Shown here one piece after another: positions 1 through 6,417 of a stretch of DNA of 6,417 nucleotides. Under the pieces are notes generated by a model. It did no database searches. It was not told where the DNA came from and worked only from the letters and a program-made list of their open reading frames with translations. Within the stretch, counting starts at the first letter, position 1, and the number at the start of each line of letters is the position of its first letter. The position numbers were made by a program, and so were the translations under genes. Where the stretch lies: IMG/VR virus record IMGVR_UViG_2693429748_000018. One strand, 5' to 3'. Source of the DNA: a virus (lineage: Duplodnaviria; Heunggongvirae; Uroviricota; Caudoviricetes).

Positions 1-419
1 TCCAGTATCCGGATGGTAAGCCGCCGGTATGGGCAAAGTGTACGAAAGGTGTGTATCCGTCTTACTGGGAAGAATGGAAAAAAGTCAGGGAGGTGGTAAA
101 AGTTGCCTGTCCGGAGTGTGGCGGAAAGGGTGAGGTTTCCACCGCCTGTAAGGATTGCCGTGGGCGTGGTGTCGCCATTCATCGTGAAGAGTCGGTAAAA
201 CGTGGTATGCCTGTTATCAGAGACTGCCAGCGTTGTGGTGGTCGTGGCTATGAAAGACTACCATCAACGGAGGCATTTAATGCTATATGCGAGGTGACAA
301 ACCAGATAACACGCGCGTCATGGGAAAAAACAGTTAAGAAATTTTATGATGCGCTGGTGACCCGGTTTGATATTGAAGAAGCATGGGCTGAGCGGCAGTT
401 AAAAAAGGTAACTAGGTAA
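1..419 (+). CDS. Q: Late-gene antiterminator Q, lambda type (3' portion; 5' end lies left of the window)
   Basis: Frame 3 is open from nt 3 to the TAA at 417-419, so the 122-aa track ORF (GTG at 51) is only the C-terminal part of a longer gene. It carries three Cys pairs (CPECGGKG, CKDCRGRG, CQRCGGRG) and a tail ...KKFYDALVTRF...KKVTR that matches, from memory, the zinc-binding C-terminal half of lambda Q. It is immediately followed by a lambda-like pR'/qut sequence. Confidence 0.8.
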   Translation, partial: QYPDGKPPVWAKCTKGVYPSYWEEWKKVREVVKVACPECGGKGEVSTACKDCRGRGVAIHREESVKRGMPVIRDCQRCGGRGYERLPSTEAFNAICEVTNQITRASWEKTVKKFYDALVTRFDIEEAWAERQLKKVTR

Positions 420-421
420 GG

Positions 422-464
422 TTGATTTTTCCGGAATCTGTGGTAAATTCGTCATAACGATGGG
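422..464 (+). promoter_or_regulatory. Late promoter pR' with Q-utilisation/pause region (lambda-like)
   Basis: TTGATT (422-427), 16-bp spacer, TG at 441-442, TAAATT (444-449), then CGTCATA and ACGATGGG (457-464). Lambda pR' reads GGTAAATT-TGACTCA-ACGATGGG (from memory), so the -10 and the start of the 6S transcript are both conserved. Predicted transcription start near 457. Confidence 0.6.
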
Positions 465-498
465 CGTTTTATGCCTGACGTTAGAAGAGTTTCTACAA

Positions 499-520
499 CC
501 CGCCGCCGAGCGGGTTTTTT
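499..520 (+). terminator. Intrinsic terminator, tR'-like, about 45-65 nt downstream of the predicted pR' start
   Basis: Stem CCCGC (500-504) / GCGGG (510-514) with loop CGCCGA, followed by TTTTTT (515-520). Confidence 0.6.
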
Positions 521-640
521 ATGACTGAAATCGCGTCAGTACAGTAAACGCGCTGGTGGCGGTGAATACCTGTCTTTCAGCTTGCTGGCTTTTTCGACAA
601 GAGTTATTGGTGTGTCACGTTAACCGGAAAAGGAAAAGAC

Positions 641-838
641 ATGCTAAAACAGCAGGATATGACAGAAACCGCCAGAGTGGTGTTTAATGAATTAAGCGTT
701 ACCGAACCGGCGACAGTCGGGGAGATAGCGCAGAATACTTACCTTTCACGCGAACGCTGCCAGTTAATACTGACCCAGCTGGTTATGGCGGGTCTGGCAG
801 ACTATCAGTTCGGTTGTTACAGACGCCTTCCGCAGTGA
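641..838 (+). CDS. Hypothetical small protein (65 aa), possible helix-turn-helix DNA-binding protein
   Basis: ATG at 641 preceded by AAGGAAAAG (purine-rich Shine-Dalgarno about 6-8 nt upstream). The segment TVGEIAQNTYLSRERCQLILTQL looks HTH-like. The stop sits inside a terminator hairpin. No family recognised. Confidence 0.5.
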   Translation: MLKQQDMTETARVVFNELSVTEPATVGEIAQNTYLSRERCQLILTQLVMAGLADYQFGCYRRLPQ

Positions 839-850
839 AGGCTTTTTTAT
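826..850 (+). terminator. Intrinsic terminator overlapping the stop of the 641-838 ORF
   Basis: Stem GCCTTC (826-831) / GAAGGC (838-843) with loop CGCAGT, followed by TTTTTTATTT. Confidence 0.5.
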
Positions 851-986
851 TTGTGGTAAATGGGCGGCTGGTGGGTGTTAGGGGCACCCACCAGCCATCT
901 GCTCATGCGTTGGGTTCACAAGCAAACCTCAGGCCCACTGCTTTGCGCAAAAGCAGAATGAGCCTATCAGAGACAGGCTAGCTCCC

Positions 987-1062
987 GGCCCTTTAGCTCA
1001 GTGGTGAGAGCGAGCGACTCATAATCGCCAGGTCGCTGGTTCAAATCCAGCAAGGGCCACCA
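987..1062 (+). tRNA. ileZ: tRNA-Ile (anticodon CAU, lysidine type; ileZ/ileX-like); elongator tRNA-Met not strictly excluded
   Basis: 76-nt cloverleaf: acceptor GGCCCTT/AAGGGCC, D-arm GCTC/GAGC, anticodon loop CTCATAA (CAT at tRNA positions 34-36), T-arm GCTGG-TTCAAAT-CCAGC, discriminator A, encoded CCA. Very close to E. coli ileX as I recall it. Confidence 0.85.
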
Positions 1063-1162
1063 TCACAAACCGCCATTAGCTTATCAGGAAGAGCAGACGA
1101 CATGATAACAGGGTTGTTGGTGCGGGGGCGGGTCCCCGATGGCGGTCCATTATCGGTATTCA

Positions 1163-1239
1163 GCGTTGTTAGCTCAGCCGGACAGAGCAATTGCCTTCTA
1201 AGCAATCGGTCACTGGTTCGAATCCAGTACAGCGCGCCA
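1163..1239 (+). tRNA. argO: tRNA-Arg (anticodon UCU; argO/argU-like, reads rare AGA/AGG)
   Basis: 77-nt cloverleaf: acceptor GCGTTGT/ACAGCGC (one G-U pair), D-arm GCTC/GAGC, anticodon stem ATTGC/GCAAT with loop CTTCTAA (TCT anticodon), T-arm ACTGG-TTCGAAT-CCAGT, discriminator G, encoded CCA. Confidence 0.85.
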
Positions 1240-1349
1240 TATTCATTCTTCCAGATTCCTTCCGGCAGAGCCTTATACTGAAATATACCTGGCTCAGGAT
1301 ATTGTTGAAAATATTTTATGTTTGTCAAAAATAAAAGTTCTGTTAAGTA

Positions 1350-1703
1350 TTGATTGAGTGTTTGTTATACGGTCTAATGGTTTTTTCAGCATTAAATATT
1401 TATCATTCATATGGTGTGGGTAGAGTGAATATTGATGAGGCGTCGGGGTGTTTCATCCTTAGGCAGCGTATTGATATAGTCAATGCAGCACGAGCAAAGG
1501 CCTTCAGCCGTTTGACAGTTTTGTTCTGTACTCCTGATCGTCTTTCGGGAAGAGACGTTATTATTCTGAATAGTGATGCTATACAGAGGGTTTGCGATGA
1601 GTTCATGGTTGCTAATTCAGAATTATTTGCTCTTGTTCAGGAGTACAACAGAATAGCCAGGACCTGTGGTATGGATGAACTTCGGATTACTCATCTGGGG
1701 TAG
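1350..1703 (+). CDS. Hypothetical protein; first ORF of the cargo region (track start TTG 1350; first in-frame ATG at 1377 gives 108 aa)
   Basis: Open frame of 117 codons with no family recognised. No convincing Shine-Dalgarno before either start. Possible weak promoter TTGTCA (1322-1327). Coding status uncertain. Confidence 0.35.
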   Translation: MIECLLYGLMVFSALNIYHSYGVGRVNIDEASGCFILRQRIDIVNAARAKAFSRLTVLFCTPDRLSGRDVIILNSDAIQRVCDEFMVANSELFALVQEYNRIARTCGMDELRITHLG

Positions 1704-1907
1704 ATACATATCTGGATTATCACCTGTTACGGTAAAAAGTGATTGCTTACTGTTTTTGTGAATGGCATTGCAGCAGCCGGATAATGTCAGTGCTGGCTGA
1801 CGGTGTGCTGGTGGCGGGTGTGGTGGTTGTTGCTTTCCCGTTGCTGAAAAAGAAAACGCCAGACTGTTAGCCGGGTATCAGTTAGCGGGAGAAATTTTTA
1901 AATACTT

Positions 1908-2130
1908 CACAATTCAGGCGGTTGACTGTTGTCTGGTTTGCGGGGAGTTTGTTAAAAGAAACTGGCATGGTGAATCCCCCTGTGCGGAGGGGCAATCAGC
2001 GAGTAGGTATATGGGATAATCGCGGATTCAGGTGCTGGTACTGAATTCACCGGGAGGCACCCGGCACCATGCAATGGCACATAGCGCCACTCTCCAGCCC
2101 CTCTCCGGAGGGGCTGTTTATATTGATTTT
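1908..2130 (+). repeat. Structured non-coding module, copy A (promoter-like TTGACT, internal hairpins, terminal intrinsic terminator)
   Basis: Begins CACAATTCAG (1908-1917), then TTGACT (1922-1927), hairpin CCCCT-GTGCGG-AGGGG, hairpin CCGGG-AGGCA-CCCGG, ending in terminator stem AGCCCCTC (2096-2103) / GAGGGGCT (2108-2115) with loop TCCG and a T-rich tail. Near-identical to copy B, about 70-75% to copy C. Small ORFs inside are not conserved between copies. Confidence 0.8.
2096..2130 (+). terminator. Intrinsic terminator ending module copy A
   Basis: Perfect 8-bp GC-rich stem AGCCCCTC/GAGGGGCT, 4-nt loop, then GTTTATATTGATTTT. Confidence 0.6.
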
Positions 2131-2148
2131 GTCAGATGTGAGTAAACT

Positions 2149-2180
2149 CCTTATGGACTTTGTTGTTTTAGTCCATAAGG
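2149..2180. repeat. Perfect 11-bp inverted repeat (CCTTATGGACT ... AGTCCATAAGG) with 10-nt loop at the 3' end of the minus-strand gene
   Basis: 2149-2159 is the exact reverse complement of 2170-2180. It overlaps the stop codon of the 2151-2486 minus-strand ORF. Confidence 0.7.
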
Positions 2181-2486
2181 ACATATTTGCAGAGTGCAAC
2201 GGTTATTAAAGCATTCATTCAATACGTTATCTGTATTTGTAGGGCATTCCTGGCTATTTTTGATTGAATTCCAGAATGTTTTATTGAATGGTACTACGTT
2301 GTAAATGGTTACAGGTAGCACTTTGTTATTGAGCATGATGCCTGTGTGAGTCAGTGTAAATATACTTTCAGGAGGTAAGAAAGCATCCGATTGATACCAG
2401 ATTATTAATTTTATTTTACTCCATATGACTGAAAAAGATATTCCGCATGATGGCTGGATAACTGTATCAATCACAATCCACTTCAT
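2151..2486 (-). CDS. Hypothetical 111-aa Cys-containing protein on the minus strand inside an AT-rich insert
   Basis: ATG (plus-strand CAT at 2484-2486) preceded on the minus strand by AACAAGGAAACTAA, a good Shine-Dalgarno (AAGGA) 6-7 nt upstream. Candidate promoter further upstream on the minus strand: TTTACA, about 15 bp, TATACT. The region is visibly AT-rich relative to its flanks. The 3' end overlaps a perfect 11-bp inverted repeat (2149-2180). No family recognised. Confidence 0.5.
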
Positions 2487-2746
2487 TTAGTTTCCTTGTT
2501 TATGCCTTGCTGGTGATGTTCTGAAAAGTATAAATGATATTTTTGAATGTAAACCATAGAGCAGAATTATTTTTCTGATGTTGTTTATTGTTTATTTAAA
2601 TGCAGGGTGGTTTATATCTCGTCTTGTAGTTTATCCATGCATATCTGCTTGATAATCAGGTTTTTATTTAAGGTATGGTTTTGTGTTTTTTCTGTATTAC
2701 ATGTCAGGTATTTTAAAGAATTATTTTTCAGATGGTGGAAAGAACC

Positions 2747-2806
2747 ATGGCATTTAAACACTATGATGTTGTCAGACTGGCTCGCTTTTGCGGGCCTTTT
2801 TTTTAA
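2747..2806 (+). pseudogene. Truncated duplicate of the esterase (nanS-p) 5' end: 19 codons then stop
   Basis: ATGGCATTTAAACACTATGATGTTGTCAGACTGGCT... encodes MAFKHYDVVRLARFCGPFF*. The first 9-10 codons match the start of the full-length gene at 3740 (MAFKHYDVVR...). It is followed by a T-run. Confidence 0.6.
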
Positions 2807-2812
2807 ATGTCT

Positions 2813-3025
2813 CACAATTCAGACGGTTGACAGTTGTCTGTTTTGCGGGGAGTTTGTTAAAAGAAACTGGCATGGTGAATCCCCCTGTGCGGAGGGGCAA
2901 TCAGCGAGTAGGTATATGGGATAATCGCGGATTCAGGTGCTGGTACTGAATTCACCGGGAGGCACCCGGCATCATGCAATGGCACATAGCGCCACTCTCC
3001 AGCCCTCTCCGGAGGGGCTTTTCTG
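2813..3025 (+). repeat. Structured non-coding module, copy B
   Basis: CACAATTCAG (2813-2822), TTGACA (2827-2832), the same two hairpins as copy A, and terminal stem CCCTC/GAGGG with loop TCCG followed by CTTTTCT. Differs from copy A at only a handful of positions over about 205 bp. Confidence 0.8.
3002..3025 (+). terminator. Intrinsic terminator ending module copy B
   Basis: GC-rich stem CCCTC (3003-3007) / GAGGG (3012-3016), loop TCCG, then a T-rich tract. Confidence 0.5.
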
Positions 3026-3213
3026 TGCCGGATACATCACAGTTTCTGGAACCTTAGGTACTACAGTATCAGTCAGGGTGCTATATTTTCAGATGTGATG
3101 AAAGCCTGTCAGCAGGCAGGGCGTATCGGAAATGACCCAGTAGAGAAAACGTTGACTCAGATACCGGTGCTGAGTTACCGGGAAACCGGCATCACATGAC
3201 CGCTATCCTTCCA

Positions 3214-3240
3214 GGCCCATCCGCTCCGGTGGGCCTTTTT
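3214..3240 (+). terminator. Intrinsic terminator just upstream of module copy C
   Basis: Stem GGCCCA (3214-3219) / TGGGCC (3230-3235) with an inner CCG/CGG pairing, followed by TTTTT (3236-3240). Confidence 0.5.
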
Positions 3241-3279
3241 ACTGCAGAAAACAGGTTCCCCGTTAAATGCTATGTTGCT

Positions 3280-3511
3280 CACAATTCAGTAAGTTGACAG
3301 TTGCCTGTCAGACTGGGCATTTGTTAAAAAAATTTCGCATGGTGAATCCCCCTGAGCGGAGGGGCGACTGGTGACGGTATAATCTCTGATTATCAAAACG
3401 AGAATGACGCGGGTTTAGTGGCACCGGGCTGAACTCACCGGGAGGCACCCGGCACCATGTGCATGATGATACAGATACGCGGCTTTAGCCCCTCTCCGGA
3501 GGGGTTTTCTT
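3280..3511 (+). repeat. Structured non-coding module, copy C (diverged)
   Basis: CACAATTCAG (3280-3289), TTGACA, and conserved blocks GGTGAATCCCCCTG.GCGGAGGGGC, CTCACCGGGAGGCACCCGGCACCATG and terminal CCCCTC-TCCG-GAGGGG followed by TTTTCTT. The blocks between them are substituted or inserted relative to A/B, including a perfect TATAAT in GGTATAATC. Confidence 0.75.
3489..3511 (+). terminator. Intrinsic terminator ending module copy C
   Basis: Stem CCCCTC (3489-3494) / GAGGGG (3499-3504), loop TCCG, then TTTTCTT. Confidence 0.6.
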
Positions 3512-3517
3512 GTGGGC

Positions 3518-3546
3518 AAAAAAAGCCCGCGCTGGGAGACGCGGGC
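3518..3546 (-). terminator. Minus-strand intrinsic terminator, convergent with the copy C terminator
   Basis: Plus strand reads AAAAAAA (3518-3524), GCCCGCG (3525-3531), loop CTGGGAGA, CGCGGGC (3540-3546). On the minus strand this is a perfect 7-bp GC stem followed by a U7 run. There is no U-run after it on the plus strand. Confidence 0.45.
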
Positions 3547-3739
3547 GGCAAGGAATAAACAATAAAACGTGAAGTAATATTTCAGCTGGCGAATAATACC
3601 CCATAGTAATCACTCTGCGCAACTGCGCGGTCTTTTTCGAATTGCGGGCTGTCGTCTCTCTTCTGCCATTGTCCTGTAACTTCCGGACTTCAGCCCGCTC
3701 CTTATTTTACTCACAATATTATCCCGGCCGGGAGGATTC

Positions 3740-5593
3740 ATGGCATTTAAACACTATGACGTGGTCAGGGCGGCATCGCCGTCAGACCTTGCGAAACGAC
3801 TGACACAAAAACTGAAGGAGGGCTGGCAGCCGTTTGGTAGTCCGGTGGCCATAACCCCTTATACCCTGATGCAGGCGATTGCAGCAGAAGGTGATGTGGT
3901 CGTCAGTGGTGCAACTGAGCCGGAGTGGTACTACGTCATCGTACTGGCCGGGCAATCCAATGCCATGGCTTACGGTGAAGGTCTTCCGCTTCCGGATTCA
4001 TACGATGCGCCCCATCCGCGCATTAAGCAACTGGCCCGTCGTAACACAGTGACTCCCGGTGGTGAAGTATGCGTATTTAACGACATCATTCCTGCTGACC
4101 ATTGTCTGCATGATGTTCAGGATATGAGTACGATTAACCATCCCCGGGCTGACCTGAGCAAAGGGCAGTACGGCTGTGTCGGACAGGGCTTACATATTGC
4201 CAAAAAACTGCTTCCGTATATCCCTAATAATGCGGGGATCCTGCTGGTACCATGCTGTTGTGGTGGTTCGGCATTCACCCAGGGCACGGAGGGGACATTC
4301 AGCGAGTCCACGGGGGCCAGTCAGGATTCGGCTCGCTGGGGAGTGGGTAAGCCGTTATATCAGGATCTGCTTTTCCGCACGAAGGCAGCATTGCAGAAAA
4401 ACCCGAAAAACGTTTTGCTGGCGATATGCTGGATGCAGGGGGAATTCGATATGACGAATGCCAGTTACGCCCAGCAGCCAGCAGCATTTCTTGCAATGGT
4501 ACAGCAGTTCCGTGCTGACCTTGCCGGGCTGGCGGCGCAGTGTCACGGTGGAAGTCCGGCATCAGTCCCCTGGATTTGTGGCGACACGACATACGCGTGG
4601 AAACAAGAACACGGTACGCAATATGAAGTGGTATATGGTGCATATAAAGGTAAAGAATCCCAGCAGATTTATTTTGTTCCCTTTATGACCGATGGTAGCG
4701 GAGTTAATACACCGACAAACAACCCGTCAGAAGATCCTGATATTGCCGGGTCTGGTTATTACGGTTCGGCATCCCGAACGAACAAAAACTGGGTATCATC
4801 AAATCGCCCGACGCATTTCAGCTCATGGGCGCGTCGTGGCATTATTCCCGATCGTATGGCAACTGCTATTCTGAACGTAGCCGGTCGCACCTTAGCCTTC
4901 ATTAGTGGTAAGGCACCGGAAATCAAACCCTCGCCCGGCGGCGACACGCCATCGGGGCCGTCTGAAGATGCATCCATACGCACAATCTCCCTGTTGCCGA
5001 CAGCCGGAGACGCTGCTGCGCAGGGCTGGAGCATTAAGAATGGCGGAGTTCAGTTGTCAGATGGTGTATTTAAGATCACCAAGCAGAGCAATAAAGCCTG
5101 GTCCCTGACGCGCCCGGTGGATGACGCAGTCTCCCTGCTGACACGGGGTGGCAGACTGAGCTGTAAGTTTCGACTGTCAGGCGCACTGACCAACAACCAG
5201 TTCGGTCTGGGAATTTATCTGTATACCGATGTAGCGTTACCTGACGTCGTGGCGATGACCGGGACTGGTAACCCGTTCCTGATGTCGTTCTTCACCCAGA
5301 CCACAGACGGCAAACTGAATCTGATGCATCACAAGAAAGCAGGAAACACAAAGTTGGGCGAGTTCGGGAATTACAGTAACGACTGGCTGACGCTGGAGCT
5401 GGTGTTCACCGCCGGCAGTGCCACGGTTACTCCGAAACTGAATGGAGTGGCTGGCCCGGCATTCCAGGTCATAAAAGACAGTCTGACACTGGGGCTGAAT
5501 GCGCTGACGCTGACGGATATTACCAAAAATGCAGCGTATGGCGTTGAGATAGAAAGTCTGGTGCTGGAGATAAATGCACCGGCATCATCATAA
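3740..5593 (+). CDS. nanS-p: Prophage-encoded sialate (9-O-acetyl-N-acetylneuraminic acid) O-acetylesterase, NanS-p/YjhS family (SGNH/DUF303-type), 617 aa
   Basis: ATG at 3740 with a strong Shine-Dalgarno (GGGAGG 7-8 nt upstream). The N-terminus MAFKHYDVV... and the conserved block VLAGQSNAMAYGEGLP (GQSN catalytic-serine motif of sialate O-acetylesterases) match the nanS-p ORF found just downstream of stx in Stx phages and in other lambdoid prophages. The smaller ORFs nested in both strands are shadow frames. Confidence 0.88.
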   Translation: MAFKHYDVVRAASPSDLAKRLTQKLKEGWQPFGSPVAITPYTLMQAIAAEGDVVVSGATEPEWYYVIVLAGQSNAMAYGEGLPLPDSYDAPHPRIKQLARRNTVTPGGEVCVFNDIIPADHCLHDVQDMSTINHPRADLSKGQYGCVGQGLHIAKKLLPYIPNNAGILLVPCCCGGSAFTQGTEGTFSESTGASQDSARWGVGKPLYQDLLFRTKAALQKNPKNVLLAICWMQGEFDMTNASYAQQPAAFLAMVQQFRADLAGLAAQCHGGSPASVPWICGDTTYAWKQEHGTQYEVVYGAYKGKESQQIYFVPFMTDGSGVNTPTNNPSEDPDIAGSGYYGSASRTNKNWVSSNRPTHFSSWARRGIIPDRMATAILNVAGRTLAFISGKAPEIKPSPGGDTPSGPSEDASIRTISLLPTAGDAAAQGWSIKNGGVQLSDGVFKITKQSNKAWSLTRPVDDAVSLLTRGGRLSCKFRLSGALTNNQFGLGIYLYTDVALPDVVAMTGTGNPFLMSFFTQTTDGKLNLMHHKKAGNTKLGEFGNYSNDWLTLELVFTAGSATVTPKLNGVAGPAFQVIKDSLTLGLNALTLTDITKNAAYGVEIESLVLEINAPASS

Positions 5594-5678
5594 AAAGTGA
5601 GCCAGCCAAATGGAAGGTATCGTTAAACTCACCGGTAGTGTCAGTGGGTCGTCTGAGATGCCTGCATGAGTTATCAGA

Positions 5679-5710
5679 GCCATCAGTACTTAACTGGTGG
5701 CTTTTTTTAT
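5679..5710 (+). terminator. Intrinsic terminator between the esterase gene and the lysis cassette
   Basis: Stem GCCATCAG (5679-5686) / CTGGTGGC (5694-5701), 8 bp including one G-U pair, loop TACTTAA, followed by TTTTTTTATT (5702-5711). Confidence 0.6.
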
Positions 5711-5743
5711 TGTTGTCAGCTTCCGGATAACGGGAGACGGGGT

Positions 5744-5959
5744 ATGTACCAGATGGAAAAAATCACAACAGGTGTGTCATACACCACGTCAGCGGTGGGA
5801 ACGGGCTACTGGTTCCTGCAGTTGCTGGACAGGGTTTCCCCGTCTCAGTGGGCGGCAATAGGCGTGCTGGGGAGTCTGCTGTTTGGGCTGCTGACATATC
5901 TGACTAACCTGTATTTCAAAATCAGAGAGGACCGTCGTAAGGCTGCACGGGGAGAGTAA
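5744..5959 (+). CDS. S: Class II holin (pinholin), S21/EssD-like, 71 aa, with dual-start motif
   Basis: [71 protein letters not shown] is near-identical over most of its length to the phage 21 S / E. coli EssD holin as I recall it. ATG at 5744 is preceded by GGAGACGGGG (Shine-Dalgarno), and Met1 and Met4 (5744 and 5753) form the usual antiholin/holin dual start. The 97-aa track ORF from 5666 is an in-frame upstream extension that crosses the 5679-5710 terminator and lacks a ribosome-binding site. Confidence 0.9.
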
Positions 5960-5963
5960 TTCA

Positions 5964-6278
5964 ATGACTCAAAACTATGAACTGATTGTGAAAGGGATCC
6001 GCAATTTTGAGAATAAAGTTACGGTAACTTTAGCGTTACGGGACAAAAAACGCTTTGACGGTGAAATTTTTGACCTGGACATCTCGCTGGACCGTGTTGA
6101 AGGTGCCGCGCTGGAGTTTTATGAGGCAGCAGCCAGAAGGAGCATCAGACAGGTCTTCTTGGATGTTGCTGCCGGGTTATGTGAAGGGGACGAGCTGTTG
6201 CCAGAAACGCGCCCCTGTTCAGAGGCGCGGTATACCATAAAAATTAACAGTTCTGATAACTCGATTACGGGTTGTTAG
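5964..6278 (+). CDS. Hypothetical 104-aa protein between holin and endolysin (same position and size as ydfR-like DUF ORFs in E. coli lambdoid prophages)
   Basis: ATG at 5964, 4 nt after the holin stop, with GGGGAGAG (Shine-Dalgarno) 5-12 nt upstream, so it is translationally coupled to S. I recall a roughly 103-aa ORF (ydfR) at this position in the K-12 Qin prophage; its sequence identity is not verified. Confidence 0.65.
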   Translation: MTQNYELIVKGIRNFENKVTVTLALRDKKRFDGEIFDLDISLDRVEGAALEFYEAAARRSIRQVFLDVAAGLCEGDELLPETRPCSEARYTIKINSSDNSITGC

Positions 6279-6333
6279 CTTTTTGCAGTTGGCTTTCCAG
6301 TATCTTTCATTGGTAGCATCCTGATAAATATCC

Positions 6334-6417
6334 ATGAGCGCAAAAATCAAATACGGCCTGTCAGCTGCTGTTCTGGCGCTGATTGCAAAATGGCATCTGA
6401 ATCGATCGCAGTTTGGC
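6334..6417 (+). CDS. R: Probable endolysin (lysozyme R) N-terminus; partial, continues past the right window edge
   Basis: ATG at 6334 and the frame is open for 28 codons to the window end. MSAKIKYGLSAAVLALIA... is a hydrophobic, signal-like N-terminus that I recall from prophage lysozymes of the RrrQ type. Its position directly after the holin and small ORF fits an S-(orf)-R-Rz cassette. No obvious Shine-Dalgarno; identity is tentative. Confidence 0.5.
   Translation, partial: MSAKIKYGLSAAVLALIAKWHLNRSQFG

Follow-up and report, generated by a model that had tools for sequence, protein, structure and literature searches.

The 6S RNA of phage lambda is 194 nt long, with the terminator tR' about 190 nt downstream of the start of the transcript. 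For the arrangement that produces such a leader we use the definition of a Q cassette given in PMC9388147. The Pfam names of the antiterminators are Q-lambda (PF03589), Q21 (PF06530) and Q82 (PF06323); in lambda, the Q-binding element lies between the -35 and -10 hexamers, and the zinc-ribbon arm of Q contacts both this element and sigma region 4 (PMC9388147). The reference record of phage P22 annotates the same set of parts, namely 'P late or P R'', a lambda-like qut site, the 5' nucleotide of the late RNA and 't late or t R'' at +31 to +59, which gives a leader of about 60 nt. The record of phage SfV likewise annotates a terminator equivalent to the one described below.

Short RNAs regulated by antitermination are known from lambda, 21, phi80, 82 and P22, none with an assigned function (PMC7547250). 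A better characterized case is StxS of the Stx1 and Stx2a phages, a constitutive transcript of the late promoter that is terminated before Q is present; RNase E processing of its 258-nt primary transcript, which runs from pR' to tR', yields a form of 74 nt, and StxS is an Hfq-binding RNA with rpoS and stx1B as targets of its regulation (Sy, Lan and Tree 2020, PMC7547250). StxS is reported to be absent next to the clade of 207-aa Q proteins, and its authors suggested that leaders of this kind may evolve into sRNAs (PMC7547250).

The DNA analysed here (the window, 6,417 nt) holds the start of the late region of a lambdoid E. coli prophage. It has the same gene order as the late region of E. coli TOE17, the closest annotated relative (record L003), in which holin, lysozyme and lysis protein genes are annotated downstream. 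Together with the holin gene of the window itself, this annotation places lysis and late genes downstream of the cassette and on the same strand. Positions 400-640 of the window are matched in 2957 of 5426 complete E. coli genomes. The features are as follows.

3-419, plus strand: 3' part of the Q antiterminator gene (Q-lambda family, from the translation and PF03589), truncated at the left end of the window
417-419, plus strand: Q stop codon TAA, from the reading frame
422-427, plus strand: -35 hexamer TTGATT of pR', from the sequence; lambda has TTGACT in the same position
428-443, plus strand: promoter spacer and presumed Q-binding element (TTTCCGGAATCTGTGG), from its position relative to lambda
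444-449, plus strand: -10 hexamer TAAATT, identical to that of lambda pR'
456-464, plus strand: start predicted at A456, the first base of the sigma-70-dependent pause element AACGAT, with GGG behind it, from identity with lambda
456-482, plus strand: predicted 5'-terminal hairpin, in which nucleotides 1-4 (AACG) pair with CGUU at +24 to +27, with an inner GGGCGU/AUGCCU helix
456-520, plus strand: predicted constitutive pR' leader RNA of about 62-66 nt, deduced from promoter and terminator
483-496, plus strand: A/G-rich single-stranded linker (AGAAGAGUUUCUAC), from the predicted fold
497-520, plus strand: intrinsic terminator tR', AACCCGC-CGCCGA-GCGGGTT with T6, from scan and fold
641-838, plus strand: 65-aa ORF from the ORF list, with its own terminator-like hairpin at the end
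825-848, plus strand: second terminator-like hairpin, from the terminator scan, ending the 65-aa ORF
987-1062 and 1163-1239: two tRNA genes
1936-2125, 2841-3030 and 3308-3517, plus strand: three full copies of STnc100, from the Rfam scan
2699-2808 and 3069-3242: two partial copies of STnc100, from the Rfam scan
3740-5593: sialate-esterase-type gene
5666-5959, plus strand: holin gene (PF04971)

The antiterminator gene, the late promoter and tR'

Positions 3-520 are, with a probability of roughly 85%, the cassette that regulates the late genes of a lambdoid E. coli prophage with a Q-lambda-family antiterminator. The element is a well-formed and ordinary cassette of Q, pR', pause element and tR'. 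The gene directly 5' of the promoter encodes a member of the PF03589 family: the fragment within the window matches this family with E = 9.5e-32 and its full-length relative from TOE17 (273 aa; L003 6199-7020) with E = 5.3e-54. An end-to-end alignment of the TOE17 protein with lambda Q gives 31% identity (E = 2e-41), and the protein also matches the solved Q-lambda structures 7UBM and 4MO1, so that the lambda-Q-like character ascribed to the upstream gene by a first-pass annotation made from the letters alone is borne out. An insertion of about 66 aa in the same protein brings in further CxxC motifs (DnaJ-like CXXCXGXG) and is apparently a second zinc ribbon. By alignment with lambda Q, the insertion falls inside the zinc-ribbon arm, and since this arm contacts the DNA, the details of Q binding may differ from those in lambda.

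The -35 hexamer TTGATT begins 3 nt after the Q stop codon and is kept in 80 close relatives. It is followed by a spacer of 16 bp ending in TGG (441-443), in which T441 and G442 form an extended -10. The resemblance of the -10 and initial transcribed sequence to lambda pR', pointed out in the first-pass annotation, turned out to be exact over GGTAAATT-N6-AACGATGGG at 442-464 (17 specified bases), including the length of the 6-nt gap, which reads CGTCAT in the window and TGACTC in lambda. This motif occurs only once in the window, and the match to lambda pR' is significant, about 0.01 occurrences being expected by chance even with 2 mismatches allowed. A generic promoter scan left pR' below threshold because only 8 of the 12 hexamer positions match, a deficit that the TG extension offsets in part.

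The segment AACGATGGG (456-464) is identical to lambda +1 to +9, stands at the same distance from the -10 and is conserved at nearly all Q-lambda-family loci examined. By lambda geometry the start is presumably A456, and from this and the P22 record we infer that A456 is the transcription start of this allele. A start in the region of 457, as first proposed, is thus still predicted, with the base itself one nucleotide earlier. The first transcribed bases form a -10-like sequence of the kind found in sigma-dependent pause elements, and pausing is predicted near +16 to +18 (471-473). Variants of the pause element that are nearer the -10 consensus (AATAAT, AATGAT and AACAAT) occur at L081 and L089, which are close relatives of this allele, and at L075 and L079, with no compensating change in the 3' arm of the leader hairpin; they might alter the strength of the pause. 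A 22-codon ORF running through the leader from an ATG at 460 to a TGA at 528 was rejected because no Shine-Dalgarno sequence was seen, because it passes through the terminator and because the lambda ATG stops after two codons.

The spacer varies with the clade of the neighbouring Q protein. The core TTTTCC(C/G)GAAWCTGTG is common to this allele and to loci whose Q is 50-58% identical, the SfV/Qin clade of Q goes with TTTTTCAAAAAATATGGA and the lambda/P22 clade with TWTTGAATAAAGTTGGG. In all, at least four spacer classes track Q identity, and the pause element AACGATGGG is constant across them. Such covariation would be expected if every Q recognised a spacer of its own. Positions 428-443 are presumed to be the Q-binding element on these grounds, and Q and its site look like the cognate Q/qut pair that had been supposed.

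An intrinsic terminator lies between the pause site and the late genes. Its stem (497-503/510-516) encloses a loop at 504-509 and runs into a T-tract at 515-520, which places the hairpin at +42 to +61 and the end of the T-tract at +65. It was found by a consensus terminator scan and folds with -11.2 kcal/mol (z = -2.6); close relatives keep the stem, and changes are mostly in the loop. The earlier placing of a terminator at 499-520, about 45-65 nt downstream, agrees well with this hairpin and T6 at 497-520, which form the first terminator after pR', at +42 to +65 from the predicted start.

In the proposed mechanism, host RNA polymerase with sigma-70 would start from pR' at about A456. Sigma region 2 would then bind again, this time to the -10-like AACGAT at +1 to +6, and the polymerase would pause near +16 to +18. 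Without Q, transcription would terminate at the hairpin and T-tract of 497-520 and release a leader RNA of about 65 nt. After prophage induction, Q would bind the spacer element 428-443 and load onto the paused complex, and the Q-modified polymerase would pass 497-520 as well as later terminators (825-848), so that the tRNAs, the accessory genes, the esterase gene and the lysis genes would be transcribed. The hairpin at 825-848 is likely a back-up stop that is to be read through by the Q-modified polymerase. For this particular allele, we infer Q binding and Q-dependent readthrough from the sequence. The cassette marks the start and the stop of late transcription in a prophage type that over half of the complete E. 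coli genomes carry, and it helps to annotate tRNA, accessory and lysis genes as Q-dependent.

Leader length across the Q-lambda family

Family loci were collected from one genome per species and, with four Q protein queries, from IMG/VR. The sample of 322 loci derives from the best 80 hits of each of the four queries and is a non-random sample of the family. At nearly all of them, in many Enterobacterales genera, the Q stop codon is followed by a -35 hexamer, a -10 hexamer, 6-7 nt, (Y)AACGATGGG and a terminator. The loci yield 158 unique leaders, and the terminator scan detected a terminator in 145; the predicted RNA measures 49-80 nt in 135 of these 145, with a median of 58. Where the scan detected no terminator, the unique leaders are mostly of the lambda 6S type (about 60 loci in all), and the large tR' hairpin of lambda escapes the scan used. 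Leaders with a lambda-like body occur elsewhere, for example at L012 and L163, and among phages whose Q and spacer are both of the lambda type a short leader, AACGATGGATAAATGCACTCGTTAAATAAAGCCCTGAG...GGGGCTTTTT, is frequent; this is the arrangement of P22. The position of the terminator is kept across the family even though its sequence has been replaced by at least three unrelated hairpin types, which argues for selection on early termination itself.

Among the described systems, P22 resembles the window in its Q-lambda-family antiterminator (the gene 23 protein, 31% identical to the window Q), its -10 hexamer TAAATT, its start at the first A of AACGAT and its 5' AACGA/UCGUU stem. It differs in having a lambda-like spacer (Q-binding) sequence, an unrelated terminator hairpin (AAGCCCTGAG...CTCGGGGCTT) and a Q of 207 aa without the extra zinc-ribbon insertion, and in that its lysis genes follow tR' without intervening tRNA or accessory genes. 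Lambda shares with the window the Q family, the identical GGTAAATT-N6-AACGATGGG, the order of the parts and a 5' stem at the start of the RNA. Unlike the window, lambda has the -35 hexamer TTGACT, a 17-bp spacer without a TG extension and a different Q-binding element within that spacer. The body of lambda 6S RNA is without a counterpart in the window, only AACGATGGG and a short CGTT motif being shared by eye; the RNA predicted here is about 65 nt long and is not a 194-nt transcript with the lambda body.

The cryptic prophage Qin of K-12 and phage SfV agree with the window in architecture, in the AACCCGC...GCGGGTT type of terminator and in a leader of 63-67 nt, whereas their Q is only about 41-44% identical to the window Q, their promoter spacer is TTGCATTTTTCAAAAAATATGGATAARAT and the linker sequence is different. 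The Qin element, which follows ydfT (quuQ), reads AACGATGGGCTTTGTATACCCGACGTTAAGAAAAAGTAGAAAACCCGCTGATGAGCGGGTTTTGTGC. In two of the growth conditions tabulated for Term-seq of K-12 (Adams 2021, PMC7815308, supplementary file 1), position 1642356(-) is listed as an 'orphan' 3' end; the flanking sequence given for it matches the Qin hairpin, and the 3' end falls 8 nt after the hairpin. Counted from the predicted start at 1642422(-), the Qin leader is 67 nt long. The Cappable-seq supplements gave no match for the start site of this K-12 homologue, and a search of the literature on quuQ/ydfT and on sigma-dependent pausing in cryptic prophages returned nothing relevant. A second 'orphan' 3' end lies at NC_000913.3 1642188(-), 168 nt downstream of the Qin leader terminator (PMC7815308), and may mark readthrough transcripts that stop at a second site.

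The close spacing of start and terminator had been taken as a special property of this locus because lambda was the only reference. The family figures (135 of 145 leaders at 49-80 nt), the P22 terminator at +31 to +59 and the Qin 3' end do not support this view. The short leader is the norm of the Q-lambda family and the 194-nt 6S RNA of lambda is the outlier. This corrects the lambda-centred expectation, a leader of about 55-70 nt being typical in the family and 6S RNA the exception.

The 5'-terminal hairpin and possible roles of the leader RNA

The predicted leader begins with a hairpin, continues with an A/G-rich linker and ends in the terminator hairpin. The whole RNA (456-520) folds with -21.4 kcal/mol (z = -2.2), and the 5' hairpin (456-482) with -9.3 kcal/mol (z = -2.5). 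The same AACG/CGUU stem is predicted in Qin and SfV, and in the predicted fold of lambda the 5' stem appears in a slightly shifted register, starting from nucleotide 2. The hairpin was located as follows at other loci.

L001 (lambda), 788-812: 5'-terminal hairpin
L380 (P22), 2888-2910: 5'-terminal hairpin
L021, L056, L155-L158 and L161: 5'-terminal hairpin

When +1 to +32 was aligned with MAFFT, the 3' arm did not fall into one column because loop lengths differ. A covariance model of the stem aligned the leaders with consensus arms and missed the loci with variant arms that carry the covariation; the stem was scored instead by folding each sequence and matching its arms. In the fold of +1 to +32, a 5'-terminal stem is present in 85 of 102 unique family leaders, compared with 15% of controls in which positions 7-32 were shuffled. 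Compensated arms are AACAA/UUGUU (L021, L154), AACA/UGUU (L155-L158), AAUGAUGG with 8 bp paired (L056), AAUGA/UCAUU (L234, L235) and AAGAAUG/CAUUCUU (L161), and several single C-to-U or G-to-A changes in an arm keep G-U pairs. Uncompensated variants also exist (AAUAAU in L081 and L089, others in L079, L254, L257, L306 and L308); the stem is thus widespread without being present throughout the family. Allowing for shared ancestry, which makes the raw counts too high, there are about three or four independent compensated events.

In the family leaders, nucleotides 1-4 or 1-5 are predicted to pair with a conserved CGUU located about 20-27 nt downstream. The occurrence of compensated arm variants in at least three clades is evidence for selection on pairing. 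It is conceivable, though we consider it rather doubtful, that the Q-lambda-family leaders (lambda 6S RNA, the P22 leader and the RNA of about 65 nt) share a selected 5' hairpin whose 5' arm is the RNA copy of the pause element. If true, this would point to a function at the RNA level. By reasoning alone, the hairpin might possibly protect the 5' end of the leader or late mRNA from RppH and RNase E, or aid events that follow Q loading. A literature search, with the primary 6S RNA papers outside its scope, returned no description of an RNA-level role for the leader 5' hairpin. A co-varying 5' hairpin that overlaps the pause element is the only part of this cassette that is of some wider interest.

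A further role, which would add to that of the cassette and not replace it, is that the RNA of about 65 nt acts in trans during lysogeny as an Hfq-dependent sRNA like StxS, pairing with host or phage mRNAs via its linker or hairpin loop. The RNA has the general shape of an sRNA, with a stable 5' hairpin, a single-stranded linker AGAAGAG (A-R-N-like) and a terminator with a U-tail. Its K-12 homologue has a strong 'orphan' 3' end, Hfq RIL-seq data (PMC8175672 supplement) include the intergenic region between cspF and ydfT as a node, and StxS with the leader-to-sRNA evolution proposed for it offers a precedent (PMC7547250). However, the RIL-seq-based sRNA score of the same K-12 region is very low (0.0024; PMC8175672 supplement), an Rfam scan of the window with E values up to 1 found nothing in 422-560, the RNA has no similarity to StxS, and the analysis identified no target for it. 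Family members have linkers of about 2-20 nt with unrelated sequences; being variable in both length and sequence, the linker provides no conserved family-wide seed, although the linker of this allele could act as one. We therefore regard a trans-acting sRNA as unlikely.

The comparison with StxS-type sRNAs made in the first-pass annotation is a poor one in other respects too. StxS is, like the window RNA, a late-promoter by-product of antitermination control. Since short late-leader RNAs have already been published, the general idea is known, and the window RNA is an analogue of StxS by origin only. StxS derives from a 258-nt precursor and adjoins a 144-aa Q of the Q21 family (PF06530), whereas the window Q belongs to PF03589, and blastn of the window against the Sakai Sp5 region gave no match for 422-560. 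Homology to StxS was rejected because of this lack of blastn similarity. An Rfam scan of the Sakai StxS region gave no match to an StxS family and only a weak RprA-like match. Identity with sRNAs of the AgvB/AsxR type was also rejected, these being located downstream of accessory genes and on the opposite strand (PMC4104026).

In the Q21-family late leader that gives StxS in Sakai Sp5, a small hairpin at the 5' end precedes AACCCGCCGATGCGCGGG and U7. Terminator-like hairpins in Q21-family late leaders are located as follows.

L002 (Sakai Sp5), 969-993: terminator-like hairpin at +24 to +48
L007, 1499-1527: terminator-like hairpin

The Sp5 hairpin at +24 to +48 lies inside the published 258-nt precursor of StxS, and late transcripts of many Stx phages might conceivably stop at about +48. 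In phage Stx2a_1447, this same leader is joined directly to downstream sequence that is shared with the window, without the StxS body.

Module boundaries and the region downstream of tR'

Similarity between SfV and the window starts exactly at 456, the predicted +1, and that of many Stx2 phages starts at 497; within this allele, two alternative sequences follow the T-tract. Homology breakpoints at 456, at 497 and after the T-tract fit a modular build. The fact that the homology of the Stx2 phages begins exactly at the start of the hairpin, and that two sequences alternate right after its T-tract, could also mean that 497-520 stops transcription weakly or only by accident, or serves chiefly as a joint for recombination between modules, and that the effective tR' lies farther on, for example at 825-848. 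Such a reading would accommodate the gene insert flanked by two hairpin copies in phage Ayreon and the Stx2c phages, the modest stem of tR' (7 bp, -11.2 kcal/mol, T6) and the second K-12 3' end, whose position 168 nt downstream points to a degree of readthrough. We nevertheless find it improbable, given that a terminator at +40 to +70 is kept family-wide even where unrelated hairpins replace the sequence, that termination occurs in vivo at the equivalent hairpin of the K-12 Qin homologue with a high Term-seq score, and that the P22 and SfV records annotate the equivalent hairpin as the late terminator. Moreover, a module boundary is compatible with a role as tR'.

Copies of the tR'-type hairpin are found in Ayreon at 814-857 and 1493-1531 (L006) and in an Stx2c phage at about 1500-1526 (L008), where they flank an inserted gene for a 141-aa lipoprotein-like product. 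The two flanking copies indicate that this type of hairpin also behaves as a module junction for the insertion of accessory genes.

Many E. coli prophages are cryptic, and the present one could be defective. Still, it is very improbable that the cassette is a silent remnant whose promoter no longer fires or whose Q no longer works: TOE17 as the closest relative has several early-region pseudogenes and the promoter hexamers are sub-consensus, but the 80 close relatives hardly differ in promoter, pause element and terminator, the region persists in 2957 of 5426 complete genomes, and even the cryptic Qin prophage of K-12 still yields a terminated RNA 3' end.

Several further elements lie downstream of the Q cassette. 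ARAGORN assigns the tRNA gene at 987-1062 to tRNA-Met with anticodon CAT, and its equivalents in the Sakai and TOE17 records are tRNA-Ile (ileZ type; the Sakai anticodon is also CAT); the gene probably encodes a lysidine-modified tRNA-Ile. The STnc100 copies, with E values from 3e-37 to 6e-3, lie among the accessory genes that separate the two tRNA genes from the esterase gene. A 111-aa ORF at 2151-2486 (-) stands in the place of the annotated 111-aa anti-adapter protein IraM of TOE17, a positional match, and its Pfam search gave no match. A minus-strand RNA candidate at about 3518-3590 (-) has the 3' end GCCCGCGUCUCCCAGCGCGGGC followed by U7. The segment that contains it is 78% identical to the Sakai Sp5 region downstream of stx2B, where convergent sRNAs of the AsxR/AgvB type have been described (PMC4104026), and the candidate is probably a member of this sRNA group.

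Follow-up and report, generated by a model that had tools for sequence, protein, structure and literature searches.

Late-gene region of an stx-negative lambda-like prophage of the Shigella sonnei / Escherichia coli type, compared with Stx-converting phages

Closest described systems

The late region of Stx phages carries morons (PMC8065619). STnc100 is located downstream of stx2 and its RNA has been detected in vesicles (PMC12370729). It is a structural relative of PasD (bioRxiv 10.64898/2026.05.13.724894), and the related PasD sRNAs are Hfq-dependent, PasD1/2 having been validated by Northern blot and RIL-seq as RNAs of ~170 nt (PMC8550237). According to Hryckowian et al. (2014; PMC4045071), who described the iraL locus of E. 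coli CFT073, IraL binds RssB and stabilises RpoS, and the sigma-70 start of the gene was mapped.

The window analysed here, i.e. the whole stretch of 6,417 nucleotides, is the late-gene region of an stx-negative lambda-like prophage of the Shigella sonnei / E. coli type, and its biology is ordinary. The prophage in the potB/potC island of CFT073 (PMC4045071) shares with it Q (PF03589 type), the tRNAs, the orf92/117 region, DUF3927, STnc100, iraL and the 5' end of nanS-p. Window positions 981-2775 are 98.0% identical to CFT073, with the mapped iraL mRNA start conserved. Unlike the window, CFT073 has three intact tRNAs, an IS200 after Q and no second slot, and its nanS-p is a truncated pseudogene directly followed by the holin.

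The Stx2a phage Stx2_EH1910 (LC567834.1) has the same Q type, with 90% nucleotide identity over window positions 1-979, and shares the 65-aa ORF, tRNAs, the post-tRNA terminator, STnc100, nanS-p and the holin, as well as an opposite-strand IraM-family gene (72% at the amino acid level). In contrast to the window, it carries a methylase, an intact argN and a 1332-bp stx2AB cassette between the terminator and STnc100, with only one STnc100 copy and neither orf92/117 nor DUF3927. Empty-slot prophages are found in E. coli 55989, ATCC 11775 and strain 2D, where three tRNAs and the terminator are directly followed by STnc100. In ATCC 11775 (99.9% identical to window positions 2980-3760) and 2D, the stretch up to nanS-p further includes the decayed copy, another STnc100 and the antisense sRNA, whereas 55989 has a single STnc100; none of these three loci contains the iraL module.

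In prophage PP2 of EPEC E2348/69, with its PasD2-esterase-PasA arrangement (PMC8550237; bioRxiv 10.64898/2026.05.13.724894), Q, DUF3927, an sRNA, the sialate esterase and the holin are common to both loci. The first ~40 nt of its PasD are shared with STnc100 at 79% identity, but the body and seed differ, and a search for STnc100 at the gathering score does not pick up PasD. No PasA homologue is present between nanS-p and the holin in the window.

Gene order and absence of stx

The following features were identified:

51-419, plus strand: C-terminal 122 aa of Q, a QuuQ-type late antiterminator (Pfam Antiterm PF03589, E 6.5e-32)
422-516, plus strand: candidate pR' and tR' (read from the sequence; terminator scan for tR')
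641-838, plus strand: conserved 65-aa phage ORF, phrog_331 (E 1.4e-37)
980: left joint, a single A in neither parent locus (comparison with the S. sonnei 53G loci)
987-1062, plus strand: tRNA-Ile2, CAU anticodon, ileZ type (ARAGORN; Rfam tRNA, 72.5 bits)
1070-1149, plus strand: decayed tRNA-Arg at the argN position (alignment with S. sonnei 53G and the Stx2a phage, where all three tRNAs are intact)
1163-1239, plus strand: tRNA-Arg, UCU, argO type (ARAGORN, Rfam)
1350-1703, plus strand: 117-aa ORF, helical-hairpin protein, phrog_2873 (E 3.8e-70)
1739-1870, plus strand: DUF3927 small hydrophobic membrane protein, 43 aa (PF13064, 95.6 bits against a gathering score of 25)
1936-2125, plus strand: STnc100 copy 1, short form (Rfam RF02076, 132.4 bits)
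2151-2486, minus strand: iraL, RssB anti-adaptor of the IraM family (NCBIfam NF007393, 162 bits against a cut-off of 121)
2747-2775, plus strand: 5' remnant of nanS-p, first 29 nt (repeat D5, 2737-2775 against 3730-3768)
2776: right joint, a single A in neither parent locus (comparison with the 53G loci)
2779-2805, plus strand: intrinsic terminator normally found after the third tRNA (26/27 identical to 3859-3885 of the Stx2a phage locus L004; terminator scan)
2841-3030, plus strand: STnc100 copy 2, short form, 94% identical to copy 1 (Rfam, 123.6 bits; repeat D1)
3069-3242, plus strand: decayed STnc100-like element (Rfam, 30.1 bits, below the gathering score; alignment)
3308-3517, plus strand: STnc100 copy 3, long form (Rfam, 161 bits)
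3518-3606, minus strand: sRNA candidate at the AgvB-equivalent position (fold z -2.1; comparison with an EPEC RIL-seq candidate)
3740-5593, plus strand: nanS-p, prophage sialate O-acetylesterase, 617 aa (DUF1737, SASA and DUF6645)
5744-5959, plus strand: class II (P21 S-type) holin (PF04971, E 2.3e-32)
5964-6278, plus strand: YdfR/DUF1327 protein (PF07041, E 5e-39)

The order is thus Q, tRNA-Ile(CAU), decayed argN, tRNA-Arg(UCU), 2.5 kb of cargo, nanS-p and holin. The initial annotation had placed S and R after Q, the two tRNAs and nanS-p; this holds up to S, which follows nanS-p as in Stx phages, but not for R. An R endolysin as the gene after the holin is ruled out by the PF07041 match to YdfR/DUF1327, and the window ends at 6417, upstream of the lysozyme gene found in relatives. 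The flanks are of the type found in Stx phages.

In relatives Q has 273 aa, of which the window contains the C-terminal 122 (99.7% identity to S. sonnei 53G, 90% to the Stx2a phage Q). As in Stx phages, Q lies upstream with pR' and tR', which were assigned by inspection and terminator scan only. The candidate pR' reads TTGATT-16-TAAATT, followed by AACGATGGG at 456-464, and tR' is located at 497-516 (fold of 455-523, z -2.4); we take this promoter to resemble lambda pR'. The 65-aa ORF, labelled WP_000917767.1 in relatives in RefSeq, is followed by a terminator (825-842). The N6/N4 methylase that normally comes next in relatives is absent. Terminator-like hairpins are enriched, with 17 found against 3.0 +/- 1.7 expected.

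ARAGORN labels the CAU tRNA as Met, whereas RefSeq gives tRNA-Ile for the identical gene in relatives. Of the ileZ-argN-argO set, the CAU and UCU tRNAs are intact and would read the rare codons AUA and AGA. The ~100 nt separating them are the decayed third tRNA, argN, which has a scrambled anticodon arm but retains the acceptor and T arms and is not called by ARAGORN.

As previously proposed, the window has no similarity to StxA or StxB at the protein or DNA level: with Stx1A/B and Stx2A/B as tblastn queries, the best E value was 0.35 with no coherent match, whereas the same queries recovered stx2AB from a positive control phage at E 0 to 1e-31. In blastn, the stx1 and stx2 cassettes match only a 27-nt non-coding terminator (2779-2805) and, weakly, the STnc100 promoter region. 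No stxA and stxB are therefore found between the Q/tRNA genes and the lysis genes, where Stx-converting phages carry them. The late region is syntenic with real Stx phages, and the reading as an stx-negative lambdoid prophage is supported.

The slot contents named in the initial annotation are all present, namely the 117-aa ORF, the repeated modules (1882-2100, 2787-3005 and 3278-3460) and the AT-rich minus-strand gene. Its further claim of a remodelled stx slot stands as far as remodelling is concerned (see the three-part patchwork below), but the cargo is only partly at the stx position. STnc100 begins 42-45 nt past the stxB stop in Stx1a and Stx2a phages, and in the Stx2a phage an iraM homologue lies between STnc100 and nanS-p. 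Since this phage, with the same Q type, has stx2AB, STnc100, the iraM homologue and nanS-p, STnc100 and iraL are normal neighbours of stx. The stxAB position itself is held only by orf92/117 and DUF3927 (about 1253-1895). The main value of the analysis is one of clarification: an apparent replacement of Shiga toxin consists of already described modules that normally flank stx.

In Stx2a phages, the post-tRNA terminator is directly upstream of the stx2A promoter. Window positions 2779-2805 and 2808-2898 match 3859-3885 and 5218-5308 of L004 (Stx2a phage, same Q type), and because 2779-2898 matches both cassette flanks, the 1332 bp with stx2AB are exactly what the window is missing. The empty stx site is visible at 2779-2898. 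Set against an Stx2a phage with the same backbone, the edges of the stx2 cassette can be placed almost to the base pair: it begins past the post-tRNA terminator and stops 42 nt beyond stx2B, at the start of the STnc100 module. The right-hand boundary is alike in the Stx1a phage, 45 nt past stx1B. Among non-toxigenic E. coli and Shigella, the corresponding empty site is widespread, the arrangement of three tRNAs, terminator and STnc100 being found in E. coli 55989, ATCC 11775 and S. sonnei 53G.

The Stx-phage-type flanks, the near-identity (26/27) of the 2779-2805 terminator to the one just upstream of stx2A and the return of homology 42 nt after stx2B would also fit a genuine Stx-converting phage as ancestor, from which stxAB was deleted in an event of the 'EHEC that lost Shiga toxin' type. 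However, there is zero stx remnant, no cassette-flanking repeats exist to drive precise excision, and the first slot is filled by a different, conserved gene pair. Moreover, many unrelated E. coli, among them 55989, O104:H4 and O55:H7, share one seamless junction of terminator and STnc100 (100% identity over 104 nt), which also occurs in S. sonnei 53G and ATCC 11775. An old, widespread empty allele fits this spread better than repeated precise deletions. Toxin loss is considered very improbable, and an accessory ('moron') slot in the late operon of an stx-negative lambdoid prophage from the S. sonnei / E. coli pool is with high probability the correct reading.

Cargo of the slot

Without Q, transcripts from pR' would end at tR'. 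At least seven further plus-strand intrinsic terminators are present upstream of nanS-p, so, judging from this architecture, nanS-p and the lysis genes would be expressed only with the terminator-resistant RNA polymerase made by Q after induction. The cargo appears to be built for expression from the resident prophage via its own signals.

Two small proteins occupy the stxAB position. The conserved core of the 117-aa ORF has 92 aa if translation starts at GTG 1425 and 108 aa if it starts at ATG 1377, and the phrog_2873 match of the ORF is full-length (residues 10-117 on profile positions 1-108). Homologues fall into 22 cluster representatives with identities down to 21-40%, dN/dS is 0.36 at a dS of 1.04 (against a 56%-identical homologue), and the AF2 model (pLDDT 88.9) has two long helices. 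Searches of Pfam, NCBIfam, PADLOC and the PDB returned no match for orf92/117. The DUF3927 gene also belongs to phrog_1470, a 'TciB-like' moron, and is found upstream of STnc100 or PasD in CFT073, 042 and E2348/69.

Copies 1 to 3 of STnc100 each cover model positions 1-206 of RF02076 (gathering score 47 bits); two further hits, at 30 and 27 bits, fall below this score. Copy 1 probably yields a transcript from 1965 to about 2120 (terminator 2095-2116; fold z -3.1), its start being assigned on the model of the mapped PasD 5' end GCAUGGUG. Copy 3 shares 87% identity with the STnc100 gene that follows stx2B in an Stx2a phage, and the decayed element retains a terminator at 3213-3236 (terminator scan). 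Identification of the copies as PasD was rejected, as only nt 1-39 align with E2348/69 PasD1/PasD2 (79% identity). Each of the three family members may act as an sRNA, equipped with a promoter-like region and a terminator of its own; by linker and seed, copies 1 and 2 form one variant and copy 3 the other. The promoters were read by eye, and a consensus promoter scan listed none of them.

The STnc100 modules always lie on the late-operon strand between cargo cassettes, marking both exchange points, and even the decayed copy keeps its terminator. They might thus act in cis, whether as signals for processing, termination or antitermination of the late transcript or as recombination linkers between cassettes, instead of being free-standing sRNA genes; the small ORFs would then be non-functional filler. 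The 117-aa ORF is not called by PGAP in any of three RefSeq relatives that were inspected. Against this, the covariance-model matches (124-161 bits) are full and include the 5' multi-stem domain, not the terminator alone, the PasD1/2 relatives were validated as RNAs and STnc100 RNA was detected in vesicles (both cited above), and orf92/117 is under purifying selection with a confident fold. The cis-acting reading is hence given little credence, and sRNA genes remain preferred. Because STnc100 is kept and multiplied in an stx-free context, the locus argues that its main role is not stx regulation, contrary to the proposal of one paper.

A minus-strand sRNA may be transcribed convergently with STnc100 copy 3. 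The candidate has a 5' hairpin, a U-rich single strand and a terminator with U7, and is 91% identical over 54 nt to the EPEC RIL-seq candidate E2348C_1409.E2348C_1408.IGR. AgvB (RF02702) was rejected as its identity, with no Rfam AgvB match in the window at E <= 1; the likeness to AgvB of the Stx1a phage is one of position and terminator only.

The AT-rich minus-strand gene (35% GC) is iraL. Its product is identical to CFT073 IraL at 110/111 aa, against 61% to K-12 IraM, and the mRNA start at 2519 (minus strand) matches the 5'-RACE start sequence (PMC4045071) at 31/32 positions. Judged by a threshold of at least 95% identity to CFT073 iraL and by the iraL promoter and 5' UTR, it is IraL and not IraM. 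The gene would have a sigma-70 promoter of its own and be transcribed in the direction opposite to the late operon, and IraL would bind RssB so that RpoS is protected from ClpXP during growth.

A patchwork of two S. sonnei 53G loci

By sequence comparison, the window is a patchwork of three parts, matching two prophage loci that are both present in S. sonnei 53G (HE616528.1). Positions 981-2775 are identical (1795/1795) to locus 1 at about 1.319 Mb and positions 2777-6417 (3641/3641) to locus 2 at about 2.10 Mb; positions 1-979 equal locus 2 except for a 3-nt indel. The nanS-p protein is accordingly identical to that of 53G. In 53G the two tracts sit in different prophages; in place of the locus 1 tract of the window, locus 2 carries the methylase and three tRNAs. 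The methylase is missing from the window at position 980. As a result, a second, 'empty' slot copy lies behind the first.

Both long segments being 100.000% identical to two different loci of one genome, with a single untemplated A at each joint, the double slot could be an assembly, consensus or construction chimera of two paralogous loci of one S. sonnei-like genome, the iraL module and the STnc100-STnc100-nanS-p module really being about 0.8 Mb apart. Neither joint was found in 5426 complete E. coli genomes, GTDB representatives, JGI metagenomes, IMG/VR, INPHARED phages or 41 fetched loci, and the ORFs spanning the junctions have no record; Shigella assemblies, however, were searched only indirectly, by exact protein look-ups. 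With <=3 nt shared at the joints, a mis-join in a k-mer graph would not be expected. In addition, all three pieces run collinearly in one orientation and in the syntenic order, which sets them apart from random ligation chimeras, the 3-nt indel indicates a source other than 53G itself, and a comparable, independent natural double slot occurs in the assembly L016. A chimera is regarded as unlikely.

For a natural origin, a 1.8-kb tract of one prophage would have replaced the methylase-tRNA tract of another, most likely by template switching between two co-resident prophages, leaving one filled slot (981-2775) and then one empty-type slot (2777-3739). If the joints are real, two prophages of the same Shigella genome exchanged a patch non-homologously, and the window records that event.

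The slot is built in modules around STnc100 and has two exchange points. Point A, from the tRNA terminator to STnc100, holds nothing, stx2AB, or orf92 and DUF3927; point B, from STnc100 to nanS-p, holds iraL or an iraM homologue, a decayed STnc100 with STnc100 and antisense sRNA, or AgvB. More generally, and tentatively, the Q-to-nanS-p interval in this family of prophages might be a two-port cassette exchanger anchored on STnc100, with the window as a genuine template switch between co-resident Shigella prophages. Port A, from the post-tRNA terminator to the STnc100 promoter, could possibly take stx1AB as well as the point A contents, and port B could possibly take iraL or the iraM homologue, AgvB, or a second STnc100 with the antisense sRNA. 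If true, two stacked slots would give three STnc100 paralogues with two different seed regions in one prophage, base-pair boundaries would be available for stx gain and loss, and an 'empty-site' marker would separate never-toxigenic prophages from toxin-loss derivatives.

At the right joint, the nanS-p remnant ends; in 042, AF39 and L016, the gene continues (alignment).

Gene order and the absence of stx

A map of the window was built from six-frame ORFs, ARAGORN, Rfam, Pfam, NCBIfam and PHROGs, all of which gave a coherent picture. The initial annotation had described the flanks of a Stx-converting phage, and Q, tRNA-Ile, tRNA-Arg, nanS-p and the holin S are indeed present; however, R is missing (YdfR follows the holin, and the window holds no endolysin gene) and argN is decayed.

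Features of the window
51-419, C-terminus of the Q antiterminator (PF03589; full-length protein 273 aa)
422-516, promoter-like TTGATT-16-TAAATT, then AACGATGGG, then a terminator (inspection and terminator scan)
641-838, 65-aa phage ORF (phrog_331)
987-1062, tRNA(CAU), tRNA-Ile in the RefSeq annotation of relatives
1070-1149, argN tRNA, decayed
1163-1239, tRNA-Arg(UCU)
1350-1703, 117-aa ORF
1739-1870, DUF3927
1936-2125, STnc100 copy 1
2151-2486, minus strand, IraM-family gene (iraL)
2747-2775, initial 29 nt of a nanS-p remnant
2779-2805, intrinsic terminator
2841-3030, STnc100 copy 2
3069-3242, decayed STnc100-like element with terminator
3308-3517, STnc100 copy 3
3518-3606, minus strand, sRNA candidate
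3740-5593, nanS-p
5744-5959, holin
5964-6278, YdfR

As previously claimed, the slot between the tRNAs and nanS-p contains no StxA- or StxB-like ORF. Stx1A/B and Stx2A/B protein queries from two annotated Stx phages gave a best tblastn E-value of 0.35 in the window, while the identical queries retrieved stx2AB from a control phage with E-values of 0 to 1e-31. With word-7 blastn, the stx1 and stx2 cassettes matched the window in just two places, a non-coding terminator of 27 nt and, weakly, the STnc100 promoter region. Neither search revealed degraded stx genes.

The Q type, 65-aa ORF and tRNAs of the window recur in the Stx2a phage Stx2_EH1910. Downstream of them this phage carries, in order, a terminator, stx2AB, STnc100, an opposite-strand iraM homologue, nanS-p and the holin. 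Its terminator upstream of stx2A aligns with window 2779-2805, and its sequence beginning 42 nt past stx2B aligns with window 2808-2898. Therefore, the window has the empty site of the 1332-bp stx2 cassette at this position, and the edges of that cassette are defined almost to the base pair. In a Stx1a phage, the common STnc100 module begins 45 nt past stx1B. An empty site of this kind, with STnc100 behind three tRNAs and a terminator, also occurs in Shigella sonnei 53G and in two E. coli strains, 55989 and the type strain ATCC 11775; a 104-nt stretch spanning it is 100% identical across many unrelated genomes.

Based on the Stx-phage comparison and the empty arrangement in other strains, the slot can be considered modular, with two exchange points. 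The one between the tRNAs and STnc100 holds nothing, stx2AB, or orf92 (the conserved core of the 117-aa ORF) with DUF3927. The one between STnc100 and nanS-p holds iraL or an iraM homologue, AgvB, or a decayed STnc100, a further STnc100 and an antisense sRNA. Window 1253-1895 is the only positional equivalent of stx. The view that unrelated cargo replaces stx thus stands for 1253-1895, but not for the rest, as STnc100 and an iraM homologue also lie beside stx2AB in EH1910.

A patchwork of two prophage loci

Three segments make up the window, each matching one of two prophage loci of a single genome, that of S. sonnei 53G. This agrees with the earlier description of a stx-negative lambdoid prophage with a remodelled slot. 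Known modules are combined here in a new mosaic, and no new kind of system is involved.

Origin of the window segments in S. sonnei 53G
1-979, locus 2 (~2.10 Mb), identical but for a 3-nt indel
981-2775, locus 1 (~1.319 Mb), 1795/1795 identical
2777-6417, locus 2, 3641/3641 identical

E. coli 042 also matches the middle part, at 99.6% identity, as does CFT073 at 98.0%. Where locus 2 has 1370 bp with a methylase, three tRNAs and a further 13 nt, the window has 1797 bp. Each joint (980 and 2776) consists of a single A unmatched in both parents, with at most 3 nt in common there. Both joints are absent from 5426 complete E. coli genomes (BLAST), GTDB representatives, JGI metagenome contigs, IMG/VR (exact-pattern) and 41 loci, and the right joint is absent from the INPHARED phages (BLAST); exact look-ups of the junction-spanning ORFs gave no match. 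A de Bruijn mis-join was set aside because of the short common sequence at the joints. The favoured explanation is a real event, a patch made by microhomology or template switching between co-resident prophages; the segments keep their linear order and orientation, and the two parental loci are likewise co-oriented on the 53G chromosome. An artefact is the less likely alternative.

A different and independent natural double slot (two slots in succession) is present in GCA_900158365.1 (FTVJ01000050.1, 1-8678). Its first part comprises a methylase, three tRNAs, a terminator, STnc100, iraL and a 62-aa nanS-p remnant; the second consists of a 765-aa methylase fusion ORF, three tRNAs, a terminator, STnc100, a decayed copy, STnc100 and nanS-p. 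It has three STnc100 copies, the same number as the window.

At window 2747-2806, the nanS-p start codon and ribosome-binding site open a 19-codon remnant ORF (MAFKHYDVVRLARFCGPFF, then stop), which crosses the right joint and extends into the terminator. An N6/N4 DNA methylase nearly always comes next after the phrog_331 ORF and is cleanly missing in the window (at 980). The 65-aa ORF itself is found in ~32,000 blocks of the collection, where at least three unrelated Q families precede it.

Small RNAs and the 117-aa ORF

The tandem modules noticed initially match Rfam RF02076 at 161, 132 and 124 bits (gathering score 47), which identifies them as predicted STnc100 sRNA genes. Copies 1 and 2 are of a short form and 94% alike; copy 3 is of a long form and shares 87% identity with the copy that follows stx2B in a Stx2a phage. 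The single-stranded linker ahead of the terminator distinguishes the two forms. An earlier paper placed STnc100 at 75 nt downstream of stx2 (PMC12370729), and another described the EPEC PasD sRNAs, which adjoin prophage esterase genes, as structural relatives (bioRxiv 10.64898/2026.05.13.724894). Only the first ~40 nt are common to PasD1/2 and the window copies, and the 5' ends are therefore likely to lie at 1965, 2870 and 3337. The right join alone put copies 1 and 2 next to each other; in S. sonnei 53G, ATCC 11775 and strain 2D, copy 2, the decayed copy and copy 3 stand natively in tandem. That STnc100 is kept and multiplied without stx argues against a role dedicated to stx.

The published 11-nt STnc100/stxB complementarity was not reproduced with the EH1910 or window copies, where the common stretch is no longer than a 9-mer. 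An Rfam E-value scan of the window for other sRNA families (AsxR, AgvB and other EHEC sRNAs) yielded only STnc100, tRNAs and sub-threshold noise, including an OmrA-B match of 25 bits, and no PasA homologue was found between nanS-p and the holin.

Over 54 nt, the minus-strand candidate at 3518-3606 shares 91% identity with E2348C_1409.E2348C_1408.IGR, a candidate sRNA from EPEC RIL-seq. It comprises a hairpin, a U-rich stretch and a terminator, and is convergent with STnc100 copy 3. The Stx1a phage carries AgvB at exactly this site, which suggests allelic sRNAs at one position. Membership of the AgvB family was rejected for the candidate, which has no Rfam AgvB match and a different, U/G-rich body.

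The 117-aa ORF, initially called weak, is present and probably a real gene: it matches phrog_2873 (E 3.8e-70) and has full-length homologues at 56% identity, with a dN/dS of 0.36. A profile search gave 22 cluster representatives, many of them 91-95 aa long and beginning at profile position ~25, and the conserved core is therefore placed at ~92 aa from GTG 1425. The AlphaFold model is a confident two-helix hairpin (pLDDT 88.9). No family was found in Pfam, NCBIfam or PADLOC, no PDB sequence match below E 0.04, and a Foldseek search of the PDB gave nothing at E <= 0.001, its matches being generic helical hairpins only. The neighbouring DUF3927 protein is hydrophobic (43 aa) and labelled 'TciB-like moron' in PHROGs. 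On a Logan contig (SRR29325574, 1-1686), a homologue 56% identical to the 117-aa protein comes directly behind an AraC-type (HTH_18) regulator gene and precedes another STnc100 copy, so the linkage to STnc100 is found in a second, different context.

iraL and a proposed mode of expression

The AT-rich antisense gene of the initial annotation is identified by homology as iraL (NCBIfam NF007393, 162 bits; cut-off 121). Its product is identical to the CFT073 protein at 110 of 111 positions (the allele is L74S relative to CFT073) and 61% identical to K-12 IraM, and the published 5'-RACE start sequence of iraL matches at 31/32 positions on the minus strand from 2519. The start of the iraL mRNA is preceded, at a distance of 63-79 nt (2582-2598), by a direct repeat resembling a PhoP box (TGTTTA-TTGTT-TATTTA, one mismatch); PhoP boxes upstream of iraL were rejected as being at chance level (2 matches versus 1.98 expected). 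The precomputed Pfam label of the protein in the collection is PF11183 (PmrD, likewise a small connector protein, with a response regulator as its binding partner), and hmmscan against Pfam at E <= 0.01 gave no match.

At window 422-523, AACGATGGG stands 6 nt after TAAATT and is followed by a strong hairpin with a U-tract (497-516). The layout resembles that of a lambda-type pR'/tR' with a sigma-70 pause element. The putative pR'/tR' would yield a short transcript of ~60 nt, positioned as the Stx-phage sRNA StxS. Terminator-like hairpins are strongly enriched (17 versus 3.0 +/- 1.7 expected), with eight on the plus strand from pR' to nanS-p. In the lysogen, late transcription might halt at tR', while the cargo (tRNAs, sRNAs and iraL) would be expressed from its own signals, iraL from the mapped sigma-70 promoter. 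After induction, Q-modified polymerase would pass the terminators and reach nanS-p and the lysis genes. Within this scheme, experimental backing exists for the IraL mechanism only, through the near-identical CFT073 gene.

At the argN position (tRNA-Arg UCG, 1070-1149), the anticodon arm is scrambled, with the acceptor and T arms conserved, giving a pseudo-tRNA. It is equally decayed in 042, AF39 and mEp460, and all three tRNAs are intact in CFT073 and S. sonnei locus 2.

What the first reader, a model, noticed from the sequence alone, without database searches (positions are those of the whole stretch)
1350..1703. First cargo ORF after tRNA-Arg: 117-aa frame with weak translation signals
This is the first ORF downstream of the tRNAs, where a toxin or moron would sit in related phages. 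It lacks a convincing Shine-Dalgarno at both candidate starts (TTG 1350, ATG 1377) and resembles nothing I recognise. It may be a real lysogenic-conversion gene, a gene remnant, or non-coding.
Basis: inference. Interest (0 to 1): 0.4.

Follow-up and report, generated by a model that had tools for sequence, protein, structure and literature searches.

The report
Small conserved prophage late-region gene
The open frame is a real but uncharacterised small phage gene, shorter than first read (92 amino acids from a GTG at 1425), carried as accessory cargo between the late-gene activator Q and the lysis genes of lambda-like prophages in about a quarter of E. coli genomes.

Summary
The ORF at 1350-1703 exists as described, and neither TTG 1350 nor ATG 1377 has a Shine-Dalgarno. 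Comparative evidence shows that only 1425-1703 is coding, giving 92 aa from a GTG start.

- Three E. coli lineages at 68-72% nucleotide identity align over these 279 nt with no indel and the same stop. dN/dS is 0.26-0.27 in this frame and about 1 in the other two.
- The upstream 75 nt behave as non-coding. They carry frameshifting indels, an in-frame stop in one lineage, and mostly non-synonymous polymorphism.
- Distant relatives of 91-110 aa occur in Citrobacter, Salmonella (phage ST64B Sb55), Serratia, Morganella, Proteus and Xenorhabdus, and they start at the equivalent position.
- The family is phrog_2873/phrog_4827 (function unknown). It has no Pfam, NCBIfam or PADLOC match.
- The AlphaFold model (pLDDT 88.6) is a soluble antiparallel alpha-helical hairpin with no significant structural neighbour.
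- In nine of the ten lineages examined the gene lies in the late operon; the tenth is a plasmid. It often follows phage tRNA genes and is often followed by a terminator.

My reading is a Q-dependent, moron-like accessory protein that acts by binding a partner. It is not a toxin, a remnant or non-coding DNA. Function is unknown, and this is an ordinary result with modest interest.

The parts
1425..1703 (+). Best-supported coding sequence: GTG start, 92 aa, TAG stop. Member of phrog_2873/phrog_4827 and relative of ST64B Sb55.
   Evidence: Gapless 279-nt alignment with L008 4784-5062 and L011 5032-5310, with the same stop. dN/dS is 0.26-0.27 in frame and 0.9-1.25 off frame. PGAP annotates the 92-aa version WP_001017777.1 in L011. 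phrog_2873 E = 5.6e-58 over residues 1-92. AF2 pLDDT 88.6.
1350..1424 (+). In-frame upstream extension (TTG 1350, ATG 1377, GTG 1416). Probably a 5' leader, not coding.
   Evidence: A 1-nt indel between L008 and L010 breaks the frame. L011 shows homology only from about 33 nt upstream of the start (window ~1392) and has an in-frame stop 10 codons upstream. In 81 near-identical copies there are 5 non-synonymous and 1 synonymous variable sites plus one 1-nt deletion at 1381. SD energies are -0.9, -2.4 and -2.1 kcal/mol. No significant RNA fold (z = -0.5).
1413..1421 (+). Weak Shine-Dalgarno-like GGTGTGGGT upstream of GTG 1425. It aligns with AGGAG in the L011 lineage.
   Evidence: Duplex with the 16S 3' end is -4.5 kcal/mol, against -6.9 for L011 and a background of -3.1. 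Alignment.
987..1062 (+). tRNA with CAT anticodon. ARAGORN calls it Met, PGAP annotates it as tRNA-Ile, so it is most likely the AUA-reading tRNA-Ile2.
   Evidence: A shared mosaic block begins at window 981 in 71 of 80 viral contigs.
1163..1239 (+). tRNA-Arg(TCT), which reads AGA/AGG, 186 nt upstream of the CDS.
   Evidence: The target CDS has 8 of 92 codons as AUA/AGA/AGG, the highest share in the window.
1305..1332 (+). Promoter-like site TTGAAA-16-AAAAAT (9 of 12 matches), not above chance.
   Evidence: 8 sites found against 5.5 +/- 2.9 expected in shuffles.
1739..1870 (+). Downstream neighbour: 43-aa DUF3927 (TciB-like) small hydrophobic protein.
   Evidence: Pfam PF13064 E = 1.7e-27. PGAP names it 'DUF3927 family protein'. 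Window 1771-1900 is 90.8% identical to tciB of phage JLK-2012.
51..419 (+). 3' part of the Q antiterminator gene (Antiterm PF03589 with a DnaJ-type zinc finger).
   Evidence: PGAP 'antitermination protein' in L001.
497..524 (+). Intrinsic terminator downstream of Q, the presumed tR'. Late transcription must read through it to reach the tRNAs and the target gene.
   Evidence: stem 497-516 plus T run. Assigning it as tR' is inference from lambdoid architecture.
825..850 (+). Second intrinsic terminator, after the 65-aa ORF 641-838.

Best explanation
Shown by the evidence:
- Window 1425-1703 is a genuine protein-coding gene under purifying selection. It encodes a 92-aa, non-secreted, near-neutral protein that starts at GTG 1425.
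- The annotated or predicted longer forms (117 aa from TTG 1350, 108 aa from ATG 1377) carry a non-conserved leader.
- The protein belongs to an uncharacterised family of temperate Enterobacterales phages: phrog_2873/phrog_4827, ST64B Sb55, and E. coli WP_001017777.1.
- The predicted fold is a long antiparallel two-helix hairpin: helix 3-34, a conserved TPDR-containing loop at 35-49, and helix 50-81. R23, N64 and N75 are invariant.

Inferred:
- The gene is accessory 'moron-like' cargo of the late operon.
- It is transcribed from the Q-antiterminated late promoter through tR' and the downstream terminators, on the same transcript as the two phage tRNAs that read its unusually frequent AUA/AGA/AGG codons.
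- It is translated inefficiently from a GTG with a weak SD.

Most speculative step: with no catalytic fold, no membrane segment and a conserved polar stripe on a coiled-coil hairpin, it most likely works stoichiometrically. It would oligomerise and bind a host or phage protein during lytic growth as a modulator or inhibitor. It would not act as a toxin or an enzyme.
For: - Frame conservation: three E. coli lineages at 68-72% nucleotide identity share no indel over 279 nt and the same stop. Differences by codon position are 24/22/44. dN/dS is 0.26-0.27 in frame and 0.9-1.25 in the other frames.
- Start position: GTG is conserved in all three lineages. L011 has AGGAG four nt upstream and an in-frame stop ten codons upstream. 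PGAP annotates 92 aa there. Distant homologues of 91-99 aa start within about three residues of the same position with AAGGGA or AAGGA SDs.
- Extension is neutral: 5 non-synonymous and 1 synonymous variable sites plus a 1-nt deletion in 75 nt, against 5 non-synonymous and 6 synonymous in the 279-nt core.
- Family: 22 representatives at E <= 1e-3 among 1.84 billion cluster representatives and 40 in the profile search. hhalign to ST64B Sb55 gives probability 99.1%, E = 1e-18.
- Fold: pLDDT 88.6, pTM 0.74. No 19-residue hydrophobic segment in the core; pI 5.7.
- Late-operon position: between Q and holin in the window, Citrobacter, Serratia and Morganella; after the lysis genes in ST64B; between tail genes in Proteus.
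- Terminators lie 24-72 nt after the ORF in L011, L013 and L020, and directly upstream in L013 and L020.
- Rare codons make up 8.7% of the CDS.
- Prevalence: at least 80% of the query is covered in 1260 of 5426 complete E. coli genomes.
Against: - No expression or translation data exist for this gene.
- The SD at GTG 1425 is only marginally better than background (-4.5 against -3.1 kcal/mol).
- In the window lineage the frame stays open to 1347 in 80 of 81 copies, so some use of ATG 1377 cannot be excluded.
- Many GenBank records annotate 108 aa.
- The binding-partner mechanism rests only on fold type. Foldseek found no neighbour below E = 0.1 in PDB or BFVD, and no conserved partner gene was found.
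- There is no terminator between tRNA-Arg and the ORF in the window, so expression in lysogens from a tRNA promoter is possible.
Confidence: 0.7

Rival explanations
1. In this lineage the real product is the longer form: 108 aa from ATG 1377 or 117 aa from TTG 1350. Its hydrophobic N-terminus (LIECLLYGLMVFSALNIYH) would tether the hairpin to the membrane.
For: - The frame is open from 1347 in 80 of 81 near-identical copies.
- Residues 1-19 score 1.43 on a Kyte-Doolittle 19-residue window.
- Many GenBank records and the phrog_2873 profile use the 108-aa form.
- Part of the leader is alignable between the window and the L008/L010 lineage.
Against: - There is no SD at either start (-0.9 and -2.4 kcal/mol).
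- The extension is out of frame in L008, L009 and L012, and absent with an in-frame stop in L011.
- Its polymorphism looks neutral (5 non-synonymous, 1 synonymous) and one copy has a frameshift at 1381.
- Most distant homologues lack such an extension.
- The AF2 model of the 117-aa form has pLDDT below 56 over residues 1-30.
Confidence: 0.12
2. The gene forms a two-gene functional module with the downstream DUF3927 (TciB-like) membrane peptide. Examples would be a Tci-like envelope or colicin-resistance system, or a toxin/antitoxin-like pair.
For: - DUF3927 starts 36 nt after the stop with no terminator between them.
- Both genes lie in the block shared by most IMG/VR copies; 78 of the 80 HSPs extend from the ORF past 1870.
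- In Citrobacter the homologue lies upstream of tciA (TerB-like) and tciB (DUF3927).
- In JLK-2012 the equivalent slot holds tciA-tciB.
Against: - The association is not general. There is no DUF3927 next to the homologues in L011, Serratia, Morganella, Proteus, ST64B or the plasmid lineage.
- The 45-aa ORF after the L008-type copy has no similarity to DUF3927.
- In Citrobacter a terminator separates the homologue from tciA.
- P1 TciC is 35 aa and is not this family.
- No family member has a significant PADLOC match (best E = 0.009, one of nine members).
Confidence: 0.1
3. It is a lysogenic-conversion virulence factor or toxin, the functional analogue of Stx at this position, expressed from the prophage.
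For: - It occupies the position between the tRNAs downstream of Q and the nanS-p/lysis genes. This is the Stx slot in Stx phages, from established knowledge of 933W/Sp5 architecture.
- It is AT-rich (GC 0.44) relative to its neighbours.
- It is common in pathogenic and commensal E. coli.
Against: - The conserved 92-aa core has no transmembrane segment or N-terminal hydrophobic segment, so no signal-peptide-like feature was seen (no dedicated signal-peptide predictor was run).
- It has no similarity to any toxin or effector family.
- The fold is a simple helical hairpin.
- In relatives it is bracketed by terminators inside the late operon, with no promoter-like site between the upstream terminator and the start.
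- It also occurs among tail genes and next to terminase genes.
Confidence: 0.04
4. The interval is non-coding or a decayed gene remnant. Alternatively, the real gene is on the minus strand: 1294-1410, which is annotated in mEp460, or 1403-1606.
For: - PGAP leaves the window-type copy unannotated in nearly all RefSeq genomes.
- The mEp460 record annotates a 38-aa minus-strand ORF instead.
- ORFs of this length arise by chance.
Against: - dN/dS is about 0.26 only in the + frame.
- The family reaches 20% identity across several genera at constant length.
- The AF2 model is confident.
- The minus-strand 67-aa frame carries a stop in L008.
- The 38-aa minus ORF lies almost wholly in the non-conserved leader.
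Confidence: 0.03

Closest known systems
PHROG families phrog_2873 and phrog_4827 (function unknown)
   Same: Full-length HMM match of the 92-aa product to phrog_2873 (E = 5.6e-58). All 20 aligned relatives match phrog_2873 and 19 of 20 match phrog_4827.
   Different: The phrog_2873 profile is 108 positions long. It includes 16 N-terminal positions that correspond to the ATG 1377 extension, which the comparative data do not support as coding. No function is attached to either family.
Salmonella phage ST64B Sb55 (NP_700428.1, hypothetical protein) and E. coli WP_001017777.1 (92 aa, hypothetical protein)
   Same: Homologous. hhalign to Sb55 gives probability 99.1% and E = 1e-18. WP_001017777.1 is the 92-aa protein encoded at L011 5032-5310; its 279-nt CDS is 72% identical to window 1425-1703 (76% over the 286-nt BLAST segment), and the closely related cluster representative P0024 is 63% identical in protein. 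It has the same GTG start and stop. All are encoded in the late region of temperate phages.
   Different: Sb55 lies after the lysis cassette and before the HNH/terminase genes rather than between Q and holin. None of them has been characterised experimentally.
Phage 'morons' in the Q-to-lysis cargo slot of lambdoid phages (stx, tciA/tciB, tolA-like, AraC-like regulators, nanS-p)
   Same: Same slot, with variable presence between otherwise related phages. JLK-2012 has tciA-tciB there, and L012 and L003 have tolA-like and AraC-like genes. GC is lower than in neighbouring genes. A terminator follows the gene directly in three lineages.
   Different: No convincing promoter of its own and no evidence of expression in the lysogen. 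There is no similarity to any characterised moron product.
Small alpha-hairpin binding proteins (prefoldin beta subunit, TraM anti-activator of TraR, Rop)
   Same: Overall shape: two long antiparallel helices joined by a short loop, about 90 aa. TM-scores normalised to the query are 0.69-0.74.
   Different: Foldseek E-values are 0.19 to 1.0 and sequence identity is 10-16%, so this is shape resemblance only and not evidence of homology or shared function.

Membership tests
phrog_2873 (uncharacterised phage protein family) | Significant full-length match to the family HMM | tested here: met
   E = 3.8e-70 for the 117-aa frame (residues 10-117). E = 5.6e-58 for the 92-aa CDS (residues 1-92 on profile positions 17-108).
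Protein-coding gene (as opposed to a chance ORF) | Frame kept without indels in diverged homologues, with an excess of synonymous change | tested here: met
   Three lineages at 68-72% nucleotide identity with no indel over 279 nt. dN/dS is 0.26-0.27 in frame and about 1 off frame.
Protein-coding gene (as opposed to a chance ORF) | Detected translation product | not testable with these tools
   No Ribo-seq or proteomic data are at hand, and no paper mentions the protein.
Phage moron (Hendrix/Juhala definition) | Present in some but absent from closely related phages at the same map position | tested here: met
   The slot between the tRNAs and DUF3927/nanS-p holds tciA in JLK-2012. In other lineages it holds other cargo. 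Only 1 of 50,697 phage records carries the window-type gene.
Phage moron (Hendrix/Juhala definition) | Own sigma-70 promoter upstream and factor-independent terminator downstream | tested here: inconclusive
   Terminators follow the ORF in L011, L013 and L020, but in the window the next terminator comes only after DUF3927 and STnc100. Promoter-like sites are not above shuffle expectation.
Phage moron (Hendrix/Juhala definition) | Base composition different from flanking phage genes | tested here: met
   GC is 0.44, against 0.49-0.53 for Q, DUF3927, nanS-p and holin.
Phage moron (Hendrix/Juhala definition) | Expressed from the repressed prophage | not testable with these tools
   No transcript data. 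Terminator bracketing in L013 and L020 argues for Q-dependent expression instead.
Shiga-toxin-like or other secreted toxin cargo | Signal peptide and/or homology to a toxin or effector family | tested here: not met
   No Pfam, NCBIfam or PDB-sequence match. No hydrophobic segment in the 92-aa core on a Kyte-Doolittle scan; no dedicated signal-peptide predictor was run.
Tci module of phage P1 (TciA TerB-like, TciB DUF3927, TciC) | Homology to TciA, TciB or TciC | tested here: not met
   No TerB or DUF3927 Pfam match for the target. P1 TciC is 35 aa. Only the neighbouring ORF 1739-1870 is DUF3927.
Known anti-phage defence system components (PADLOC) | Match to a PADLOC model | tested here: not met
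   No hit for the window protein. One member out of nine matched HEC-06 at E = 0.009.

The most novel reading that the evidence does not exclude
The family could be a new class of small alpha-hairpin phage effectors that travels with phage tRNA genes. It is the first ORF after a tRNA cluster in the window (Arg), in Serratia (Met/?/Gly) and in Morganella (Asn). It also sits 580 nt after a tRNA-Thr on an E. coli plasmid. It might act with those tRNAs in the same process, for example by neutralising a host tRNA-targeting or translation-targeting defence, or by otherwise reprogramming the host late in infection.
Probability: 0.07. Interest if true: 0.55.

Novelty: new member of a known kind. Interest (0 to 1): 0.25.

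Why it matters
There are three practical points. First, a gene present in about a quarter of complete E. coli genomes is left unannotated by PGAP in nearly all window-type copies. Where it is annotated, it usually carries an N-terminal extension that the comparative data do not support. Second, the family has no Pfam or NCBIfam model although it is conserved across at least seven genera of Enterobacterales, so it is a candidate for a new DUF entry. Third, it occupies the cargo slot that carries Stx and other fitness factors. Knowing that it is a real, late-expressed small protein makes it a defined target for deletion and interaction studies. Nothing here suggests a new kind of biology.

Tried and rejected
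- Pfam, NCBIfam and PADLOC scans of the protein and of eight further family members found nothing significant.
- A profile search of PDB sequences gave only marginal hits, to GapR/UPF0335 at E = 0.12 and Rop at 0.79. I treated these as noise.
- Foldseek of both AF2 models against PDB, and of the second against BFVD, found no hit below E = 0.1. The hits were only generic helical hairpins.
- Literature searches for a peptide string, WP_001017777, phrog_2873 and Sb55 found no papers.
- sRNA-17 of the mEp460-like prophage of E. coli K1 (PMC7719688) seemed a possible overlapping transcript. Its sequence, taken from the paper's supplementary tables, is not in the window.
- P1 TciC as a possible homologue was rejected because it is 35 aa.
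- The 45-aa ORF downstream of the L008-type copy as a DUF3927 relative was rejected.
- A regulatory RNA structure in the leader 1340-1470 was rejected, z = -0.5.
- The search for related loci with the full 20-sequence alignment failed because no stretch was conserved enough. The genome-contig scan with the Serratia-type subgroup gave only two loci.
- RS218 (NZ_CP007149) is not in the E. coli collection.

Full report
Setting. The window is the late-regulatory and cargo region of a lambdoid prophage of E. coli. In order it contains:
- the 3' part of a Q antiterminator gene at 51-419 (Pfam Antiterm plus a DnaJ-type zinc finger);
- an intrinsic terminator at 497-516;
- a 65-aa ORF at 641-838 with its own terminator;
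- two tRNA genes at 987-1062 (anticodon CAT, annotated tRNA-Ile by PGAP) and 1163-1239 (Arg, TCT);
- the ORF in question;
- a DUF3927 ORF at 1739-1870;
- three full and two partial copies of the STnc100 sRNA family between 1936 and 3517;
- an IraM-like ORF on the minus strand;
- a 617-aa NanS-p-like esterase gene at 3740-5593;
- a class II holin gene and a DUF1327 gene.

The stretch 1240-1900 is 99.2% identical to phage mEp460. At least 80% of it is covered in 1183 of 5426 complete E. coli genomes.

The observation. The ORF at 1350-1703 (TTG start, 117 aa) exists, and ATG 1377 is in frame. Both starts lack a Shine-Dalgarno. The best duplex energies with the 16S 3' end are -0.9 and -2.4 kcal/mol, against a window-wide mean of -3.1. 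ORF length alone proves nothing. The window holds six stop-to-stop open frames of at least 117 aa, and shuffled sequence gives 1.8 on average.

Is it a gene? Yes, but a shorter one.
- A protein search found the window type, at 95-99% identity in hundreds of member sequences, and two diverged E. coli lineages at about 60% identity.
- The three lineages are the window, L008 4784-5062 and L011 5032-5310. Their DNA aligns over 279 nt with no gap and the same stop codon, at 68-72% nucleotide identity.
- Differences concentrate at third codon positions (24/22/44). Nei-Gojobori dN/dS is 0.26-0.27 in the ORF frame and 0.9-1.25 in the other two frames.
- The aligned block begins exactly at a GTG, which is window position 1425.

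The upstream part is not coding.
- In L011, similarity to the window begins only about 33 nt upstream of the start. An in-frame TGA lies ten codons upstream and AGGAG lies four nt before the GTG. PGAP annotates a 92-aa protein there, WP_001017777.1.
- In the L008/L010 lineage, part of the leader aligns with window 1345-1424. However, a 1-nt indel puts it in frame in L010 and out of frame in L008, L009 and L012.
- Among 81 near-identical copies of the window type, the 279-nt core has 6 synonymous and 5 non-synonymous variable sites. The 75-nt extension has 1 synonymous and 5 non-synonymous sites, plus one copy with a 1-nt deletion at 1381.
- GTG 1425 has the best SD of the four in-frame candidate starts, but it is weak at -4.5 kcal/mol.

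The family.
- An exhaustive profile search of 1.84 billion representatives found 22 proteins at E <= 1e-3.
- A second, profile-based word-indexed search found 40. They include 91-110-aa proteins from Citrobacter, Salmonella, Morganella, Serratia, Xenorhabdus and Shigella, all unnamed. A Proteus member (L024) came from the genome scan.
- In the 20-sequence alignment, R23, N64 and N75 are invariant, and C9, L12, E66, V71 and A78 are nearly so.
- Most N-termini fall within about three residues of the GTG 1425 position; four of the twenty carry an 11-residue N-terminal extension.
- Salmonella phage ST64B Sb55 is a member, with hhalign probability 99.1% and E = 1e-18.
- The family corresponds to phrog_2873 and phrog_4827, both of unknown function.
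- It matches nothing in Pfam, NCBIfam or PADLOC.
- GenBank records call it 'hypothetical protein', at 108 aa for the window type and 92 aa for the L011 type.
- PGAP leaves the window type unannotated in RefSeq genomes.

Structure.
- With eight sequences and the 117-aa frame, AlphaFold gave pLDDT 69.5, with the extension below 56.
- With 20 sequences and the 92-aa CDS, it gave pLDDT 88.6 and pTM 0.74. The model is helix 3-34, loop 35-49 carrying the conserved TPDR motif, helix 50-81, and a short tail.
- Foldseek found nothing below E = 0.1 in PDB or BFVD. The top matches are generic helical hairpins: the EmrA hairpin, prefoldin beta, TraM and designed hairpins.
- The core has no 19-residue hydrophobic segment, and its pI is 5.7.

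Context and likely expression. In nine of the ten lineages examined the gene lies in the late operon; the tenth (L016) is on a plasmid.
- Window: between Q, the tRNAs and the lysis genes.
- L008/L010 type: after an AraC-like gene downstream of Q.
- L011: between a DNA methyltransferase gene and a putative holin gene, with a DUF1883 gene on the opposite strand in between.
- Citrobacter: upstream of tciA-tciB and the holins.
- Serratia: 279 nt after a three-tRNA cluster downstream of a Q of the same type as the window's.
- Morganella: 174 nt after tRNA-Asn and 137 nt before the holin gene.
- ST64B: between the lysis cassette and the HNH/terminase genes.
- Proteus: between tail genes.
- One E. 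coli lineage has it on a Rep3 plasmid beside a fimbrial operon, 580 nt after a tRNA-Thr.

An intrinsic terminator follows the ORF within 24-72 nt in L011, L013 and L020. Another precedes it in L013 and L020. No promoter-like site is predicted between the upstream terminator and the start in either locus. This arrangement fits expression by Q-modified, terminator-resistant RNA polymerase during lytic growth.

In the window there is no terminator between tRNA-Arg and the ORF, or between the ORF and DUF3927. The only promoter-like site, at 1305-1332, is not above chance. Eight of the 92 codons are AUA, AGA or AGG, the highest share of any gene in the window. These are the codons read by the two tRNAs immediately upstream. 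I read this as consistent with co-expression, not as proof of it.

Mechanism. The gene, its boundaries, its family and its late-operon position are shown. Late, Q-dependent expression is inferred. The mode of action is the weakest step. A 92-aa soluble coiled-coil hairpin has no catalytic fold, no membrane segment, and conserved polar residues (R23, N64, E66, N75), with N64 and N75 eleven residues apart and so probably on one face of helix 2. Such a protein most plausibly acts by oligomerising and binding another protein. I found no conserved partner gene.

The DUF3927 neighbour is shared only with the Citrobacter lineage, and there a terminator and tciA lie between the two genes. The ORF after the L008-type copy is unrelated to DUF3927. 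P1 TciC is not this family. In phage JLK-2012 the same slot holds tciA-tciB. Homology to the window starts only at 1771, inside the DUF3927 ORF. This shows that the target gene is a mosaic replacement, not part of a fixed Tci module.

Verdict. The interpretation 'real gene' is right, and 'remnant' and 'non-coding' are wrong for 1425-1703. Both proposed starts are probably wrong, and nothing supports a toxin. This is an uncharacterised, widely distributed, under-annotated phage accessory gene. It is useful for annotation and as a defined target, but it is not surprising.

Noticed in passing
window 1936-2125, 2841-3030, 3308-3517 (full copies); 2699-2808 and 3069-3242 (partial): Three full copies of the prophage sRNA family STnc100 (RF02076, 124-161 bits against a gathering score of 47) and two sub-threshold partial matches lie in 1.6 kb. 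Each full copy ends in an intrinsic terminator and is preceded by a conserved CTCACAATTCAG...GTTGAC motif. A 2026 preprint (10.64898/2026.05.13.724894) links STnc100 to the PasD sRNAs and to Q and esterase genes. Such a tandem pile-up of copies upstream of nanS-p may deserve a separate look.
   Followed up: partly
window 2747-2806 and 3740-3760: The first ~20 nt of the NanS-p-like gene (ATGGCATTTAAACACTATGA..., encoding MAFKHYDVV) occur twice. The copy at 2747 runs into a stop and a terminator at 2779-2796. PGAP calls the equivalent stretch in strain 64 an incomplete DUF1737 pseudogene. This indicates a duplicated module boundary.
   Followed up: no
window 2151-2486, minus strand: A 111-aa ORF that PGAP names 'anti-adapter protein IraM' in the 99.8% identical locus L001 (6912-7247). 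It has no Pfam match at E <= 0.01. It is a prophage-borne paralogue of an RpoS-stabilising factor sitting in the same cargo region.
   Followed up: no
window 987-1062 and 1163-1239 versus 1425-1703: The CAT-anticodon tRNA is called Met by ARAGORN but tRNA-Ile by PGAP, presumably the lysidine-modified AUA reader. Together with tRNA-Arg(TCT) it decodes AUA/AGA/AGG. These make up 8.7% of the codons of the target gene, against 1.3% in nanS-p.
   Followed up: partly
window 1411-1428: A five-codon mini-ORF (ATG GTG TGG GTA GAG TGA) ends in a GTGA overlap with the GTG 1425 start. The same ATG...GTAGAGTGA arrangement is present in the diverged L011 lineage (ATG GCA GGA GTA GAG TGA). It could be coincidence, or a leader peptide with termination-reinitiation coupling.
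   Followed up: no
L003 4625-5360, also L004-L007: In at least 24 contigs, an IS3-family element (HTH_Tnp_1 plus rve ORFs) is inserted immediately upstream of the conserved GTG of the L008-type homologue. Gene callers therefore fuse 27 IS-derived codons onto it (P0017, 119 aa). The native leader is lost but the core stays intact.
   Followed up: partly
L016-L019, about 5347-6276: A 91-aa family member (P0038, seen on 46 or more contigs) lies on Rep3-type E. coli plasmids between a K88-like chaperone-usher fimbrial operon and a cation-efflux gene. It sits 580 nt downstream of a tRNA-Thr gene. This looks like a phage-derived tRNA-plus-ORF fragment that moved to a plasmid.
   Followed up: no
L024 1609-1902: In a Proteus prophage the family member sits between a tail-completion-type gene and the putative major tail protein gene. 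This is a quite different late-operon slot from the one between Q and the lysis genes.
   Followed up: no
window 641-838: A 65-aa ORF with a weak winged-helix (TrmB-like, E = 0.003) match and its own terminator. A 65-aa ORF of unchecked sequence occupies the same position downstream of different Q types in L008 (2490-2687), L011 (3080-3277) and L012 (1244-1441). It may be a conserved small gene between pR'/tR' and the cargo region.
   Followed up: no
window 981 and 2775 (block boundaries): In 71 of 80 IMG/VR contigs that carry the gene, homology to the window starts at 981, just before the first tRNA. In 52 of 80 it ends at 2775. The tRNAs, the target gene, DUF3927, one STnc100 copy and the IraM-like gene therefore travel as one ~1.8-kb mosaic block (981-2775), independent of the Q gene upstream.
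   Followed up: partly

Follow-up and report, generated by a model that had tools for sequence, protein, structure and literature searches.

At least eight Sakai prophages are known to encode small RNAs in the interval from the late promoter to the lysis genes (Tree 2014; a review). EcOnc27 was bound at its 3′ tail and terminator in Hfq-CRAC and was northern-positive (Tree et al. 2014). Overexpression of this RNA, which is encoded 3′ of stx2B and is also known as sRNA103 (Gruber and Sperandio 2015), raised the fimZ and espA transcripts. In EDL933, RNA-seq reads were obtained for 11 of 11 copies of the family STnc100, and STnc100_4 was northern-positive. The EPEC E2348/69 RNAs PasD1 and PasD2, homologues of EcOnc13, are Hfq-dependent and have been characterized by northern blotting and RIL-seq target mapping (Pearl Mizrahi 2021). 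Zhu, Shabalina and Storz (2026 preprint) connected PasD to STnc100.

The window analyzed here, a stretch of 6,417 nt of viral DNA (Caudoviricetes; IMG/VR record IMGVR_UViG_2693429748_000018), is a lambdoid late or "moron" region with the order Q, pR′/tR′, tRNA genes, DUF3927, A, iraM, B-W-C, nanS-p and holin. By their sequence, its repeats A, B and C are copies of an already catalogued prophage sRNA gene, STnc100 (EcOnc27/sRNA103, PasD-related), and their novelty is low. Together with a diverged unit W, they most probably represent paralogous STnc100 sRNA genes (probability about 0.8), each an autonomous unit of promoter, domain and tail/terminator that is predicted to be expressed.

Family membership and closest relatives

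The initial annotation had reported three diverged non-coding repeats, and a repeat search of the window as well as full-model Rfam matches confirmed them where it had placed them. Positions 1882–2100 and 2787–3005 were 94% identical in an ungapped alignment of 219 nt. An 88-nt block occurred three times, at 1906, 2811 and 3278 (82–95% identity), as did a 31-nt block at 2041, 2946 and 3429 (97% identity), and copies of a terminator-like repeat were found at 2099, 3003 and 3490. A MAFFT alignment with 24 gapped columns put the identity of unit C to A and B at about 60–65%. The three units stood, but not the total of three, since a fourth member, W, and a 21-nt W stub had been overlooked. Nor is the arrangement strictly tandem, since the iraM cassette, followed by a stub from the 5′ end of nanS, stands between A and B. 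The features of the window are as follows.

1–419, plus strand: antiterminator Q gene, 3′ part (Pfam PF03589 Antiterm, E 9.5e-32)
421–520, plus strand: late-promoter-like region right after Q, with the first terminator (tR′-like, 497–516; terminator scan)
987–1239, plus strand: phage tRNA genes tRNA(CAU) 987–1062 and tRNA-Arg(UCU) 1163–1239 (ARAGORN; Rfam tRNA, 72.5 and 68 bits)
1739–1870, plus strand: small DUF3927 ORF adjoining unit A on its 5′ side (Pfam PF13064, E 1.7e-27)
1908–2124, plus strand: unit A, predicted STnc100-family sRNA gene (RF02076 at 1936–2125, 132.4 bits, E 7e-30, model 1–206)
2126–2146, plus strand: 5′ end of a W-type unit, a 21-nt stub cut by the iraM cassette (81% identity to 3083–3103)
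2151–2486, minus strand: iraM-like anti-adapter gene, 111-aa ORF, a moron between A and B (RefSeq label on homologous DNA)
2737–2796, plus strand: stub of the nanS-p RBS and first codons (2737–2775) fused to a terminator (2779–2796), a recombination scar
2813–3028, plus strand: unit B, predicted STnc100-family sRNA gene (RF02076 at 2841–3030, 123.6 bits, E 1.3e-27)
3082–3243, plus strand: unit W, strongly diverged fourth family member (core model R1, 29 bits, E 7.5e-6, filters off)
3280–3513, plus strand: unit C, predicted STnc100-family sRNA gene (RF02076 at 3308–3517, 161 bits, E 3.3e-37)
3518–3700, minus strand: convergent sRNA candidate with terminator 3546–3525 and seed CCUUGCC; 5′ limit approximate (terminator scan)
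3740–5593, plus strand: nanS-p-type sialate O-acetylesterase gene 3′ of the stack (Pfam DUF1737, SASA, DUF6645)

Membership in RF02076 (STnc100) was judged by the gathering cutoff of 47 bits and a match to the whole model. In the Rfam/Infernal scan that the initial annotation had proposed, A, B and C covered model positions 1–206 with 132.4, 123.6 and 161.0 bits and are members, their E-values lying far beyond chance (7e-30, 1e-27 and 3e-37, respectively). On R1, the cores of A, B and C scored 116.2, 112.4 and 95.7 bits. W reached 30.1 bits on the Rfam model and is a non-member by that criterion. The same W copy was found in 10 viral loci; its sub-cutoff score and poor −35 element suggest that it may be decaying. 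Between 1900 and 3517, cmscan at E ≤ 1 reported STnc100 alone. A tRNA, tRNA-like element, ribozyme or riboswitch was rejected for the units, ARAGORN finding only the two true tRNAs. A further sub-threshold STnc100 match (2699–2808, 27 bits) was discarded, as it was not recovered by the core model; it comprises the nanS stub and a terminator, which probably drives the match.

The units are non-coding, as had been proposed. Their small ORFs (25 codons in A and B, 11 in C) are not conserved between copies. Translation from GGAGG...AUG at P5/P1 was likewise dismissed, since the resulting ORFs cross the terminator in differing frames. The layout had not been recognized, but the family is present in Rfam and similar sRNAs are known from the Sakai prophages mentioned above. 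Among the options initially offered, "sRNA genes" is the best-supported reading.

The prophage late/moron location, a trait of STnc100, was found here too, with Q, tRNAs, DUF3927, nanS-p and holin around the units. They share with EcOnc27/STnc100 the full-length covariance model matches, the promoter block, the core fold and the terminator type. The 933W copy (EcOnc27), located between stx2B and nanS-p, scored 98.6 bits; the promoter regions of this copy and of unit C are nearly identical. As in 933W, the position is 3′ of the moron slot and 5′ of nanS-p, with a convergent minus-strand sRNA partner. In contrast to the single copy of 933W, the late region of the window contains three canonical copies and a diverged one, it lacks stx, and the slot between the tRNAs and A holds a 117-aa ORF and the DUF3927 ORF. 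A/B, C and the 933W copy have different 3′ tails and hence probably different target sets. By analogy with these homologues, the units of the window would be expressed, depend on Hfq and have targets in trans.

PasD1 and PasD2 share with the units the 5′ domain (P1, P2 and P4), the promoter geometry and the synteny of Q, DUF3927 and sRNA followed by esterase or holin, and PasD RNAs are Hfq-dependent. In E2348/69, both are likewise preceded by a DUF3927 ORF (RefSeq annotation; L002, L003, L124, L125). Unlike the units, PasD lacks P5 and has its own 3′ tail (seed UGUGAG) and its own terminator. The RF02076 score of PasD was only 41 bits and its core-model score 31 bits, and nhmmer aligned it to the units at profile positions 40–157 only (32 bits), the 3′ tails being unrelated. 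The units were therefore rejected as PasD alleles, lacking the UGUGAG-seed 3′ region and the PasD terminator.

StxS and lambda 6S resemble the units as short terminated RNAs of lambdoid late regions; StxS binds Hfq, and Q-modified polymerase reads through the terminator. However, transcription of StxS and 6S begins at the Q-controlled late promoter, immediately 3′ of Q, whereas the units have their own promoters 1.5–2.9 kb downstream and are two to three times longer. The suggested equivalence to a pR′-6S-tR′ or StxS product did not hold given this distance and the separate pR′/tR′-like pair at about 421–520. The latter is presumably the pR′/tR′ of the window itself, judging from its place just 3′ of Q, as annotated in 933W. 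A short transcript of the StxS/6S type would be expected at this spot.

It had also been suggested that the units could be additional antitermination sites. As extra pR′/qut/tR′ units or HK022 put-type RNA sites, they would modify RNA polymerase, and their location between Q and the lysis genes, co-oriented with late transcription, and the structured RNA just 3′ of each promoter would suit this role; some ORF-leader relatives carry a boxA-like TGCTCTT just 5′ of P1. Nevertheless, such a role is highly improbable: the boxA-like motif is absent in A, B, C and W, the units are 1.5–2.9 kb away from Q and resemble the window's tR′ region only in terminator shape (68%), and homologues demonstrably stop at the terminator after each unit. 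Homology to HK022 put was rejected, the best match of the core model in the whole HK022 genome with filters off (11.3 bits, E 0.36) not being at put.

AsxR/AgvB and EcOnc08/21/42 occupy the same moron zone and also combine a conserved structural with a variable pairing part, but they lie on the opposite strand and show no similarity to the units; AsxR/AgvB are 51–60 nt long. The window gave no Rfam AsxR or AgvB matches, and an identity of the flanking sRNA-like regions as AsxR, AgvB or PasA was discarded as lacking Rfam support. The minus-strand candidate at 3518–3700, which forms a "dyad" with unit C, matched no Rfam family at threshold. Its sequence matches the EPEC RIL-seq sRNA E2348C_1409.E2348C_1408.IGR, a homologue of EcOnc08/21/42, and window positions 3590–3625 resemble the EcOnc08/21/42 northern probe.

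Fold, promoters and transcript ends

The core domain of about 108–124 nt starts at or near the predicted +1 and contains four conserved helices, i.e., the closing helix P1 and the hairpins P2, P4 and P5, and a variable P3 region. The elements of the units (all plus strand) are as follows.

Unit A: conserved upstream block CACAATTCAG 1908–1917; TTGACT 1922–1927; −35 TTGTCT 1929–1934; extended −10 TGT-TAAAAG 1950–1958; predicted +1 G1965; P1 1965–1972/2065–2072; P2 1975–1980/1986–1992 (A1988 bulged); P4 2024–2031/2041–2048; P5 2050–2054/2060–2064; tail 2073–2094; terminator 2095–2116, then U tract
Unit B: −35 TTGTCT 2834–2839; −10 TAAAAG 2858–2863; predicted +1 G2870; P1 2870–2877/2970–2977 (one G-U pair); P5 2955–2959/2965–2969; terminator 3001–3019, carrying a 1-nt deletion relative to A
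Unit W: −10 TATATT 3082–3087; core 3091–3198; P1 AUGUGAUG/CAUCACAU 3093–3100/3190–3197; P2 3104–3108/3113–3117; P4 3153–3160/3170–3177; P5 CCGG-GAAA-CCGG 3178–3181/3186–3189; terminator 3213–3236
Unit C: CACAATTCAG 3280–3289; TTGACA 3294–3299; −35 TTGCCT 3301–3306; −10 TAAAAA 3325–3330; predicted +1 G3337; P1 3337–3344/3453–3460; P2 3347–3353/3360–3367; P4 3411–3419/3428–3436; P5 3438–3442/3448–3452; terminator 3487–3506

Covariation, the second check proposed initially, supported the stems by compensatory changes. Among 84 distinct CM-aligned members, 20 of 24 pairs covaried, with 42–46% paired in slid controls. In 50 distinct cores (RNAalifold and pair counts), 98.6% of the cells were paired and 10 pairs covaried; none of 500 shuffles was as good, and slid controls were 40–48% paired. 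Compensatory substitutions preserved every helix, even among A/B, C and W inside the window. Unpaired invariant nucleotides were the AA after P1, the P2 loop U-N-N-G-C with the bulged A, and the P5 loop AGGCA. The minimum-free-energy fold gave P1–P5 and the terminator for unit A (z = −3.1) and, independently, for W (z = −2.8). For unit C, the family-consistent fold (−63.0 kcal/mol vs. −63.3 for the minimum free energy) was isoenergetic with an alternative P2/terminator pairing. This pairing was rejected as a switch: it is present in the minimum-free-energy fold of C and is unconserved where terminators differ. The long-range helix GGTGAAT/ATTCACC proposed before showed no covariation, and one of its pairs was broken in 26 of 50 sequences; GGUG belongs to P1 and AUUC to P4.

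Promoter geometry, fold and terminator scan agreed with the claim that each unit comprises a promoter, a structured RNA and an intrinsic terminator. The predicted sigma-70 promoter consists of TTGYCT, an 18-nt spacer and TAAAAR with a TG extension, and TTGNNN and −10 hexamers were found at a fixed distance from P1 even across otherwise unalignable lineages. The TTGAC(T/A) motif named as −35 is at −43 to −38 from the fold start and 24–25 nt from the −10, 7 nt too far upstream; the adjacent TTGTCT/TTGCCT is the correctly spaced −35. In all three canonical units, the promoter hexamers and the terminator are intact. The window has 22 terminator-like sites, as compared to 6.7 ± 2.5 in shuffles, including 2095–2116, 3001–3019 and 3487–3506; the U tracts 3′ of the A and B terminators are interrupted. 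A CRP site centered at −61.5 over TCACA was discarded, as by eye A and B carry a single half-site. The idea that the 57-nt upstream block forms a conserved RNA hairpin was also discarded, since the block folds differently in A/B and in C, which favors a role at the DNA level (promoter or operator).

The PasD2 5′ end, as estimated from RNA-seq coverage, coincides with the first nucleotide of P1. For the units, a start at P1 predicts transcripts of about 158–177 nt. EcOnc27 gave northern bands of about 235/247 nt, a size that fits a start near CACAATTCAG, where the initial annotation began the unit, rather than at P1. The Rfam model takes in about 29 nt 5′ of the fold. These nucleotides may be part of the promoter and not of the RNA; in that case, target predictions that use them, e.g., the proposed stxB pairing at model positions 5–15, would be weakened.

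In a lysogen, each unit would give rise to a discrete Hfq-associated sRNA acting in trans on host or prophage mRNAs. The first base pair of the core domain coincides with the predicted +1, and the variable single-stranded tail with the intrinsic terminator would bind Hfq and pair with targets. Upon induction, RNA polymerase modified by Q would pass all terminators, so that stacked units would leave late expression unblocked and could accumulate by recombination.

Stacking and mosaic origin

Of 5,426 complete E. coli genomes, 353 contained the B-W-C block, and stacking is common: three or four units were stacked in the window, in Citrobacter, Enterobacter and Superficieibacter, and in the viral contig L018. 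The composite A-iraM-B-W-C, defined as at least 80% of 1850–3740 in one place, was not found in the 5,426 complete E. coli genomes, although the joining rule may undercount repeated query parts. The same modules are permuted in other genomes; locus L001 has the order unit, W, unit, iraM. Homologous DNA of the iraM-like ORF (2151–2486) carries the RefSeq label "anti-adapter protein IraM", and a Pfam search with this ORF gave no match. The nanS stub at 2737–2775 is 85% identical to 3730–3768 (repeat search); in other prophages, the tRNA array is followed by the terminator that is fused to the stub here (2779–2796). ATCC 11775 has the sequence from window position 2780 onward, terminator first, 15 nt past its tRNA array. 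In this strain and in NU14, the B-W-C block is 99.4% identical to that of the window. Thus, the mosaic origin of the stack is shown by the stubs, the distribution of B-W-C and the order in L001, and the "serial recombination" initially considered accounts for the layout with its scars, stubs and permuted modules.

If recombination were the whole explanation, the copies would be inert relics that have no RNA function at this locus today and serve, at most, as patches of homology for mosaicism. The nanS 5′ stub, the W stub at 2126–2146 and the iraM insertion are scars in keeping with this, as are the different permutations elsewhere and the lack of a complete E. coli genome with at least 80% of 1850–3740 in one place. 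However, compensatory substitutions maintain every helix, including among A/B, C and W, the three canonical units have intact promoter hexamers and terminators, and homologous copies are transcribed. Inert relics are thus improbable.

The 5′ domain outside sRNA genes

The core was much more conserved than the 3′ tails. In this, the family departs from typical base-pairing sRNAs, since its conservation peaks in the structured 5′ domain and not in a seed. The domain occurs across Enterobacterales, also in front of tRNAs and ORFs. In L018 and Citrobacter braakii L191, it lies 6–7 nt 5′ of tRNA genes. [quoted passage not shown] A TerB-like ORF and several small ORFs also follow the domain directly with no intervening terminator. 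Streptomyces, Actinomadura and similar genomes also gave high-GC motif matches, which were rejected for lack of confirmation by the core model. Homology and fold of the module are well supported. Since the same domain precedes tRNAs and ORFs without a terminator, the sRNA reading may miss its primary function. Tentatively, the 108–124-nt domain may be regarded as an autonomous module of Enterobacterales prophages with a function of its own and interchangeable cargos (sRNA tails, tRNAs); this function could be protein or ligand binding or protection of the 5′ end. We know of no ligand or protein partner of the domain.

Accordingly phrased for the window, the units might primarily be cis-acting 5′ leader cassettes, with the conserved domain as the functional part, i.e., a 5′-terminal stabilizer or a protein/ligand platform placed after a promoter and before varied cargos. 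They would then be leaders with a short-tail cargo, or attenuators gating read-through into nanS-p and the lysis genes. This is possible but rather doubtful. The conservation of the core far above that of the tails, the beginning of P1 at the predicted +1, the occurrence before tRNAs (L018, L191), dicB, and TerB-like and small ORFs, and the invariant unpaired nucleotides after P1 and in the P2 and P5 loops are consistent with it. However, a strong terminator closes every unit in the window, and homologues yield discrete Hfq-bound RNAs with the RIL-seq/CRAC signal in the 3′ tail. Moreover, no alternative pairing between core and terminator is conserved, the P2/terminator similarity of A–C being missing in other lineages, and a convergent sRNA gene and two more terminator-like hairpins stand between C and nanS-p.

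As filed, the finding of repeated sRNA genes matters little, because the family is catalogued and already labelled by standard pipelines (Infernal/Rfam in Bakta), and the B-W-C block can be found in hundreds of E. coli genome sequences. STnc100 varies between prophages in copy number and allele content, and variants in or near the stx2-linked copy have been reported to predict haemolytic uraemic syndrome (PMC12711010); by our reading, these variants fall in the core promoter of that copy. The sRNA label understates both the distribution and the modularity of the conserved 5′ fold. If this fold is indeed a module of its own, the stacks of three or four units would be leader cassettes in series, not simple paralogues of an sRNA gene.

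Units A, B and C belong to the STnc100 sRNA family

The features of the window, listed below in order, are those of a lambdoid late region. The terminators of units A, B and C were located by a terminator scan.

Features of the window, in map order
Q C-terminus (PF03589)
Promoter-like element and terminator pair, directly after Q
Two phage tRNAs
1350-1703: 117-aa ORF with TTG start
DUF3927 ORF
1908-2124, plus: unit A (upstream block 1908-1927; terminator 2095-2116)
2151-2486, minus: iraM-like anti-adapter gene
39-nt duplicate of the nanS-p start, fused to a terminator
2813-3028, plus: unit B (upstream block 2813-2832; terminator 3001-3019)
3091-3198: diverged copy W
3280-3513, plus: unit C (upstream block 3280-3299; terminator 3487-3506)
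3518-3700, minus: convergent sRNA candidate
nanS-p (DUF1737, SASA, DUF6645)
P21-type holin, then DUF1327 ORF

The three repeats described in the initial annotation were borne out by a repeat search within the window and by MAFFT alignment. In the repeat search, 1882-2100 matched 2787-3005 with 94% identity over 219 nt, an 88-nt and a 31-nt block occurred three times each, and terminator-like copies were found at 2099, 3003 and 3490. Units A and B were near-identical, and C was about 60-65% identical to both, with 24 gapped columns (MAFFT). Terminator-like sites were in excess in the window (22 vs. 6.7 ± 2.5 in shuffles). The small ORFs noted earlier were present and non-conserved among the copies, and a coding role of the units was rejected. 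Among the options of the initial annotation, that of sRNA genes was supported by an Rfam scan, a check proposed there: all three units matched RF02076 (“Gammaproteobacterial sRNA STnc100”; gathering cutoff of 47 bits) over its full length, with 161 bits for C (E = 3e-37), 132 bits for A and 124 bits for B. Both the sRNA family to which A, B and C belong and this type of location are already known.

In the lambdoid prophages of Sakai, Hfq-bound sRNAs, many of them in convergent pairs, have been described at conserved positions between pR' and the lysis genes; one of them, EcOnc27, lies 3' of stx2B and is paired with AsxR (Tree et al. 2014). EcOnc27 is identical to sRNA103, which on overexpression increased the transcript levels of fimZ and espA. 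EDL933 carries 11 Rfam STnc100 copies, with RNA-seq reads for 11 of 11, and STnc100_4 was northern-positive. An STnc100 copy lying 75 nt 3' of stx2 was found in outer membrane vesicles. STnc100 has been linked structurally to the Hfq-dependent PasD1 and PasD2 of EPEC, and the association of STnc100/PasD with Q and esterase genes was noted (Zhu, Shabalina, Storz, 2026 preprint).

The convergent candidate at 3518-3700 (minus), with a terminator at 3546-3525 and the seed CCUUGCC, has a homologue in the EPEC RIL-seq sRNA E2348C_1409.E2348C_1408.IGR, which is itself a homologue of EcOnc08/21/42 and has the 5' UTRs of cfa and dppA among its partners. For this candidate, no Rfam family scored above cutoff (best, OmrA-B with 25 bits). 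The 117-aa ORF (1350-1703), which had no Pfam match, takes the place occupied by stxAB in 933W. A strong plus-strand terminator (5676-5704) lies at the end of the nanS-p/holin spacer (5594-5743), which matched no Rfam family; PasA of E2348/69 lies in the equivalent spacer on the opposite strand.

Conserved fold and promoter geometry

Relatives were gathered by a motif scan of viral contigs, and 50 distinct cores, i.e., the conserved 5' domains, were aligned (alignment A1). RNAalifold and pair counting supported four helices in A1: P1, the closing helix, in which GCAUGGUG pairs with CACCAUGC and five pairs covary; P2, UCCC-CC[loop]GG-A-GGGG with a bulged A; P4; and P5, CCGGG-AGGCA-CCCGG. In A1, 98.6% of cells were paired and 10 pairs covaried; this pairing was matched by 0 of 500 shuffles, and slid controls were 40-48% paired. 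The invariance of P5 in A1 is due solely to the position of the search motif, within this helix. When 84 distinct members were aligned with R1, the covariance model built from A1, 20 of 24 pairs covaried, some of them in P2 and P5. The minimum free energy (MFE) folds of A and W gave the family architecture and the terminator (z = -3.1 and -2.8, respectively), and for C the family-consistent fold was isoenergetic with the MFE fold (-63.0 vs. -63.3 kcal/mol). The long-range GGTGAAT/ATTCACC helix proposed initially had no covarying pair, and one of its pairs does not form in 26 of the 50 sequences; that position covaries inside P4 instead.

For comparison of promoters, family members were anchored on the first nucleotide of P1. 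TTGNNN at about -36 to -31 and a -10-like hexamer at about -13 to -7 were found even in otherwise unalignable lineages. In A, B and C, TTGTCT or TTGCCT is separated by 18 nt from TAAAAG or TAAAAA, which has a TG in front of it. The TTGAC(T/A) taken for a -35 element in the initial annotation lies at -43 to -38, 7 nt too far upstream. From the promoter geometry, +1 is predicted at G1965 (A), G2870 (B) and G3337 (C); the 5' end of PasD2, estimated from RNA-seq coverage (NC_011601 741157), is the equivalent G at the start of P1.

An upstream block, (T)CACAATTCAG-N3-GTTGAC, at -57 to -38 from the fold, was present in STnc100-type copies only, and in most variants it is preceded by TGTTAAAT. Its conservation tracks promoter geometry, with conserved hexamers and a variable spacer and discriminator region, and it folds differently in A/B than in C. 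Both points favour a role at the DNA level, with the 5' end tentative. The block may serve as a site of the activator or UP type, or a transcript of about 215-233 nt may begin there. In 933W, transcripts of about 231 nt and about 173 nt would result from starts near CACAAT and at P1, respectively; the northern sizes of EcOnc27, about 235/247 nt (Tree et al. 2014, Table S2), fit a start in the CACAAT region better. The first ~29 positions of the Rfam STnc100 model (window 1936-1964 and the equivalents in B and C) coincide with the -35/-10 spacer and the -10 element. With a transcription start at P1 they would not be part of the RNA, and the published stxB-pairing prediction (model positions 5-15) would not apply.

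The 933W copy between stx2B and nanS-p (EcOnc27) scored 98.6 bits with R1; in the promoter region it is almost the same as C. In a machine-learning study, haemolytic uraemic syndrome was predicted most strongly by variants overlapping the stx2-linked copy. Two variants reported as predictive, +90 T/C and a T deletion at +103 after stx2B (PMC12711010; 3290-3307 in the 933W locus L249), would by their coordinates alone fall in the EcOnc27 core promoter, in its extended -10 and its discriminator, and outside the folded RNA.

A fourth copy and the recombinant origin of the window

The fourth copy, W, scored 29 bits with R1 (E = 7.5e-6, filters off) and 30 bits with Rfam. Every helix is kept via compensatory changes, e.g., P1 formed by AUGUGAUG with CAUCACAU and P5 as CCGG-GAAA-CCGG, and W has its own -10 (TATATT) and terminator (3213-3236). 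A reading of the units as inert recombination relics is contradicted by the compensatory changes inside the window and by the intact promoters and terminators.

Ten viral loci and E. coli MLI110 also have this W copy, flanked there by canonical copies. The segment from B-W-C to the nanS start (2780-3760) was present at ≥80% coverage in 353 of 5,426 complete E. coli genomes, so the stack is a common module. It was 99.4% identical in ATCC 11775 and NU14, and in ATCC 11775 it lies directly 3' of the phage tRNA array. The whole composite in one place was not reported among the 5,426 genomes. The window is a recombinant, in which A and iraM were added upstream of B-W-C. Since 2126-2146, directly 3' of A, repeats the start of W, an A-W arrangement was probably interrupted by the iraM cassette. 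The iraM-like gene with its AT-rich upstream region (2487-2747) is a moron inserted inside the sRNA stack; many E. coli prophages, as well as vB_EcoS-series Escherichia phages, carry this cassette after a copy of STnc100.

Proposed function and cores outside sRNA genes

By analogy with the homologues, each unit would yield a discrete Hfq-associated sRNA in the lysogen, with the variable 3' tail and terminator as the predicted Hfq-binding and pairing end. The latter assignment was made because PasD RIL-seq chimeras map to the tail and terminator, as does, by our coordinate mapping, the EcOnc27 Hfq-CRAC peak (Table S2). As the tails of A/B, C and W differ, their targets probably differ as well. 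After induction, Q-modified polymerase would be expected from established lambda biology to read through the unit terminators, which may be why the moron zone tolerates stacked terminated units.

The initial annotation had also considered extra antitermination sites. Sites of the pR'/qut or put type were rejected because R1 gave no match at the HK022 put sites, the position of the units argues against it, and homologues stop at their terminators. The analogy to pR'/StxS drawn in the initial annotation does not hold either: the window has its own promoter-like/terminator pair directly after Q, and the units lie elsewhere.

R1 recovered many further members lacking the sRNA-like layout. Cores in L018, an unidentified viral contig (684-803 and 1310-1424), and in L191, Citrobacter braakii (11065-11188), end 6-7 nt before tRNA-Arg/tRNA-Met genes and have their own sigma-70-like promoters; RNase P cleavage would free such a core as a separate RNA. 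L018 holds four family copies within 2 kb, and three- or four-copy stacks recur across L138, L191, L189, L137 and L018. At other loci, a Shine-Dalgarno sequence, ATG and ORF come after the core with no terminator between. One sub-class, with P2 as UGCG-GC[UAAGC]GC-A-CGCG (L015 6520-6644, minus; L056, L100, L010, L017, L078 and others), has Shine-Dalgarno, ATG and an ORF, e.g., a TerB-like or small membrane-like one, within 30-40 nt, and a boxA-like (A)TGCTCTT(A/T)C at the 5' edge of P1.

In Qin of E. coli K-12 MG1655, a core lies in the spacer between the DicF terminator and dicB (L128 2501-2629; R1 59 bits, E = 2.7e-14). Its MFE fold is P1-P5, with compensatory variants in P2 and P5, and places the dicB ribosome-binding site in a hairpin downstream of the core; Rfam STnc100 gave 34 bits, below cutoff and for the core portion only. 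This element is absent from a recent preprint on dicBF regulation, and dicB is absent from the Pas/STnc100 preprint (Zhu, Shabalina, Storz). A genome-wide motif scan with R1 confirmation found the core in Citrobacter, Enterobacter, Klebsiella, Pantoea, Erwinia, Rahnella, Cedecea, Kluyvera and other Enterobacterales genera, and at four loci from two MAGs labelled only Bacillota and Proteobacteria; none of the scan's high-GC chance matches was confirmed by R1.

Cores that precede tRNAs and ORFs without an intervening terminator show a wider use of the conserved 5' domain as a leader, and speak for a less probable rival reading of the units as cis-acting leader or module cassettes rather than the sRNA genes favoured here.

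Follow-up and report, generated by a model that had tools for sequence, protein, structure and literature searches.

The 111-residue open reading frame at positions 2151..2486, on the minus strand of the window (the whole 6,417-nucleotide stretch of DNA analysed here), is very probably iraL, a prophage moron expressed in the lysogen, whose product would serve as an anti-adaptor for RssB and so stabilize RpoS. We infer from the sequence that this particular copy is expressed and active. The frame is indeed present and begins with ATG, as an earlier sequence-only reading of the same DNA had reported. That reading regarded the protein as uncharacterised and could assign it to no family, a view overturned by profile, structure-sequence and CFT073 matches, all of which identify it as IraL, an anti-adaptor of the IraM family described in 2014. 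The remaining anatomy drawn from the letters alone (reading frame, Shine-Dalgarno sequence, promoter, hairpin and the logic of a moron) proved accurate, save for the length of one inverted repeat, which is corrected below. As a member of experimentally characterised iraL in its usual context, the gene is already known.

The product of the frame scores 162 bits against the NCBIfam model NF007393, 'anti-adapter protein IraM' (cutoff 121), with residues 1-110 of 111 aligned to profile positions 1-113 of 114, and its sequence matches the crystallised IraM fragment, PDB 8TWD, with an E-value of 6.3e-31. Amino acid identity to K-12 IraM is 61% across 107 residues with zero gaps, and the two genes share only about 70% nucleotide identity. 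The window gene is therefore a paralogue of chromosomal iraM rather than iraM itself, and the published identity between CFT073 IraL and IraM is 58.9% (PMC4045071). Agreement with IraL of CFT073 (C_RS06710/c1429) is nearly complete, at 334 of 336 nucleotides of coding DNA and 110 of 111 residues, the single change being L74S. Hryckowian et al. define iraL operationally as sequence that aligns with 100% of the iraL coding region of CFT073 and is at least 95% identical to it, and the window frame falls within that definition. The allele with Ser at position 74 corresponds to a 'MULTISPECIES Shigella' protein record present on some 999 contigs, including S. sonnei 53G. As a common Shigella allele, it is plausibly the same one tested in the S. 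sonnei iraL deletion.

Conservation of the gene is broad. Among 5,426 complete E. coli genomes, the homologous frame carries the PGAP label 'anti-adapter protein IraM' in 1,446, and an intact annotated coding sequence occurs in about 1,440 complete genomes. The dN/dS ratio of iraL against iraM is approximately 0.15, with dS saturated, which indicates purifying selection on iraL. The sequence-only reading had named a disrupted frame or a lack of conservation in related prophages as grounds for giving up the gene; the frame is instead unbroken, and over 1,400 complete genomes carry it as an annotated gene. Why such a gene should nevertheless look anonymous is easily traced to three annotation resources. 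A PHROGs scan returned only phrog_4407, listed as 'unknown function'. Pfam scans at E-values of 1 and 10 gave no meaningful match for IraL, nor for K-12 IraM, and the copy of Pfam used holds no model for either, so the blank is uninformative and is not negative evidence. PGAP, lastly, merges IraL with IraM under the latter name. The locus thereby exposes an annotation trap.

The window represents the late-regulatory region of a lambdoid prophage. It opens with the C-terminus of a Q-type antiterminator, where weak matches to a DnaJ-type zinc-finger motif occur, followed by a 65-aa frame. Further along are a tRNA(CAT), a tRNA-Arg(TCT), five Rfam matches to STnc100 (three strong, two weak), a holin-type gene and a 617-aa esterase gene starting at 3740, the exact product of which carries DUF1737 and SASA in Shigella assemblies. 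The same gene order is found in CFT073, 042, 2013C-3252 and the phage vB_EcoS-640R1. Within this region the AT-rich iraL cassette occupies about 2120..2746: it opens where module copy A ends and closes one base ahead of the start codon of a truncated esterase gene. Copy A is an STnc100-family sRNA module on the plus strand (1936..2125; Rfam RF02076, 132 bits, gathering score 47), and its strong intrinsic terminator, also on the plus strand (2095..2116; nine pairs, seven of them G-C, then a T-run), converges on the 3' end of iraL. To the right of the cassette, on the plus strand at 2747..2775, lie nine codons and two nucleotides of the start of a nanS-p-like DUF1737/SASA esterase gene, 93% identical to 3739-3768. 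The left edge of the cassette is set where the similarity between the two module copies (1895-2119 and 2800-3022) stops. A windowed composition comparison bore out the earlier description of an AT-rich insert: 2126-2736 is 32.2% GC and the upstream region of iraL, 2487-2736, 28.8%, against 50.2% for the rest of the window. A plus-strand frame of 105 aa at 2607-2924 was rejected as a gene, as it overlaps the upstream region of iraL and matches no Pfam or PHROGs family.

In lambdoid prophages, the iraL cassette belongs to the variable cargo carried in the stx slot. A prophage of strain 2D has the same flanks without the cassette, in agreement with the earlier suspicion that the insert varies among prophages, while the cassette together with both flanks is covered in 1,427 of the 5,426 complete E. 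coli genomes. In strain 2013C-3252, the module is followed by iraL, then a full-length esterase gene and a holin gene. A truncated DUF1737 stub, longer than the 29 nt seen in the window, comes after iraL in CFT073, 042 and S. sonnei. The cassette is also present on four sequenced phage records and sits in the same slot in vB_EcoS-640R1. In an Stx2c prophage of O157:H7, the interval from stx2cB to the esterase gene holds an antisense gene of the IraM family, so the position of the cassette is that of stx, as the sequence-only reading had proposed when it placed the insert where Stx phages carry stxAB.

The window as a whole is a mosaic of three parts. Its two outer parts, 1-979 and 2777-6417, agree at 99.7-100% with one S. 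sonnei prophage (prophage B), and positions 981-2775 match the iraL-bearing prophage of S. sonnei 53G (prophage A) at 100%; as a result, iraL sits between two STnc100 modules (1895-2119 and 2800-3022) that are 96% identical to each other. Both junctions are sharp and free of flanking homology, and each contains one base that matches neither parent. The right junction, 2775/2777 (35-nt sequence CACTATGATGTTGTCAGACTGGCTCGCTTTTGCGG), cuts the start of the esterase gene after 29 nt; this junction was absent from the 5,426 complete E. coli genomes, GTDB species representatives, JGI metagenomes and IMG/VR, in a search that took in Shigella assemblies only unsystematically. This clean division between two S. 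sonnei prophages, with abrupt joints and a right junction missing from those collections, raises a possibility that we consider real although rather unlikely, namely that iraL itself is genuine but that the tandem (module A, iraL, 29-nt stub, module B and, further on, the full esterase) is a chimera of the two prophages made by assembly or construction. The unsystematic coverage of Shigella tells against reading too much into the missing junction. The left junction, moreover, falls immediately ahead of the tRNA gene, at a boundary between modules that is common in nature, and in one natural contig the iraL cassette stands in tandem with the identical esterase region, such that a deletion of about 2.9 kb would nearly yield the junction of the window. 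Assembler chimeras usually join within shared repeats and not at non-homologous points, whereas mosaics of lambdoid phages typically have sharp boundaries. The arrangement is either a strain-specific recombinant or a chimera, and the identity of iraL is unaffected either way.

The upstream signals of iraL coincide with a transcript start that has been mapped experimentally in CFT073. On the minus strand, a -35 hexamer TTTACA (2548..2553) is separated by a 15-nt spacer from a -10 hexamer TATACT (2527..2532), both identical in CFT073 and 042, and the transcription start, placed at 2519 by homology to the CFT073 5'-RACE product, lies 7 nt further. The published mRNA of CFT073 iraL begins ACATCACCAGCAAGGCATAAACAAGGAAAC... 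(PMC4045071). Its published 5' end, ACATCACCAGCAAGGCATAAACAAGGAAACCA (PMC4045071), aligns to the minus strand of the window at 31 of 32 bases, with one mismatch, beginning at 2519; single-base differences between the window and CFT073 fall at transcript positions -1 and +31. Since the published start sits 7 nt beyond the -10, the promoter predicted from the letters (TTTACA, 15 nt, TATACT) was correct, and the Shine-Dalgarno AAGGA that had been predicted with it is likewise found, on the minus strand at 2493..2497, 6 nt before the ATG and identical in CFT073 and E. coli 042. Promoter sequences are at least 96% identical among iraL strains (PMC4045071). A generic promoter scan missed this promoter because it permits only spacers of 16-18 nt; two other minus-strand promoters that it reported were rejected for lack of support. 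The 15-nt spacer is sub-optimal.

As K-12 iraM responds to low Mg2+, the upstream region was also searched for a PhoP box. A PhoP-box-like direct repeat, TGTTTATTGTTTATTTA, occurs at 2582-2598 with one mismatch, but it lies in an AT-rich stretch and at least one such match arose in 22 of 200 shuffles; the repeat is not significant and serves as a lead at most.

At the other end of the gene, the perfect inverted repeat reported earlier is present, perfect and holds the stop codon, although its arms are 12 bp and not 11. It spans 2148..2181 on the minus strand (arms 2148-2159 and 2170-2181, loop 10 nt), forming a hairpin that takes in the stop codon and the codons just ahead of it. Its distal arm specifies the C-terminal extension QQSP, which is found only in the IraL clade. 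Compared with shuffles, the 116-nt 3' region of iraL has a folding z-score of -5.7. The frame is followed by two stable hairpins, and no canonical minus-strand terminator was seen there: of the two candidates for a terminator of iraL, namely the 3' hairpin and the STnc100 terminator read in reverse complement, neither runs into a U-tract on that strand.

Several of these features could be turned into an argument that the window copy is a silent or inactive passenger, with no effect on host RpoS, through silencing by H-NS, a weak promoter or the L74S change. H-NS could silence the upstream region, whose GC content is 29%, the promoter spacer is short, and residue 74 adjoins an interface residue. 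Thermoregulation is common among H-NS targets. In CFT073, iraL mRNA rises by 1.6 log2 upon a shift from 23 to 37 C (PMC12890032). Against this, the promoter hexamers and Shine-Dalgarno are identical to those of a CFT073 promoter active in log phase, deletion of iraL in S. sonnei lowers RpoS and the window allele is the common Shigella allele, and the family is under purifying selection. We consider a silent copy quite improbable.

The predicted structure agrees with the assignment of the protein to IraL. Structure prediction followed by a structural search, as the sequence-only reading had suggested, gave an AF2 model with pLDDT of 80-89 over residues 1-80, in which strands fall within residues 2-66 and a helix spans 69-76. 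The best PDB match by Foldseek is 8TWD_A, with a TM-score of 0.90 to the target and an rmsd of 1.2 A. The modelled protein has the IraM-family fold, that is, an N-terminal antiparallel beta-barrel, a beta-hairpin and one alpha-helix, as in chain A of 8TWD. The IraM-RssB complex in the same entry defines three clusters of contact residues on IraM. Cluster I, which contacts the 4-5-5 face of the RssB N-terminal domain, is identical in IraL at all five positions (I4, I6, W22, K26 and I42). Cluster II retains three of five residues, with T13S and L75I changed, and cluster III two of four, with H63N and I64V changed and P66 kept. The residue that distinguishes the window protein from CFT073 IraL, L74S, adjoins cluster-II residue 75 in the helix. 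In IraM, clusters II and III contact the C-terminal domain and linker of RssB, and sigma-S binds the 4-5-5 face. Retention of cluster I with substitutions in II and III is consistent with an IraL that binds only RssB's N-terminal domain, and, by analogy with the IraM-RssB crystal structure, IraL may be expected to occlude the 4-5-5 face as IraM does.

The C-terminal part of the protein lies beyond the region of confident modelling. Four cysteines and an ICPYG motif are invariant in 12 family members of 60-99% identity. This Cys-rich tail is disordered in the AF2 model and was removed from IraM for crystallography.

Behind 8TWD_A, the structural search matched PmrD structures (4HN7, TM-score 0.74; 2JSO, 0.72; 2RQX, 0.69), and PF11183 PmrD is listed for the window protein in precomputed annotation tables, presumably from another version of Pfam. 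IraM, like PmrD, also raises the net phosphorylation of its partner (PMC10844676). One could thus picture the protein as a PmrD-like connector whose target is a different response regulator from RssB, with protection of a phosphorylated regulator such as PmrA as one example, and not, or not only, as an RssB anti-adaptor. Membership in PmrD fails at the level of sequence, however, Pfam being blank up to an E-value of 10 and identity to the PmrD structures amounting to only 14-21%. RssB binding and an effect on RpoS half-life have been demonstrated for IraL, and the five positions at which IraM touches the RssB N-terminal domain are all kept, so that this alternative is very improbable. Weaker still, to the point of being scarcely credible, is the suggestion of the sequence-only reading that the gene acts in toxicity, immunity or defence against phages: genes of that kind are often found as morons in prophages, the position that this one occupies, and phrog_4407 is of unknown function in PHROGs, but the protein has a strong and specific match to a characterised regulatory family, no partner gene accompanies it in the cassette according to the ORF list of the window, and no family among the PADLOC defence models matched it at E-values up to 1, which rejects the defence reading.

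The identification of the protein as IraL brings with it an established function. In CFT073, iraL is up in a fur mutant. Deletion of the gene in this strain lowers RpoS in log phase and shortens its half-life from about 5 min to about 2.5 min (Hryckowian et al. 2014, PMC4045071), and the RpoS level falls likewise in an S. sonnei iraL deletion (PMC4045071). A fragment covering -100 to +33 of the promoter, together with iraL, complements the CFT073 deletion in single copy, and plasmid-borne iraL under its native promoter raises RpoS in K-12 (PMC4045071). IraL and RssB co-purify, and in two-hybrid assays IraL binds only RssB's N-terminal domain, unlike IraM (PMC4045071). The mapped transcript start and the CFT073 complementation, along with the AT-rich composition and the presence or absence of the cassette among prophages, bear out the earlier proposal that the insert is a moron gained by horizontal transfer and driven by a promoter of its own, independent of the late operon.

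Taken for the window, these results would give the following picture. iraL is a self-contained moron placed antisense to the late genes, with an STnc100 module on one side and the genes for the esterase and lysis on the other. In the lysogen it would be transcribed from its own sigma-70-type promoter (-35 at 2553-2548, -10 at 2532-2527, start at 2519). The product, predicted to be an IraM/PmrD-like beta-barrel, would bind the N-terminal receiver domain of RssB, and RssB so bound would be unable to deliver RpoS (sigma-S) to ClpXP. With RssB blocked, RpoS would be stabilized during exponential growth and the general stress response of the host raised. Upon induction, Q-dependent late transcription would presumably run antisense through iraL, and, because the gene is antisense to the late operon, such read-through cannot express it.

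The discovery value of the locus is small, since the identification, mapping and functional characterisation of iraL date from 2014 and PGAP labels it 'IraM' as a matter of routine. It does offer a clean case of a prophage moron that re-tunes a core regulator of the host, namely RpoS proteolysis, and does not encode a toxin. Two broader ideas, based on conservation and context, may be put forward as speculative, and we doubt that they will hold: one is that the IraM/IraL family is systematic cargo of the stx slot, with a third and apparently undescribed clade beside stx2c; the other is that the tail with its four cysteines and ICPYG motif is a metal- or redox-sensitive stability switch of anti-adaptor activity. 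Were the former true, a lysogen would have its RpoS stability rewired by carriage of a lambdoid or Stx phage. Neither idea is specific to this window.

Among known relatives, RssC of Salmonella belongs to the iraL-iraM-rssC family, with about 49% identity to iraL by ClustalW (PMC4045071). The closest relative is IraL of CFT073 (c1429/C_RS06710, WP_000871291.1). Its -35, -10 and Shine-Dalgarno sequences are identical to those of the window and its transcript starts in the same place, and the two share a context of Q, tRNAs, a DUF3927 frame, an STnc100 module, antisense iraL, DUF1737/esterase and holin. The window differs by L74S and by an esterase stub cut to 29 nt, after which comes a second STnc100 module. 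IraM of K-12 (YcgW, b1160; 8TWD with RssB) is of the same family and fold, and the four C-terminal cysteines and ICPYG are kept in both proteins, although IraL has a four-residue C-terminal extension, QQSP, that K-12 IraM does not. The K-12 gene lies beside the e14 prophage with an unrelated upstream region, whereas iraL of the window lies in the late region of a lambdoid prophage. According to the published work, Mg2+ starvation induces IraM, which makes contact with both domains of RssB, whereas IraL acts in log phase and, by two-hybrid, binds the N-terminal domain only.

A paralogue in an Stx2c prophage of E. coli O157:H7 17B6-2, WP_001303568.1, is of the same family, with 74% amino acid identity to IraL, and its gene is antisense in the same slot as iraL, between late-region cargo and the esterase gene. 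It belongs to a distinct clade, with about 77% nucleotide identity to iraL, is without QQSP and lies directly downstream of stx2cAB. This third clade of the IraM family occurs in EHEC, and its position beside stx2c was seen in one locus examined; a searchable literature library returned no paper linking IraM with Stx2c. More distantly, PmrD (4HN7, 2JSO and 2RQX) has the same fold of beta-barrel and helix and is likewise a small binder of a response-regulator receiver domain, but it is directed at PmrA instead of RssB, is no more than 14-21% identical and lacks a Cys-rich tail. As a genetic element, finally, iraL resembles the classical lambdoid morons (stxAB, bor and lom), each an autonomously transcribed insert of deviant composition that lies among conserved phage genes and benefits the host through its expression in the lysogen, and it shares its slot with stxAB. 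It departs from stx in being antisense to the late operon, whereas stx is co-transcribed with the phage late genes.

Five matches to STnc100 (RF02076), a prophage sRNA family, are arranged in tandem on the plus strand of the window. Three of these are strong and full-length (1936-2125, 2841-3030 and 3308-3517, with 132, 124 and 161 bits, respectively, against a gathering score of 47), while the remaining two are weak or degenerate (2699-2808 and 3069-3242). A GGGG-CT hairpin motif forms the common 3' end of all three full-length copies, and a scan limited to positions 1900-3000 scored the hairpin of copy A, at 2095-2116, as terminator-like. On its two sides, iraL, the gene for the 111-aa IraM-family RssB anti-adaptor, is flanked by copies A and B, which share 96% identity. 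In lambdoid phages, the position occupied here by the STnc100 module is that of the late promoter/terminator unit, and the window may contain three such units in succession.

Two prophage types of S. sonnei are joined in the window at sharp mosaic junctions, located at 979-981 and 2775-2777, each of which includes one base unlike either parent. Searches for the right junction (2775-2777) returned no matches in 5,426 complete E. coli genomes, the GTDB species representatives, JGI metagenomes or IMG/VR. This junction could be that of a natural recombinant or of a chimera. A hairpin that resembles a terminator and carries a T8 run (2779-2796, plus strand) lies directly 3' of the truncated esterase start and 5' of module copy B; in the other S. 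sonnei prophage, this hairpin is part of the 'leader' found 3' of the tRNA region.

Additional ORFs and tRNA genes occur on the plus strand to the left of module A. Downstream of the antiterminator gene Q is a 65-aa ORF (641-838), for which a family search gave no match. A gene call covers this ORF in the prophage loci of S. sonnei and in E. coli 2013C-3252. In the latter, a DNA methyltransferase cassette, absent from the window, follows 3' of the homologous ORF. Two prophage tRNA genes come next. The first (987-1062), with a CAT anticodon, is reported by ARAGORN as tRNA-Met, while its homologue is annotated by PGAP as tRNA-Ile, presumably reflecting a lysidine-modified CAT. The second (1163-1239) is a tRNA-Arg whose TCT anticodon recognises AGA, a rare codon. 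After the tRNAs and before module A, a 117-aa ORF (1350-1703) falls within a second AT-rich stretch of the window (34-44% GC) and matches phrog_2873, a family of unknown function, with an E-value of 4e-70. Pfam and NCBIfam searches with this ORF gave no match, and PGAP annotates no such gene in strains 042, CFT073 or 2D; roughly the equivalent location in one S. sonnei assembly does, however, hold a called gene of 108 aa.

Upstream of iraL, at 63-79 nt from its start, is a PhoP-box-like direct repeat, TGTTTATTGTTTATTTA (2582-2598, plus strand), which differs at one position from KGTTTA-N5-KGTTTA and is conserved in CFT073 and 042. The repeat is not significant, as at least one such match arose in 22 of 200 shuffles.

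The C-terminal tail of IraL, residues 81-111 (2151-2243), contains C81, C92, C97 and C102 together with an ICPYG motif, all invariant in 12 of 12 IraM/IraL-family proteins sharing 60-99% identity. AF2 models this region with pLDDT below 50. The tail was left out of the published IraM structure, where it is described as flexible and less conserved (PMC10844676). The four-Cys tail could serve as a site for metal binding or redox chemistry.

Pfam annotation of the IraL family is inconsistent: precomputed tables assign PF11183 (PmrD) to its members, whereas hmmscan against the Pfam copy used gave no match for IraL or K-12 IraM even at an E-value of 10. A third clade of the IraM family is represented in E. 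coli O157:H7 17B6-2 (NZ_CP038414.1), where an antisense gene at 3501-3824 of the extracted locus has stx2c subunit B on one side and the esterase of a Stx2c prophage on the other. No paper joining IraM and Stx2c was found within the literature library searched. The third-clade protein shares 74% amino acid identity with IraL; for P0005, a related cluster, identity to K-12 IraM is 70%.
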